Assembly: GCA_051251855.1 (NCBI GenBank) | Contig: JBPOGI010000003.1 | Span: forward strand, 1-64,000 | Length of the DNA stretch: 64,000 nt | Source: Roseibacillus sp. | Lineage (GTDB): Bacteria > Verrucomicrobiota > Verrucomicrobiia > Verrucomicrobiales > Akkermansiaceae | Reading direction: 5' to 3' | Shown: positions 1 through 64,000 of the stretch, piece by piece | Layout of the letters: every line of letters starts with the position of its first letter | Numbering within the stretch: the stretch's first letter is position 1 | Translations under genes and position numbers: made by a program | The notes under the pieces: generated by a model | Databases searched by the model: none | What the model saw: the letters and a program-made list of their open reading frames with translations, nothing else | Told to the model about the DNA's origin: nothing

Positions 1-67
1 CACTGCCTGCCACAGAATCCGAAGCTCCGAACTCGCTCACCGCTCCACAGCTATCACGCTATTTTCA
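1..67 (-). other. Cassette 12 (partial), member of the ORF-less repeat cassette family
   Basis: Matches 1277-1343 with 4 substitutions in 67 nt and abuts an attC core. Confidence 0.75.
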
Positions 68-196
68 GCAGAACGTTCCAGCACACCCAATCCGACCGAC
101 TCAGCGCACTTTCACTACTTCTATCACGTTCCCTCCTCTAGTCAATCCTCCGACTCACCAGCGCGGTCGGATTTGTGGTGCTGCGGCCGGTTATGC
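68..196 (-). repeat. attC site (type A, variant spacer)
   Basis: GCAGAAC 68-74 ... GTTATGC 190-196; arms cagcac/gtgctg and aatccgaccg/cggtcggatt. Confidence 0.92.
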
Positions 197-290
197 AGGT
201 AGAGCCATTACCGGTTGATAAAATACCGGTCGTTCTTACTGGACCGAATACTGTGCCTCGTCAGAACCACGAACCGAAACGCTGCCAGCC

Positions 291-330
291 AAAACCTGCC
301 AGAACCTGCCAGAACCTGCCAGAACCTGCC
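291..330. repeat. Tandem repeat (agaacctgcc) x4
   Basis: aaaacctgcc followed by three exact agaacctgcc. Confidence 0.97.
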
Positions 331-386
331 ACAGACTCTATCACTCCGAACTCGCTTACCTCACGCGCTACTAGCCACAGAATTCG

Positions 387-467
387 TCATGCTACCCTGT
401 CAATCTGCGCGACATCCGTCACATCAACTTCGTCAGCTACTGCAACGACTACAACGGTAGTTTCCAT
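387..467 (-). CDS. Possible 26-aa peptide METTVVVVAVADEVDVTDVAQIDRVA
   Basis: ATG one base after the cassette core, near where other cassette genes start; hand-translated to TGA at 389-387. Confidence 0.35.
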   Translation of the reverse strand: METTVVVVAVADEVDVTDVAQIDRVA

Positions 468-468
468 T

Positions 469-597
469 GCATAACGTTTTAGCACACCCAATCCGACCGA
501 CTCAGCGCACCTTCACTACTTCTACCACGCCCCCTCCTCCAGTCAAGCCTCCGACCCACCAGCGCGGTCGGATTTGTGGTGCTGCGTCTTGTTCGCC
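469..597 (-). repeat. attC site (type A)
   Basis: GCATAAC 469-475 ... GTTCGCC 591-597. Confidence 0.93.
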
Positions 598-610
598 CAT
601 TCTACTAGTT

Positions 611-973
611 TCACTGGGACATAAGTCCATCAAACGAAATAAGAACACCGCAAACGCAAATCGAGAGTAAAAGAAGAGCCCACGCAAGAGAAACAATCGT
701 AATTATGCGCAGATGATTAACCCCACAGCCCCGAAATAGAGCCACTACTAGCCATAGAAGGGGCAGTAATGGACAGATCCAAAAACCGGGAACTCCCGCC
801 ATAAACAACCTCGAAATCAAGGGCACATCGACACCACCTGTAAAATCCTCGTAAAAGTTACCGAATCGCGCACCTCCAAGAAAACAAAGGGACGATACAC
901 CGAGCGCCGTTAAAACGGCGGTCCACGCGCAAAAAGACCATACTCCAATAGCCATGTGATCTACTTTTCCCAT
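611..973 (-). CDS. Cassette 10: small membrane protein (about 3 hydrophobic segments)
   Basis: 120-aa ORF filling the cassette between GTTCGCC and GGCGAAC; ATG 6 nt after the core. Confidence 0.8.
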   Translation of the reverse strand: MGKVDHMAIGVWSFCAWTAVLTALGVSSLCFLGGARFGNFYEDFTGGVDVPLISRLFMAGVPGFWICPLLPLLWLVVALFRGCGVNHLRIITIVSLAWALLLLSICVCGVLISFDGLMSQ

Positions 974-979
974 TTTTCT

Positions 980-1108
980 GGCGAACGTTTGAGCACACCC
1001 AATCCGACCGACTCAGCGCACTTTCATTAGTTCTATCACTTCCCCTCCTCCAGTCAAGCCTCCGACCCACCAGCGCGGTCGGATTTGGCGTGCTGCGTCT
1101 TGTTCTGC
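980..1108 (-). repeat. attC site (type A)
   Basis: GGCGAAC 980-986 ... GTTCTGC 1102-1108. Confidence 0.93.
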
Positions 1109-1343
1109 ATCTTATTCACCGAACCGGTTCCGTGGACTTGCAGACCGCGATTGTTCGTCTTCGCAGCCCCGTCAAAACTTCGAATCATCAGTAAACAGAG
1201 ACTCCGTTACCTCGAACTCGCCATTTCATCCACTGCCAGCCACAGACTCCATCACCTCGAACTCGCCCACCTCACGCACTGCCAGCCACAGAATCCGATG
1301 CTCCGAACTCGCTCACCGCACCACAGCTACCACGCTATTTTCA
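1109..1343 (-). other. Cassette 9: ORF-less cassette with three ~45-bp internal repeats
   Basis: Cores GTTCTGC/GCAGAAC; cgaactcgc at 1213, 1258, 1304; no long minus-strand ORF. Confidence 0.85.
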
Positions 1344-1472
1344 GCAGAACGTTCCAGCACACCCAATCCGACCGTCTCAGCGCGCTTTCAATACTTCTAC
1401 CACGCTCCCTCCTCCAGTCAAGCCTTCGACCCACCAGCGCGGTCGGATTTGTGGTGCTGCGTCTTGTTCTGC
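1344..1472 (-). repeat. attC site (type A)
   Basis: GCAGAAC 1344-1350 ... GTTCTGC 1466-1472. Confidence 0.93.
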
Positions 1473-1487
1473 CTAGTTCGTCCTGTG

Positions 1488-1949
1488 CTACTTTAATTCA
1501 AGGCTTCGAACCAGCAACTCTGCCGTTTCGCCCTCGATAATGCTCCATCTGTCGTGGTAGACGCCTACGACATCCTGTAACTCGTCTTCGGATAGTGCCA
1601 TATTTTGGTGAGCTAGATAGATTCGTGGCGAGCCAGTTGCAATACTGTTCAGAAGAAGTCTCCATCCCGTTCCGCTTGAAGCCACCTTATACTCCAACCT
1701 CGTCACACTCTCGCTCACAGGAAGAGCAAGCAAATAATCTGGCACCAAATCTCCAAGCTCTGACGGGGGTGAGTCATTGTCTACTTCATACTCGTCCAAA
1801 GCCTTGAGAACCGTCCAGTACGAACTGTGAATCTCATCTTCGACTGTAAACGCTCTGAACAGTTGATAGGTATTCCAGCCAATCACCGATCCACAGACGA
1901 GCACAAATGTGAGCGCTGAAGCTATAATCTGCCTACGAGTCATAGTCAT
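1488..1949 (-). CDS. Cassette 8: membrane-anchored protein with a pilin/pseudopilin-like segment
   Basis: N-terminal hydrophobic helix then ALDEYEVDNDSPPSELGDLVPDYL, reminiscent of GspG-like proteins; start moved to the ATG just after the core. Confidence 0.7.
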   Translation of the reverse strand: MTMTRRQIIASALTFVLVCGSVIGWNTYQLFRAFTVEDEIHSSYWTVLKALDEYEVDNDSPPSELGDLVPDYLLALPVSESVTRLEYKVASSGTGWRLLLNSIATGSPRIYLAHQNMALSEDELQDVVGVYHDRWSIIEGETAELLVRSLELK

Positions 1950-1956
1950 ATTTTTT

Positions 1957-2085
1957 GCAGAACGTTTCAGCACACCCAATCCGACCGTCTCAGCGCGCTT
2001 TCACTACTTCTACCACGTCCCCTCCTCCAGTCAAGCCTCCGACCCACTAGCGCGGTCGGATTTGTGGTGCTGCGTCTTGTTCGGC
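1957..2085 (-). repeat. attC site (type A; contains the stop codon of the upstream ORF)
   Basis: GCAGAAC 1957-1963 ... GTTCGGC 2079-2085. Confidence 0.93.
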
Positions 2086-2517
2086 CTTTCTGAGTGTTTC
2101 TCTGGTAGCCGTCCACAGTTCCATTCTTGATTCTCCATCTAGCTTAGCAAGTTGAATTCTCCCGATTAACGAAAACACTTCGGTGATCCCCATGAGAACG
2201 AGAAGAGTGATAGACACATGCGTCCAACCAATTTGATAGAGGGCGTATGCGATGTGGACTGTTCCGAAAACGAAAACAAAAGGTGACTTACGATTCATCT
2301 GCTCTCCGCATAGCGCAAAACCTTGCGGTGTGAGCACGAAGATAATTGACAGCACTTTGAGAGCAGCAAACGCAATGATTAGGGTAGATATAAGCGCTAG
2401 GGCCAAAACGGCACCGTGCTGCTCAGCTTTGTGAAGCCATATTAAAGCCTGAGGCAAAACGATAAAGAAAATCGCGACGGCCGCTCGAATAATCAGTGGC
2501 CTTTGTCTCTTCTTCAT
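2047..2517 (-). CDS. Cassette 7: membrane protein (about 4 TM), C-terminus runs into attC
   Basis: 156-aa ORF; last residues AEQDAAPQIRPR are encoded by attC. Confidence 0.8.
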   Translation of the reverse strand: MKKRQRPLIIRAAVAIFFIVLPQALIWLHKAEQHGAVLALALISTLIIAFAALKVLSIIFVLTPQGFALCGEQMNRKSPFVFVFGTVHIAYALYQIGWTHVSITLLVLMGITEVFSLIGRIQLAKLDGESRMELWTATRETLRKAEQDAAPQIRPR

Positions 2518-2524
2518 TTTTTCA

Positions 2525-2658
2525 GCCGAACGCCGAGCACACCCAATCTGACCACGAAATCAAACGATGATGAAAAACCAAAACGACACCACCGAAGAAG
2601 CAAAACCCCAAGCCAACTCGCCAGCGGGTCAGATTTGTGGTGCTGCGTCTTGTTCTAC
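2525..2658 (-). repeat. attC site (divergent type C with an A-rich, apparently coding loop)
   Basis: GCCGAAC 2525-2531 ... GTTCTAC 2652-2658; compensatory arms aatctgacc/ggtcagatt. Confidence 0.88.
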
Positions 2659-2842
2659 GTCTGAGCAGAGACCACTGCGAGACGTGACTGTTGCACGCTT
2701 GCTCTCGGACTATTCAAAGGCTCTTGCTGATTTGGAAGAAGACCACGGAATCCAAGTGGATTGGCCACCAGAAACCTACGCGCTAATGTTGGATTTGGAA
2801 CTCCAACTCGGACGACTAAAAGCGATTGTTCCTTTTCCGTAG
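2567..2842 (+). CDS. Cassette 6: inverted 91-aa hypothetical protein starting inside attC
   Basis: ATG ATG in A-rich context in the attC loop; TAG inside core GTAGAAC; helical, protein-like C-terminal part. Confidence 0.65.
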   Translation: MMKNQNDTTEEAKPQANSPAGQICGAASCSTSEQRPLRDVTVARLLSDYSKALADLEEDHGIQVDWPPETYALMLDLELQLGRLKAIVPFP

Positions 2843-2966
2843 AACGTTTCAGCACACCCAGACCGTCCGCCTCAGCACGCTTTCAATACTTCTATCACGC
2901 TCAAATCTCCTGTCAATAAGTCAGCAACGAGAGCGGTCGGTCTTGCGGTGCTGCGTCTTGTTCTGC
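2839..2966 (-). repeat. attC site (type B)
   Basis: GTAGAAC 2839-2845 ... GTTCTGC 2960-2966; interior matches 3394-3507. Confidence 0.92.
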
Positions 2967-2975
2967 ACGGATTGA

Positions 2976-3371
2976 TTATCCAGTGACAGCGATTCTTTCT
3001 AGCTCGTCCCAGAGGACCTCGTAATTCTCGAAAATGATTCTGTCCTGCTCCGGTATTACGCTCTGCGGATCAGTCAGAGTCATCCAGTCATCCCAAGTGC
3101 CACAATACCCCACCGGAGCACTTCTTGTAATTTCCTCAATTCTCTTAACAGCTTTGGCGAGCACATCCTTATTGAGCTTCGTCAGGATGTTCTCTAAAGC
3201 GACGAGGTCATCCCATGCAGGTGAGATATTGTAGAGAAATCCTGATAGACCCCCGTTCTCGAATTCGCAGAGAAATCTGTAGACGTGGAATATTCTGGTA
3301 GCTTCCTCGTCTAGCGCTTCTCGGCCAGAGTTGGCCTCGAGTTCAAGAACTTCTTGGCAGGTATCGAGCAT
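2976..3371 (-). CDS. Cassette 5: DUF4375/DMP19-like protein
   Basis: Acidic 131-aa protein with EFENGGLSGFLYN, matching the E-x-x-NGG-x-x-x-F-x-x-N motif. Confidence 0.7.
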   Translation of the reverse strand: MLDTCQEVLELEANSGREALDEEATRIFHVYRFLCEFENGGLSGFLYNISPAWDDLVALENILTKLNKDVLAKAVKRIEEITRSAPVGYCGTWDDWMTLTDPQSVIPEQDRIIFENYEVLWDELERIAVTG

Positions 3372-3386
3372 CTTTGGAATTTTTCA

Positions 3387-3514
3387 GCAGAACGTTTCAG
3401 CACACCCAGACCGTCCGCCTCAGCACGCTTTCAATACTTCTATCACGCTCAAATCTCCTGTCAATAAGTCAGCAACGAGAGCGGTCGGTCTTGCGGTGCT
3501 GCGTCTTGTTATGC
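3387..3514 (-). repeat. attC site (type B)
   Basis: GCAGAAC 3387-3393 ... GTTATGC 3508-3514. Confidence 0.92.
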
Positions 3515-3579
3515 CTTTCTGGTATCCTCGCCGCTTTTGATAGCCTGTAAATATCTACAGTAACTTTGGCGTTTTTCCA

Positions 3580-3879
3580 CTACATCTCAGCGTCTCGAAC
3601 CTCACGTCCAAGAGCCAGTGACAATCTGGAACAAATGAGACTCAACCAACCACACCAAAGAGGTGTCTCGATCACTCCTTCGCAAAGCAATCCACTTGGT
3701 TCGATAGAAACACAGATGAAACGGGAAGCCCCTTCCTCTCCAAACCAACTGGGACAAGAGCCACCGACCGGTGCAACATAGCCTTCAATTGAGCGATAAA
3801 CTTCTTCAACCTTGAGCCACTCAGCCTCTGGAAGGTCATACGGCAGGTTTAGAGTTATCGAGTGTCGCTCAGGATTCAT
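3580..3879 (-). CDS. Cassette 4: hypothetical protein
   Basis: 99-aa ORF, ATG 6 nt after the core. Confidence 0.8.
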   Translation of the reverse strand: MNPERHSITLNLPYDLPEAEWLKVEEVYRSIEGYVAPVGGSCPSWFGEEGASRFICVSIEPSGLLCEGVIETPLWCGWLSLICSRLSLALGREVRDAEM

Positions 3880-3885
3880 ATTTTA

Positions 3886-4014
3886 GCATAACGTTTCAGC
3901 ACACCCAATCCGACCGTCTGAGCGCACTTTCACTACTTCTACCACGTTCCCTCCTCCAGTCAAGCCTCCGACCCACCTGCGCGGTCGGATTTGTGGTGCT
4001 GCGTCTTGTTCGGC
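3886..4014 (-). repeat. attC site (type A)
   Basis: GCATAAC 3886-3892 ... GTTCGGC 4008-4014. Confidence 0.93.
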
Positions 4015-4131
4015 ATGCCTTGGTCTTCAGAGGTTTGGTGACTTTAAATAATTCGTAAGCATCAACCCACTATGTCGACTCAAACTACGTGGATATCGTC
4101 ACCGTCCTATCCTGTTCGGCCCGTTCAATCA

Positions 4132-4386
4132 TTACTCTTGCGCGGCTGCTTCCGATTTATAGGACCTGATTGCTATCCCCAAGGCGACTCCAAAGAGAGG
4201 GACTGATGCAATCAATATCGTGCACATCAAATCAACTTGTTCCACGAGATTCTGGAGACCATCAGGCCCTCCTCCATCTAGTCCGAGAATCTCTGTTTGA
4301 GCATCTCTAACTAAACCTGCCAGCCAAAAATAGGCGAAAACCAAAGCTATTAGAGTAACAATGAGCAACCTGATTACGTATTTCAT
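4132..4386 (-). CDS. Cassette 3: small 2-TM membrane protein
   Basis: 84 aa from MKYVIRLL; two hydrophobic helices. Confidence 0.78.
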   Translation of the reverse strand: MKYVIRLLIVTLIALVFAYFWLAGLVRDAQTEILGLDGGGPDGLQNLVEQVDLMCTILIASVPLFGVALGIAIRSYKSEAAAQE

Positions 4387-4402
4387 TTTCTCAGTTTTTT
4401 CT

Positions 4403-4531
4403 GCCGAACGTTTCAGCACACCCAATCCGACCGTCTCAGCGCGCTTTCACTACTTCTACCACGTTCCCTCCTCCAGTCAAGCCTCCGATCCACCAGCGCG
4501 GTCGGATTTGTGGTGCTGCGTCTTGTTCTGC
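4403..4531 (-). repeat. attC site (type A)
   Basis: GCCGAAC 4403-4409 ... GTTCTGC 4525-4531. Confidence 0.93.
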
Positions 4532-4547
4532 ACTCCTAGCGCCTCGA

Positions 4548-5171
4548 TTACTTGGCTGATTCTGAGCCGTCTACTATTGGCTCTCGCTCCTTGGCCAAAA
4601 TATCAAAGAGGGAACGGAGATGAGTAAGAGAATCTTCGTCGAGCTGCTTATCGTCGTCAGAGAAATCAGAGCCTGGAAGCGCAAATGAAAGCTTCTTCAG
4701 AAGAACTAGTGGCGCATTTCGCCCCTCACTAAGGTTCTCTGCCGACTCTCTTGCTCCCTCGTAACAGAATACCTTCAGCATTCCTCCTCTTAGAAAGTAG
4801 TCCACAACTGCTGGCTTATTGCTAGCTCCGCCATTCCAGATCCAGCGCACTCGTTCTACAGAAGCCCCGTTTGAAAAGAAAAAGTAGAAGTGTCCGCTTG
4901 AACCGTCCTCGAATTCCTCAGCACTAGCGTTCCATTCGGGAAGCGATTCCGGCTTGCCACTCCAAAGTGGAGACGCCTCTTCAGTCCAATGAGGCTCAAC
5001 TGCGGCTTTTATCCCGTTCTGTTCAAGAAATCTACGGTAAACAGATTCGTCGAGATAGTAGGAGAGCAGTTCTCCGGTATCCAGCTCGCTATCGAGCACC
5101 GTCTCGGAGTAACACTCCATCGAGGCAGTGGCTAACAATGGAGCTATTATGCAAATGGATAAGGGCCTCAT
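4548..5171 (-). CDS. Cassette 2: exported hypothetical protein
   Basis: 207-aa ORF with a signal-peptide-like N-terminus filling the cassette. Confidence 0.8.
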   Translation of the reverse strand: MRPLSICIIAPLLATASMECYSETVLDSELDTGELLSYYLDESVYRRFLEQNGIKAAVEPHWTEEASPLWSGKPESLPEWNASAEEFEDGSSGHFYFFFSNGASVERVRWIWNGGASNKPAVVDYFLRGGMLKVFCYEGARESAENLSEGRNAPLVLLKKLSFALPGSDFSDDDKQLDEDSLTHLRSLFDILAKEREPIVDGSESAK

Positions 5172-5177
5172 TTTTCA

Positions 5178-5306
5178 GCAGAACGTTTCAGCACACCCAA
5201 TCCGACCGTCTCAGCGCGCTTTCGCTACTTCTATCACGTTCCCTTCTCCAGTCAAGCCTCCGACCCACCAGCGCGGTCGGATTTGTGGTGCTGCGTCTTG
5301 TTCGCC
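5178..5306 (-). repeat. attC site (type A)
   Basis: GCAGAAC 5178-5184 ... GTTCGCC 5300-5306. Confidence 0.93.
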
Positions 5307-5312
5307 CAACAT

Positions 5313-5774
5313 TCAGCCTTCAGCGGCCTCTTCCTTCGCTGAGAGAAGTCGGCCCTCAACCCAAGCAGAATACCTCTCGAATATATCGGCATCCTCATCA
5401 ATTGCCTCACCATTGGCGATTTGGCCAAAGTTGTAGCAACCCGTCCACGCGATCACGTATTCCCCTTCGGAATCCCTTGTTTCGGTGTCGAAGAATACAA
5501 CACCCGCGTCGTTCCAATCGTTCAGGATGACGTAGCGGTTCGGCAGAAACATAGATTTACGGCATCTGAGCGTCGCTTCGACTGAATCCGCCAAACTATC
5601 AACCCCAGCCGAGAAAGAATATCCGACCTTGGTAAGAAGCCATGTCATCGTGGGAGGCAACCTACAACCAAGAGAAGCTTCTGCCGCTGCGATGGTTCCA
5701 GCGTCTTCAGGAGCAACACCCTCAAACCACTCTGAATTCTCCGAAACGAAATTCTTAAATTGCGGTAGAGTCAT
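5313..5774 (-). CDS. Cassette 1: SMI1/KNR4 (SUKH) family immunity-like protein
   Basis: IAAAEASLGCRLPPTMTWLL...G matches the SUKH N-terminal E-x-x-LG-x-x-LP pattern; C-terminal F-x-x-Y-x-x-W. Confidence 0.8.
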   Translation of the reverse strand: MTLPQFKNFVSENSEWFEGVAPEDAGTIAAAEASLGCRLPPTMTWLLTKVGYSFSAGVDSLADSVEATLRCRKSMFLPNRYVILNDWNDAGVVFFDTETRDSEGEYVIAWTGCYNFGQIANGEAIDEDADIFERYSAWVEGRLLSAKEEAAEG

Positions 5775-5780
5775 TTTTCA

Positions 5781-5865
5781 GGCGAACGTTAATTATACGG
5801 AGTCAGCACTAATGTCAATCAGGCGGAATGCGGACTAATGGAATTAGACTGATGCAGCCTAATCG
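5781..5865 (-). other. attI-like primary recombination site
   Basis: Core GGCGAAC 5781-5787 complementary to GTTCGCC 5300-5306, with no attC arm beyond it; lies between first cassette and intI; repeated ctaat motifs. Confidence 0.8.
5792..5818 (-). promoter_or_regulatory. Candidate Pc cassette promoter TTGACA-N15-TATAAT
   Basis: Both hexamers are perfect consensus on the minus strand (5818-5813, 5797-5792); spacer is short. Confidence 0.6.
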
Positions 5866-5921
5866 CGGTTTGGATGCTTGGAAGTGACTTTTTCGCGATA
5901 TTACCGCTCCTAAAGCTTGGT

Positions 5922-7313
5922 ATGAGTAAAGAACAGCGAAAGTCACAGCTGGAGTCGAGTTCCGAGGGTTCGAAAGAGGTGTTTTTGGGTCGGTTTTCCC
6001 TTTTGCTCCAGGAAAAAGGGATTCCGTTGGAGGTGGTTCCGTTTTACGAATTTTTCCTTCAGAGATGGGGTCAGTTTCTAAGGTCGCAACCAAATGACCG
6101 ACTGCGGGAGGAGGTTTTCAGGGATTGGCTGGTGCAATTAGACGGAAATAAGAAGCTGGAGAGCTATCAGATTCATCAGGCGATTCGAGCGGTGCGGTGG
6201 GCTCATGGCGAGATTTTGGGTGAGACTTGGGCGAAGGAAATGGATTGGCTGATGATTGAGGGCTCTTTGGGGTTGAGGGACGAGAATTCGAGTGAGGCTG
6301 ATCGTTGGTCTCTGGAGGGCTATGAGGCTCGGTTGCGTTTGAAGGGTTTGGGCGATCGCTCGGTGGAAATTTTGATGCGGGCTTTTGGGGCTTTGAGAGG
6401 CCGGAATTATGCCTATCGGACGGAAACGACGTATTTGAGTTGGGGAGAGCGTTTTATGGAGCAGGTGGAGGGGCGTGGAGTAGGCCCGACTCTGGAGCAG
6501 GGGCAGCTTTTTCTGGAGGCGTTGGCTTTGGAGAGGAAGGTGGCTCCCTCGACTCAGAAGCTGGCGTTGAGCGCGCTTTCTTTTTTGTTTCGGGAGGGTT
6601 TGGGGATGGATGATCCTAAATTTGGGACGTTTGCGCTGGCGAAGGGGAAGCGAAGGATTCCGGTGGTGCTTTCGACTGATGAGGTGCGGCGGCTCTTGGG
6701 GGAGACGGATGGGACTTGGGGGTTATTGGCGGAGTTGTTGTATGGGTCGGGTTTGCGGTTGATGGAGGGTATTCGGTTGCGGGTGAAGGATATCGATTTC
6801 GATCTGGGTATGATTGTGGTGAGGGAGGGTAAGGGTAGAAAGGATAGGCGGACGGCTTTGCCAAAGAGTTTGGAAGGGCGTTTGAGGGAGCATTTGGAGG
6901 GAATCCGTGAACTCTACGATGAGGATAGGAGAGACGATTTGGCTGGGGTTTGGTTGCCGCATGCGGCTGAGCGAAAGGCTCCTATTTGGGCTAAAGAATG
7001 GGGTTGGTTTTGGCTCTTCCCTTCTCAACGCCGAAGTGTGGATCCTCGAGGGGGCGCTGTTCGCAGGCACCATGTGAATGAGGTGGGTTTGCAGAAGACG
7101 GTGAAGGCTGCGGCGATGCGTGCTGGAATTGTTAAGAAGGTGAGTTGCCACACGCTCAGGCATTCGTTCGCGACGCATTTACTGGAGAGTGGAAGGGATA
7201 TTCGGACGGTGCAGGAGCTTTTGGGGCATGAAGATGTGAGAACGACGGAGATTTATACTCATGTGTTGAATCGGCCAGGGGATGTGATGGGGAGTCCGTT
7301 GGATGATTTGTAA
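5922..7313 (+). CDS. intI: Integron integrase (tyrosine recombinase) with N-terminal extension
   Basis: YGSGLRLME, GKGRKDR, HTLRHSFATHLLE, LLGH..TTEIYTHV plus integron insertion GVWLPHAAERK..WGWFWLFPS..DPR..RRHH; start could be 5874. Confidence 0.95.
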   Translation: MSKEQRKSQLESSSEGSKEVFLGRFSLLLQEKGIPLEVVPFYEFFLQRWGQFLRSQPNDRLREEVFRDWLVQLDGNKKLESYQIHQAIRAVRWAHGEILGETWAKEMDWLMIEGSLGLRDENSSEADRWSLEGYEARLRLKGLGDRSVEILMRAFGALRGRNYAYRTETTYLSWGERFMEQVEGRGVGPTLEQGQLFLEALALERKVAPSTQKLALSALSFLFREGLGMDDPKFGTFALAKGKRRIPVVLSTDEVRRLLGETDGTWGLLAELLYGSGLRLMEGIRLRVKDIDFDLGMIVVREGKGRKDRRTALPKSLEGRLREHLEGIRELYDEDRRDDLAGVWLPHAAERKAPIWAKEWGWFWLFPSQRRSVDPRGGAVRRHHVNEVGLQKTVKAAAMRAGIVKKVSCHTLRHSFATHLLESGRDIRTVQELLGHEDVRTTEIYTHVLNRPGDVMGSPLDDL

Positions 7314-7364
7314 GGTGGGGTGGATGGACTCTGAGGGATTGAAATGTCGTTGTGTGGTCTCTTT

Positions 7365-7545
7365 GGGATTCTTTTACCGCTGAGGGGGCTGAGGGCGCGG
7401 TGAAATGCTGAGGTTTCGGTTCGGGATGGGTTTGAACCGCCGCAGGAGCGGGGCGCGCAGAAGGAAGCAAAGGTAGCGAAGGACGAGGTTGGGTGGGACG
7501 GTTCGGGATGTTTTTTTCAAACCACCGCTGGGGGGCGCTCAGGAG
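7365..7545 (+). repeat. Degenerate G-rich intergenic repeat block (left of sulfatase)
   Basis: accgctgagggggctgagg / tttgaaccgccgcaggagcggggc / ttcaaaccaccgc recur in the same order at 9114-9275. Confidence 0.65.
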
Positions 7546-7670
7546 TCATGGTGAAAGAGGAAGGACGGGGCTTGGAGGCACGGGGTTGGGGGGCGAGTTA
7601 AAGTCCCGCGTTCCAGGTTGGGATGGTTTTGGGCTTGGTTTGATATTTTGTGGGGCGAAGATGCGTTGGT

Positions 7671-9098
7671 ATGTTGATGATGAGATTGCTTTTTCTTTTG
7701 GTGGGCTTGGTGGTGAGCTTGGGTGCAAAGCCGAATATTCTTTTTATTTTCTCAGATGATCAGTGCCACGATTCGATTGCGGCTTTGGGTAACGCGGAGG
7801 TGCAGACTCCGCACTTGGATGGTTTGGTGCGGGAGGGGACGAGCTTTACAAATGCTTACAATATGGGGGCTTGGAATGGAGCGGTGTGCATTGCGTCGCG
7901 GACGATGATTCTGAGTGGGCGCTCGTTATGGCACGCGCAGGCTCTCGATAATAAGGAGGGGGCTGAGGGTTTGATTGAGCGAGGCGAGACGTGGCCGCAG
8001 CTGATGAAGGCGGCGGGATATGGGACTTATTTTTCGGGAAAGTGGCATACGAAGGCGCAGCCGGAGAGGATTTTTGATGTGGTGCGCCATAAGCGTCCGG
8101 GAATGCCAAATCAGACGAAGACGGGCTATCGTCGCCCGCTGGCGGATGGGAGTGATCCTTGGGATGCGGCGGATCCGAAGTTCGAGGGATTTTGGAAGGG
8201 TGGGAAGCATTGGTCGGAGGTGGTGGCAGATGATGCGGAGTTGTTTTTTGAGGAGGCGGCGAAGAAGGAGGAGCCGTTTTTCTTCTATCTGGCGTTCAAT
8301 GCGCCGCATGATCCGCGACAGGCGCCTCAGGAGTATCTCGATCGATATCCAGCGGATGGGATGAAGGTGCCGGCGAGCTTTTTACCGCAGTATCCGCATA
8401 TGGGTGCGATGGGTTTGTTAGGTAAGGAGGGGAAGTCGGTGTTGCGGGATGAGAACTTGGCTCCCCTCCCCCGCAATGAGCAGATGGTTCAGGTGCACCG
8501 TCGGGAGTATTATGCGCTGATTAGCCATATGGATACGCAGATTGGCCGTATCTTGGCGGCGCTGGAGGCGTCGGGTGAGCGGGATAATACGATGATTATT
8601 TTCTCGGCGGATCACGGTTTGGGGGTTGGGGAGCATGGGTTGTTAGGGAAGCAGAATATGTATGAGCATAGTGTGAAGCCGCCGATGGTTTTGGTGGGCC
8701 CGGGGATTCCGGCGAATGAGCGGCGGGAGGCGTTGGTGCACTTGCAGGATGTGTTGGCGACGACGCTGGAGTTGGCGGAGGTGGAGAGGCCTGGCTTTGT
8801 GGAGTTCGAGAGTTTGTTGCCGTTGGCGAAGGGTGCTGCGGGTGCGAGGGGTCGGGAGTGGATGTTGGGGTCTTATATCAATGCTCAGCGGATGATTCGG
8901 GTGGGTGATGAGAAGCTGATTGTGTATCCGAGGTCGGAGACGGTGCGGTTTTTCAATCTGAAGAGCGATCCGCATGAGATGAAGGATTTAGCTGATGATG
9001 AGGGTCAGAAGGTGCGGATGGGTGAGCTGTTGGAGCAGCTTAAGAAGGAGTTGAAGGCTTTGGGGGATCCGTTGGATTTGAGCGAGATTGAGATTTAG
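7671..9098 (+). CDS. Sulfatase (formylglycine-dependent, choline-sulfatase-like), exported
   Basis: KPNILFIFSDD, CIASRTMILSGR, GKWH, PHDP, DHG motifs; signal peptide. Confidence 0.93.
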   Translation: MLMMRLLFLLVGLVVSLGAKPNILFIFSDDQCHDSIAALGNAEVQTPHLDGLVREGTSFTNAYNMGAWNGAVCIASRTMILSGRSLWHAQALDNKEGAEGLIERGETWPQLMKAAGYGTYFSGKWHTKAQPERIFDVVRHKRPGMPNQTKTGYRRPLADGSDPWDAADPKFEGFWKGGKHWSEVVADDAELFFEEAAKKEEPFFFYLAFNAPHDPRQAPQEYLDRYPADGMKVPASFLPQYPHMGAMGLLGKEGKSVLRDENLAPLPRNEQMVQVHRREYYALISHMDTQIGRILAALEASGERDNTMIIFSADHGLGVGEHGLLGKQNMYEHSVKPPMVLVGPGIPANERREALVHLQDVLATTLELAEVERPGFVEFESLLPLAKGAAGARGREWMLGSYINAQRMIRVGDEKLIVYPRSETVRFFNLKSDPHEMKDLADDEGQKVRMGELLEQLKKELKALGDPLDLSEIEI

Positions 9099-9113
9099 GT
9101 TGGGGGAACGGTT

Positions 9114-9275
9114 GGGGATTTTTCACCGCAGAGGCGCTGAGGACACGGAGTTTCGCAGAGGGACGGGGTTCTGTTTTTGAACCACCGCGGGAGCGGGGCA
9201 CGCAGGAGGTCAGGAGGAGGAAGGAGGTCGGGGTTGGATTTTTTTGAACCACCGCAGTGCGGGGCAGGCAGGAGG
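9114..9275 (+). repeat. Degenerate G-rich intergenic repeat block (right of sulfatase)
   Basis: accgcagaggcgctgagg then two copies of tttttgaaccaccgc...gcggggca.gcaggagg. Confidence 0.65.
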
Positions 9276-9551
9276 CGGCAAAGTTCGCAAACCACCTTCG
9301 CCGAGGCTTTGGTGGTCGAGAGGACGAGGCGTTGGGCTGGTAGGTAGCTGGATTGGTGACAATTCAGGCGGGGAAGATGGGGTGGAGGTATTCCCTGCCC
9401 GAGTTGTCACCAACTCGGCTACGGGAGGGGCGGACTCGGGCGGAGTTGGTGCTCCGCGTTCCGACGAGGCTACGGGATGGCGCTTTCGAGGGGGTGTTCC
9501 TTTAGATTTGCGAAAATGGGGTTTGGCCCCTAGTCTCCCCGCCCCTGCGAC

Positions 9552-12275
9552 ATGAGCGAGAATACGGTCAACTATAAGGAAACGATCTGCCTGCCCCAAA
9601 CTACCTTTCCGATGAAGGGGAATTTGGTGAATAAGGAACCTGAACGCCTGCAAGGGTGGGAGGAGAGTAAGATTTACGACCGAATTTTGGCGAAGCGCCG
9701 AGCGGCAGGTGCGGAGCGCTATATTCTCCATGATGGGCCTCCGTTTGCGAATGGCGATGTGCATATGGGAACGGCGCTGAATAAGGTGTTGAAGGATTTT
9801 GTGGTGAAGTCGAAGTCGATGGCGGGCTTTGAGGTGCCGTTTGTGCCGGGTTGGGACTGCCATGGGCTGCCGATTGAGTTCAAGGTGATGCAGGACGCCC
9901 GCGATAAGGAGCCGGCGGAGATTCGGACTTTGTGTGAGGAGTTTGCGCGCAAGTGGATTGAGATTCAGAAGGCGAGTTTCCGTCGTTTGGGGGTGTTTGG
10001 AGATTGGGAAAATCCTTATCTGACGATGGCTCCGAATTATGAGGCGGATATTTTGCGTGTTTTTGCGAAGCTGGTTGATAAGGACCGGGTGTATTTGAGC
10101 AAGAAGCCGGTGCAGTGGTCCTACGGGGCGCGCACTGCTTTGGCGGAGGCAGAGGTGGAGTATCAGGATAAGAAGAGTACGGCGGTGTATGTGCCGTTCG
10201 CGTTGTTAGGAGAAAAGTTCCCGGGGGCTTCGATGGTGATTTGGACGACGACTCCTTGGACGTTGCCGGCGAACCTTGGTATCGCGGTGCATGAGCGCTT
10301 TGTCTATGTGGTGGGTTCTTTTGAGAAGGACGGGGTTACGAGGGAGCTGGTTGTGGCGCGTGATTTGGTGGACCAGTTTGGGGAGAAGACGGGTTGGGTG
10401 GCGCAGGGTGAGTTGAAGGAGATTTCGGGGAAGGACTTGGAGGGTCTGGAGGCGCAGCATCCGTTCTTGGACCGCACTTCGAAGGTGATTTTTGGTGGAT
10501 TTGTGACGGCGGAGACGGGAACGGGTGCGGTGCACATTGCGCCGGGCCATGGTGCCGATGACTATGTGGCGGGATTGGCAAATGGGCTGGAGGTTCTCTC
10601 TCCGGTGGATGATGGAGGGCTCTTTACTGATGAATGTGGAGTGCCGGAGCTGGTGGGTCAGCATGTCTTTAAGTGCAACGGGCCTATTGTGGAGATGTTG
10701 ACGGAGCGGGATGCCATTCTTGGAGACGAGACTTATGAGCACCAGTATCCGTTCTGCTGGCGCTCGAAGACGCCGATTATTTTCCGCGCGGTGGAGCAGT
10801 TCTTTATTTCTCTCGATGGTATTCGTGAGAAGGCGATGGAGGAGATCGACAAGGTCAATTGGCTTCCGCATTGGGGTCGTAATCGCATCTATGGCACGGT
10901 GGAGGCGAGGCCGGATTGGTGTATCTCGCGCCAGCGAACTTGGGGTGTTCCCCTGCCGGTGTTCTTTGGTCCGGATGGGCAAGCGCTTTTGAATGCGGAC
11001 ACGGTGCGCAAGATTGCGGATATTGTGGCGGAGAAGGGAACGAATGTTTGGTTTGAGAAATCGGATGAGGAGTGGGTGGCTGACTTAGGTCTGCCTGCTG
11101 GTTCGAAGAAGGCGACGGATACGCTGGATGTTTGGATTGATTCGGGCTCGAGCCATGTGGCGGTGATGGCTGCCAATGAGGAGGTGGGGGTGCCAGCTGA
11201 CCTTTACCTTGAGGCGACAGACCAGCATCGCGGTTGGTTCCAGAGTTCTTTGATGTTAAGTGTGGGCTATCGCGACAAGGCGCCTTACAAGAATGTAATG
11301 ACGCATGGCTTCGTGGTCGATAAGGATACGGGGAAGAAGACTTCTAAGAGTGACGATAAGAAGAAGGGTAAGCCGACGGATGCGGCGCACTTTTACAATA
11401 AGTATGGGGCCGATATTCTGCGGATGTGGGTGAGCTCGGTGGACTGGCAGAATGAGGTCCCCTTTGGCGAGGATCTTTTCCAACAAGTGGGGGATCCGTA
11501 TCGCCGTTTGCGTAATACCTTCAAGATTCTGTTAGGCAACTTGCATGGCTTCGACCCGGCGACGATGACGGTAGCTCCGGAGGAGATGACGGTGATTGAC
11601 CGTTGGGTTTTGGAGAGGCTGCATGTGGTGGTCAGCGAGTCGCTGAAGGCTTATGAAAACTTCGAGTTCCGGAAGGTGTTTTCGGCGGTGAACCAATTTT
11701 GTGCGCACGACTTGAGCTCGCTCTACATCGATATGACGAAGGATCGGCTCTATTGCGATGCCGAGAATGACATCCGTCGAAGGGCGAGTCAGACGGCACT
11801 TTATGAGGTCTTTGACTCGTTGGTGAGATTGTTGGCGCCGATTATTGCCTTCACTTCAGAGGAGGCTTGGGAACATGCGGGCCGCGAGGGCAGTGTGCAT
11901 GAGCAGACGTTCCCGAAGCCTGATGAGCGCTTTGCTAGTGGTGAGGCTACTGGGTTGGTGACTCGCTTGTTGGAGATTCGTGATACGGTGCAGGTGGCGA
12001 TTGAGCCACTGGTGCAGGCAAAGGAATTTAAGAAGAATAACGAAGCTAAAGTGGTGCTAACGGTGCCATCGAATCATCCTTGTTTATCTTTATTAGAGGA
12101 CCCTGTCTTTGTGAAGGAGTTCTTCATTGTAGCTGAGATGGTTGTCGAACAAGGCGATACGCTCAAGGCTTCTGCGAGTAAGAGTGAACATGCGATGTGT
12201 CCTCGTTGCCGACGCTACGAGCCCATTGTCGATGAGGCGGGGCTCTGTGGACGATGCCATGAGGTGACGAATTAG
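9552..12275 (+). CDS. ileS: Isoleucine--tRNA ligase
   Basis: LHDGPPFANGDVHMG, GWDCHGLPIE, WTTTPWTLP, DQHRGWFQSS, KTSKS, C-terminal CPRC..CGRC. Confidence 0.98.
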   Translation: MSENTVNYKETICLPQTTFPMKGNLVNKEPERLQGWEESKIYDRILAKRRAAGAERYILHDGPPFANGDVHMGTALNKVLKDFVVKSKSMAGFEVPFVPGWDCHGLPIEFKVMQDARDKEPAEIRTLCEEFARKWIEIQKASFRRLGVFGDWENPYLTMAPNYEADILRVFAKLVDKDRVYLSKKPVQWSYGARTALAEAEVEYQDKKSTAVYVPFALLGEKFPGASMVIWTTTPWTLPANLGIAVHERFVYVVGSFEKDGVTRELVVARDLVDQFGEKTGWVAQGELKEISGKDLEGLEAQHPFLDRTSKVIFGGFVTAETGTGAVHIAPGHGADDYVAGLANGLEVLSPVDDGGLFTDECGVPELVGQHVFKCNGPIVEMLTERDAILGDETYEHQYPFCWRSKTPIIFRAVEQFFISLDGIREKAMEEIDKVNWLPHWGRNRIYGTVEARPDWCISRQRTWGVPLPVFFGPDGQALLNADTVRKIADIVAEKGTNVWFEKSDEEWVADLGLPAGSKKATDTLDVWIDSGSSHVAVMAANEEVGVPADLYLEATDQHRGWFQSSLMLSVGYRDKAPYKNVMTHGFVVDKDTGKKTSKSDDKKKGKPTDAAHFYNKYGADILRMWVSSVDWQNEVPFGEDLFQQVGDPYRRLRNTFKILLGNLHGFDPATMTVAPEEMTVIDRWVLERLHVVVSESLKAYENFEFRKVFSAVNQFCAHDLSSLYIDMTKDRLYCDAENDIRRRASQTALYEVFDSLVRLLAPIIAFTSEEAWEHAGREGSVHEQTFPKPDERFASGEATGLVTRLLEIRDTVQVAIEPLVQAKEFKKNNEAKVVLTVPSNHPCLSLLEDPVFVKEFFIVAEMVVEQGDTLKASASKSEHAMCPRCRRYEPIVDEAGLCGRCHEVTN

Positions 12276-12296
12276 GTTTCTTACCACTCCTTGCTT

Positions 12297-12923
12297 ATGT
12301 CTGACCCCATTTCCTTCCGACCGTTGGGCAAGCTCTTGCTCCTCATTGCTCTGCCTCTCTACATCGTCGATCAAATCACGAAGTGGTGGACGGTATTTCG
12401 GTTCAGCGAGCCCCCTCTCATTCGGGTTCTCAACAAGAATGGGGAAGCCGAAGTGGTGCGAGCCTTTGGGACCGCTGATGATCCTATTGTAGTGATTGAA
12501 GGCTTCTTTAATATTACGCGAGTGCACAATCAGGGAGTGGCGTTTGGTTTCGGAAACGGGACTGCATGGGCTCCGGTGGTGTTCTTGCTAATTCCAATTA
12601 TTGCGGTGACTTTACTGTTGGTTTTTTGGCGAAAGGGAGCCTTTACCACGCGTCTGATGAAGACTGCTTGCGTGCTCCTCTTTGCAGGGATTGCGGGGAA
12701 TGTGACGGATCGGCTTTTGCAGGGGTTTTGGTTAGATTACCTCAAGGAGGGGAGCTGGTGGGAGCGGTTCTCGGGGGGCTATGTGGTGGACTTTGTCGAT
12801 GTGACGATTCCAATTATCAACTATCCTTGGCCGGTGTTTAACGTGGCGGACAGCTGCATCTCGGTGGCAGCCTTTCTGCTGGTTCTTTCGAGCTTTCGTG
12901 AAGAGAGTCAGAAGAAGAAGTGA
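12297..12923 (+). CDS. lspA: Lipoprotein signal peptidase
   Basis: DQITK, NQGVAFG, GNVTDR, VVDF, WPVFNVAD; follows ileS. Confidence 0.96.
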   Translation: MSDPISFRPLGKLLLLIALPLYIVDQITKWWTVFRFSEPPLIRVLNKNGEAEVVRAFGTADDPIVVIEGFFNITRVHNQGVAFGFGNGTAWAPVVFLLIPIIAVTLLLVFWRKGAFTTRLMKTACVLLFAGIAGNVTDRLLQGFWLDYLKEGSWWERFSGGYVVDFVDVTIPIINYPWPVFNVADSCISVAAFLLVLSSFREESQKKK

Positions 12924-13705
12924 AGGTATCAATTGTCCATCGTGTTGCAGCGCTATTCATTGGAGCCAGCGCTTTGTCTGGCCAGACACTGAACACGAAA
13001 GAGTTAGAGGACAACTTACAGGATCTTTCCACTCCCCCTCGGGATAGGGTTGTTGATTTTGGGGAGGTCTTTAGTGCCGGGAGCAGCTCTCGGACTGATT
13101 TGTCTCGCCGCTTGGACGCACTCAACGAACGTTATCAATTCTCGGTCTATTATATCGCCTATTCGGGGATCATTGGCAGTAACGTAGGGGAAAAGGCGGC
13201 CGAGTTTCGGGACCTTTGGCTAGGGACGGAAGAAGAGGGCCTCGTCTTCGTTTGTGACACCGATATGAAGACGGTCTCTTACGCCCTCACGAAGGTGGAT
13301 AGCTTCCCCATAGATGGAAGTATCCACACTTGGAAGCTTCCCGACCACGAAGTCGTTCAAGCGATGCTTAAGCTCTCCAGCATCGATGCTGAGGATATGA
13401 ACGAAGAGGAGTATCTCGGTGCTATGGGGCATACCCTTACAGACGAGTTGGAAAGCCGTCTGAAATCCGAACCAAGTTCAGGAGTGAGAAATACGGGAGG
13501 TATTCTGGGAACAATCGGCGCTGCCGCAGGTCTCATCGGTATCAGTGTTTGGTGGATCAAACGAAGAAGCGGAACGACTTCCAGTACAATTGAGGGGCCA
13601 CTTTTTCCAACAATGGAAATTCCCAACCGGCTAGGCGCCCACTTTGGTGGCGGGACCGTCTGCGAGATTTCGTATCAAGCTCCCCCTTCGCCAACAGACT
13701 CCTGA
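12920..13705 (+). CDS. Membrane-anchored hypothetical protein, TPM-domain-like
   Basis: Signal peptide, VVDFGEVFS...LSRRL pattern, C-terminal TM; GTGA overlap with lspA. Confidence 0.65.
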   Translation: MKVSIVHRVAALFIGASALSGQTLNTKELEDNLQDLSTPPRDRVVDFGEVFSAGSSSRTDLSRRLDALNERYQFSVYYIAYSGIIGSNVGEKAAEFRDLWLGTEEEGLVFVCDTDMKTVSYALTKVDSFPIDGSIHTWKLPDHEVVQAMLKLSSIDAEDMNEEEYLGAMGHTLTDELESRLKSEPSSGVRNTGGILGTIGAAAGLIGISVWWIKRRSGTTSSTIEGPLFPTMEIPNRLGAHFGGGTVCEISYQAPPSPTDS

Positions 13706-13773
13706 CACAGACAGAGGGTGTCATTCAGACTTTGAACTTGAGCCCCAACTGAGCTGTGGGATGTTAGTGGGGT

Positions 13774-15201
13774 ATGCGTAGTTTGATAGCTTTCCTCTTC
13801 TTGGGTCTTTCGATGGCTCTTTCTGGCCAGACCTTTGGGCCCAGCAATGAGCGTCCCCCAGCAGTGCCCCGCGAATTCCGAGGCGCTTGGTCGGCTTGCG
13901 TCTACAATATCGACTGGCCTAGTCGCAAAGGAATGAGCGCCGCGTCCCAGCAAGCGGAACTCCGGTCGATTTTAAACAAAATGCAGTCGTTGAATATGAA
14001 TGCGCTCATTTTTCAGGTCCGTCCCAATGCCGACGCAGTCTATCGTTCATCGCTTGAGCCTTGGAGTTCTTGGATTAGTGGCACAATGGGTCGCTCTCCT
14101 GGTTACGATCCACTGACCTTTTGTATTAATGAAGCTCACGCCCGCGGTATCGAGGTCCACGCGTGGTTCAACCCTTTCCGAGCTTTGCCCAATAGCAGTA
14201 TGCCGGCGGCGAGTAATCACGTCACACGGACCAACCCTTCAGTGATTCGCCGTTTTAAGAACTACAGTTGGATGGATCCTGCTAGCTCTTGGACCCGTAG
14301 TCATGCCTTGAAGGTGATGATGGATGTGGTTCGACGCTACGATATTGATGGCCTTCATATCGACGACTACTTCTACCCTTATCCAGACGTGCACAAGAAT
14401 GGCACGCCGAAGCAGATTTTTCCCGACGGAAAGTCTCCCTCTCAACGAAGGTCATATGTGGATAGTTTCGTGAAAAACATGTATTCCACGGTGAAACGTG
14501 AGAAGCCATGGGTGCGCGTGGGCATCAGTCCCTTCGGCATCTGGCGACCAGGCGTTCCTGCTGGGACAACAGCACGAATCGACGCCTACAGCCATTTAGC
14601 GGCAGACTCACGTAAGTGGCTTGCGAACGGCTGGTGTGACTATCTTAGCCCCCAGCTCTACTGGCGTATCAATAGTGAGCAGAGCTTTACTCGTCTGCTG
14701 ACTTGGTGGCGCCAGCAGGGGCAGCGCCCAGTCTGGCCTGGGGTTGCGACCTCACGCATTCAATCATCTGAAGATCCAGGACGAACTGCGGGCGAGATGG
14801 TCAATCAACTCAACCTCACTCGAACAGTGGGTCGTAACTGGGTGGGGCACGTACACTGGAGCATGAAGTCGATTATGCAGAATCGTGGCGGCCTCAACAA
14901 TTCGCTCCAGCGTGGATTCTATGGAGAGGCGGCGCTTGTTCCCCCCATGCCATGGCTTAGCACGAAGGCGCCAAGCTCCCCTCGGGTGAACGCTAGCGGA
15001 ACATCCGTTAGTTGGTCCCGAGTGCCTGGGGCTTCCAAGTATGCCCTTCAAGCGCGTTATGGTAAAAATTGGCGTTGCTTACGCGTGCTATCAGGAGGTG
15101 CTACCAAGGCAAGTGTCCCTGCAGGAGCTCAAGCCATTGCGGTAACAGCTGTCGATCGCTTCGGAACAGCGAGCGCTCCGAGTGTGGTTTCAGCGCGATA
15201 G
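13774..15201 (+). CDS. Glycosyl hydrolase-like 10 (YddW/DUF187) protein
   Basis: REFRGAW, FQVRP..DA.Y.S..EPWS, EVHAWFNPFR, YDIDGLHIDDYFYPY. Confidence 0.92.
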   Translation: MRSLIAFLFLGLSMALSGQTFGPSNERPPAVPREFRGAWSACVYNIDWPSRKGMSAASQQAELRSILNKMQSLNMNALIFQVRPNADAVYRSSLEPWSSWISGTMGRSPGYDPLTFCINEAHARGIEVHAWFNPFRALPNSSMPAASNHVTRTNPSVIRRFKNYSWMDPASSWTRSHALKVMMDVVRRYDIDGLHIDDYFYPYPDVHKNGTPKQIFPDGKSPSQRRSYVDSFVKNMYSTVKREKPWVRVGISPFGIWRPGVPAGTTARIDAYSHLAADSRKWLANGWCDYLSPQLYWRINSEQSFTRLLTWWRQQGQRPVWPGVATSRIQSSEDPGRTAGEMVNQLNLTRTVGRNWVGHVHWSMKSIMQNRGGLNNSLQRGFYGEAALVPPMPWLSTKAPSSPRVNASGTSVSWSRVPGASKYALQARYGKNWRCLRVLSGGATKASVPAGAQAIAVTAVDRFGTASAPSVVSAR

Positions 15202-15368
15202 CGGAAGGGAAACTAGAGAAAACCTCCTTTTTGTTAATTTTTCTTAACTAATTTTGTGGGTTATGCTAGGGTCGCACGGCAGCCCTTGAACAAATTTCCA
15301 ATCTTGGACTTGACCTCAATAGGGCCCTGTTTTACGGCAGCTTCGTCGTATCCCCCTGCAATACACCT

Positions 15369-15542
15369 ATGAATGTTCGTCTCTTCTTAACATTGTCTTC
15401 CGTTGTGCTTCTTGGTTGGTTGACCACAAGTTATTTTAGCTCAGTTCCTTTGGAAGGGACTCTTTCCGAGAGTTCTCCCCAGGAAACATCTGGTGAGGTC
15501 GCTTTCATTGCTTCCGAAGGAAGCATGGTCTCGGCTCACTAG
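15369..15542 (+). CDS. Small 57-aa exported or membrane peptide
   Basis: Hand translation MNVRLFLTLSSVVLLGWLTTSYFSSVPLEG...MVSAH; below the ORF-track cutoff. Confidence 0.55.
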   Translation: MNVRLFLTLSSVVLLGWLTTSYFSSVPLEGTLSESSPQETSGEVAFIASEGSMVSAH

Positions 15543-15823
15543 CGCGCGCCACCAATTGAGCATTGCTCGAAGGCACGGAAGTTCGCTCTATCGAACCCCC
15601 AAAGATTTACGGCACTAAACCGTGCGTTCAAAAAATGGGATTTGGTACCTCTTAGCGTTGCTCATGCGGGCAATCTTTTTGGCAGCCATTGTGTGACGGC
15701 TAACATCGTTCCCTCGAGATGTGAGACCAGAGCACGCCCAACAAGATTTCAAGAGAGTTTGCCTTGCCTTTTGAGGTTCAATTCGCTTGAAACGACCTTG
15801 CCAGTTCTCGCTGGTATTCTTCG

Positions 15824-17326
15824 ATGTCTTTAAATCTCAAATGTGCGGCCTGCGGCCATCAAGTTCCTTTTCAAGATGGGGACCTCGAAACAGAAGCAAT
15901 CTGCCCAGGCTGCGAAGTTCTTCTTCGGCGTCGCTCGCTCGAAGACCAAATGGCCATTCCCGTCAGCATGGCCCTGCCTGACCAGTTCGAGCCTGCCGAC
16001 CTTGGCCGTGTTCCCAAGCATTCGCAGGAGCTCATTCATCGTTACCAAAAGAATATTGCGAGCCGTGTCGTTAAAACCGGTGATCCACTCAGCGATAGCA
16101 ATCATGCCCTCGCAAGGGCTATCGAGCATCTGGCTCTCGCCATCGAAACTTCTGGGTTCGACCACAAATCCTTCGACCGAGCGGAGGGGTATTTAACTCC
16201 AGATGAGTCGGCTGAAGATTTTTCCGAAGGTCAAAACCAGGTGCCAGTCCTTAATGGGCAGAACGGGAGTGGAGAGAGAAGTTCTCTCCCTGAAGCCAAT
16301 GGTCGCGCAGAGCCTATTGGTTCGCCGGTTCTCGTCAGACGGGAAGCCGCAGCCGAAGCGCATCGTTTTCAGCGCCAGACACAAGCTGCCACCGACATCA
16401 AGGGACCACAGAAGACCGCGGTGACGAACTGGATTGAAAAGCATCCGATTTCGATGCTCTTAGCAGGGTTGGCACTCTTAATCGCGCTCGTCGTCATGAC
16501 CACCATCCTGATGGATCGGTCCTTTACGAACAGTGATGAGGTTAGGCCTGCAGCGTCTACAATGTCTCAAGGAAATCAGGCTGAAGACCCCGACTTCTAT
16601 CATGCCGAACGCGAGGCACGAGGCTTCCTCAATGCCATCGCACTCAATCCTGCCAAGCCCTATATCTTTCGAGCCAATGAGATTGGGCCTAAACTGGAGA
16701 AATTTTTCTTACCTCTTCCAAACCCAGCTGACTACGAGCTCAAGCTCACTGGTCGGCAAAAAAATGAGAACAAAGCCGTTTACTATTACCAAGTTACCTG
16801 CGGCGATTTGACGCAGCCTTTGGTCGTCTTGCAGGAAAACCAACTCTTTAAAGTCTTCTGGGAGTTTGGCGCCTGCGTTGGAGATATTTCTTGGGAAGCC
16901 TTTGTCGATGAAGAGCCCAAGACCCCCGTCCTCATGAGGGCGTTCCTCAAACCTGACACCGTTTTCGACTCCGTACATGATCAAGCAAAATGGAGTAGTT
17001 GGCTGGCTGAAAACTGGGATGGCTCGCATTCCGCCCGGGTTTTTGTGAAACTTGGTTCTCCCGAGTATCGCCGCTTGACCTCAGCACTGGAGGAATATCC
17101 AGTCAAACGCCACCAAGCCAACTGGGTCATGGCCCAAGTCAGACTCAAGCACATGGGAACAGGAGTAGATCGCCTTGCCGGTGCCTTCGAAAGCGCTGAT
17201 GTTATCGAGGTACCCCTCGGGTCTTGGCTCCCAGAAGAATTCGTAGTCGGAGACACCTTCTATTCTGAGAGGGATAAGCTTGATGGCTCTCCTAAAGATC
17301 TTCAAGGCCTCCAAAAGCGAAATTAG
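15824..17326 (+). CDS. Zinc-ribbon, single-TM hypothetical protein
   Basis: CAAC...CPGC at N-terminus, central TM, 500 aa. Confidence 0.8.
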   Translation: MSLNLKCAACGHQVPFQDGDLETEAICPGCEVLLRRRSLEDQMAIPVSMALPDQFEPADLGRVPKHSQELIHRYQKNIASRVVKTGDPLSDSNHALARAIEHLALAIETSGFDHKSFDRAEGYLTPDESAEDFSEGQNQVPVLNGQNGSGERSSLPEANGRAEPIGSPVLVRREAAAEAHRFQRQTQAATDIKGPQKTAVTNWIEKHPISMLLAGLALLIALVVMTTILMDRSFTNSDEVRPAASTMSQGNQAEDPDFYHAEREARGFLNAIALNPAKPYIFRANEIGPKLEKFFLPLPNPADYELKLTGRQKNENKAVYYYQVTCGDLTQPLVVLQENQLFKVFWEFGACVGDISWEAFVDEEPKTPVLMRAFLKPDTVFDSVHDQAKWSSWLAENWDGSHSARVFVKLGSPEYRRLTSALEEYPVKRHQANWVMAQVRLKHMGTGVDRLAGAFESADVIEVPLGSWLPEEFVVGDTFYSERDKLDGSPKDLQGLQKRN

Positions 17327-17530
17327 GCAAGCTACTAATTACAGGAGTATCTTGGCTCTTCCTGTATCGAAAGTCTCGTTTGGAGGGTTTCTAAGCTGAA
17401 CAGCAATGTTTAGCTCGTAAATTTACATTTGCTTAGCCCTCCAGACGCAAAAGAGTAAAAGTAGATTTGCATATGCTCAGGCATTCCAATCCTTGGTCGA
17501 TTGACGACCTACCACAATCCTCTCCAGCGT

Positions 17531-20500
17531 ATGAAGACCCTTTTCGCACCCGCTCTCTTTGTTGCCCTAAGCACAATCTTGGCGGCCCAAAGCAATCGAT
17601 TCCAAGCCAATTTCGAGAGCGGAACAATTCCCCAAATAGGAACCGCCAACTACAACACGGGATCAGCCACAACCGCGGCCCTGCAAGTTTCTGTCGCTAG
17701 TGCCCCCGATTCGACCTTAGGGAACAATGTTCTCCTTCTTGAAAGTAACGGTGGAGGACAACTTGCAGCCCGCCTCGACTTCGATAGTGCTGCTACTCTT
17801 CAAAGCAACTCGATCACTATTGACTTCGACCTCGCCTCTCGCCGCACCAACGGAAGTTCCAAAACCACTACTTTATCTGGATACACCGCAGCTAATCAAA
17901 AAATCTTCTCTTTAGTCTTAGGAGATTTCAACGCCTTTGGAAATGGAAACGGCGATCGCCAACGACCAGGCTACGAAACAAGTGCCTCGGGAAAAGCCAT
18001 TCTCCCAGGAAGCAATTCCCCAGGAGCGTATTGGTGGGGGGCCGATACGAACACCTCTACCTTCGATGCCAGCAAAGACGCTCACTTTACCCTCACCATC
18101 GAATCGAGTTCCTGGTCCGTCTCGACCACGAATCAGAACGGCACTTCGTTTTCTTCAGACACCCTTCCCCACTACGACGGAGGCTCCCATACCAATCTCG
18201 CCTATCTCACTCTGGCCACTGAAACTGGAAACTCGTTTGGACTCTACTGGGATAATCTGGTCGTCAACGGATTTCCCGATAACGCTGCCTTAGGAACCTA
18301 TTATTGGACTGGCGACGGTGACGGAAGCTCCCTTTTCCAAGAGAATAACTGGAACACTGAGAGCAATGGGACCGGAAGCAATATTCCCGCCATCACATCA
18401 GCCAGCCCCGTCAACGCTCACCTCATCATCAACAATGGTAGTCCCGGTGGAGGAGGGGCCAATGGCGAGCTGGACCTCGGTTTGGGCTCCCTACTGATGA
18501 ATGGAGGAAGCCTTAACTTCTCCGGAACCAACGGCATCACAGGGGGCAACCTCACGATCAATAATGGTTCTACCCAGCTGAATGCAGAACATGTTTTCAA
18601 TTCCGAGCTCAATGCCTCTGCCGGCACAATCATTACCCTCTCAGGTGCCTTTACCAGCACGCCCCTCGATAATTCGGGAGCCGAGATCACAGCTGCTGCG
18701 TTGATGGACAGCTCCAACACCACCCAGAGCTCAGGCACCTTAACTCTCACTTCTCCCTCTCCGTTCAAAGACTCCACTTTCAACTTTACGGGCACTTCAT
18801 CCGGAACCCTCGCCCTCACAAACCTGAGCCCGTCTGAAGTCAACGCCCAATGGCTCGACCACATTCTCGTAAATGGGGCGCCCGCTATCGCCACCGGGCC
18901 TTCGCAAACTATCCAAATCTTTGCCGATGGATCAGTGGGAACTCTCGTTACCCTCTATGAAGGATTCATCGACCTTGATGGCGACCAAATGAACGATGCT
19001 TGGGAGCAGGCCAACTTTGGAGACCTCTCTCGAGACGGCGATGAAGACTTTGACGATGACGGGCTGACCGACCTCCTAGAATTTCAAAACAATACCCAGC
19101 CCAAAAATCCCGATAGCGACAACGACCTCCTTACCGATGGCGAAGAAATCAATCTCTACCAGACGGACCCATTAGACTCTGATTCCGATGATGACTCCAA
19201 TCCCGATGGCTTCGAAATTGCCAAAGCAACCGACCCCACCTCTTCTTCCTCAAAGACCGAGCGGCCCAACATCATTTTCATCCTCGCCGACGACCTTGGC
19301 TATGGAGACATTGGCGTCCTCTATCAAAACAGTAAGAGCGGAAAAAAATTCAAAACCCCCTTCTTCGACCAAATGGCCGCTGATGGGCTCATGCTCGATC
19401 GTCACTACTGCCCAGCTCCCGTTTGCGCGCCTTCTCGAGCTTCACTCCTAACAGGTCTCCATCAAGGACATGCCAATGTGCGCGATAACCAGTTCGACAA
19501 AGCTATCGAAGACAACCACAGCCTTGCCACCATTCTAAAGGCAGCAGGATACTCTACCAACATTATCGGCAAGTGGGGATTACAAGGCGGCGGAGGCACA
19601 CCTTGGCTCTGGCCTGCTTACCCGACTAAGCGCGGGTTCGACTACTTCTATGGCTACGTAGGCCACGGCGATGGTCATACCCACTATCCCGACCACGTAA
19701 CCGACTCCCGAGGGCTCAAGAGGCTCTACGACCAGAATACCATGGTGCGTGACGACCTCGACAAGTGCTTCACTCCTGACCTCTTCACCGCGCGGGCTAA
19801 AAAGCTCATTACTGATGAAGTGAACGACGGCGACGAACAGCCATTCTTCCTCTATCTCGCCTACGATACCCCCCACGCTGCCCTTCAATTGCCCACCATC
19901 GAATACCCCGGCGAGAATGGCAGCAACGACCTCGATGATTCCGGACTCGGCGCTACAGGCGGCGTGCAATGGAACGGCGTCCCGGGTAACATGATTAATA
20001 CCGCCACCGGCACCATCGATTCCTACCGCCACCCTGACTACACCACAGGGGTGAGCAACTCTTGGACCGACGTTGAAGAACGTTTTGCAACTCTCGTCCG
20101 TCGCATGGATGACAACTTAGGTGACCTGCGCAAGACCCTCGTCGACCTCGGAATCGCAGACAACACCCTCATTGTCTACACCTCCGATAACGGACCGCAC
20201 TCCGAAGACTATCTCGATACCGCTGATACAAATGATGGCTCATCCTACCTCCCTACCTCCTTCCAATCCTATGGTCCTTTCGAAGGGCAAAAAAGAGATT
20301 GTTGGGAGGGCGGAATTCGTGAGCCCTCGTTCGTCTGTTGGCCGAACACCGTTCCACAGGGAAAAATCACCACTCAACATTCCCAATTCCACGATTGGCT
20401 TCCTACTTTTTGTGAGGTCGCGGGCGTCGATATTCCTGCGCGAACCGATGGGGTGTCCTTGATGCCTACTCTTCTCGAACCCGATAATCCTAACAATCAG

Positions 20501-22669
20501 GAAACACCTACAACCTACATCGAGTACTCGACTGGTGGCAACACCCCCAATTGGAGCGACTTTAACAATCACGGCGGCACCACCCGCTCGCAGACCCAGG
20601 TCATCTTCCTGGATGGTTACAAAGGCATTCGAACCAACCCTGCCAACGCCAATGGAAATTTTCAAATCTACGAAACCATCGCCGACCCAGATGAGGCCAC
20701 TAATCTACGCACGACGTCTCCTTATTTTGGAGAACTCAACGAACGTATGAAAGATCGGGTCCTCCAAATCCGCCAACCCACCAGCTCCGCCTCACGCCCA
20801 TGGGACAGTGCTCCCGTTCCAGTTCCAACGACACTCCCAAGTCTGATTAATGGCCTAGGCTATCAAAGCTACACCGGAATTTGGCCTTGGATTCCCGACT
20901 TTGCGGAGCTGACTCCCCTCACAAGTGGCGGCCTCACAAGCGGAATCGACCTCACCGTTCTTCCCGCAGGTGCTCATGACTCCGGCCTTCTCTTCACGGG
21001 CTACTTGAACATTCCAACCACCGGGACATGGAACTTTGCACTCCTGTCCGATTCGGGAGCGTTCCTTCGTATCCATGACGTCATGGTCGTGGATGATGAC
21101 TACGAGCACGATGGCACTTCTTCGAGCGGAAACCTTCTCCTCGAGGCAGGCCTGCACCCTTTTCGGCTTTACTATAAAAATAGTAAACCAGCGACACCAT
21201 CTCTTGACCTCACATGGAGTGGACCTAATGTCAGTGGAGAGACGATTCCAACCTCTGCCTTCTTTACCGAGGGTCAACCTGACCCAATCCCCGTCGCCAC
21301 TCCGGATAACGCGACTACCGAAGCGACGGCATCTCTCGCGCAACCTGTTACTATTTCTCCCCTTGATAACGACTTGGATGATGGATTTCCAACCACTCTC
21401 TCACTCGCCAGCTTCACCACACCTCGGCACGGCACGGTGACTCAGAATGGCAACAACCTCATCTATACTCCTAACCTTTCCTATTACGGCCCCGATTCAT
21501 TCGCCTATACCGTCACTGATGGCTTGAACTTCGTCACTGGCACCATCTCCGTCGCAACCACCTTTGATGCTCCCGATATCTGGCTTCCTTTCAACGAGTG
21601 CGGTGGCGACGAAACTTATCGAGCTAACGGTCTGCAAGCAGGTAGTCTCGCGGCGACGACAGCACGTGCCATCGGCAAAGCTGGGCTGGGACTCACCTTC
21701 AATGGTATCAATTCAGAATTTGCGCTCAATGGGCTCAACGAACTACCGGTAGGTAGTAGCCCTCGAACCGCCATGGCTTGGATTCGCGTTCCCGCAGGCG
21801 AGGCCCTCGAAAACCAAGCCATCTTTGGTTACGGGGTGAACAGTGCTGGAGAGCGTTTTACCCTTCGCCTCAACGGAGGTAGCGGCAGTAACAATCCCGG
21901 CAGCCCCCATCAAGCGGTTCGACTCGAAGTAGAATCTGGCAACATCATTGGTAACGCGTTCGTGGACGACGGTCAGTGGCACCACATCGCGGTCGTTTGC
22001 GAGCCCGAAGACAATGGCACCCTCCTCGTCGAAAAAACCCGTATCTACGTCGACGGCATCCTTGATACTGATGCCGATACTAGCGGCTTGGGGCCAGCCT
22101 CAGCTGTCAATCGCGCCATGAACACCGGCAACAGCACCGCAACCTTTGGCGGCGCCAGCCATTCAAGCGGCTTCTCATTCTTAGGAGAGATCGACGAGTT
22201 TCGCCTCTACCCTCGTGCTCTCTCCTCAAACGAAATTCTCGCCATCTCAGCTGCCGGTCTCCAAGCACCTGCGGCCTGGCATCGCCGCTACTTTGGTGAT
22301 GCCGTTCTCACTAGTTGGGAAAGCGACGCTGACGAAGACGGATTCTCTCGCCTCGCTGAGTATGCCTTTGGAGGCAACCCTCTCGTCCCCGATTCCTTGC
22401 TTCTCTCACCAGTTTGTTCTTTCGATAATCAAAGCCAAAAAATCTCGATATCGTTCCGAAGGAAGAGTTTCCCCGAAGCGAACAACCTCTCCTACTTCGT
22501 AGAAACCTCGACGAATTTGGTTCCTCCTTGGGGACTGGCTGCCACAGAAACCATGAGCGACGATCTATCAGTTCAAGATTGTCTCGAGTGGGCAACATTC
22601 GAAACCGACAACGGCGCTGATATCACGAACCCTCAGTTCTTGCGGGTAAAGGCAGAATTCGTTCCTTAG
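17531..22669 (+). CDS. Large secreted multidomain sulfatase (Ca-binding repeats, sulfatase, PA14, Ig-like, LamG)
   Basis: DxDxD repeats; RPNIIFILADD, CAPSRASLLTG; FTGYLNIP..G.WNF; YTP...Y.G.DSF.YTV.DG; DGQWHHIAVV...GEIDEFRLY. Confidence 0.92.
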   Translation: MKTLFAPALFVALSTILAAQSNRFQANFESGTIPQIGTANYNTGSATTAALQVSVASAPDSTLGNNVLLLESNGGGQLAARLDFDSAATLQSNSITIDFDLASRRTNGSSKTTTLSGYTAANQKIFSLVLGDFNAFGNGNGDRQRPGYETSASGKAILPGSNSPGAYWWGADTNTSTFDASKDAHFTLTIESSSWSVSTTNQNGTSFSSDTLPHYDGGSHTNLAYLTLATETGNSFGLYWDNLVVNGFPDNAALGTYYWTGDGDGSSLFQENNWNTESNGTGSNIPAITSASPVNAHLIINNGSPGGGGANGELDLGLGSLLMNGGSLNFSGTNGITGGNLTINNGSTQLNAEHVFNSELNASAGTIITLSGAFTSTPLDNSGAEITAAALMDSSNTTQSSGTLTLTSPSPFKDSTFNFTGTSSGTLALTNLSPSEVNAQWLDHILVNGAPAIATGPSQTIQIFADGSVGTLVTLYEGFIDLDGDQMNDAWEQANFGDLSRDGDEDFDDDGLTDLLEFQNNTQPKNPDSDNDLLTDGEEINLYQTDPLDSDSDDDSNPDGFEIAKATDPTSSSSKTERPNIIFILADDLGYGDIGVLYQNSKSGKKFKTPFFDQMAADGLMLDRHYCPAPVCAPSRASLLTGLHQGHANVRDNQFDKAIEDNHSLATILKAAGYSTNIIGKWGLQGGGGTPWLWPAYPTKRGFDYFYGYVGHGDGHTHYPDHVTDSRGLKRLYDQNTMVRDDLDKCFTPDLFTARAKKLITDEVNDGDEQPFFLYLAYDTPHAALQLPTIEYPGENGSNDLDDSGLGATGGVQWNGVPGNMINTATGTIDSYRHPDYTTGVSNSWTDVEERFATLVRRMDDNLGDLRKTLVDLGIADNTLIVYTSDNGPHSEDYLDTADTNDGSSYLPTSFQSYGPFEGQKRDCWEGGIREPSFVCWPNTVPQGKITTQHSQFHDWLPTFCEVAGVDIPARTDGVSLMPTLLEPDNPNNQETPTTYIEYSTGGNTPNWSDFNNHGGTTRSQTQVIFLDGYKGIRTNPANANGNFQIYETIADPDEATNLRTTSPYFGELNERMKDRVLQIRQPTSSASRPWDSAPVPVPTTLPSLINGLGYQSYTGIWPWIPDFAELTPLTSGGLTSGIDLTVLPAGAHDSGLLFTGYLNIPTTGTWNFALLSDSGAFLRIHDVMVVDDDYEHDGTSSSGNLLLEAGLHPFRLYYKNSKPATPSLDLTWSGPNVSGETIPTSAFFTEGQPDPIPVATPDNATTEATASLAQPVTISPLDNDLDDGFPTTLSLASFTTPRHGTVTQNGNNLIYTPNLSYYGPDSFAYTVTDGLNFVTGTISVATTFDAPDIWLPFNECGGDETYRANGLQAGSLAATTARAIGKAGLGLTFNGINSEFALNGLNELPVGSSPRTAMAWIRVPAGEALENQAIFGYGVNSAGERFTLRLNGGSGSNNPGSPHQAVRLEVESGNIIGNAFVDDGQWHHIAVVCEPEDNGTLLVEKTRIYVDGILDTDADTSGLGPASAVNRAMNTGNSTATFGGASHSSGFSFLGEIDEFRLYPRALSSNEILAISAAGLQAPAAWHRRYFGDAVLTSWESDADEDGFSRLAEYAFGGNPLVPDSLLLSPVCSFDNQSQKISISFRRKSFPEANNLSYFVETSTNLVPPWGLAATETMSDDLSVQDCLEWATFETDNGADITNPQFLRVKAEFVP

Positions 22670-22790
22670 AGCCTGTCTGAAAACTGCCAAATGAGCGTCC
22701 CAGAGTTGATTTCGTATGAGTCATCTGCGGCTTCGCCGATGGCAGAGAAAAAGACCGTATCGAGCTACGAAGGATTTTTCAGACCGGCTC
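22669..22790. mobile_element. MITE-like element, 122 bp
   Basis: Terminal inverted repeats gagcctgtctgaaaa / ttttcagaccggctc (14 of 15) flanked by TTA and TAA. Confidence 0.7.
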
Positions 22791-22800
22791 TAAGAAAGGG

Positions 22801-24171
22801 CTACTCTTCATACTCCTCCGAACGTGGAGGAGGCGGTGACTTCGTTGGCTCAACGCCATGGCTTCGCATGATATTGGCGAGCGCGTCTTCCGAATACTGA
22901 ATGGGCCGAAAATTTCCGGGTCGGAATCCCTGCGCAATCAAGAGAGGCGTCCAGCCATAGCGATTCCTCTCATTCCAGATCGCAATGTCCGCACCCTCTT
23001 TATCCAAAAACTCCATCATCTTAGGAGAGGCCTTGTAAGCCGCTCCATGCATCGCGGTTTCCCCATTTTTGTTCACATGGTTAATGTCTGCCCCCAAGGT
23101 CAAAAGGAACTCTCCCATGGCAAGCGCATCCTCTTCCAAAGACTGCTCTTCACCAGGCGCCAAAATCCCCAAGCCCACAGCGGTGAGAAACGGAGTGGTA
23201 TCGTCGGCACTATTGAGAGTGGGATCCGCGCCTAGCTCCAATAAGAGCTTTGCCAAAGCCAAATCTCCCGAAGCAGCTGCCATAAAGAACGGGGTCTGAC
23301 CTTTGCGATGAACACGTCCCCTGCCCCCTCCTCCATTCACCAGCTGTAGATTCACATCCGCTCCAGCCTCGACCAATTTTCTAACAAAACCAAGAGAGCC
23401 CAATTCGCTCATAATAAAGGGTGGCGGAATGCCATCGGCACCATCACCTCGCACTGACTTACGCACCCATGTCAGCGCATGCAAGGGGCCATAGCTCGAA
23501 CGAAGGTCATTAGGATCAGCTCCTCGTGCCACCAATTCCAGCGCCAGTTCCAAATGCCCGTTCTCCACAGCTAACATCATCGGAGATGTTCCCCCTCGCA
23601 TATTACCTCCACCGCCTCGTTTAGGATTGTATGCTTTATCAACAGCTAAGCCGCTCTCAAGAAGTTCTACCACCACATCACGATGTCCTCCACGCACTGC
23701 GAAAAGAAGAGCATCAAACCCCGTGTCCAAAGTCTTTTCAGTATCAGCTCCCTTGGCAATCAATAGCGAGACCACTTCCTGGTGCCCTGCCGCAGCCGCC
23801 CACATTAACGGGGTCTGACTTCCTCTCCCCGACTCATCTATCTTCGCTCCCGCCGCTAACAGCATCTTCACGCAAGCGACCGAACCCGTTCGCGCTGCAA
23901 TCAGGAGGGGTGGTTCTCTTCCCGAACGGGTTTGCGCTTGCGCTCCCTTGGCCAACAGCAATTCGACCAACTCCGCGTTTCCGTTCTGACAAGCCAGACC
24001 CAAGGCGGTCACCCCACGTTGGTCAGGCTCATCAACCGCAAGCCCCTCCACAAGAAGAGCCTTCGCCTGGGACGTCTCATTGGCGAAGACGGCATTGATA
24101 AGCTCATCTCGGTCTGCCAACAGACTCTTCGAACAAATCAATGTCGCTAAGAAAACGGCAGATATCCTCAT
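22801..24171 (-). CDS. Exported ankyrin-repeat protein
   Basis: Multiple TPL..AA..G...V..LL..GAD repeats; signal peptide from MRISAV. Confidence 0.92.
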   Translation of the reverse strand: MRISAVFLATLICSKSLLADRDELINAVFANETSQAKALLVEGLAVDEPDQRGVTALGLACQNGNAELVELLLAKGAQAQTRSGREPPLLIAARTGSVACVKMLLAAGAKIDESGRGSQTPLMWAAAAGHQEVVSLLIAKGADTEKTLDTGFDALLFAVRGGHRDVVVELLESGLAVDKAYNPKRGGGGNMRGGTSPMMLAVENGHLELALELVARGADPNDLRSSYGPLHALTWVRKSVRGDGADGIPPPFIMSELGSLGFVRKLVEAGADVNLQLVNGGGGRGRVHRKGQTPFFMAAASGDLALAKLLLELGADPTLNSADDTTPFLTAVGLGILAPGEEQSLEEDALAMGEFLLTLGADINHVNKNGETAMHGAAYKASPKMMEFLDKEGADIAIWNERNRYGWTPLLIAQGFRPGNFRPIQYSEDALANIMRSHGVEPTKSPPPPRSEEYEE

Positions 24172-24175
24172 CACT

Positions 24176-25519
24176 TTAAATCCCCAGAGGCTCGAACAAA
24201 TCATCAATCTGCCCGTTACTATCTCCAAAGTTATCCAAGGTGACCCCAACCTTATCGAGCAAGCTCAAATGCAAGTTCGCAAGTGGAGTGGGATTCTCAT
24301 AGCGAAGGTGTCGTCCGCCCTTCATCCCCCCTGCGGCACCGCCCGCCACCACAATCGGCAAGTCGGTATGGTCGTGTAAATTGGGATTCCCCATCCCGCT
24401 TCCATAGAGCAACAGCGAGTGGTCGAGCAAACTCCCCATGCCGTCCTCGGTCGCAGCCAGCTTTTGCAAAAACTCTGCAAAGAGCGACACGTGGAATTGG
24501 TTGATTTTCGCCATTTTCTCAATCTTCTCAGGATTGTTGCCATGGTGGGAAAGAGGATGGTGTGGATCGGTGACGCCCACTTCAGGATAAGTTCGGTTAC
24601 TGGTCTCTCGAGCCAACTGGAAGGTCGAGACCCGCGTGATATCTCCTTGGAAGGCCAACACCTGCAAATCGAACATCAACCGCGCGTGGTCCAGATAGGA
24701 AGCCGGCACCCCCATGGGACGCTCGATATCCGGATCAGGAATCTCCTTGGCAGTATTTTCGGCTAATTGAATCCGCTTCTCAACGTCGCGCACGGCATCA
24801 AGATAGTCCGCCATCTTGGCGCTATCGGAAGCTCCCAGCTCGCGCTTCAAGCTCGCCATATCATCCTTCACCCAATCTAACAGTGACGCACGACGCTGGC
24901 GGGAAGACTCGCGCTCTTCAGGCGTTCCACCTTCTCCAAAGAGGCTCTCAAAAATCAATCGTGGATGCGCCTCTGCTGGCAAAGGGGTGGTGGGCGAGGA
25001 CCATGAGAGGTTGTTTTGGTAGACGCAGGCATAACCATTGTCGCACTGCCCCACCGTCTCCATCAGGTCCATTGACATTTCCAAAGACGAGAGCTGAGTT
25101 CCTCGTCCAATCTGCTTCGCCGCAATTTGGTCAGCGGTCACTCCCAGAAAGTAATCTGAACTCTCCGTCCGCTTTGCTCGCGCAGCAGAGAGAAAGGCCG
25201 AGTTCGAAGTCGCGTGGGTGCCAGGATAAGCCGGCTGAAGCTCCAAGTTAGAAATCACACTCACCTGATCCCTTACGGACTCTAGCGGGCTCAGAATCGG
25301 CGAAAGCTTACCCAAGTCACCGGTACCATTCGGCGTCCAGCGGGTGATATCTGTGCCCATCGGAATGAAGACGTATCCCAACCTCTTCACAGGTCGAGCT
25401 GCCGTGCGAGTCATTGCAGTCGCAGCTGGAATCATGGCATCAAGCAAAGGCAAGGCAACCGTTGCACCCATCCCTCGAAGGACAGTGCGGCGAGAAAGTG
25501 ATTTGCGCGTGAGAAACAT
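24176..25519 (-). CDS. DUF1552 family protein (Tat-like signal)
   Basis: LSRRTVLRG.G...ALPLLDAM, HHPLSHH, SLLD....YGSGMG. Confidence 0.9.
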   Translation of the reverse strand: MFLTRKSLSRRTVLRGMGATVALPLLDAMIPAATAMTRTAARPVKRLGYVFIPMGTDITRWTPNGTGDLGKLSPILSPLESVRDQVSVISNLELQPAYPGTHATSNSAFLSAARAKRTESSDYFLGVTADQIAAKQIGRGTQLSSLEMSMDLMETVGQCDNGYACVYQNNLSWSSPTTPLPAEAHPRLIFESLFGEGGTPEERESSRQRRASLLDWVKDDMASLKRELGASDSAKMADYLDAVRDVEKRIQLAENTAKEIPDPDIERPMGVPASYLDHARLMFDLQVLAFQGDITRVSTFQLARETSNRTYPEVGVTDPHHPLSHHGNNPEKIEKMAKINQFHVSLFAEFLQKLAATEDGMGSLLDHSLLLYGSGMGNPNLHDHTDLPIVVAGGAAGGMKGGRHLRYENPTPLANLHLSLLDKVGVTLDNFGDSNGQIDDLFEPLGI

Positions 25520-27903
25520 CAGTTCGTTTGGTTTTGAGTGGTGCTGAGGGTGAAGGGCGAGCTCTGCACAATGCCGAGCACGAGGTCCGAGAAACGATAG
25601 TCAGTTGCCGAAGCATTCTTCACAATCGTTCTCAAAGCCGGTTGGTCGCTGGCTTCCAAACCGCGACCTAGCGAGTAAATTAGCAACTTTTCCGTCACAG
25701 TGCGAGCAAAGAGGTCAGGACGCTCTGCCAATCCCGCAATCAAGGGCTCCACTCCTTCGAAAGTGCGCCCATCCGGCATTCCTCCTTTGGAATCGACCGC
25801 GACCGACTCCTCAAACTCGCGCCAGCGGCCCACGGCATCAAAGTTCTCCAGCGCGAAGCCAATCGGATCCATCAAGACGTGACAAGTGGCACAAGAAGGC
25901 TTGGCACTATGGGCTGCTAGACGCTCGCGCATCGGCAAATCCGACGCAATCACGGCATCTTCCAGCGCCGGAATATCGGGCGGAGGAGGCGGTGTTGGGG
26001 TCCCCAAGATATTTTCCAAAACCCAGTTTCCTCGCAGCACTGGGGAAGTTCGATTGGCGTACGAAGTCACCGCTAGGACACTTCCTTGGCGCAGCAAACC
26101 ACCGCGCTCGACATTGTCACCCGTCTCCACCCGCCGAAAACGACTCCCAGAAATTCCTGGCACCCCATAGTGCACTGCTAAGCGTTCATCTAGAAAAGTG
26201 AAGTCCGCCGTCAACAAATCCATCACCGGTCGGTCCTCTCGCAAAATGGTCTCGAACAACAACTCTGTCTCCCTTCGAAACGAAGTCCGCAAGTTATCGT
26301 CAAAATCAGGAAACAGCCGCAAGTCAGGTTTCACCGAATCCAAATTGCGTAAGTGCAGCCACTGATCCGCAAAATTGGTCACCAAAGAGTCCGCCCGCCT
26401 ATCCTGCAACATCCGCAAGGCCTCCTCTGCCAGCACCTCCTTGTGAGAAAGCGCTCCCGACGAAGCCAAATCCAGCAACCTTTCATCCGGCAAGCTACTC
26501 CAGAGAAAGGAAGCCAAGCGCGAAGCGATCGTATAGTCATCCAAGGGATAGACCATCCCTGCCGGGAGACCGAGAGGGTCATTTTCCACTCGAAACAAAA
26601 ACCGTGGACTCACCAACATCGCCGACAAAGCCGCTTCCATCCCCGCCTGAAACCCGTCCTCGACCGCATCATCAAAAAACGCCATCGGCCTCACTAAATC
26701 CTCCTCCGTCAAATCACGTCGATAAGCTCTCCGCATCAATGGTCGCAGCACATTTTCCGCAGCCACTCTCTTATCCTTGGGAGACAGTCCCGTTTCCTTT
26801 AAAATCCCAAAGGGCTCGGCCTCCCCTAACTCAATCGGCCCCACAATCGAGATCTGATACAATGCGGGAGCCTGACGAGGATGGCGATGACGATTGAAGC
26901 TCGCATCATAGGGCTCCCGTTTTTTGGTCAAAAGCATTTGCGGCTGCGCCAAAAAGGTCACCCCCAAGTCCGCCGGACCGCCCGCCACCTCAATCTTACA
27001 ATTCAGATGAGCATCGACTTGAGTAAAATCCTTCCGCCCTTTCGGAGGTGCCACCGTCATCAAGCCTTTGCGCTCTCCATCGACCAAAACCTCCACCTCG
27101 TGCGTCCCATAGAGACCCTCCACCATCTCGTCGCGATCGCGAGTGAGGCGCAGCGTAATCTCGTACGTTCCCGCAGTCGGAAAAGTATGCTTCAAGAGCG
27201 CACCGCCTCGTGTCCCCGGAGGCAAACCCGGCACGTGATGATCTTGGGTCAAATCAGCGGCCAAGCGCACCACCCGCCCTTCCGGAGAGGCTGGAGCCTT
27301 CCCCACCGCGAGACGACTGATCTTTTGCGCCGCGCGTAGATAGCGGTTCAGCAAAGTCGGCGAGAGATTACTCACCGTCACATTGTCGAAGCCATGGCTC
27401 GAATCGTCTTTTGGCAACAGCTCCGCGACATCGACCTCAACCCCCAGAAGATCCCGGATGGCATTGCGATACTCCGTGCGCGTCAGGCGACGTAAAGTCT
27501 CCCCACGCGCAACCTTAGGATAGATTTCCGCATGAGAATCCAGCTGACCCGCCAAGGCCGTGATGACCGTTTGATACTCCTCTTCATCAGGACGCTCCTC
27601 ATCCGGCGGCGGCATCTGACGAGTATCGAGCCTTAGCAATGCCTTTTCCCAAATCGCGGCCCGCTCTGCCAAAGGCTTGTCCAAAAAAGCCTCCAAATCC
27701 AAATCACCTTTCTCAATCCCCCCTCCGTGGCAATCGACACAATAGAACTCCACCAGATCCACCACCTCATCCGAAGGCAGAGTCAGCTCCCCAGAGGTCA
27801 AACCACCGGAAAGAAAACCACTCAACAACAGAAACGGAAAAACTCGCACAGGAAGAGGAGGATACACTCTTCTCAGACAAAATCTTTTACCTTTTCGCTG
27901 CAA
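25519..27903 (-). CDS. DUF1592/1588/1587/1585/1595 cytochrome c-domain protein
   Basis: CVDCH, LRRLTRTEYRNAIRDLLG, ASRLASFLWSS.PD, RTSPVLRG, CATCH..MDP.GF.LENFD; true start may be ~27849. Confidence 0.9.
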   Translation of the reverse strand: MQRKGKRFCLRRVYPPLPVRVFPFLLLSGFLSGGLTSGELTLPSDEVVDLVEFYCVDCHGGGIEKGDLDLEAFLDKPLAERAAIWEKALLRLDTRQMPPPDEERPDEEEYQTVITALAGQLDSHAEIYPKVARGETLRRLTRTEYRNAIRDLLGVEVDVAELLPKDDSSHGFDNVTVSNLSPTLLNRYLRAAQKISRLAVGKAPASPEGRVVRLAADLTQDHHVPGLPPGTRGGALLKHTFPTAGTYEITLRLTRDRDEMVEGLYGTHEVEVLVDGERKGLMTVAPPKGRKDFTQVDAHLNCKIEVAGGPADLGVTFLAQPQMLLTKKREPYDASFNRHRHPRQAPALYQISIVGPIELGEAEPFGILKETGLSPKDKRVAAENVLRPLMRRAYRRDLTEEDLVRPMAFFDDAVEDGFQAGMEAALSAMLVSPRFLFRVENDPLGLPAGMVYPLDDYTIASRLASFLWSSLPDERLLDLASSGALSHKEVLAEEALRMLQDRRADSLVTNFADQWLHLRNLDSVKPDLRLFPDFDDNLRTSFRRETELLFETILREDRPVMDLLTADFTFLDERLAVHYGVPGISGSRFRRVETGDNVERGGLLRQGSVLAVTSYANRTSPVLRGNWVLENILGTPTPPPPPDIPALEDAVIASDLPMRERLAAHSAKPSCATCHVLMDPIGFALENFDAVGRWREFEESVAVDSKGGMPDGRTFEGVEPLIAGLAERPDLFARTVTEKLLIYSLGRGLEASDQPALRTIVKNASATDYRFSDLVLGIVQSSPFTLSTTQNQTN

Positions 27904-27926
27904 AGTGATCTCCTTTATCCTTTCGT

Positions 27927-28301
27927 ATGGCAGAAACCCCTCCTTCTTCGATCTCCGAATACGTTGAGGCAGCTCCTCTTGCAGGCCATTCTCACCTCAC
28001 TCAAGTCTATCAGATTCTGAAGGGGGTCGCGCCACATGCCGAAGAGGCCATCAAATGGAACGTGCCCTTCTTCATAGAGCCCCGTTTCCTCTTTTCGTTT
28101 TCGGCCTTCAAAGCCCACTTAGCCTTCGTGCCCGGACCTGACACCCTCGAACACTTTCGCAAAGAACTCGCCGAGTACCAAACAACAACCAATTTTCTCA
28201 AAATCCCTTATCAAGATCCTCTACCAGAAGACCTGATTCGGACTCTCGCCGAGTTTCAGCTCAAGCGAGTCCGCGCCCGCAAGGATGATTCCTTTTGGTA
28301 G
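27927..28301 (+). CDS. DUF1801 (YdhG-like) protein
   Basis: AP.AEE.IKW.VP.F, FSAFK.H, PLP.DLI. Confidence 0.85.
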   Translation: MAETPPSSISEYVEAAPLAGHSHLTQVYQILKGVAPHAEEAIKWNVPFFIEPRFLFSFSAFKAHLAFVPGPDTLEHFRKELAEYQTTTNFLKIPYQDPLPEDLIRTLAEFQLKRVRARKDDSFW

Positions 28302-28505
28302 GCAGCCCTGCCGGTAGGGACCATTTTACAAATGGTCCGCAAATCCTCTCTAGCTTTTGTATTCATCTAGCTCCCACAAAAGCTGACCAAACCTCCCGAC
28401 AATCCCCAAACATTCGCGGTCGTTTCATCAAAACGCCCCTACCGAAAAATCCCCTTATGGTTTTTGTTCCACCCAGGCGGAGTAAACATTCGCTTTTTCG
28501 AAGCT

Positions 28506-28931
28506 TCAAGTGCCTTCCCCCACCCGCTCAATCACCCTCCCGCCATCCTTCTCCACAATTCGCAGCCAGATCGTCTCCTCCGGAAATAACTCCGGAAACA
28601 AGTCCGCCCACTCCGCAATCACCACTCCCTCTGCCTCCAAATAATCATCCCACCCCAGTCGCAACACCTCCTCGGCAGCCTGCAAGCGATAGAGATCAAA
28701 GTGAAACGTCGGCAAGCGAGCCCCCTGATATTCCTGTAAGAGGGCAAAAGTCGGACTCGTCACTACCTCTTCACTTCCCAAACCTCTTAACAAACCTTTT
28801 GTAAAATGCGTCTTCCCCATTCCTAATCCCCCAACCAGCGCAATGACGCTCCCAGAGGCGAGGTTTTGGGCGAATTCGGCCCCACAATCGAGGAGACTTT
28901 TGGGGCTAGGGCAAAAAATTGGAAAATCCAT
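28506..28931 (-). CDS. tsaE: tRNA threonylcarbamoyladenosine biosynthesis ATPase
   Basis: GGLGMGKT, VTSPTF, HFDLYRL, EWAD. Confidence 0.95.
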   Translation of the reverse strand: MDFPIFCPSPKSLLDCGAEFAQNLASGSVIALVGGLGMGKTHFTKGLLRGLGSEEVVTSPTFALLQEYQGARLPTFHFDLYRLQAAEEVLRLGWDDYLEAEGVVIAEWADLFPELFPEETIWLRIVEKDGGRVIERVGEGT

Positions 28932-29064
28932 CTTCGTTTCTGTCAAAAAAACCTTGCTGCAAGTGGTCGGGTATGGTGAATTCCCCGCCCGTCGCGAGAC
29001 TAGACCGTTCGAACCCTGTGTCGAACCTTGCTCCGGGTAAATTAATTTTTTCAGAACGAAGACC

Positions 29065-29379
29065 ATGGCATACGCAGTGATCAAAACCGGAGGTAAGCAA
29101 TACCGTGTCGCAGCTGGCGACAAAATCGAAGTCGATAAACTCCATCTCGAAGTCGACTCCGAAACCACCTTCGACGAAGTCCTCATGGTCAATGATGGCA
29201 GCTCCATCCGCATCGGCAGCCCTGTCGTTGATGGCGCCACCGTTTCTGCCAAAGTTCTCGACCAATTTCGCGGACCCAAGGGTGTTGCTTTCAAATTCAA
29301 ACGCCGCAAGGGTTTCCACAAGACCAAGGGCTACCGTCGTCACATCACCAAGCTCGAAATCACCGGCATCAACGGATAA
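29065..29379 (+). CDS. rplU: 50S ribosomal protein L21
   Basis: [18 protein letters not shown]...GYR. Confidence 0.98.
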
Positions 29380-29397
29380 TTTTTACCCCACAGACCA

Positions 29398-29664
29398 ATG
29401 GCACATAAGAAAGGACAAGGATCGGTTAAGAACGGACGCGACTCACGCAGTAACCGTTTGGGCGTTAAGAAGTTCGGTGGCGAGTCCGTCATCGCCGGCA
29501 ACATCATCATCCGCCAGCGTGGCACCAAGTGGCATCCCGGTAAGAACATCGGCATGGGCAAGGACCACACTCTCTTCGCACTCTGTGATGGAAACGTCTA
29601 CTTCGACCGCGAAGGCCGTCGTGTAAACGTTGCTTCCGATGCTGAGGCAGTGGTTGCTAGCTAA
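29398..29664 (+). CDS. rpmA: 50S ribosomal protein L27
   Basis: [14 protein letters not shown]...RLGVK, RQRGTK. Confidence 0.98.
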
Positions 29665-29685
29665 GCTTCCGACAAATCAATTTTT

Positions 29686-29720
29686 AAAGAGCGGCGTTCC
29701 CATCAGGGTCGCCGCTTTTT
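29686..29720 (+). terminator. Intrinsic terminator after rpmA
   Basis: agcggcg...cgccgct stem followed by T-rich tract. Confidence 0.8.
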
Positions 29721-29727
29721 CTTTCTT

Positions 29728-29819
29728 CACTGGGAGCGCTGGTCTGTGACCGGCCCCAACGGATCGTTAGATTCAACCACGCCCAACTGAACCATTACAT
29801 TCTACCGGCGCTCCCAGTG
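29728..29819. repeat. REP-like inverted pair (cactgggagcgc...accggc / accggcgctcccagtg)
   Basis: Full unit at 29728-29757, partial inverted unit at 29804-29819; another copy at 33587-33616. Confidence 0.7.
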
Positions 29820-29833
29820 TTCCACCTCCCACC

Positions 29834-30304
29834 ATGTTTGAAATCGTCCTCGTCGAACCCGAAATCCCTCACAATGCGGGGGCCGCTGGACGTTTGGCAG
29901 TGGCCACCGGTTCCCGCCTTCACCTCATCAAACCTTTGGGATTTTCTCTCGATGAAAAGGCGGTGCGTCGCGCGGGTCTGGACTACTGGAAACATGTCGA
30001 ACTGACGGTGTGGGAGAGCTGGCAGGAATTTCAAGCCGCCAACCAGGGGGCACGGCAGTGGTTTCTCAGCACCAAAGGCACGGGCCATCTTTGGAAGGCC
30101 GACTTCCAAGCGGGAGACCAACTGATCTTTGGTGCAGAGACCCGAGGTCTTTCAGAGGAGATTCGCAGTCAGCAGCAGCCCGAACAGCTTCTGCGCATTC
30201 CCATGGCGGAAGGGCCTATTCGCTCGCTTAATCTCTCCACCAGCATTGCCATCGTTCTCTACGAAGGATATCGCCAAGTTGAAGGTATCTCCGAAGGAGC
30301 GTAA
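29834..30304 (+). CDS. trmL: tRNA (cytidine(34)-2'-O)-methyltransferase
   Basis: PEIPHN.G, LHLI.PLGF, RRAGLDYW, FG.ETRGL, RSLNLS. Confidence 0.95.
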   Translation: MFEIVLVEPEIPHNAGAAGRLAVATGSRLHLIKPLGFSLDEKAVRRAGLDYWKHVELTVWESWQEFQAANQGARQWFLSTKGTGHLWKADFQAGDQLIFGAETRGLSEEIRSQQQPEQLLRIPMAEGPIRSLNLSTSIAIVLYEGYRQVEGISEGA

Positions 30305-30328
30305 CCAGTACAGGCCCAAGACTCGACT

Positions 30329-33028
30329 TTGGAGAAAGAGTTTCTAGGGTTCCCAATCGTGTTCTCTCCTTTGGTCAGATTGGTGGGGCTCTTTCTGCTG
30401 GCGATTCAGACACTTGCCGCGGAGGATCCTGGGATACTCTTTCAGGCAGGGCGCTTTCAAGAGGCTGCCAAGGAACTCCGCCTCCGCCTCCAAGACCTCG
30501 AACAAATCGATCCCCAATCTCCCGACGATCGTTTCGAAATCGCCCAAACCAACCTTGCCCTTGGGATGTCTCTCCAAGCCTTGGGAAAATACGAGGATTC
30601 CCTTGATGTCCTTCACCAGGTGTTAGAAAGCTACAAGTCACTTGATATCGAGGAAAATATTTGGGCAAATTCTTGGGACACCCTTGCACGCTCCCAACAA
30701 CAGGCTGGCCACCTTTCTGAAGCAGAAGCGAGCTTCCGTGAATCACTCTCCAGAAGAGAAGCCGACTCCTCCCCCGATGCACCGTATTGGAAGTCCATCA
30801 CCCTCGACCACTTGGGTCTCCTCCTCCTGACCAAGGGCGACTACCAGCAGGCGGGCGAAATACTGACCCAATCCCTGGAATCGACACCCGATGATGACCG
30901 AGAGCTTCTCGCCCAGCGTCATCACTACCTTGCACGCTACTTGGTCACCGTGCGCAATTATCATCGCGCTATCGAACACGCTGAGCAATCGGTAGAGCTC
31001 GCGCAAGAATTCGAGAAATCCGACCTCGCCTCCTATCTCGACCTGCTCGCTCTTGCGCGCTATCGATCAGGAGATCAATCAGGAGCCGAGGCTGCCCTTT
31101 TAAAAGCGCTCGAGAAGCTCAGAACCCAACCGGTCAATCTTCAGCGCGCGCGTGGGGAAGCGGAAATCCTCAACAAAGTCGGGGAGTTCTCCCTTCAAGA
31201 GGAAGCAAGCCTAGCTCGTTCTTCCTTTCAAGAAGCTCTCGACGGTCTCTTGGCTTGGTTACCCAAGGACGATCCTTCGCTCGCGGTTTATCACAACAAC
31301 CTTGGGCTAGCTGCCATGCACATGAACGACCATGAGGCTGCCTCACAGGAATTCACCCGTGCCCTCTCCCTGCTCGAAGATCACATCGACGGCCTCCAAC
31401 TGGGTCATCAACGCCGTGCGGAGTGGAAACAAAACCTCGCTTGGAACGCCTACATGGCAGGAGATCTTAAAGCCACCCGCTCCGCAGTCGTTGATGCCTG
31501 CCAAGAAGCAGAGACCGCCTTGCAGCACCTTCTCGAGAAAGGGACTGAACGAGAACGTCTCAATTTTCTAGCAAACTTTGACCTCTTCTCTCTCCCAGCC
31601 TGTGCAGGTGAAGCCGAAATTCTAGATCAACTTCTAAGGAATAATAAAGGTCTTCTTCTCTCTAACTTGATATCAAGAGGAACTCTTCTAGCTGCGGATA
31701 CAAAGTCTCAGAACCTACCTGAAAACACCGTAATGGTTGATTTCATTCGGTATCGAAAGCCAGAGTCTCACAAATGGTCTTTTCACTACGGAGCCATCAT
31801 TCGGGCCACGGGAGAACCACCCAAATGGATTCCGCTCGCTGAAGAACGTCTCCTTACTCGCTGGTTGGAAGCCATCTCGAAGCGCCTTCAGTATCGCGCT
31901 CTTATCATTGGTAATCAGTCCGTTGAACCTCCCGTCATCCGGTTAGAAGCCGCTCTCCGCCAACTTTTTCAACACTTCCTGAAGCCGGCTTTGGAGCAGA
32001 TTCCTAAAACAACAAAGACGATAATTCTCTCTCCTGATGGTTCTCTCCACTTCGTCCCGTTCGCGAGTTTACTTGATGCCGAGAGAAATTTCTTCGCGAG
32101 CCGCTACCCTAACGTCCTCTTCGTCTCCTCCCACCGTGATCTCAACTCACAGCAGCCCCAAAAATCACTCTCCACAGGCCGTTGGGACCTTTTTGGCATC
32201 AGCGAGTTTGCGTCGCTTAAAAGCGGGCGTGACGAGTCCTGGTTCCTCGATGAACTTTCAGAATTACCCTACGTCAAAACCGAACTGGCCGCTATTCGCA
32301 AACTCGCCCCTCCTGGCACCCCGCTACTCCTCAATCCTAAGAATGCGGAAGAACTTCTCAAAGCGATAGAACCAAGCCCTGCCGTCCTCCACTTGGCCAC
32401 CCACGCTTTCTTCAAGGAGCCCGAACAGGACGAGGAATTCTTCGACCTCGATGCTCATCCTGACATCATTCTGCGTTCCGGCCTTGCGCTCGCAGCACCG
32501 ACCGACTTCAACGATGGCATTCTCTATCCTCACGAAATCGCCCAACTTCCTCTCGAGGGCACTCAACTCGTCAGCCTTTCGGCCTGCCATACCGGTTTGG
32601 GCACTCCCCTTGCTGGCGAAGGAATCCTCGGGTTGCAGCGTGCATTTGCCATCGCCGGGGCGCAGCGGATTCTCCTCACTCTCTGGCAAGTCCCCGATGA
32701 ATCCACCTCTCGCTTTATGCCAGCCTTCTACAAAGAAGCGCTCCACACCGAAAACCCCAGTTTCGCCCTTTGGCATTTGCAAGGTAAACTCCTGAGGCAA
32801 AATGCTGGGGCCCTTAAGAATGATGCCGCCTTGGAAGAAGCGGTGTTGCGACATGGACCGTTCATCCTCACCCATCGCGGCCCCATTCCTAGCCTTCCGA
32901 CGTTGAAGGAAAAACAACCCGATCCTCCTCAGAAAATCGTGGGACGCTATCTCCTCTGGCTCTTTGTCTTCGGCACCCTCATCGTTCTTCTGTTGCGCTA
33001 TTCAATTCGCCGAAAGAAGTCTTCTTAG
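30329..33028 (+). CDS. TPR + CHAT (caspase-like) domain protein with N-terminal signal and C-terminal TM
   Basis: TPR helices; SPDGSLHFVPF, LHLATH, LVSLSACHTG, L.RAF..AGA...L.TLWQV.D. Confidence 0.9.
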   Translation: MEKEFLGFPIVFSPLVRLVGLFLLAIQTLAAEDPGILFQAGRFQEAAKELRLRLQDLEQIDPQSPDDRFEIAQTNLALGMSLQALGKYEDSLDVLHQVLESYKSLDIEENIWANSWDTLARSQQQAGHLSEAEASFRESLSRREADSSPDAPYWKSITLDHLGLLLLTKGDYQQAGEILTQSLESTPDDDRELLAQRHHYLARYLVTVRNYHRAIEHAEQSVELAQEFEKSDLASYLDLLALARYRSGDQSGAEAALLKALEKLRTQPVNLQRARGEAEILNKVGEFSLQEEASLARSSFQEALDGLLAWLPKDDPSLAVYHNNLGLAAMHMNDHEAASQEFTRALSLLEDHIDGLQLGHQRRAEWKQNLAWNAYMAGDLKATRSAVVDACQEAETALQHLLEKGTERERLNFLANFDLFSLPACAGEAEILDQLLRNNKGLLLSNLISRGTLLAADTKSQNLPENTVMVDFIRYRKPESHKWSFHYGAIIRATGEPPKWIPLAEERLLTRWLEAISKRLQYRALIIGNQSVEPPVIRLEAALRQLFQHFLKPALEQIPKTTKTIILSPDGSLHFVPFASLLDAERNFFASRYPNVLFVSSHRDLNSQQPQKSLSTGRWDLFGISEFASLKSGRDESWFLDELSELPYVKTELAAIRKLAPPGTPLLLNPKNAEELLKAIEPSPAVLHLATHAFFKEPEQDEEFFDLDAHPDIILRSGLALAAPTDFNDGILYPHEIAQLPLEGTQLVSLSACHTGLGTPLAGEGILGLQRAFAIAGAQRILLTLWQVPDESTSRFMPAFYKEALHTENPSFALWHLQGKLLRQNAGALKNDAALEEAVLRHGPFILTHRGPIPSLPTLKEKQPDPPQKIVGRYLLWLFVFGTLIVLLLRYSIRRKKSS

Positions 33029-33159
33029 GAGGGTCGCATCGACGGAAGGAATGGGAGCGTGGTCTTTCCAAGCCGCCACCTTAAAATAGAGGATGGGGAG
33101 GGTAGGCCTGTTCGTTCCCGAATCCGCTGTCCCTCTCGTCATTCGTCTGCCGTTCGATA

Positions 33160-33447
33160 ATACCATTCTCACAGTTAAATTGATGCCATGGATTTTATTT
33201 AGGTTTTTGAAATTGCGCTTCGCGATAGGTGAAAAAATCGGGCCAGTTTTCCCTAAACCAGCGTTGCTTGCTGCTCCCCCCCGGTCGCACCCTTCGGGTT
33301 GCCTTGGCAAGCAAGCTATCTCGCTCCGCTCGTTTCTCGGTCCGAGTGCACCCTAAGGGCTTTTCACCAGCACTCCTCCCTCGGCACGTCTTGTCCTTTG
33401 AAAATCTGACTCCGACCATTACACCAATTTAACTGCTCAAATGATAT
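33160..33447. mobile_element. MITE-like element, about 288 bp, structured interior
   Basis: cagttaaattgatgccatgg (33172) versus reverse complement of ccattacaccaatttaactg (to 33435), 17 of 20; weaker match extends outward. Confidence 0.55.
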
Positions 33448-33586
33448 CAGCGAGATCCACCTCAGCGGCTTAAAAAGCCACTCTCCCGAGCCTGCGACCA
33501 CTGCTTTTGCAAACTCGCAATTTTTCGCTTAACGCAGTGCCATTCAACTTGAGTCGTCCGCTCTCAATTCAACATAACGATTCGAC

Positions 33587-33616
33587 GGGGCCGGTCGAAG
33601 ACCGGCGCTCCCAGTG
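33587..33616. repeat. REP-like palindromic unit
   Basis: ggggccggtcgaagaccggcgctcccagtg, reverse complement of 29728-29757 with 3 mismatches. Confidence 0.7.
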
Positions 33617-33617
33617 G

Positions 33618-34841
33618 CTAGCGTTTGCTCACTTTAGCGCTGCGTAACCCAAAGAATCCCGATCGTTTAACGAGCGCGCGTTGGCTCTTTTTTTCCTTTT
33701 TGGCAGTGGCCTTGTTTCCTTCAGAGGAAGCACGCGAGGCCGAACCGCTCGCAGATACTGGCGACCCTCGAATCACTCTGACCTCTTTAGTACGCTCACC
33801 CGTGAGGTCGTTAGCACTCCCTTTTCTCAAAGAAGGGAAAAGACTCACCGATGGATTACTCAAACCAGGACTGTCCCCTTCATTAGGCACAAGAATAGTC
33901 GAACCTAACTCATCCGTCGTCTGCACAATTCCCACCAAAACTGCATTATCTTGCAAATCAATCGTACCATCAGTCACTCTCAGAAAGATCCGACCATAAG
34001 GAGCATTGCCACCCTGAGCGGAAACAAATCCATCCACCGATATTTGGCCACCGTCACCAGCGCGCATTTCAATATCGGTTCCCGCAACAATGGTTCCACC
34101 GTGAATCACATTGTTGTCTTCGTTGTTCGACAAAGAGCTGACCTTTTCGCGGCCGCTCGCTCCAGGATCATAGCGCACGTGGTTACCACTAAAGAGACGA
34201 GTCGCCTGAGCCGACTGAATATTCGACTGGGCGATATTAGAATTCAGAATAGTTGTAGAGCGAGCAGCACCTAAGACCACATCGCCCTGAGTTGACGTAA
34301 TTTGCCCGTCCCTGACCGTCAAAAGGTGCGTGGTGGGAGCAGCCGGAAGATCGACATGGAAGTCGACCGCTTGACCGCCATTCAACAAAGCTGCCTCGCC
34401 CGCTGCGGTGGTTTCGTTAACGACTGCCACCAATTCGCCGACGGTGATGTCTCCCGAGAGAAGAACTCCTGTCTCTGGACTCAAGAACACTACCCGACCA
34501 TTGGACTGGATGTTCCCTTCAAAACGATGATCACCCAAACGAGGATTCAAAGTGCCCAGCCGGTTGAGCACGGAAGGATTGCTGACTCCTTGATCGAAGG
34601 TAAAAGTCAACGAACTGTCGGAGCCTTGATTCACGCGACTCCAATCCAACACGGCCTCGCGATTAAGAGTGATCACGGCTGCATCGTTGGCTGCATCGTA
34701 GACACAAGTGGCAGCGGTAGGATCCACAATCGTAGGTCCATTCGTCATCCCCGGGCAAAGAGGAGTCTGCGCAGACAAAGTGACTGAGGTGATAAGAATC
34801 ACCCCAAACCCTAAGCCATACTGTTGGAAACGTGCCATCAT
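33618..34841 (-). CDS. Filamentous-haemagglutinin N-terminal (TPS)-like secreted protein
   Basis: AVLDW..., VLNR, GNIQSNGRVVFLSP..GVL resemble the haemagglutination-activity domain, followed by beta-helix-like sequence. Confidence 0.7.
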   Translation of the reverse strand: MMARFQQYGLGFGVILITSVTLSAQTPLCPGMTNGPTIVDPTAATCVYDAANDAAVITLNREAVLDWSRVNQGSDSSLTFTFDQGVSNPSVLNRLGTLNPRLGDHRFEGNIQSNGRVVFLSPETGVLLSGDITVGELVAVVNETTAAGEAALLNGGQAVDFHVDLPAAPTTHLLTVRDGQITSTQGDVVLGAARSTTILNSNIAQSNIQSAQATRLFSGNHVRYDPGASGREKVSSLSNNEDNNVIHGGTIVAGTDIEMRAGDGGQISVDGFVSAQGGNAPYGRIFLRVTDGTIDLQDNAVLVGIVQTTDELGSTILVPNEGDSPGLSNPSVSLFPSLRKGSANDLTGERTKEVRVIRGSPVSASGSASRASSEGNKATAKKEKKSQRALVKRSGFFGLRSAKVSKR

Positions 34842-34914
34842 CACCCTTAACCGCAAAGCATGCCTACCAGTTTTTTCTTTTCCAGAAAGAATTCAGGGGA
34901 AGAGCGACAGGGAT

Positions 34915-37026
34915 TCAGTCAAGCTTCACTTCGAAATCGAGCTCTTTGCTCAAGAAAGTGAACTTGTCGGTGGCTTGTTCAATGCGCTTTGAGGTTGGCG
35001 TTCCTGCGCCATGGCCAGACTTGGTTTCGATACGAATCAGCATGGGCTCGGGGCCTTCGTTGGCCGCTTGGAGTGCAGCCGCAAACTTAAACGAATGCGA
35101 GGGCACCACTCGATCATCATGATCAGAAGTGGTCACCATCGTGGCCGGATAATGCGTGCCCTTTTCCAAATTGTGATAAGGTGAATAAGCCTTGAGAGCT
35201 TTGAATTCTTCTTCTTCATCCGGGGAACCATACTCTGCTTCCCAAGCCCAACCGATGGTGAATTTATGGAAGCGCAGCATGTCCATCACACCCACCGCAG
35301 GAAGACAGGCACCATAGAGTTCAGGCCGCTGGACCATACAAGCTCCCACGAGAAGCCCTCCATTAGAACCGCCTGAGATGGCGAGTTTGGGAGTTGAGGT
35401 ATAGTCTTCTGCAATGAGGTATTCTGCCGCTGCAATGAAGTCGTCAAAGACGTTTTGCTTTTTCAGCTTCATTCCTGCTTGGTGCCAATCTTCACCATAT
35501 TCTCCTCCTCCGCGTAGGTTGGGTAAGGCGTAGACTCCTCCCAGATCGAGCCAAGTCATGACCACTGGAGAATAGCTTGGAGTGAGGGAAATGTTGAATC
35601 CTCCGTAGGCATAGAGGTAGGTAGGGTTCTGGCCATTGAGTTCGATTCCCTTTTTGTGAACGATAAACATGGGCACCTTCGTTCCGTCCTTGGACGAGAA
35701 GAAGACTTGCTTGATTTCGTAGTCGGCTGGCTCGAATTTGGATTCAGGGCGCTGATAGACTTCGGATTGATTACTAGAAATCTGGTAGCGAAAAATCGTT
35801 CCTGCATCGGTGAAAGAAGAAAAGAAGTAGAAGGTTTCTTCTGAGTTCACTTTCCCCCAAAATCCTCCTGCGCTACCCAGACCAGGCAACTCGACCTCGC
35901 CTAAGGAAGTTCCATCTTCAGCGAATCGCAGAACCTGACTGTGTGCGTCCTTCATGTAGTTCGCAATCAGGATGCCCCCCACATGAGATACCGAACGCAA
36001 GGTAGCCTCGTTCTCAGGAATCAGGGTTTTCCACGCTTTGCTGGATGGATTTTTCAAGTCTACCGCAACAAGCTTCTGCTTGGGAGCATCGAGGTCGGTG
36101 CGAATGAAGAAAGTGTCCCCCACGTTACTCACGAAGGTGTAGGAAGCATCGAAATCTGGAAACAGCTCCACGACTTCGGAGTCTGGCTGAGTGAGGTCCT
36201 GATAGAACAACCCGTTCTTGGTATCAGTGCCTTGGGTAACATAGAAAAGAAGGTAGCGACCATCCTCAGTAATCTCGCTGTAGAGTCCCCAGAGAGGTTG
36301 GTCGGGGCGTTCGTAGACGAGCTTGTCTGCCTTTTGCTCTTCGCCGAGAAGATGATAGTAGATTTTCCTGTCGGTGTTTTTGGCCGTGAATTCGTCACCC
36401 TCTTCGGGTTCTGCAAAACGCCCATAGTAAAAACCCTTGCTATCCTTTGACCAATCCACTCCCGAAAATTTGGTCCACTTCACCTCGTCAGAGAGGTCTT
36501 TTCCGGTTTCGATTTCCCGCACTTTCCACTCCGCCCAATCAGAACCCGACCGAGAAAGCGAGTAGGCCATATACTTACCATCGGGAGAGATGGAGTAACC
36601 ACTTAAAGAGATAGTACCGTCCTCAGAGAGCTTGTTCGGGTCGAGGAGGATGGTCGCCTCCTTTTCTAACGAAGTTGTAGAATAGATGACGGACTGATTC
36701 TGCAGACCATCGTTCTTGGAAAAGAAGTAGCGCCCGCCTTCCTTGTAAGGGATTCCAAAGCGCTCATAGTTCCAGAGCTCGGTGAGGTGCTTGTTGATGG
36801 CATCTGCACCAGGAATCTTTTTGAGATAGGCTTCGGTGACTTCGTTTTGCTCCTTCACCCAAGTCGCGGTTTGTCCGGAGTTCAAATCCTCGAGCCAACG
36901 ATAAGGATCGGCGACTTCGATTCCGTGCAAGGTTTCGACAATGTCGCCGGGGTGGGAGTTGGGATAAGTCATGGGCTCGGCAAAGAGGGAAAAGGGAACA
37001 AAGGCCAGAAAGGCTCTCATCATCAT
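34915..37026 (-). CDS. Prolyl oligopeptidase (S9A)
   Basis: DPYRWLED, YGGFN, GGSNGGLL, DHDDRV, GHGAG. Confidence 0.96.
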   Translation of the reverse strand: MMMRAFLAFVPFSLFAEPMTYPNSHPGDIVETLHGIEVADPYRWLEDLNSGQTATWVKEQNEVTEAYLKKIPGADAINKHLTELWNYERFGIPYKEGGRYFFSKNDGLQNQSVIYSTTSLEKEATILLDPNKLSEDGTISLSGYSISPDGKYMAYSLSRSGSDWAEWKVREIETGKDLSDEVKWTKFSGVDWSKDSKGFYYGRFAEPEEGDEFTAKNTDRKIYYHLLGEEQKADKLVYERPDQPLWGLYSEITEDGRYLLFYVTQGTDTKNGLFYQDLTQPDSEVVELFPDFDASYTFVSNVGDTFFIRTDLDAPKQKLVAVDLKNPSSKAWKTLIPENEATLRSVSHVGGILIANYMKDAHSQVLRFAEDGTSLGEVELPGLGSAGGFWGKVNSEETFYFFSSFTDAGTIFRYQISSNQSEVYQRPESKFEPADYEIKQVFFSSKDGTKVPMFIVHKKGIELNGQNPTYLYAYGGFNISLTPSYSPVVMTWLDLGGVYALPNLRGGGEYGEDWHQAGMKLKKQNVFDDFIAAAEYLIAEDYTSTPKLAISGGSNGGLLVGACMVQRPELYGACLPAVGVMDMLRFHKFTIGWAWEAEYGSPDEEEEFKALKAYSPYHNLEKGTHYPATMVTTSDHDDRVVPSHSFKFAAALQAANEGPEPMLIRIETKSGHGAGTPTSKRIEQATDKFTFLSKELDFEVKLD

Positions 37027-37077
37027 GGGTGCGAAAGTAAGATTTCGATAACAACCTGACGAGTGAGAAAAAAGTCC

Positions 37078-37965
37078 CTATTCTGCGAACGCGTGTTCGA
37101 GCTGCTCGCGCATGGTGATGAGAGGCCGTCCCAGTAAATTCTGCAGGGTCGGATCGACCGAATTCCACGCGTCGTTGCGGGCCGCCAAGTAAAGTCCGAG
37201 CACCATTTCGATGATGGAGTCAGGAATCCCCCCAGCAACAAATGGAGCCCGCATCGCATCGTCGCTGAGGATGGTGTGCGTGATCTGCTTTTCTTGTAGC
37301 TGAGAAACAAGCGCGGCCAGATCGGCAAAGTCGAGAGCTTCGGGGCCGGTGAGAGGCGGGGTCGCTCCTTCGAATGCGGCTTCCCCCGTCAGAATGAGCG
37401 CGGCCGCCTCCGCGAGGTCGCGGTGAGCAACCCAGGAAATTTTGCCATCTTGCGCTGTAGTCAACTGGCCGGTGGTCAAGGCGTCCGCCATCATCTGAAT
37501 TCCACTAGTGCCGTAAAACCCGTGGCGCAAAATGGTGAAAGGCACCCCACACTCAGCCAAGATCGCTTCACTCGCGGCATAGTCCCGCATGGGTGGAAAA
37601 GGAGAGGAGGCACTCGCCGCCATTTGACTGGTGAAAACGATGCGCTGAGCCCCCGCCTTCTTGGCCGTGTCAAAAACGGCGCGATGTTGAACCAACGGAT
37701 CTCCTCCAGAAGCACGCGCATTCGACGAAACCACGAGGATTCTACCGACCCCTACAAAGGCCTCCGCTAAGCTTTCCGGTTGCTCATAATCCGCCCAACG
37801 CACCCGCACCCCCAGCGACCTCAACTCATCCGCCTGCTCAGGAACACGCGTCGTGGCCACGATTCGGTCCGCCGGATAACGATCAACTAACGCCCGCACA
37901 ATAAGCCCACCCAACTGACCAGTACTCCCAGTGACAACGAGGAGGGGTGACTCTGTGGTATTCAT
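37078..37965 (-). CDS. NmrA/QorB-like NAD(P)H-binding oxidoreductase
   Basis: VTGSTGQLG, GV.VR.ADY, DLAEAAA, LTGPEA. Confidence 0.9.
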   Translation of the reverse strand: MNTTESPLLVVTGSTGQLGGLIVRALVDRYPADRIVATTRVPEQADELRSLGVRVRWADYEQPESLAEAFVGVGRILVVSSNARASGGDPLVQHRAVFDTAKKAGAQRIVFTSQMAASASSPFPPMRDYAASEAILAECGVPFTILRHGFYGTSGIQMMADALTTGQLTTAQDGKISWVAHRDLAEAAALILTGEAAFEGATPPLTGPEALDFADLAALVSQLQEKQITHTILSDDAMRAPFVAGGIPDSIIEMVLGLYLAARNDAWNSVDPTLQNLLGRPLITMREQLEHAFAE

Positions 37966-38114
37966 TGAGGAGGGGTTTAATAGGAGGTCACACAAAAACG
38001 AGCTCTTTTCCACCAAGAGGCCTCCCTATCCCTAAAGCTTAGGAAAGCTTAATCTTTAAGTTGCAACTTGAAGCAAATCAAGAAGTCTGTCATAAAAAAG
38101 CTATCTTTTCCTTT

Positions 38115-41100
38115 ATGAAAATTCGCAGTGCTTGGGCGCTTCCCTTCGGATTGGCGGTGCTTCTCGCTATTGTCATTTCTCTAAAGCCCCACGATGATTC
38201 TCAAGAACGGAATCAGCGCGGTCAGATTTCTCATGGAGGCACGACGCCCCGCGACCAATCGCGATTGAAGTCTAAAGCTCAATCCGTCTCTGTCTCCCAT
38301 CGGTTTACAAAGCAGTCAATGCAAACTGTTCAAGAGGAGCTCGAAGAAGTTTTAGCCGCTTCTACTCTCGGAGCTCCACTGAGTTTCGAACTCGCAAAGC
38401 TACCAATGCGTGGAGAGGTTGACTCTCGGGTTGAGAGGCACGGACTGATTCATTTGGGAATCACTCTCCAATCTCCCGAGGGGCGGATGGTGGTCACGAT
38501 TGAGAATGAAGTGATTTCGTCCGGACACGTTTTCTTTCATGGACTTAGCGAGGCATTTCGGATCGCACACGACTATCGAGCTGGAGAAACTCTCCTCTCC
38601 GCGGTTGCCGTTGATGAGATTATTTGTGCGGCAAGTGAGGCGACCTATCCCCCACAGGCTGGCTATCCCGAACACCTAACGGAAGGACCTACAACCGAAG
38701 TTGCTGCCGCTGACGAGGCGATCCCATTGCTGCAAAGTTTACCAGGAAGCGACTACGTAGCTTACCTCGACTTTGATGGTGAGATTGTCAATAGCCCCTA
38801 CTGGAACAATGGAGAAACCATCGTTGCACAGCCCAAGGCAGTAGCAGGAAATGCAGACTATATTCGTGCTCTGTGGGAAGTCGTTGCAGAAGATTTCCTC
38901 CCCTTCGACCTCAATGTTACCACTGACCGTTCGGTTTACGACGCTGCAGATGCAAGGAAAAGAGTGATGTGTATTACGACCTCGACCAAGAGCTGGTATC
39001 CCAATGCACAAGGAGGAGTCGCCTATGTCGGATCATTCAACAACGATAGGGTCTGCTGGGATTTCAACGGAAACGGAAACACGATTTCCCATGAAATCGG
39101 TCATACAGTAAGTCTTCGGCATGATGGCAGCAGCAACAGGGAATATTATTTAGGGAACTTCGGCGATCCATCTTGGGGCGCTATTATGGGAGCTGGCTTC
39201 AAAGACTTGGTGCAATGGAGCAAGGGTGACTACGTCGATGCCAACAACCAGCAAGACGATGTTGAAGTAATCGCAACGAATAGCCGATGGGACGGGACGA
39301 GTTACTATTCTATTGGAAAACGCTCTGATGATATTGGCGATGGGGTTTCCATGGCTCGACCCCTCAATTCTCCGAATGGAAATGTTTCTGATTCCGGTAA
39401 AATAGAAAGCCGCCAAGACAAAGACTATTTCAGTTTTGAAACAACGGCCGAAGGATATATCGCACTCTCTGTTGAACCCCTACTGCCCCTCGAAAAGACG
39501 AATTTGGCGGTGGCCATCAAGCTCTATGATTCGGGTGAAAACCTCATTGCTAGCAATTCAGACCCCACTTCGACTGGTGCTGAGCTTGAGCTCAATCTGC
39601 CTGCGGGAAACTATTTTTTGGTGGTCGAAGGGGCCGGAAGAGGCACTTGGATTTCCGGTGGCTTCGACGATTATGGCAGTATGGGCGAGTATGTGATTAA
39701 CGGTTTCTTGCCAACTGGTCTGTTGTCACTCAGCGACTATTCTCTAGATGCCTCACAATTCGGAGAAACTTTTTCCATGGAAGTGTCGAGCGTTGATGAA
39801 TGGACTTGGGAGGTTGCATCAACCGTTGATTGGATTTCCTCATCTGCCTCACCTACCCAATCAGGAGGGGAAAACAGAGAGTTCGTGCTCGAGGTGGAAG
39901 AGAATTTCGAATCACGGCGTGTAGAGCGCTCAGCGGAAATTGTTTTCCGCTCGGGAGAAGTCGTACAACGCTTCCTGATCACGCAAGAACCGACGAGCGG
40001 AATCGCCATTGAAGGGGAACGCAATTTCCAGGTTGATGCGGGAGGACACCTCCTCGATATCAGAGTTGAAGGTCCTTACACAACGACAGGTCCGTTCAAC
40101 GGTTGGTCTTGGCAATCTGAAGTCGACTGGATTGGCACTTCAAGTGACGCTGAAACGGGAGGAACCAGATATTACTTCCTCAACGTCGCGGCCAACAATA
40201 CTTCCGAAAGCCGCACCGGCCGATTCATCTTTACTGCCGAAGACAACCGCACCGCAGTGATTACTGTCACGCAAGAGGGAGGAGGGATCACAGTCAGTCC
40301 CGAATCACTCGTTTTAAGTTCTGGAAACCATACCCAATTCATCGCTATCGAGGCGAACGGAGATTGGAATTGGGAAGTTGATTCCGACTCAAATAACTGG
40401 ATTTCCTCATCCGAGTCTTCGAGCCAAAGCGGCTCTAAACCTTTCGGAATCAACGTCGCAGTAAATTCCGGGGCCTACAGAGAGGGCACGATCACCTTCA
40501 CCACCGCAGGCGGTTTCAGTGCGATACTGACGGTGACTCAGGAGGGCAATGGCACACCGCCTGTGGAAGAGATTTCTCTCAGCTCCAACAGCCTTTCGGA
40601 TACAGGATCGGGACAGATTGCTTCCATCGAAGTCACTTCTAACAGTGACTGGTCCTGGCAGTCTTCCGAAGATTGGATCACCTCTGCGGAGGAATCGAAT
40701 CAAAGCGGTAACACCAGTTTCGATTTCAGTATTGCTGCCAATCCGCTGACAAGTTCGCGCTCGGGGACTCTCCTTTTCAGTACTAACAATGGTACCCAAG
40801 CTCTCTTCACGATCGACCAAGCTGCCGGTGATGAACCAGTCGGAGGAGGCATTTCTCTGAGCGAAAGTTCCATTACGATCAATCCTTGGAGTGAGACCAA
40901 AGTCGTCACCATCAACACCCTGAGCGACTGGACTTGGATCAGTTCCGCCCCTTGGATCACTTCCAACGATAGTTTTCAGCAAGAAGGCACAAAGCCCTTT
41001 TACTTCACAGCTTCCGCAAATCCGACCCCATCCCAGCGCTCCGGCACAATCACGTTCACTACCACCGGCGGTTCCAGTGCAATACTGACGGTGACTCAAG

Positions 41101-41924
41101 AGGGTGATGGCACACCACTGGTGGAAGAAATTTCTCTCAGTTCCAGCACCCTTTCGGATTCAGGATCGGGACAAACAACTTCCATCGAAGTCACTTCTAA
41201 CAGTGACTGGTCCTGGCAGTCTTCCGAAGATTGGATCACCTCTGCGGAGGAATCGAATCAAAGCGGCAGCACCAGTTTCGATTTCAGTATTGCTGCCAAT
41301 CCGCTGACAAGTTCGCGCTCGGGGACTCTCCTTTTTACTACCACCAACGGTGCCCAGGCTCTCTTCACAATTGACCAAGCTGCCGGTGATGAACCAGTCG
41401 GAGGGGGCATTTCTCTGAGCGAAAGTTTTCTCACAATCAATCCTTGGAGTGAGACCAAAGTCGTTACCATCGATACCCTCGGCGACTGGACTTGGGTCAG
41501 TTCCGCCCCTTGGATCAGCTCCAACGATACTTTCCAACAAGAGGGCACAAAGCCTTTCTACTTCTCGGCTTCCGCAAATCCAACCCCATCCCAGCGCTCC
41601 GGCACGATCACCTTCACTACCGCCGGCGGTTCCAGTGCGATATTGGCGGTGACTCAAGAGGGTAATCCCGACGCCCCTCACGAGAAGATTACCATCACCT
41701 CGGTAAGCTCAAACGGAGAGGAGTTCTTTCTTGGATTCGTTTCTGTCGAGGGTCTTGTCTATCTTCTCTCGTATTCGCAAGAACTCAATGGAGGTTGGCA
41801 GACGGTCCCCGGCCATACTGATGTCGCAGGCACTGGTGAGGTAATATCTCGCACAATCGATTTGGACTCTCTTCCCAATTCTGGTGGAAAAATGTTCTTC
41901 CGAGTGGAAGAGGTCGGTCCTTAA
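38115..41924 (+). CDS. Secreted zinc metalloprotease with PPC-like and multiple BACON domains
   Basis: YLDFDG, HEIGHTVSLRHD, AIMG Met-turn; repeated W....WI....G......N....R.GTI.F...TVTQ. Confidence 0.88.
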   Translation: MKIRSAWALPFGLAVLLAIVISLKPHDDSQERNQRGQISHGGTTPRDQSRLKSKAQSVSVSHRFTKQSMQTVQEELEEVLAASTLGAPLSFELAKLPMRGEVDSRVERHGLIHLGITLQSPEGRMVVTIENEVISSGHVFFHGLSEAFRIAHDYRAGETLLSAVAVDEIICAASEATYPPQAGYPEHLTEGPTTEVAAADEAIPLLQSLPGSDYVAYLDFDGEIVNSPYWNNGETIVAQPKAVAGNADYIRALWEVVAEDFLPFDLNVTTDRSVYDAADARKRVMCITTSTKSWYPNAQGGVAYVGSFNNDRVCWDFNGNGNTISHEIGHTVSLRHDGSSNREYYLGNFGDPSWGAIMGAGFKDLVQWSKGDYVDANNQQDDVEVIATNSRWDGTSYYSIGKRSDDIGDGVSMARPLNSPNGNVSDSGKIESRQDKDYFSFETTAEGYIALSVEPLLPLEKTNLAVAIKLYDSGENLIASNSDPTSTGAELELNLPAGNYFLVVEGAGRGTWISGGFDDYGSMGEYVINGFLPTGLLSLSDYSLDASQFGETFSMEVSSVDEWTWEVASTVDWISSSASPTQSGGENREFVLEVEENFESRRVERSAEIVFRSGEVVQRFLITQEPTSGIAIEGERNFQVDAGGHLLDIRVEGPYTTTGPFNGWSWQSEVDWIGTSSDAETGGTRYYFLNVAANNTSESRTGRFIFTAEDNRTAVITVTQEGGGITVSPESLVLSSGNHTQFIAIEANGDWNWEVDSDSNNWISSSESSSQSGSKPFGINVAVNSGAYREGTITFTTAGGFSAILTVTQEGNGTPPVEEISLSSNSLSDTGSGQIASIEVTSNSDWSWQSSEDWITSAEESNQSGNTSFDFSIAANPLTSSRSGTLLFSTNNGTQALFTIDQAAGDEPVGGGISLSESSITINPWSETKVVTINTLSDWTWISSAPWITSNDSFQQEGTKPFYFTASANPTPSQRSGTITFTTTGGSSAILTVTQEGDGTPLVEEISLSSSTLSDSGSGQTTSIEVTSNSDWSWQSSEDWITSAEESNQSGSTSFDFSIAANPLTSSRSGTLLFTTTNGAQALFTIDQAAGDEPVGGGISLSESFLTINPWSETKVVTIDTLGDWTWVSSAPWISSNDTFQQEGTKPFYFSASANPTPSQRSGTITFTTAGGSSAILAVTQEGNPDAPHEKITITSVSSNGEEFFLGFVSVEGLVYLLSYSQELNGGWQTVPGHTDVAGTGEVISRTIDLDSLPNSGGKMFFRVEEVGP
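40485..41665 (+). repeat. Intragenic tandem duplication, 558-bp period (~2.1 copies)
   Basis: ggcac.atcac.ttcac at 40485, 41043, 41601. Confidence 0.92.
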
Positions 41925-41928
41925 GCCT

Positions 41929-42984
41929 TTAAGACGAGCTCAATCGATTTACCAACCCCCGCAGGCGAATATCGGGGCCGAATTGCTGGTAGGTGACTCG
42001 GTCGAGGCGAGGGCGTCTTTCGAGCTCGGTGGCGCCAGTGGCCGCTACGGCAGGGACATCACCTCCGCAGACGAGGGGGGCGAAGTAGCTGATCCACTCA
42101 TCGACAAGGCCTTCGTCGAGTAATTGTCCGACTAATCCCCCGCCCGCTTCGACGAGGATAGTTTGGAGACCTTCACTCGCGAGTTGGGTGAGATTCTCTT
42201 TGAGGTCGCCACTCAGAAACTTTGTGGGACCACTTTCGTTGGGTGTCAAAAGATGAGCGCTAGCCGGAAGTCCTGCCTGCGGTTGTCGGCTGAAGACGAG
42301 TCGAGCTGGCTGTTGCTTCTCACTTCGAGGTCCACGATAATCAAGGCGAGGATTGTCGTTCCGTGCTGTAGAACCGCTGGTCAAGATAGCATCGACCTCG
42401 CCACGAAGAACTTGCACGTCAGCACGCGCTTCCGCACCCGTGAGCCATTGTCCTTCTCCGAGAGGACGAGTGATGCGGCCATCGAGACTCATGGCAGTTT
42501 TGACGATGATCCACGGAAGTTGGGTTCGCTGCACTTTAAAGAAGGCGCGATGCAAAAACTCAGCTTCTTCTGCGAGAACTCCAGAAGTGATTTCAACTCC
42601 CTCTTGATAAAGAAGCGCTCGCGCCCCGCCTTGATGGTGAGGATTGGGATCATCGACCGCCCAAATAGCGCGCCGAATTCCATGTTCGAGAATCGCTTGC
42701 GTGCAAGGAGGAGTGCGACCACTGGTAGAACAAGGTTCTAAGGTGATGAAAATTTCGCTCCCTTGAGGATCGTTTCCTTGGCGCCGACAATCCGCCAAAG
42801 CTTCCACTTCCGCGTGAGGCTGACCCGCCCGCGAGTGAAATCCTTTTCCCAATACTTTACCTTCGCGAACGAGGACGGCACCGACGCTGGGGTTGGGTGC
42901 AGTGAGGCCTAGCCCCTTCGTTCCCTCCTCCAACGCAAGGGACATGAAGTGCTTGTCTGAATCTCGCTCGCAGGCACTCATCAA
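41929..42984 (-). CDS. ribD: Riboflavin biosynthesis deaminase/reductase
   Basis: PNP.VGAV, HAE, TLEPC...GRTPPC, K.A.SLDG, VEAGG. Confidence 0.96.
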   Translation of the reverse strand: MMSACERDSDKHFMSLALEEGTKGLGLTAPNPSVGAVLVREGKVLGKGFHSRAGQPHAEVEALADCRRQGNDPQGSEIFITLEPCSTSGRTPPCTQAILEHGIRRAIWAVDDPNPHHQGGARALLYQEGVEITSGVLAEEAEFLHRAFFKVQRTQLPWIIVKTAMSLDGRITRPLGEGQWLTGAEARADVQVLRGEVDAILTSGSTARNDNPRLDYRGPRSEKQQPARLVFSRQPQAGLPASAHLLTPNESGPTKFLSGDLKENLTQLASEGLQTILVEAGGGLVGQLLDEGLVDEWISYFAPLVCGGDVPAVAATGATELERRPRLDRVTYQQFGPDIRLRGLVNRLSSS

Positions 42985-43189
42985 AGATTGGGGAAAAGGT
43001 TGGGAATAACTCGCGAATAAGAGTGAAACAACTCGGCCTTCACATTTTAAATGGCTTTATGGAGAGTTAGCGCCCAGTTGTTTGCGAGGTTATTGCAGGT
43101 GTGGAACGCTGACCACTGCAATGGGGAACACGGGTTTTGGGCAGTTATTCGCATAGAGAAGAAGAAGGTTTTAATGATAAAAATAAAAA

Positions 43190-45397
43190 TTACCGATCCT
43201 TCCTTTGGGCACAAGTGCGTTGCAGGGACTCAACCAAGGTCTCGAACTCTCGAGTTTCGCTCGATTGCAGAGAGTGATTGCTGAAGCGTTCGGAATCATG
43301 GAGATCAAAAAGTCGTTTTAACGATGGCAGAGGGAATTCGGGAAGGACCGTTCTTAGCCAAGTAGAGAGTAACTGACCAGCGGGCTTTTTACCAAGACTC
43401 TCTTCAAGTTGGGGTAGAGAGAGTGTGAGGAGGTTCGTTTTTTGGTCCCATGTTTTTTCCTCGTCGAGTTGGCTTTTTTCTTTACGAATTCGAGAGCCGC
43501 TCAAACGCCAAATAACAAAGGCTGCAAGTGCCACCGCGATGATGACGAGAGCGAGGTTCACCCATCCACGATTTCTTTCGTTGGCACGCCAAAGCTGAAA
43601 GTCTTCTCTAAGGCGCTGAAAGCTGTCTGCAATGCGCTCCTTGAGGTTGGGGTTAGGCGAGTCAAGGGTGAGCCAAGTGGCTGGTGTGAGGTCAACGTCG
43701 GTCCATTGGCCACCACTCCAGACTTCGCGGGAAACGGTGATGGTTTGTTCTTTTCCCCCACTCAACGTGACGATTTGTTCTTCCTCGATGATTTGCTTTC
43801 TGCCTCCTAGATAAGCACGACACCAAGCATGGGCGTGGGAGCCTCGCAAAAGATATTCGCCAGGAGTGTTCGATTGCTCTCGGACCGCAAATCCTACCAC
43901 GTAGTGAGAAGGAACTCCTGCTGCGCGAAGAAGCAGGGTCGTCGCAGTGGCAAAGTATTCGCAGTGACCTTCTCGGGTGTTGGTTAGGAAGTTGATGAGA
44001 GCGGTTTTATCAGCTTGGCTGGTGGTTTTGAGGTGAGTCGAATAACGGAAGTTCTCTTGGAAGAAGGTTCCGAGAGCTTCGATTTTTTGAGAATCGTCGA
44101 GTTCGTTGAGGGAGAGTTGAGCGGCAAGAGAGACCAGCTCGCGAGATTCTCTGAAGTTACTTGGAAGAGCGAGGGAGGTGGTCTCGAGGACTTGGCCGTT
44201 GCGAATGCGTTGAGTAGGAGGGGCTTCACGGAGGGAGGGATCGTCGCCGGTATGAATTTCGAGGTCGACGACGTTGGCCGCGTTCACCACAAGGAGGGTT
44301 CCGAGTTGGCTTTGCTCGATACTGTCGACCTCAAGGGCCTTTGCGATAAGAGTAGGAGCAGGAGGGCAAGGGAGGGCTTTGCGGTTGCTATTGACAGCTC
44401 CGCGCAGGTAAATCGGCCAAGATTTGGGCTCTTCGATTTCGTTGGCCTGAAAGCCTTCAGTATTAAAGGCGAACTCACCTCGGTCTTTTTTGTCGGCAAT
44501 AGTGAGGAGATCGGAGAAAGAACGATCGTAGTCTTGAAAGTTGGGGTCGTGAGAACGCCACTTGCCGCTTTGATAATGGTTGTAGGCGAGGGTCATAGCG
44601 CGCTCGGGAGGCTTCTTTCCCTTGGGCACGCTGAGGCGCCATTCAATTCGGCGGCTCATTTTCAGTTCGCCGAGGCGGCCAATGGCAGTATTTTGTTCGA
44701 CAGGTGGTTCGCTCCCTTGGCTGCTGAGAAAGCCGCCGTTCTTCACCCAGTGATAGAGGGTGACGATTCCTGAGCTACTGCCATAAGTGGCGGCGGCGAT
44801 GAGACTAGCCATGATTATCCAGGGAAGGATGCGGCGTTGTTGGGTCCGGTTGGCAAAGTAAAAAGCGACGGCTGCCAGTGCGACCATCACTGCGAAGTAT
44901 TGCCACTGCTGTTTCATTCCCGAGGCTGGGAACGCGGTGGCGAGGAGTGTGAGAGCAAAATAGGGATAGCCGAGATGAATGCGGGACTCGGGAATCACTT
45001 TACCGAGCCGGCGTTCCCGTTTGAGACGTTGGCGGGCGACAACCGAGAAAATAGAAGTCGGAACTGCTTTGGCTTCTCCGTATTGTTGGGCGAGAATGAG
45101 TGGAAGGAAGATGAGAGGAAGCCACTCGATGAAGGCCAGGATGGCTGCGGGTCCAGAAAGATTGAGAGAGTGAAAGCCCACCGTGCCAGCGAGGGCAATG
45201 AGGGAGAGAATCCAAGCACGTGAGTATCCGCGAAGGTCGAAACGCCAGCGCCAGTTGAGCCAGTTGCGGCCTTCGATGAGAAGAGCTGCGCCCAAGGCCA
45301 TGAGACCATGATTGGTAAGAGCGCCCCATACCAAGAGAGTGACTCCGAGCAGAAGGCGAGGAGGACCTGGGTAGTGGGTGGGTTCGTAGGCGTTCAT
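43190..45397 (-). CDS. Multi-TM transglutaminase-like protein
   Basis: GHCEYFA...LLR..G.P, HAW, W.D.D.TP. Confidence 0.88.
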   Translation of the reverse strand: MNAYEPTHYPGPPRLLLGVTLLVWGALTNHGLMALGAALLIEGRNWLNWRWRFDLRGYSRAWILSLIALAGTVGFHSLNLSGPAAILAFIEWLPLIFLPLILAQQYGEAKAVPTSIFSVVARQRLKRERRLGKVIPESRIHLGYPYFALTLLATAFPASGMKQQWQYFAVMVALAAVAFYFANRTQQRRILPWIIMASLIAAATYGSSSGIVTLYHWVKNGGFLSSQGSEPPVEQNTAIGRLGELKMSRRIEWRLSVPKGKKPPERAMTLAYNHYQSGKWRSHDPNFQDYDRSFSDLLTIADKKDRGEFAFNTEGFQANEIEEPKSWPIYLRGAVNSNRKALPCPPAPTLIAKALEVDSIEQSQLGTLLVVNAANVVDLEIHTGDDPSLREAPPTQRIRNGQVLETTSLALPSNFRESRELVSLAAQLSLNELDDSQKIEALGTFFQENFRYSTHLKTTSQADKTALINFLTNTREGHCEYFATATTLLLRAAGVPSHYVVGFAVREQSNTPGEYLLRGSHAHAWCRAYLGGRKQIIEEEQIVTLSGGKEQTITVSREVWSGGQWTDVDLTPATWLTLDSPNPNLKERIADSFQRLREDFQLWRANERNRGWVNLALVIIAVALAAFVIWRLSGSRIRKEKSQLDEEKTWDQKTNLLTLSLPQLEESLGKKPAGQLLSTWLRTVLPEFPLPSLKRLFDLHDSERFSNHSLQSSETREFETLVESLQRTCAQRKDR

Positions 45398-46764
45398 CCT
45401 TGGAGTTGGGCTGCTGCGATAGCGAGGTCACGCGCGACGGTATCAAGTTTGAGGAGGTGAATCCCAGGGAGGGGGCTTTCTAGGAAAGTTTGTTCGGTTG
45501 CGGAATCGGCAATAATGAAGGCGGTGACTTGGAGGCCTTGTGACCTCAGTTGGTTAAGGAAGGCACGACGCTCTTCGTTCCAGTCGGGGAAAATGAGGAG
45601 AAGAGCGGTCAGGTGTTCGCTTTCGCGACTGACGAGGGCTTGGAGGGCGTCGAAATCGGTTTGGGTTCGTGCCTGCACGGTAGCGAGGATTTCTAGGAGT
45701 TTGCTGCGACGAGCGACCCCCTGCCCTGCGGTGATACGGTAGCTTTTTTGGCCGATGAAGATGAGGTCGAGTAGGCACTCTTGGGTGTCCATGCTGGCGA
45801 CGAAAGATGAGGCGATGGAGACGGCTTCTTCAAAGCGTTGTCCGGGAGGGCCGGAGGTATCGAGGATGACACCGTAGTGTGGAAAAAAGTTATCTTCGTA
45901 CTCACGCACGACGGGGACACCTGTGCGAGCCCAGGACTTCCAATCAACAGAGCGCATCGCGTCACCAGATTGATAGTCGCGCAGGTGGAGAAAGTCACCT
46001 GTTTGTCCGATGCTGTTAGAAGCGGCTTCGCCACCCATGTGAAGGTGAGCGTTCCCTGGGAGAGAGAATTCGCTGATAGGATAGCGTTTGGGCAGGATGA
46101 TGATTTGGTCTTTAGGTGCAGAGACTCGTTGACAGCGTTGGAAGAGACCGAAGGGGTCGGGAAGAAGGACGCGGAGTTCGGCCAGATGAAGGATGCCGCG
46201 ATGTTGGGGTGTGAGGTGAAAAAGCGCGCGCCCGCTCTCGCCTGGTGGTAGTTGGCGGGGTGATTGTTTGGCCTCTAAAAGGTTGAAGCCTCTCTCTCGT
46301 TCTTGCAGCCAGGTCCAACGATAGAAGAGCATGGTGCGGTCGACGATATTGCGCTTCTCTTCTCCGGGTTCTGGGGTAAAGGCGAAGGTCTCATAGTCGG
46401 GAGTGGGGTCAGGGGGCCATTCCTCAAAGAGCATCGCGGAGAGTGGTTGGGTGTGGTCGTTGCGGACCTCGACCGTGTATTGGAGCTCTTGCCCGACACT
46501 GCCGAATTCGGGCAAGGAGCGGGTGCCAGAAACTTTGGCTTGGCGACAAAAGACCCAAAGGAATCCGGTGGCGAGCGAACACACTGCAAAACAGAAGATC
46601 ATGTAGATGGCCGATTCTTCGACGTTCGTGCCAAGAACGGCGGCGATGGTAGAAAGAAGGGCTACTCCCCAGCCAAAGGAGCGGATGCGACGTGCAATAC
46701 GCCATCCCCAGCGGCCAGTGCGGCTGTAGGAACGATGGAGAAATCTGAGACGCGCTTCGCTCAC
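45394..46764 (-). CDS. DUF58 protein
   Basis: DPFGLF, LRDY..GD..R.VDWK.WAR...VVREY. Confidence 0.9.
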   Translation of the reverse strand: MSEARLRFLHRSYSRTGRWGWRIARRIRSFGWGVALLSTIAAVLGTNVEESAIYMIFCFAVCSLATGFLWVFCRQAKVSGTRSLPEFGSVGQELQYTVEVRNDHTQPLSAMLFEEWPPDPTPDYETFAFTPEPGEEKRNIVDRTMLFYRWTWLQERERGFNLLEAKQSPRQLPPGESGRALFHLTPQHRGILHLAELRVLLPDPFGLFQRCQRVSAPKDQIIILPKRYPISEFSLPGNAHLHMGGEAASNSIGQTGDFLHLRDYQSGDAMRSVDWKSWARTGVPVVREYEDNFFPHYGVILDTSGPPGQRFEEAVSIASSFVASMDTQECLLDLIFIGQKSYRITAGQGVARRSKLLEILATVQARTQTDFDALQALVSRESEHLTALLLIFPDWNEERRAFLNQLRSQGLQVTAFIIADSATEQTFLESPLPGIHLLKLDTVARDLAIAAAQLQG

Positions 46765-46809
46765 GGGATTAAGTTAGCGCCTTTTTGGCTGAAGCTCCAA
46801 TGAGGAAAG

Positions 46810-47646
46810 TTACTGGGGCGCAAGTTGGGCAGTAACTCGGAAGAAGAGCGAGTCTACTATGATTCTCGAAATCGTGATGCTGTTAGTTGTCAGGGGGCTG
46901 TCTAGAGTGGGCTGCCAGTTTTCTTCGGTAAGGTCTGTCGAGACTTCGACGGTGTAGTTAATGGCTCCAAACTCACTAAGATCTTCCCAAGTGAGGGTGA
47001 CATCGCCGTTGAGTGCAATTGTGGGGGCTTCAACAGTGAGAGTGGTTGGGAAGGCGACAGGTTCGGTGGTCTGGTAATTGGAAGGGCTGTGGAGAATGCT
47101 GCCAGTGGTGTCGGTGAGGGTGACCTTTTCGCTTTCAGCTGTGGTGGCAATCCAAAGGCTTTGGTCGGTCCAGACTCCCCCGTCTTCGGCTTCGTCAGAG
47201 CGTTCGTCAGCATTGATGTTGTCCACTCCGTCAATACTCCATTGCAAATGGTCGGCGATGTTTGCACCGACGCCGAAAGAAGTTTGGAAGTAGAGTTGGA
47301 TAGCATAAGGACCACGATCGAGAGGGGTGGCGAAGTTGCCTCGCCCAGAGATATTGATGGCGGTATCATCTCCGGCTGGAGCGTTATTGAGAAAGTGGAT
47401 GAAGAGAGATTCGCCCGCCCCGATGGTGAGCCCGTTGAGTCCACCACTGGAAGAATAGCGACGGGTTTGGTTGTCGTCGTGACTGCAAAACCTCCAACCG
47501 TTCAGTGATTGGCTCGTGGTGCCGAAGTTGTGAAGTTCGATGACGCTGGTGGTGAAATCGACTTCGCGCATTTGAATGGCCCGGTTGGCACAGAGCGTGG
47601 GTAAAAATGCGAAGGAGACGATGAAAGTGAGAAGTTGTTTTTTCAT
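46810..47646 (-). CDS. Secreted hypothetical protein (lamin-tail-like N-terminus)
   Basis: Signal peptide, IELHN.G....L.GW; C-terminal YTVEVSTDL...W...FFRV. Confidence 0.8.
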   Translation of the reverse strand: MKKQLLTFIVSFAFLPTLCANRAIQMREVDFTTSVIELHNFGTTSQSLNGWRFCSHDDNQTRRYSSSGGLNGLTIGAGESLFIHFLNNAPAGDDTAINISGRGNFATPLDRGPYAIQLYFQTSFGVGANIADHLQWSIDGVDNINADERSDEAEDGGVWTDQSLWIATTAESEKVTLTDTTGSILHSPSNYQTTEPVAFPTTLTVEAPTIALNGDVTLTWEDLSEFGAINYTVEVSTDLTEENWQPTLDSPLTTNSITISRIIVDSLFFRVTAQLAPQ

Positions 47647-47755
47647 GTTACTGAGAAGATTACGTTTATGGATGCCGTTTGGATGCATCGAAGCGAAATT
47701 TCGTTCATAGCTAGGCTCGCTTGTCTTTCGAAGGGTGGCAATCTAACTTCGAAAA

Positions 47756-49060
47756 ATGAACGTGGAGGAGATTTACGCCAAGTTGAAGGAGTTGCCCGAG
47801 CCAGCTTTGGGAGCGGAAGTTTGGTCAGAATACGGCTCGCTTGGCTTTGGCGAAGAGGAAATGGAGCATCTTTTGGATTTGGCATCAGATTTTTATCTAA
47901 AAAGGGAGCAAAGTGATGAGGAGTCTGCGGTGTCGATTCATGCCTGGAGGGCATTGGCGGAGAGTGGCGACGCGGGTCTTCTTCCTGAGTTTTTGACTCT
48001 TTCGATTGGTTGTGATGACATTGCAGATGAGTGGTTTGCGAAGGATTTTCCAAAAATGCTAGGCAAGTTGGGGATGGCGGCTTGGCCCGAGTTGTTGGAT
48101 GCGGTTCGCTCGACACCAGAGTATCCCTGTCTGGCCCATGCCATGCTCGAAGGAGCCCCCCAGATGGTGAGGAATGTTGAGGATCGTGTGCGAGTGATCG
48201 GCTCGATAGTGGAGTTTTTCGATTATGAGCCTTTTCAACGAAGTGATCGGGCCTTTGTGGTGGCTGCGTTGGTTGAGCTAAAGGCGGTGAAAAAATTGGA
48301 GGTGATTCAGAAGCAGTTTGCAGAGAATCGAGTGAGTGTGGAGGTGGTGGGTGATATCGAGGAAGTGGAGATCGCACTCGGACTACGCGCTAAGAGAGAC
48401 ACGCCGAGGAAAGACTTTTTCAAGGAAGAAGTTCGCCTCGCGGAGAAGGAGAAGAAGGAGTTAGCTGGGTCTTTTCCGGATGGGGGTTCTTTGGAGGAGA
48501 AGTTGCAGTATTTTCTTTTGCGTTATGGGTCGGAGGATTCGATCAGAGGGGTCGATCAGTTGAATGGTTTTCTGCTGGCGCTGTGCGTTTCTGGGGTTCG
48601 GATGTCGAATCTTGAGCGAGCGGATTGTATTTGGGACCCTGTCGAAGGGGAAGCGGATGCCAGGCCGAAATTCGAAAATAAGAAGGAGGGACAACGGTGG
48701 CTGGAATGTGTGCGGGAATATTGCCAACAGATTGATCGCGGCATGTCAGATGGGAGCTATCAGGCACATGTTTCGATTTGGCCTGATGCCAAAGACTCGA
48801 TGGATCCGGAGGCGCCTTACTTTACGCCATGGCTTGAGGGGTTTGCGATGGGAGAGCTTTTGTTTAGTTTTTCAAGGGCGGGGGGAAAGTGGGAAGAGAA
48901 TCCTCTAGCGCTGCTGATGGAACGAGTATTTGAGGAGGAAGAGGCTGGAATGCGTCTCTTGGAGGATCGCGACGACAACCCGATCTTTGACTTCATGGAG
49001 GCGATTCAGGCACGTTATGCGAATCGGGAAGTACGGGACTTTGTTCCTTACTCTTCTTAG
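47756..49060 (+). CDS. Hypothetical protein with DUF1186-like and UPF0149-like regions
   Basis: IHAWRAL; LNGFL.AL...W.EGF..G. Confidence 0.65.
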   Translation: MNVEEIYAKLKELPEPALGAEVWSEYGSLGFGEEEMEHLLDLASDFYLKREQSDEESAVSIHAWRALAESGDAGLLPEFLTLSIGCDDIADEWFAKDFPKMLGKLGMAAWPELLDAVRSTPEYPCLAHAMLEGAPQMVRNVEDRVRVIGSIVEFFDYEPFQRSDRAFVVAALVELKAVKKLEVIQKQFAENRVSVEVVGDIEEVEIALGLRAKRDTPRKDFFKEEVRLAEKEKKELAGSFPDGGSLEEKLQYFLLRYGSEDSIRGVDQLNGFLLALCVSGVRMSNLERADCIWDPVEGEADARPKFENKKEGQRWLECVREYCQQIDRGMSDGSYQAHVSIWPDAKDSMDPEAPYFTPWLEGFAMGELLFSFSRAGGKWEENPLALLMERVFEEEEAGMRLLEDRDDNPIFDFMEAIQARYANREVRDFVPYSS

Positions 49061-49164
49061 AATGAAGTGGCGTTGGTGCTACTTGCGATCTTCAAGAAGC
49101 AATCTGCGGAACGTTAAGAGCTTTCCTCCTGCGAAAGTGCTATTTCCAGAAATTCTTGGGTCTG

Positions 49165-50163
49165 TTAGAGACCGCTGAGTGGGTTGTCTTCTTCTTCAAC
49201 TTCGTTCTCTTTCGCCACTTCATCAGCCGCCGCGGACCCGCGTTTTCCGATTGCTTTTGTTGGTCCCACGGTGGTGTCTCGTAGGGTTTGGCGCTCGCTT
49301 TCGGAGTTGATTTCGGCTCCGAGGAGAGTGGCGAAAGCGGTGAGGAAAAACCAAAGCAGGAGAGAAACTACTGCTGCGAAGCTCCCGTAGGTCTTTCCCA
49401 TATCGAAGTGATCGACATAGTAGGAGAAGGCAGCGGAGCCCAGGAGCCAGAAGATGACTGCAAAGAGTGATCCTGGACTGATCCACTGCCATCGCGGGAT
49501 AGCCCGATTGGGGACCCAGCGATAAAGGGAGGCAAAGATGAAGCCGATGAAAAGGGCCATGAGAGGCCAGCGTCCCCAAGTGAGGACGTGGTCTACGGTG
49601 TCGGAGATTTGAAAGTATTTGGCGAAGGCGGGTATGCCGGCGACGAGGGTGAGGAGGATAATACCCCCGATAAAGGCGCTTAAGGTGACGGCGAGGCTGA
49701 TGGCCGTTTGCTGGAAGTAGCCCCGTGATTCCTTTTCACCATAGGCAACATTGAGTCCGCGGACGAGGGCCCGGGTGCCTTTGTTGGCAGACCAAAGACT
49801 GAGTAGGATGGTGAAGACAAGTCCCCAACTCAAAGTGGCCGTTGACTGCGCAGTGGCATTGCGAGCAATCTCCGAGATGACTTCTTGGCTCTGGGCTGGC
49901 ATGAGTCTTCCTAGCTCCTCCACTTGGGCCTCAGCACTGGTAGGGGTGACGAAAAGTCCATAGATGGAGATGGTGGCTGCCAAAATGGGGAAAACGGAGA
50001 GAAAGAAGTAGAAGGCGATTCCTGCAGAGAGGAGCTGAAGGGCATCATTGGAGATCTCTTTTTGGACTCTCTTCAAAATATCCCGCCATCCTCGCCAAGG
50101 GATAGCGAAGGGGTGGTTCGCTTGACGACCGAGTGGGGATGCTTTTGGGGAGTCTCGGCTCAT
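49165..50163 (-). CDS. YihY/BrkB family membrane protein
   Basis: AGIAFY..LS.FP, LN.AY...E.R, YGSF..VV.LLLW, LLGAEIN. Confidence 0.93.
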   Translation of the reverse strand: MSRDSPKASPLGRQANHPFAIPWRGWRDILKRVQKEISNDALQLLSAGIAFYFFLSVFPILAATISIYGLFVTPTSAEAQVEELGRLMPAQSQEVISEIARNATAQSTATLSWGLVFTILLSLWSANKGTRALVRGLNVAYGEKESRGYFQQTAISLAVTLSAFIGGIILLTLVAGIPAFAKYFQISDTVDHVLTWGRWPLMALFIGFIFASLYRWVPNRAIPRWQWISPGSLFAVIFWLLGSAAFSYYVDHFDMGKTYGSFAAVVSLLLWFFLTAFATLLGAEINSESERQTLRDTTVGPTKAIGKRGSAAADEVAKENEVEEEDNPLSGL

Positions 50164-50387
50164 TGACTTGAGGTTAGCCCCTGTTGATGAAGGGGCAAGG
50201 TTGGTCCTTGGGTGAGAACTTCGGGTTTTTGGAATTCTTGTTTCTGCTCTTTCCACCGGTCATGAATACAATTACTGGTCGGAATCGTTTGAATTTCGGG
50301 GAGTTTGGGCGATTTAATCTTTTCATAGCGCAGTTTCCGGACTAGTTTGCTGCCCCTTTTTTTCGCTTTGCGGAACCCTATAGTTTA

Positions 50388-52160
50388 ATGAGCGCTACAG
50401 CTACTCCCACCTCGATCCGCAATGCGGTCATTCGCCTCGCTGGCCATTCTCAGGACGGTATTCAGTCCATTGGTGCCTTTTTGGCCCAGTTGGCCGGTTC
50501 TACTGCCCAAGACGTGATGACCTATATGACGATTCCGTCTACCATTTCGGGTGGACCTTCGATTTTCCAGGTGCACTTGGGTTCGGGTGAGGTGCTTCAT
50601 CCAGGCGATGAGTCCGATACCCTCGTCGCCTTCTATCAGGACAGTTACGAGAACCACCTCGCTTCGGTGAAGGACGGTGGCATCTGCTTCTACGATAGCG
50701 ACAAGGTGGAGGAGGTTCGTGAGGAGCGGGGTATTATCCACATTGGGGTTCCGTTCACTTCGGCCACTATCGAAGCTATTGGTGGTAACGCAAAGTCTCG
50801 GGGTAAGAATATTTTTGTATTGGGGATGCTTTGCGCGGTCTACCAATTGGATCGTGAAAAAATTTCCGATATTATCGCGGCCAAGTTCGGTAAGAAGTCC
50901 GAGGATATCTTGCGCAACGCGATGATGGCCTTTGATGCTGGTTATCTCTGGCCGGTGCATGATATCAATCACATGCCGATGGCGCCGGGTGAGAACGACT
51001 TGGGCCAAGAACGGCTTTCGACAGACGGCAATACGATGTTGGGCTTGGGCCTGATTGCTGGAGGTTGTCGCTTTGGTGCCGGCTATCCTATTACTCCTTG
51101 GTCGACCATTATGGAGCAACTGCGCTCGGAGCTTCCTAAGTATGGCGGCATGTTTATCCAGACTGAGGATGAGTTGGCAGCGGTCTCATTGGCGATTGGC
51201 GCTTCTTATGCCGGTCACCTTTCGATAACGGGTTCTTCGGGACCGGGTCTTTCTCTTAAGTCTGAGGCGATGGGCTATGCCACGATGGCTGAGCTTCCTC
51301 TGGTTGTGGTCAATATTCAGCGGGGTGGTCCTTCCACGGGAATGCCGACTTCGGTTGAGCAATCGGACTTGATGCAAGCGATTTATGGCTCCCATGGTGA
51401 TTCGCCCCGAGTGGTGTTGGCGCCGCGCGATGTGGAGGATTGTTTTTACATGGCGATTGAGGCCTGTCGCATTGCGAAAGAGTATTCGACCTTGGTGGTG
51501 ATTCTTTCTGATCAGGCAATTGCGACGCGCATCGAAGCTTTCCCTGAGCCTGATTTGAACAAACATTGGATTGAGCCGGAGTTGGACCTTTCCGAACGTC
51601 CTGAGGACTTCAAGCCCTACCCTCTCGATGGGCTGACCCGTCATTCCCCTCCGGGAGCAAAGTCCGCCAGTGCGAAGTATCCCGTTGTAACTGGCTTGGA
51701 GCACGACGAATGGGGTCACCCTTCTGGTAGCCCCAAGATGCACGAGCAAATGAGTGGCAAGCGTCGCGAGAAGCTCATCAAGCTCTCGGAAACTTATGGC
51801 GATCCCGACATCTATGGCGAGCAGTCAGGCGACCTTTTGATTGTGGGCTGGGGCTCGACTTATGGTCCTATCAATGAGGCCGTAGATCGTCTCAATTCTG
51901 AGGGGCACAAAGTGTCTCAATTGGGTATTCGTCACATCCATCCTTTAAACCCGAATCTGGATGAGCTGTTCAGCCGCTTCACCCATGTGTTGGTTGCTGA
52001 GATCAACGACCCTGGAGTCTATGGTTTCGGTCAACTCGCGACCATGTTGCGGGCGAAGACCTGTAACCCCGCTATTCAGGCGCTGAATAAGATTCAGGGT
52101 CTCACCTTCCGAGTGAAGGAGATCGTCACCAAGGCCGAAGCCGTTTTGGCCGGTAAATAA
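50388..52160 (+). CDS. 2-oxoacid:acceptor oxidoreductase subunit alpha
   Basis: GYPITP, Q.EDE.AA, SSGPG.SLK.E, QRGGPSTGMPT..EQ.D. Confidence 0.95.
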   Translation: MSATATPTSIRNAVIRLAGHSQDGIQSIGAFLAQLAGSTAQDVMTYMTIPSTISGGPSIFQVHLGSGEVLHPGDESDTLVAFYQDSYENHLASVKDGGICFYDSDKVEEVREERGIIHIGVPFTSATIEAIGGNAKSRGKNIFVLGMLCAVYQLDREKISDIIAAKFGKKSEDILRNAMMAFDAGYLWPVHDINHMPMAPGENDLGQERLSTDGNTMLGLGLIAGGCRFGAGYPITPWSTIMEQLRSELPKYGGMFIQTEDELAAVSLAIGASYAGHLSITGSSGPGLSLKSEAMGYATMAELPLVVVNIQRGGPSTGMPTSVEQSDLMQAIYGSHGDSPRVVLAPRDVEDCFYMAIEACRIAKEYSTLVVILSDQAIATRIEAFPEPDLNKHWIEPELDLSERPEDFKPYPLDGLTRHSPPGAKSASAKYPVVTGLEHDEWGHPSGSPKMHEQMSGKRREKLIKLSETYGDPDIYGEQSGDLLIVGWGSTYGPINEAVDRLNSEGHKVSQLGIRHIHPLNPNLDELFSRFTHVLVAEINDPGVYGFGQLATMLRAKTCNPAIQALNKIQGLTFRVKEIVTKAEAVLAGK

Positions 52161-52204
52161 ATTTCCATTCTTTAATCATCCTCAAACCTTTCCCGTAAGT
52201 AACC

Positions 52205-53092
52205 ATGTCTACAACTGCTGAACCTAAAAAATTGACCAAGAAGGAACTGAAGGCTGACCACCCCACTTGGTGTCCAGCTTGTGGAGACTTTGCTGTCCTT
52301 GCTTCCTTTTTCAATGTTGTCCAAAAGTTGGGCTTTGATCATGAGAAGATTGTGTGTGTGGCCGGTATTGGTTGCTCGTCGCGCTTCCCCTATTTCGTGA
52401 ATACGCATGGCATTCACTTTATCCACGGACGTGCGCTTCCTTTGGCGACGGGAATTTCCCTTTCTCGTCCTGACTTGCATGTCTTTGTGTTTGGAGGTGA
52501 TGGTGACGGTTATTCCATCGGTGGTAATCACCTGACCCATGCCGCTCGCAAGAACATCAATTTGACCTACGTGGTGATGGACAACTTTGTCTATGGCCTC
52601 ACCAAGAATCAGACCTCACCTACGACACCTATTGGTCGCAAGTCGAAGACCGATCCTCGGGGTGCGATTGACCGTCCCATCAATCCCATGGCGCAGTTGG
52701 TGAGCAGCGGAGCCACCTTTGTAGCGCGGTCTCATGCTTCTCAGGTGAAGCACATGAATGAGATGTATGAACGTGCCATCTTGCATAACGGTTTCTCGGT
52801 TGTGGAGACTCTCTCGGAATGCACGATGTTTTACCCTGGGTCGTTCGACGACAGTATCCCTCGGAAGGGTGGCGAATTCAATTTGGTCGGAGAAGACCAC
52901 GACAAGGGAGATTTGGCCTCGGCAATGGCGCTGACCAAGGACCTTTCGCCTGGCAAATTCGGAGTTTATTACGAGACCGAGGCAGCCACTAAGAACGAGA
53001 ATGAAAACGCCTGGGTGAAAGATGCCCAAGCTGCCCATGCGGGTCTTTCTTCTCAGGATATTCTCCGTAAGAGTTTTGCTCGGATGAAGTAG
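52205..53092 (+). CDS. 2-oxoacid:acceptor oxidoreductase subunit beta
   Basis: WCP.CGD, GIGCSSR, HGRALP, GGDGD..SIGGNH, YGLTK.Q.SPT. Confidence 0.95.
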   Translation: MSTTAEPKKLTKKELKADHPTWCPACGDFAVLASFFNVVQKLGFDHEKIVCVAGIGCSSRFPYFVNTHGIHFIHGRALPLATGISLSRPDLHVFVFGGDGDGYSIGGNHLTHAARKNINLTYVVMDNFVYGLTKNQTSPTTPIGRKSKTDPRGAIDRPINPMAQLVSSGATFVARSHASQVKHMNEMYERAILHNGFSVVETLSECTMFYPGSFDDSIPRKGGEFNLVGEDHDKGDLASAMALTKDLSPGKFGVYYETEAATKNENENAWVKDAQAAHAGLSSQDILRKSFARMK

Positions 53093-53099
53093 GGCTTCT

Positions 53100-53301
53100 T
53101 TTTCGTTGGCACCACGAGTTCATCGTGGAAATGCAAGTAAGAGCTTTGGCTCCTCGAAAAACACGCCCTTAGGCTAAGGGTCTTGCCCAGTAAGGATTTT
53201 GAGGAGAAGCATGGCCCCCTCCCGATGGGGGGATCGGGAGAGAGCACATTTGCTACTTGTCCTTAGGAAGTGTGGGCTGAAAGATCAACCTCACCTCCAA
53301 A
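53100..53301 (-). ncRNA. Candidate structured small RNA
   Basis: TTGCTT-N16-TACATT upstream; several hairpins and a partial closing stem; no family recognised. Confidence 0.3.
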
Positions 53302-53375
53302 CATCAATGTAGCGATAAATTCTAGAAAAGCAAGATGTTTATAGAAAAAATGTTATCGGTGGGTATATATATCTC

Positions 53376-54791
53376 TTACCAAGTGTAAGTCACTAGGTAG
53401 GTGATAACCTTAACTTCATCGGGTTCAAGGGTTTCTGTGAATTCGATGGTGTTGGAGTCAGTTTTGACAAAATTGGAGTCAGTATCAATTTTCCAATTCG
53501 ACCAACGCCAGAGATGCTCGCGGGCGGTGATGGTCTGCGCTCTTTTAGAGCGATTCTTCAGGGTGACCTCGATTGTCTCCTTCATCCAGTTCTCGCGATC
53601 GTTACTGATGAAATCGGTGATCTTGCGCTCACCGACGAGATCGAAGGCGTTGCCAGTATAGATTTTAAGATCTTCGTTAGTCGCGGTGTGATCGATGCGA
53701 TTCTCACCGACAAACTCTAGGTTGCCGTCATCACTATCTTCGCGGTAGAAGCGGACGATGCCTGCTGGCATGGCAACACCAAGGCCGTTCTCTTCGCTGT
53801 TTTTGAAGTTCCAAAAGATGGCAACATCTTTGCTGTATGTATGATTGTTGGGGCTGGTATTGCGGCCGCCAGAGTAGCGATACGGGATGGGATCGTAGAG
53901 GTAGCTCTTGGTAGCCTGCACTTTAGGTGAACGGAGGAATTCGACCTGCTTGGTTTCCTTGTCTTGTAGTGTAATAGGTCGAGGTAAGGTGTAGAGGTGG
54001 AAGTCGTCGAAGGCTTTTTCTTGAACGGACACGTCTGCCATGGATTCTGACATCGCCATCTTGGACCTGATATTGCGGTTATTGTAATTTGGCTGCACCA
54101 CGTTGACGTCCCCTGCTACTAGTTTGACTTTGGCGTCCTCGAAAGCGGTTCCAGAATTGTTAGTGGCAGTGATCCAACCGCTGAGGGTGACAAGCTCGCC
54201 TTCTTCGGGAGCGACAAGATTGTAGGAGGCTTGCCAAGTGAGACCACGTGTGAGGTAGGAAAGTTGCGCGTCGAAGTTTTGTACGTTTTCGCTGCCGAGG
54301 GTCCAAGAGAGGGTGGGACGGAGGATGGAGTTGTCCCCCAAGGAAGGAAAGAGAGGCTCGCCAGGGAGGGAGAATTGAAGGCCGTCCTTGGTCTCGATGA
54401 CGGGTGAGCTTTGGCTGCGCCCCCCTGCTTGGTAGCCGGAGCGGACGATTGTTCCTGAGATCATTTCGACTTTGCCGTCAGGATAGACTTTGCGAAAGGG
54501 AATCTCCTTTCCTTCGAAGAGGGAGAGGAGAAGGCCTTGGGAGACGGGGTCGTTGCGGTAGCTTTGCTCGCGGAGTGCGAAGGGGCTTTCGCCGGTGGGG
54601 TCGCGGAAGACCACGGAGTCGGGGATGACCTGGGCGGTGGCACGGTCGTATTTTACGGAGGTGTCGCCTGCTTGGAGCTCCACGGGGATGTTGTCGCGGA
54701 CGACTGCGAGGTTGTTGTTGTAAATGGTTACGGCGACTTCGGCGCTGGCTCCCACGGTCGTGGCGAGGCTCATCATCAATAGTTTCTTCAT
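53376..54791 (-). CDS. DUF4139 domain exported protein
   Basis: VTIYN.NLA.VR, SYLT.GL.W.A.Y, N.SG..F..A...LVAG.VN, HLY.L. Confidence 0.88.
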   Translation of the reverse strand: MKKLLMMSLATTVGASAEVAVTIYNNNLAVVRDNIPVELQAGDTSVKYDRATAQVIPDSVVFRDPTGESPFALREQSYRNDPVSQGLLLSLFEGKEIPFRKVYPDGKVEMISGTIVRSGYQAGGRSQSSPVIETKDGLQFSLPGEPLFPSLGDNSILRPTLSWTLGSENVQNFDAQLSYLTRGLTWQASYNLVAPEEGELVTLSGWITATNNSGTAFEDAKVKLVAGDVNVVQPNYNNRNIRSKMAMSESMADVSVQEKAFDDFHLYTLPRPITLQDKETKQVEFLRSPKVQATKSYLYDPIPYRYSGGRNTSPNNHTYSKDVAIFWNFKNSEENGLGVAMPAGIVRFYREDSDDGNLEFVGENRIDHTATNEDLKIYTGNAFDLVGERKITDFISNDRENWMKETIEVTLKNRSKRAQTITAREHLWRWSNWKIDTDSNFVKTDSNTIEFTETLEPDEVKVITYLVTYTW

Positions 54792-54949
54792 GCTATTAAC
54801 TAGGACACAAAGAAGGCCGAGTTATTAGAATTTTTTTTGAAGGGCCTTTTCGAATGGGGCTTTGTGGAGTGCGAATAGCTTGCGTCTGCTTATAGGAGGG
54901 AGTTGCGGGGTTTGAGATGAAAGCGGAGTCAAGTCTCCGCACTCCAAAT

Positions 54950-56017
54950 CTAACGTCGTCGTCCACGGTAACGTTCGCGGGGATCGTTTTCGGGAGTTTC
55001 TTCGTCCTTGTAGCCGAGGATGCCGTGGCGGCGGAGGTTCTTGATGAAGGTTTTGGTATCGGAATTGACTTCCTCGTCTTTGGTAAGGGTGCCGACGAGG
55101 CCTTCGTTGCTATTCAGAGTGTCGAGAGTTTGGCTTGCTTTGGAAAAGGTTTTCTCGGCCTCACCGACGGCTCCTTCGGCTTTGTCGGCGACGCGTTGTA
55201 GAGAGCGCATGGTTTCGGGGACTTCCTCTACGGCGGGACCGATGTTGGCGAGTTGAGCGTCGACTTCCTCGAAGGTGCCTTCCGCTTTCTGAGCGAGTTT
55301 GGTGACCTGGTTGATGGCATTGCGAGCATCGACGAGGAGAGGCTTGAGGTCGGCAGAGGCATTGCGTGCACCAAGGGACGCGTCTTCGACATTGGAGAGA
55401 GTGCGGTTCACGGAGGTGAGGTTATCGTCGGAGAGAAGACCGGTATTGATTTGTTCTACCGTTTCGCCGAGGCGTCCTGCTATGGATCGCACGTCGTCGA
55501 GGGCTGCATCGAATTTGAGTAAACTCGTACGGGCGTCGGCCATGAGAATGCGGGCATCACCGGCGACGGCAATGGCGTCATTTTGAATCGCTTCCAAGCC
55601 ACTGGCGCCTCCCCCGTCGATCATGCTTTTGTTGCCAAGGACTGCGCTGGTTGGGTTTTCGGGAATGCTGACGGAAATGAGTTTATCTCCCAGGACGGTG
55701 GCACTTTGGATTTGGAAGACGGCATCTGCAGGAAGAATGCGATTGGCGTCGATGGCAATGGGAACGAGGACTCGGGGCGGGGTCACGGATTCCAAGGTGG
55801 GCTTGCCGGAGACAGAGCCAATGCGGACACCGGCCAAGCGAACCGGAGTTCCGACGATGAGGCCACTGGCGTCGCTGAAGCGGACTTCGATATTGTACAC
55901 TTCGTCGTAAGAATTCTGGAAGCGTCCAAACTGTAGAATGAGCCATCCGAGGACAGCGAGACCAACGAAAATGAAGATGCCGACCAAAGTGGCGGTTCGT
56001 TGTTCTCCTGCTGCCAT
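54950..56017 (-). CDS. MCE/MlaD family protein
   Basis: VG.FI..GL, F.DASGL..G.PV.LAGV.IG.V, LGDK.I; helical C-terminus. Confidence 0.9.
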   Translation of the reverse strand: MAAGEQRTATLVGIFIFVGLAVLGWLILQFGRFQNSYDEVYNIEVRFSDASGLIVGTPVRLAGVRIGSVSGKPTLESVTPPRVLVPIAIDANRILPADAVFQIQSATVLGDKLISVSIPENPTSAVLGNKSMIDGGGASGLEAIQNDAIAVAGDARILMADARTSLLKFDAALDDVRSIAGRLGETVEQINTGLLSDDNLTSVNRTLSNVEDASLGARNASADLKPLLVDARNAINQVTKLAQKAEGTFEEVDAQLANIGPAVEEVPETMRSLQRVADKAEGAVGEAEKTFSKASQTLDTLNSNEGLVGTLTKDEEVNSDTKTFIKNLRRHGILGYKDEETPENDPRERYRGRRR

Positions 56018-56137
56018 CTGGGAAAAGGATCTCACACCCCTTCGCTGCTGTCAACGGGAGGAGTCTCTTGCGAGTCAATCTCTGCCGCGATCAGTCTCGC
56101 CTCTTGGCGTTCTTCGTGCTACTTGCATCCCATCAGT

Positions 56138-58825
56138 ATGGATGTTGAGAAGAAGCGACTTGTGGAGGACGAGGCTCGCGAGAAGAACTGGCGTCGATGG
56201 GGTCCCTATTTGAGTGAACGTCAGTGGGGCACGGTGCGTGAGGACTATTCTACTCATGGGAATAGCTGGGAGGCTTTTCCGCACGATCATTCCCGCAGTA
56301 GGGCCTATCGTTGGGGTGAGGATGGTTTGCAGGGATGGAGTGACCGCCAATGCCGGTTATGTTTTGCGCCAGCGCTTTGGAATGGGCAGGATGATATTCT
56401 TAAGGAGCGTCTCTTTGGATTGACGGGTCCAGAGGGGAATCATGGTGAGGATGTGAAGGAGTGTTATTACTATCTCGATTCTACTCCAACCCATTCTTAC
56501 ACCAAGGCGCTCTATAAATACCCTCAGGCCAAATTTCCCTATATTCGGCTTCGCGATGAGAACAAGGCACGGCGCCGTGATGAGCGGGAGTTGGAATTGG
56601 AAGAAACGGGGGTCTTCGATGAGGGTCGATACTTTGATGTGGTCCAAGAAGTTGCCAAGCGTTCTCCGGAAGATTTATTGTGGCGTATTACGGTGACCAA
56701 TAACGGTCCGGATGCATCTGAGATTCATGTTCTTCCTCAGCTTTGGTTTCGAAATACTTGGAAGTGGGGCAACGAGTACGAGGAACCAAGGACAAAACCT
56801 TCTATTAAGCTGGATGGAGATGGTCTTTTTGCGGACCATGATATTTTAGGTTCGTTCCGTTTCTTTGCGGCTGCTCCGGTGGTCAATGGTGAGGCTGCTC
56901 CGTGGCTCTTTACGGAGAACGAGACGAATTACCCAAGAATTTATAAGACCAAAGGCACCGGTCTCTATGTGAAGGATGCGTTTCATCGTTATCTGGCCAA
57001 TGGTAAGAAGCGGGCGGTCAATCCCGAACAGACAGGAACGAAGGCGGCTGCTCACTTTGCTCTCATGGTTCCTGCGGGCGAGACGGTGACAGTGCAGTGT
57101 CGTCTTCATGCGGTGGAGGAGGACAATGGGCTCAGTGGTTTGGAGCAATTCGAGGAGACTTTTGCAGAGAGGATTGCGGAGGCGAATCAATTCTATCAGG
57201 AGGTGATTCCCGATAATCTTTCTCGCGACGAGGAGATGATTTGTCGGCAGGGCTATGCTGGACTTTTGTGGACCAAACAGTTCTTCTACTATGTGATTAA
57301 GGATTGGTTGGAAGGTGACAAGGATGGTCCTTCTCCTCCCAGTGAACGTCTCACTGGACGGAACTCGGATTGGCAGCACTTCTTTGCGCGAGACATTCTT
57401 TCGATGCCTGACAAGTGGGAGTACCCATGGTTTGCGGCTTGGGATACGGCCTTTCACATGATCCCGTTTGCCAAATTGGATCCTTCCTTTACCAAGCATC
57501 AGCTACTGCTGCTCTTACGGGAGTGGTATATGCATCCCAATGGGCAGATGCCTGCTTACGAATGGAATTTTTCGGATGTGAATCCGCCTGTCCATGCGTG
57601 GGCGGTGTGGCGTGTTTATAAAATCGCAGATGCGAAGGGTGAGCGTGACCTGGACTTTCTTGAGCGTTGTTTTCAGAAGCTACTCATTAATTTTACTTGG
57701 TGGGTGAATCGCAAGGATGTGGAAGGGAATCACGTTTTTGGCGGGGGCTTCCTTGGTTTGGATAATATTGGAGTCTTTGACCGTTCGCACTCGTTGCCGA
57801 GCGGGTCGGTGTTGCATCAGGCTGACGGTACAGCATGGATGGGCTTCTATTGTCTCACTATGTTGTCGATGGCACTAGAGTTGGCTCCAACGCGCCCGCC
57901 CTATGAAGATATTGCTTCCAAGTTTCTGGAGCATTTTGTGAGCATCACGGACGCTATGAATTCTTTGGATGGCAGCGGCTTGTGGGACGAAGAGGACGGA
58001 TTTTACTACGATATCCTCAAGATTGAGGGTGAGAAGAGTGTGCCGATGAAGATTCGTTCCTTGGTGGGCTTGTTGCCGATGATTGGGGTGACGGTGATTA
58101 AGCAGAAGACGCTGGATTCGCTCCCGGGTTTTCGTAAGCGGATGGACTGGTTCCTCACCAATCGCCCTGAGTTACTGCATTACATCGACGTCCGTCGGGT
58201 AGAGGGACAGAAGAATGCGGGACGGGTCTTGTTAGCCATTCCTCCTGAAGATCGTCTGCTGAAGACTTTGCACCGCCTGTTGGACTCTAACGAATTTCTT
58301 TCGGACTTTGGAATTCGCTCTCTCAGCAAGGCGCATGGCGAGGATCCCTTTGTCTTCTCCCATGATGGGCAGAAGAACAAGGTGAGCTATGTCCCGGGAG
58401 AGTCTGATACTGGGATGTTTGGGGGGAATTCGAATTGGCGGGGGCCCATTTGGTTTCCGACTAATTTTTTGATCATCGAGGCTTTGGAGCGCTATCACTA
58501 CTTCTATGGCGATAGTCTAAAGGTTGATTTTCCAAGTGGTTCAGGCAATCAGATGAATCTCAAGGAGGTGGCGATAAATCTTTGCGATCGCCTGATTTCT
58601 CTCTTTGTTCCTGATGAGGAGGGCAACCGTCCCTGCTATGGTGAGGATAATCGTCATGGTGAGGTGGATCATTGGAAGGATTTGATTCTTTTCCACGAGT
58701 ACTTTCATGGTGAGACTGGGGAAGGATTGGGTGCCTCTCATCAGACGGGTTGGACTTCTTTGGTGGTTCGACTTGTTCGTGAAAGACGAGAGAAGCTCAC
58801 CTGTGAAACCGAGGAGTGGGATTAA
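56138..58825 (+). CDS. GH63 / MGH1-like glycoside hydrolase
   Basis: [45 protein letters not shown]. Confidence 0.93.
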
Positions 58826-59145
58826 TGGAAAAAGCAGAACGACATATTTTTCTCTGTGCTTTGCCAACAAAGGCGAAGTGTTGTCAAGAGGTTGAAGGCG
58901 AGGCCGCTTGGGGCTTTCTCAAGCGACGGTTGGCGGAGTTATCTCTCGGTGAGCCGAAGTTGAAGGTGCATCGTTCCAAGGCTGATTGTCTGCGGGTTTG
59001 TGAGAATGGGCCGGTAGCAGTGGTTTATCCGGAGGGGGTTTGGTATCGGGATTGCACACCAGAGAATCTGGAGAAAATTATCCAGGCCCACCTGTTAGAA
59101 GGTGAAGTCGTAGAGGAACTCCGCATCGAGGAGCCGAGGCCTTAG
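58825..59145 (+). CDS. Thioredoxin-like [2Fe-2S] ferredoxin
   Basis: HIFLC, CL..C..GP..VVYPEG.WY. Confidence 0.92.
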
Positions 59146-59184
59146 ATCATCAATAGTGGTGGGGCCGCCGTCGCCCCACCGTTG

Positions 59185-59856
59185 TTATAGCGTGCCTTCG
59201 CGGATTTCGCTGTCGAAGTTGGATTGGAGGTATTGGCCGGTTTCGACGTGGAGTCCGGTGAGCCATCCTCCCCTACCGACGTCGGTGTCGATGCAGACGG
59301 CGTGACCGAGGTTGAGAGGCTCATGTGATTTCTGGGCGGTATGGCCGCAAATCATGGTTTTGCCGGAGATGTGTGGGCGGGGATAGCCGTAGAGAGGGTG
59401 GTTGAACTTCTGATGGACGAGGGTGTAGGGAAGCTGCTCGGCGAGGGGGACTTCGGCTTCCAAGTAGGCGTGGACGAAGATGTGGCTGTCTGTTTCGACG
59501 AAGGGTTTGTTGCGGAAGAGGAAGGCCCAGTGTTCTTCGGGGACATCGTCCATGCCATTGGGCCCGTAAGAATCGAGGGTTTCTTGGCCACCCCAGACGT
59601 CGACCCAGTGTGCGTGGTCGGTGTGATCAATACGGGAGAGGACGAACTTTTCTTCGTGATTGCCGCAGAGGAAGTCGATGTTGAAGTGCTTCTCTTGTTC
59701 GATAAGAAAGTCGATGACCTCCTTGGAGTGTGCTCCGCGATCGACGTAGTCGCCTACAAAGATGATGTGGTCTTCTGGCTGAGGGTCGAGGGCTTTCCAA
59801 AGGGTGAGGAGGGGCTCGAGGCAACCGTGAATGTCGCTGATAGCAAGTGTTCTCAT
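59185..59856 (-). CDS. PPP-family Ser/Thr phosphatase (metallophosphoesterase)
   Basis: SDIHG, GDYVDRG, GNHE, GHT, IDT. Confidence 0.93.
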   Translation of the reverse strand: MRTLAISDIHGCLEPLLTLWKALDPQPEDHIIFVGDYVDRGAHSKEVIDFLIEQEKHFNIDFLCGNHEEKFVLSRIDHTDHAHWVDVWGGQETLDSYGPNGMDDVPEEHWAFLFRNKPFVETDSHIFVHAYLEAEVPLAEQLPYTLVHQKFNHPLYGYPRPHISGKTMICGHTAQKSHEPLNLGHAVCIDTDVGRGGWLTGLHVETGQYLQSNFDSEIREGTL

Positions 59857-59923
59857 GTCTTGGAAACATTCTTACCACTAAGACCGACCTGTAAAGGGTC
59901 GGTTGTTGCTGTTGTAACTGAAA

Positions 59924-60937
59924 CTAGCTTTGAGACTGGGTTTGAGTGGTTTCTGTTACGTTTTCCGCTTCCTCCTTTTCGTCAGCTTGATCCCCTGTAT
60001 AGGTGTAGGCTTCGTTGATGTTTTCGCTGATGGTGTTGAGATTCTTTTGGACTTCGTCAAGGAAGTCGTGAAGCTCACCTTCGATTTCTCCCGAGAAGGC
60101 GTCAAGTTGGAGCTGAGCGAGAAAGCGTCCACAGCTTTGTTCGGCTTCGTTATTAAAGCGACCGAGGGCAGAGCCAGAAAGGTTGTGCAGGACGTTGTTG
60201 ACCTCGCGGACGCAGTAGAGGATGGATTGTGGGAATACGGAGCTAAAGACGAGGGCCTCGTTGAGTCGGGGCCAGTCGGTTTCGGTATTGCCAAAGCCCC
60301 GCTGGGAGCCGGAGCCACAGCCTCGCATGATGCAGAGCCAGACGTAGGGTTCGAAGGCCTTTCCTTCCTCATCGCCTTCGCCCGGCATGAAATACCGGAG
60401 GTCTAACAAGCGAGAGGATTGGTCTGCGCGTTCGAGCATGGTGCCGAGGCGGAGAAAGCACCAAGCTTCCTCACGGGGCATCATTTCTTCGATGAGGCCG
60501 CGGATCTGAAGGCAGCCTTGCCGGACTCGAGCGCCATAAATGGCGGGATTGATTGTCGACTTGGACTTGGACTGTTCTTTGCACCAGAGGTAAAGTTCGT
60601 TGAGGACTTCCCAGAGCTCGGAGGACAGTTGTTCGCGAGCACCGCGGGCGTTCTCGCGGGCGAAGGAAATATTTCTGAAGACGGATTCGTAGTTCTCGTT
60701 ATCGACGAGGAGATAGCGGTGAAAGTCTTCTTTGGTCTTGAGCTTTTCAATGGCGCCGAGCTCATAGCCATAAGTTTGCAGGATGGGTTTCCAGAACAAG
60801 TCGGTGGAGTCTAGATTGGGATGCCTATAGTCGAGAGCCAGTTGGTCGGCGACTTCAACGAGGCGGGCGAGGCTTTTGGCGCGTTCGATATAGCGGGATA
60901 GCCACATCAAGGATTCGGCAACTCGGGAGAGCATCAT
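59924..60937 (-). CDS. Alpha-E domain protein (DUF403)
   Basis: MLSRVAE...W..RY.ERA, ARENAR..RE, LG..LERAD...RLL. Confidence 0.92.
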   Translation of the reverse strand: MMLSRVAESLMWLSRYIERAKSLARLVEVADQLALDYRHPNLDSTDLFWKPILQTYGYELGAIEKLKTKEDFHRYLLVDNENYESVFRNISFARENARGAREQLSSELWEVLNELYLWCKEQSKSKSTINPAIYGARVRQGCLQIRGLIEEMMPREEAWCFLRLGTMLERADQSSRLLDLRYFMPGEGDEEGKAFEPYVWLCIMRGCGSGSQRGFGNTETDWPRLNEALVFSSVFPQSILYCVREVNNVLHNLSGSALGRFNNEAEQSCGRFLAQLQLDAFSGEIEGELHDFLDEVQKNLNTISENINEAYTYTGDQADEKEEAENVTETTQTQSQS

Positions 60938-60966
60938 AAAATTGGGGTTTTGAAAGTTTGGTTAGG

Positions 60967-62397
60967 TTAGTAGAGGACCCAGGTGTCTTTGCTGCCACCG
61001 CCTTGGGAAGAGTTGACGACGATGGAGCCTTCGTTGAGTGCTACGCGAGTGAGGCCACCGGGAACAACGCGGGTTTTTTTCCCTGCGAGAATGTAGGGCC
61101 GGAGGTCAATGTGTCGGGGAGCGATTTTGTCGTCGCAGAAGGTGGGATGGGTTGAAAGTGAAATCATGGGCTGAGCCACGTAGTTGCGCGGGGACTCTTT
61201 GATTTTTCCACGAAACTCTTCGATCTCTTCTTTGGTAGATTTAGGCCCGACGAGCATTCCGTAACCTCCTGATTCGTTGGCCGCTTTGACGACGAGTTGA
61301 TCGAGGTTTTCCATGATGTGGCTCATCTCACTTTCTTCGGAGGCGAGGTAGGTTTCGACATTGGGGAGGATGGGATCTTCATCGAGGTAATATTTGATGA
61401 AGTCGGGCACGTATTTGTAGACGACTTTGTCGTCGGCGACACCGGTGCCAACGGTATTGGCGAGGGCGACGTTGCCAGCGCGGTAGGCACGCATGAGGCC
61501 GGGGACACCTAACATGGAATCTTTGCGGAAGACTTCGGGGTCGAGGAAGTCGTCGTCAATACGACGATAAATGACGTCGACGCGCTTGGGGCCGCGAGTG
61601 GTCTTCATATAGACGACGTCGTTGTCGACCATGAGGTCACGGCCTTCCACGATTTGGATACCCATACGGCTGGCGAGAAAGGAATGTTCGAAGTAGGCGC
61701 TGTTGTAGACTCCGGGGGTGAGGAGGACACAGACGGGGTTCGGCACGTCTGGAGGACTGAGGTCTTCGAGAACTTCAACGAGCCAGTCGCTGTAGACGTC
61801 TACGGGGCGCACGCCCATCTCCTGAAAGAGAGAGGGGTAGACTTTTTTCATGGCGGCGCGGTTCTCTAACAAGTAGCTGGCTCCGGAAGGGCAGCGACAG
61901 TTATCTTCGAGAACGAGGTAACCATTTTTTTCGTCGCGAATAAGGTCGGTGCCGCAGATTTGGACGTAGCTATCGTTGGGAACTTTGACTCCCCTGAGTT
62001 CGTCGCGGTAGTGGGCCGCAGTGTAGACGGTCTCTTTGGGGATGATCTTGTCCTTGATGACTTTTTGGTCGGAGTAGATGTCCTTGAGAAAGGCGTTGAG
62101 GGCTTCGATACGCTGGACGAGGCCTTTTTCCAAGACGGTCCATTCGTCGCCGGGAATGACCCGAGGGACGGGGTCGAAGGGAAAGATGCGTTCGGTACCT
62201 TCGTTGTCGTTGTAGACGGTGAAGGTAATACCCTGCTTAAGAAAAGAGAGGCTGAGAGTGGTTTGAATGGACTGCAGTTCCTCGGATGAAACATCTCCTA
62301 GTCGCTCGACAACCGCTTGATAGTGGGCTCGGAATTCGCCCGAAGATTGAAAGGCTTCATCGAAGGCCTCAGCTGGTTGGTAGTTGTCAAAGAGCAT
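60967..62397 (-). CDS. Circularly permuted type 2 ATP-grasp protein
   Basis: GITF.VY, VLEDN.R.PSG, NSAYFEH, VIYRRIDD, VVNSSQGGGSKDTWV. Confidence 0.94.
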   Translation of the reverse strand: MLFDNYQPAEAFDEAFQSSGEFRAHYQAVVERLGDVSSEELQSIQTTLSLSFLKQGITFTVYNDNEGTERIFPFDPVPRVIPGDEWTVLEKGLVQRIEALNAFLKDIYSDQKVIKDKIIPKETVYTAAHYRDELRGVKVPNDSYVQICGTDLIRDEKNGYLVLEDNCRCPSGASYLLENRAAMKKVYPSLFQEMGVRPVDVYSDWLVEVLEDLSPPDVPNPVCVLLTPGVYNSAYFEHSFLASRMGIQIVEGRDLMVDNDVVYMKTTRGPKRVDVIYRRIDDDFLDPEVFRKDSMLGVPGLMRAYRAGNVALANTVGTGVADDKVVYKYVPDFIKYYLDEDPILPNVETYLASEESEMSHIMENLDQLVVKAANESGGYGMLVGPKSTKEEIEEFRGKIKESPRNYVAQPMISLSTHPTFCDDKIAPRHIDLRPYILAGKKTRVVPGGLTRVALNEGSIVVNSSQGGGSKDTWVLY

Positions 62398-62528
62398 ATT
62401 TGTGGTAACGGAGTCGGCGTTCACGCGAGTTTGGCTGGTTTTCAATTTCTGGCAAGAGTTGGCCCTCAATGAGCTAACTAAACTTACGAGGCTGCTCCCT
62501 TCACCCTGCGTTTAGCAAATTCTAGGCC

Positions 62529-64000
62529 ATGTCCATCCATTGTTCACTGCACCACAAGACAAGTTATCACTACAAACGCCCTGTCCAGTTGGGCCCACAA
62601 GTCGTTCGATTGAGGCCCGCCCCTCATTCAAGAACTGCCGTAACTGCCTATTCTTTAAAGATTTCGCCCGAAAAGCATTTCTTGAATTGGCAACAGGATA
62701 CACAGGGGAACTTTTTGGCACGGCTGGTTTTTCCGGAGCCGGTGAAGTCGTTAGAAATCGAGGTGAACCTCATTGCGGACCTCTCCCCTATCAATCCCTT
62801 CGACTTTTTTGTCGATAAAGAGGCGGAGAATTATCCTTTCGATTATCCCGAGGAATTGCAGGACGAGTTGAGGCCGTTTCTGGCGATTGACGCGGGGGAC
62901 GCTCGTAGTGATGAGCTGATAGCTTTTCAGGATACCCTTAAGCTCCCCAAAAAGCTGACTATTAATGAGTTCCTAGTTAAGGTGAATCAGGTGGTGAGCG
63001 AGACGGTGGGCTATACCATTCGGATGGAACCCGGGGTGCAGTCGCCGCAGGAAACTCTTCTCAAGCGTACGGGGTCGTGCCGGGATTCGGCGTGGCTGTT
63101 GATTAATCTGATGCGTCGCCTCGGAATCGCGGCGCGCTTTTGTTCGGGATATTTGATTCAGCTCAAAGCGGATTTGAAGCCGACTGATGGCGGGGCGGAG
63201 GGTCCTTCGGAGGATTTTACGGACTTGCACGCATGGGCGGAGGTCTATTTGCCGGGTGCCGGTTGGGTGGGGTTGGACCCGACTTCGGGGCTTTTGGCTG
63301 GTGAAGGACATATCCCACTTTGTGCGACGGCGCATTATCGTGATGCCGCTCCCTTGACAGGAAGTCTCATGGAGGCCGATGAAATCGAGACGGAGTTCGA
63401 ATTCGACATGAAGGTGGATCGGGTGGCGGAGACCCCCCGCGTGACTCTGCCTTACAACGGGGACCAAGAAGCAGCGATTGAGAAGCTGGGCCATGAGCTC
63501 GACAAGCGGATTAAGAAGCAGGACATGCGTCTCACAATGGGTGGGGAGCCGACCTTTGTCTCCGCGAGCGAGATGGAGACTGCGGAGTGGAATACCGATG
63601 CCATTGGACCGACGAAGGAGGGCTACGGAGAGACTCTTTTGCGGAAGCTCTATGATAAATTTTCGCCCGGTGGTTTTTTGCACCATGGGCAAGGTAAGTG
63701 GTATCCAGGGGAACCCCTCCCCCGCTGGGCCTATACTTCGTATTGGCGTCAGGATGGTCAGGCGATTTGGACGGACCCTTCTCTTTTTGGGCGTCCGGAT
63801 AAGGACTACGGTCACGATGCTAAGACGTCGGAGGCTTTTACGAAGTTGCTCGCTAAGAATTTGGGTCTCACAGACCGGTATGCGCGGGCGGCCTTTGAGG
63901 ATCTCTATTACTATATGTGGAAGGAGCGTCGTCTTCCCGTTAATGTCTCGGTGGAAGATTCTCGTCTAGACGACAAGTTGGAGCGCGCGACGATTGCACG
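62529..64000 (+). CDS. Transglutaminase + DUF2126 (putative amidoligase) protein, truncated by window end
   Basis: Hand translation MSIHCSLHHKTSYHY...VRLRPAPH...; GSCRDSAWLL, DLHAWAEVYLPGAGW.GLDPT, LTMGGEPTFVS; absent from the ORF track because there is no stop in the window. Confidence 0.92.
   Translation, partial: MSIHCSLHHKTSYHYKRPVQLGPQVVRLRPAPHSRTAVTAYSLKISPEKHFLNWQQDTQGNFLARLVFPEPVKSLEIEVNLIADLSPINPFDFFVDKEAENYPFDYPEELQDELRPFLAIDAGDARSDELIAFQDTLKLPKKLTINEFLVKVNQVVSETVGYTIRMEPGVQSPQETLLKRTGSCRDSAWLLINLMRRLGIAARFCSGYLIQLKADLKPTDGGAEGPSEDFTDLHAWAEVYLPGAGWVGLDPTSGLLAGEGHIPLCATAHYRDAAPLTGSLMEADEIETEFEFDMKVDRVAETPRVTLPYNGDQEAAIEKLGHELDKRIKKQDMRLTMGGEPTFVSASEMETAEWNTDAIGPTKEGYGETLLRKLYDKFSPGGFLHHGQGKWYPGEPLPRWAYTSYWRQDGQAIWTDPSLFGRPDKDYGHDAKTSEAFTKLLAKNLGLTDRYARAAFEDLYYYMWKERRLPVNVSVEDSRLDDKLERATIA

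Follow-up and report, generated by a model that had tools for sequence, protein, structure and literature searches.

Integron arrays are usually seen as tools of their host, and attC as a non-coding tag behind the gene of a cassette. Near the start of the window, by which we mean the whole analysed stretch of 64,000 nucleotides from a Roseibacillus sp. contig, lies a cassette with a 91-aa open reading frame that starts within the loop of its own attC and runs against the direction of the array. The initial annotation described it as an inverted cassette of a reverse-polarity class, perhaps acquired from an oppositely transcribed array, for example on a phage. Is this frame a gene, and how could a gene that begins inside attC have come to lie in a bacterial integron?

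The cassette and its attC within the integron

The array at the start of the window is encoded on the minus strand and lies beside an intact integron integrase gene in a complete chromosomal integron (Table 1). Eleven attC sites were located within positions 68–5306 of the window and 37 in the whole genome. They belong to a homogeneous family of about 129 nt, which is also present in records of Roseibacillus, Haloferula, and Persicirhabdus; the host is accordingly probably a Roseibacillus-like, marine member of the Verrucomicrobia. The neighbouring cassettes are ordinary, with Pfam matches that include DMP19 (gene at 2976–3371, cassette 5) and the immunity-type SMI1/KNR4 (gene at 5313–5774, cassette 1). 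Three cassettes of the genome carry a second attC sub-type with a loop sequence of its own (2839–2966, 3387–3514, and on contig C2). Two further cassettes (72–472 and 984–1347) are rich in 10-nt and ~46-nt repeats and show no clear gene; a low-scoring plus-strand frame in 175–474 ends with TAA in the core, and the longest frame varies between copies, a related one of which was found on contig C6 near 11655. The same contig encodes a second integron integrase (13384–14307), 37% identical to the first and adjoining attC sites of the same family.

Table 1. Features of the reversed-gene cassette and of its integron, given as positions in the window.
Feature	Positions	Strand	Remarks
attC of the cassette	2525–2658	+	bottom strand, the one that recombines; polarity shared with the other 10 sites of the window; from alignment, fold, and model score (58.6 bits)
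Hybrid R' core GCCGAAC	2525–2531	+	crossover triplet AAC at 2529–2531
Crossover-frame tail NAEHTQSDHEIKR*	2529–2570	+	TGA at 2568–2570 overlaps ATG 2567 (ATGA) and ATG 2570 (TGATG); putative stop/start coupling module
Cassette, 314 bp, sixth from attI	2531–2844		delimited by two G/TT crossover points; 314 from AAC to AAC; 4/4 complementary to its own core
A-rich variable loop	2557–2626	+	contains both ATGs and roughly 20 codons from the start
91-aa open reading frame	2567–2842	+	first 29 codons lie within attC and are modelled as disordered; helices 42–60 and 68–87; pI 4.5; no confirmed homologue
R'' GTTCTACG	2652–2659	+	read as C-S-T in the open reading frame; complementary to the R' half of the same cassette
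Rival open frame, 66 aa	2655–2855	−	stops at TAG in R''; judged non-coding
CGTAGAAC	2838–2845	+	stop TAG (2840–2842) in frame with the next crossover AAC
Putative attI junction	5779–5800		GGCGAAC followed by non-attC sequence; limits approximate
Integron integrase IntI	5874–7313	+	intact open reading frame, divergent from the array; TIGR02249 388 bits (cut-off 265); PF00589, PF13495

The limits of the cassette were examined by an own-core test, in which the four bases after GTT are compared with the four bases before the cassette's downstream AAC. Across the 28 complete cassettes of the genome, 26 matched their own core, as opposed to 3 that matched the core of the neighbour. The reversed-gene cassette matched its own at all four bases, and its modelled circular form showed a pairing of 8 bp. 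The test places the crossover at 2844/2845, so that the stop codon lies inside the unit, on the cassette side, as had been proposed. By its sequence, this is a real cassette made by an integrase, and IntI is predicted to excise and insert it.

The attC itself retains both arms, with 17 of 21 bases on the left and 27 of 28 on the right identical to the canonical copy at 1957, and its fold shows the same stem, with the loop left open. The loop has been replaced, as the initial annotation had also recognised: it contains 29 A in 63 nt, versus 11 A in the C/T-rich loop of the canonical site. Because the loop is open, the folding energy of the whole site is no better than that of shuffles (z = −0.49). 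The pair CTGACC/GGTCAG, which had been called compensatory, is indeed present in the arms, but it is also a standing variant in ordinary sites (C10, L039). The 4-nt spacer beside AAC likewise occurs in ordinary sites of another genus. A sequence model whose training set was limited to 25 canonical host sites, with the site under study left out, recognised the attC over its full length and on the strand of its neighbours. Since strand and order agree with those of the neighbours, the cassette is not flipped; the gene alone is reversed relative to its own site, and of the supposed inversion only this part holds.

The open reading frame and its coding potential

The coordinates previously given for the frame were right. 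It starts at a double ATG in the loop, the arm is translated as GQICGAASCS, and the TAG within GTAGAAC is its stop codon. The cassette body of 180 nt has two open frames, namely this one and a minus-strand frame stopping in R'', which was absent from the initial annotation. We scored all six frames with codon and amino-acid coding models trained on 1349 long open reading frames. The plus frame ranked first in both (codon 2.0, amino acid 6.7); the minus frame scored −8.6 and −1.4 and stayed open in 17% of shuffles, and no open reading frame with an ATG was found on the top (minus) strand inside the cassette. When the models were checked on 34 windows of neighbouring cassette genes, the true frame came first in 24 (codon) and 32 (amino acid). 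Dinucleotide shuffling of the body (n = 5000) left the plus frame open in 3.7%, and 2 of those 185 sequences (~1%) equalled its amino-acid score. Furthermore, 5 of 65 distinct host cassettes (29 of them from this genome) score higher on the bottom strand, yet only the reversed-gene cassette combines a high bottom-strand score (8.3; −5.1 to 2.9 in the other four) with a start in the loop. Shine–Dalgarno motifs are rare in this host (97 of 1349), and the A-rich start context of the frame falls in the 88th–91st percentile of a rough reference, the first ATGs of long open reading frames. A single-sequence AlphaFold model shows a disordered attC-encoded head followed by two helices with a pLDDT of about 80. 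On these statistics, rather than on conservation, the plus frame is very probably coding.

Homologues of the protein were searched for in several collections. No family was assigned by Pfam, PHROGs, or NCBIfam, the only match in the 90% protein set was the protein itself, and the ESM Atlas gave no usable match; the language-model recognition score (1854) lies under the 2300 typical of known families. The representative protein set returned three matches: the protein itself, a 3956-aa repeat protein that was rejected for its low complexity, and the protein P0003 (E = 6e-4). The last failed an independent test, as a profile of P0004 only did not place the frame among the top 8 of the genome's six-frame translations, and the combined profile of P0003 and P0004 reached it at E = 2.1. 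P0003 and P0004 form an uncharacterised family with 3–4 repeats of G[VI]xVDW-x9-DxE, for which no Pfam entry is listed; P0004 lacks an Atlas match. No homologue was detected in metagenome contigs, viral contigs, GenBank phages, or any of 8 genomes of the genus, and a fold search with the single-sequence model gave nothing at E ≤ 0.001 in BFVD or PDB. A single Rfam match, located elsewhere, was judged to be chance.

Stop/start overlaps and hairpin arrays in phages and relatives

Besides the start codons, the loop holds a stop codon in the frame of the crossover triplet. Among the host attC sites, 10 of 37 contain a stop of this frame within the hairpin, versus 19 of 20 phage hairpins (see below). 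An ATG within −4 to +5 of the stop was found in 1 of the 37 host sites, that of the reversed-gene cassette, versus 7 of the 20 phage hairpins. In addition, the TAG that ends the open reading frame shares its frame with the AAC of the following crossover. We infer that the overlap is a module for translational coupling. Upstream of the cassette in the present array, the AAC frame is fed by no open reading frame beyond 12 codons; hence, coupling cannot work in the present place, and the module looks as if built for another array.

Viral contigs were screened with a two-arm pattern in which an ATG was not required. The pattern gave 35 loci, 4 of which, representing 3 distinct hairpins, were attC-like by inspection; one (L204) was doubtful, and the remaining loci were judged to be chance. 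In all three hairpins, the loop contains an ATG that shares the arm frame of the reversed-gene cassette; the arms read GAAACS, RAAPCS, and RAAACC, compared to GAASCS in the latter, and one of the open reading frames starting in this way encodes a DNA methylase (PF01555, E = 1e-18; phrog_67, E = 6.5e-38). The proposed class, in which attC supplies the start codon and the N-terminal codons, is thereby borne out, and we regard such mirror cassettes as well supported. As to the phage link, the architecture speaks for it, but viral collections contained neither a homologue of the protein nor a copy of the exact site, only related sites. Three scans of viral contigs with the exact arms gave 0, 4, and 11 loci, all judged to be chance, and a corrected pattern gave 4 loci, i.e., the 3 already seen and 1 due to chance.

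The three phage records with these hairpins contained 17 strict hairpins in 144.6 kb, versus none in 416 kb of shuffles. Their crossover polarity equals that of the host, and 9 of 11 testable units matched their own core at all four bases. The attC model built from host sites only matched 7 hairpins in two of the records, with rough E-values between 3e-8 and 7.5e-4, and none in the third. With 3 weaker hairpins added by eye, the set comprised 20 units. Of these, 14 have their coding sequence on the bottom strand and 4 show strong genes on the top strand; one of the remaining two is marginal, and the other lacks an open reading frame. In 7 of the 14 bottom-strand units, a positive-scoring open reading frame begins in the hairpin, and 3 of the 7 model-matched hairpins belong to units whose main gene lies on the top strand. 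Both polarities thus mix on the phage side too. The four strong top-strand cassettes, of bacterial polarity, lie in the mirror-type array of one record (G584; L216:7613-9770 and L218 near 3980-4445), and in three of their attC loops a start codon with a purine-rich leader persists on the bottom strand. No match to IntI or PF00589 was found in the three records (control detected in 14 of 14), and two of them have terminal repeats.

Among 401 genomes of the family, the corrected attC pattern matched three, i.e., the present genome (G000), G265 with 1 site, and G434 with 40. The 22 units examined from them yielded no second clear mirror cassette, and the top-strand open reading frame was longer in 18. 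A DNA search with the loop sequence in 301 family genomes, scoring two candidates per genome, gave 4 matches that were judged to be chance. The large array of G434 (L225-L234) contains ordinary attC sites with A-rich, ATG-bearing loops and the 4-nt spacer, and one loop shares AAGAAGCAAAACCC with the loop of the cassette. Two genomes of the same genus have ATGAAAAAC in an attC loop that heads an ordinary top-strand cassette (L128:2319-2446 and L129:3106-3233). Since loops of this kind also precede ordinary cassettes in relatives, the presence of an ATG in one proves nothing by itself. The same variant attC was found in contigs of two other studies (X5 and X7, one a macroalgae metagenome), with unlike sequence beyond the site. 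In one study (X5), the copies differ by 12 substitutions, in the loop only, which leave no stop in frame, as do 66% of random sets; in the other, they differ by 8 substitutions and net-zero indels, and only the ATG frame stays open over the 30 bases that follow. These contigs, which show the site and not the cassette bodies, reveal a recurring site, not a recurring reversed gene. None of the joints in them could be read as the excised circle.

Proposed origin of the cassette and possible exchange with phages

The sequence itself gives the limits of the cassette, the polarity of its attC, a coding-like bottom-strand frame starting in attC, a stop in the frame of the next crossover, and the stop/start overlap in the loop. 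We propose, with a probability of roughly 0.6, that this is a cassette of phage format that was moved by IntI into the chromosomal array of the host, where it would be silent. In a bottom-strand operon of a phage, a ribosome leaving the upstream gene would read the crossover AAC, stop at the TGA in the loop, and restart at the overlapping ATG. Each attC would then end the upstream frame and start its own gene, so that cassettes could be reordered without a promoter or a ribosome-binding site. Phages of this type, which often appear to lack a tyrosine recombinase, would borrow the IntI of the host during infection; the enzyme would cut a cassette out of the phage array and join it to the attI of the host, and the cassette would subsequently be pushed down the array. 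There, its gene would face the integrase and remain unread from the array promoter, and the array would serve as a silent store, so that phages could later retrieve the cassette. The 91-aa product would then most likely be an accessory protein of the phage, small and acidic. The rare top-strand insertion would presumably not help expression either, because that crossover lies in R'', inside codons 28–30.

Against a phage origin stands the observation that the arms are nearly identical to those of the host and closer to them than to any phage hairpin found. Judged by the host-like arms and the empty exact-arm scans of viral contigs, a cassette made in the host, by a cassette-building process that sometimes fuses a gene with a host-type attC on its bottom strand, where the loop supplies a start, and with later acquisition by phages, would fit equally well. 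Canonical host families already possess A-rich, ATG-bearing loops, and the variant site recurs in two other sequencing studies. However, the overlap of stop and start and the in-frame end at the next AAC, the former seen once in the host sites and in about a third of the phage hairpins, make sense only in a bottom-strand operon, and a gene that cannot be read from the array promoter gives the host nothing under the polarity rule set out by Nivina 2016 (PMC5027507). We therefore consider such a host-made origin unlikely. It is more doubtful still that the cassette is gene-less, either regulatory or decayed, with a 91-aa frame open by chance. Gene-less cassettes are described as common and can carry antisense promoters (10.1101/2023.11.21.568050), and the missing homologue, the low recognition score, and the second open frame on the other strand would agree with this; on the other hand, an open frame with this amino-acid score was reached by about 2 in 5000 shuffles, and the two modelled helices, the start context, and the coupling module all argue for a gene.

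Expression in the host is a separate question. The gene could be read from the excised circle, or from antisense transcripts that cross the array, starting for instance in a gene-less cassette to its left, and could serve a host function, e.g., phage defence. Antisense promoters in gene-less cassettes are described for Vibrio (10.1101/2023.11.21.568050) and Treponema (PMC8876359), and the two repeat-rich cassettes lie upstream on the plus strand. Against this, we found no sigma-70-like site in positions 1–6200, where 4.2 were expected, although Verrucomicrobia promoters may not be covered by this search; moreover, the order of an array is not fixed, so that a promoter of this kind would be accidental. 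We regard host expression as improbable, slightly more so than a gene-less cassette. Pc was not located either, and that the frame is antisense to Pc follows from the layout as a presumption. The suggestion that the gene is expressed only after excision found no support in this promoter search. The least credible reading is an ordinary cassette, either with the minus frame as its real gene or turned upside down as a whole by top-strand recombination. In its favour, the minus frame has no internal stop and terminates in R'', as is usual for cassette genes, and top-strand insertion is known at a 1000–10000 times lower frequency (PMC5027507), but the negative scores of the minus frame and its openness in shuffles speak against the former, while the latter is excluded by the strand and order of the attC, so that this reading is largely refuted.

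In several respects the locus resembles known systems. Like the sedentary chromosomal integron cassettes treated by Nivina 2016 (PMC5027507), it has an intact IntI beside the array, homogeneous attC sites, an AAC crossover, and complementary R' and R'' in the circle; unlike in those, as described there, a bottom-strand gene starts in attC, uses 29 attC codons, and cannot be read from the array promoter. The phage arrays share with the phage CALINs of Qi 2023 (PMC9892861) attC arrays without an integrase and DNA methylase cargo. Sites competent for attI1 are a feature of the CALINs: phage attC sites recombined into attI1 in the laboratory, and a two-way exchange between phage CALINs and bacterial integrons was proposed. 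To our knowledge, that report does not describe bottom-strand genes, genes starting in attC, or a natural phage-type cassette in a bacterial array. Oppositely oriented or self-promoted cassettes, namely those with toxin–antitoxin genes, and gene-less promoter cassettes (PMC8876359, PMC11551772, 10.1101/2023.11.21.568050) are likewise exceptions to expression from Pc in otherwise ordinary arrays; as far as these sources describe them, they have a promoter of their own in the body, whereas here there is no room upstream and the start lies in attC together with a coupling stop. In full-text literature, with most subscription papers outside its coverage, we found nothing on bottom-strand genes starting inside attC, nor any case of the mirror layout in a bacterial array.

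Lying in a bacterial integron, an attC with a start codon, 29 codons, and a putative coupling stop connects the cassettes of bacteria with the mirror arrays of phages, and it hints at a common pool of cassettes used by bacteria and their viruses alike. There may be two mirror-image cassette formats with one recombination chemistry, where integrase-less phages use the IntI of the host, the host integron stores self-coupling cassettes unread, and phages catch cassettes of the host format; to this wider scheme we give even odds. If true, the cassette would be a natural record of exchange on the bacterial side, and chromosomal integrons would be a silent gene bank for attacking phages. As a host-type attC that heads a phage-format gene, it offers a substrate for two questions, i.e., whether integrase-less phages use host IntI and how cassettes and attC sites are made. 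Furthermore, some "gene-less" cassettes may hold backwards genes that were skipped by annotation.

Two more attC loops of this family were noticed in X5 contigs, at loose ends before 2040 and 2061. Each has an ATG whose reading frame apparently continues through the right arm, although the frame differs between the two, and both are candidate mirror cassettes.
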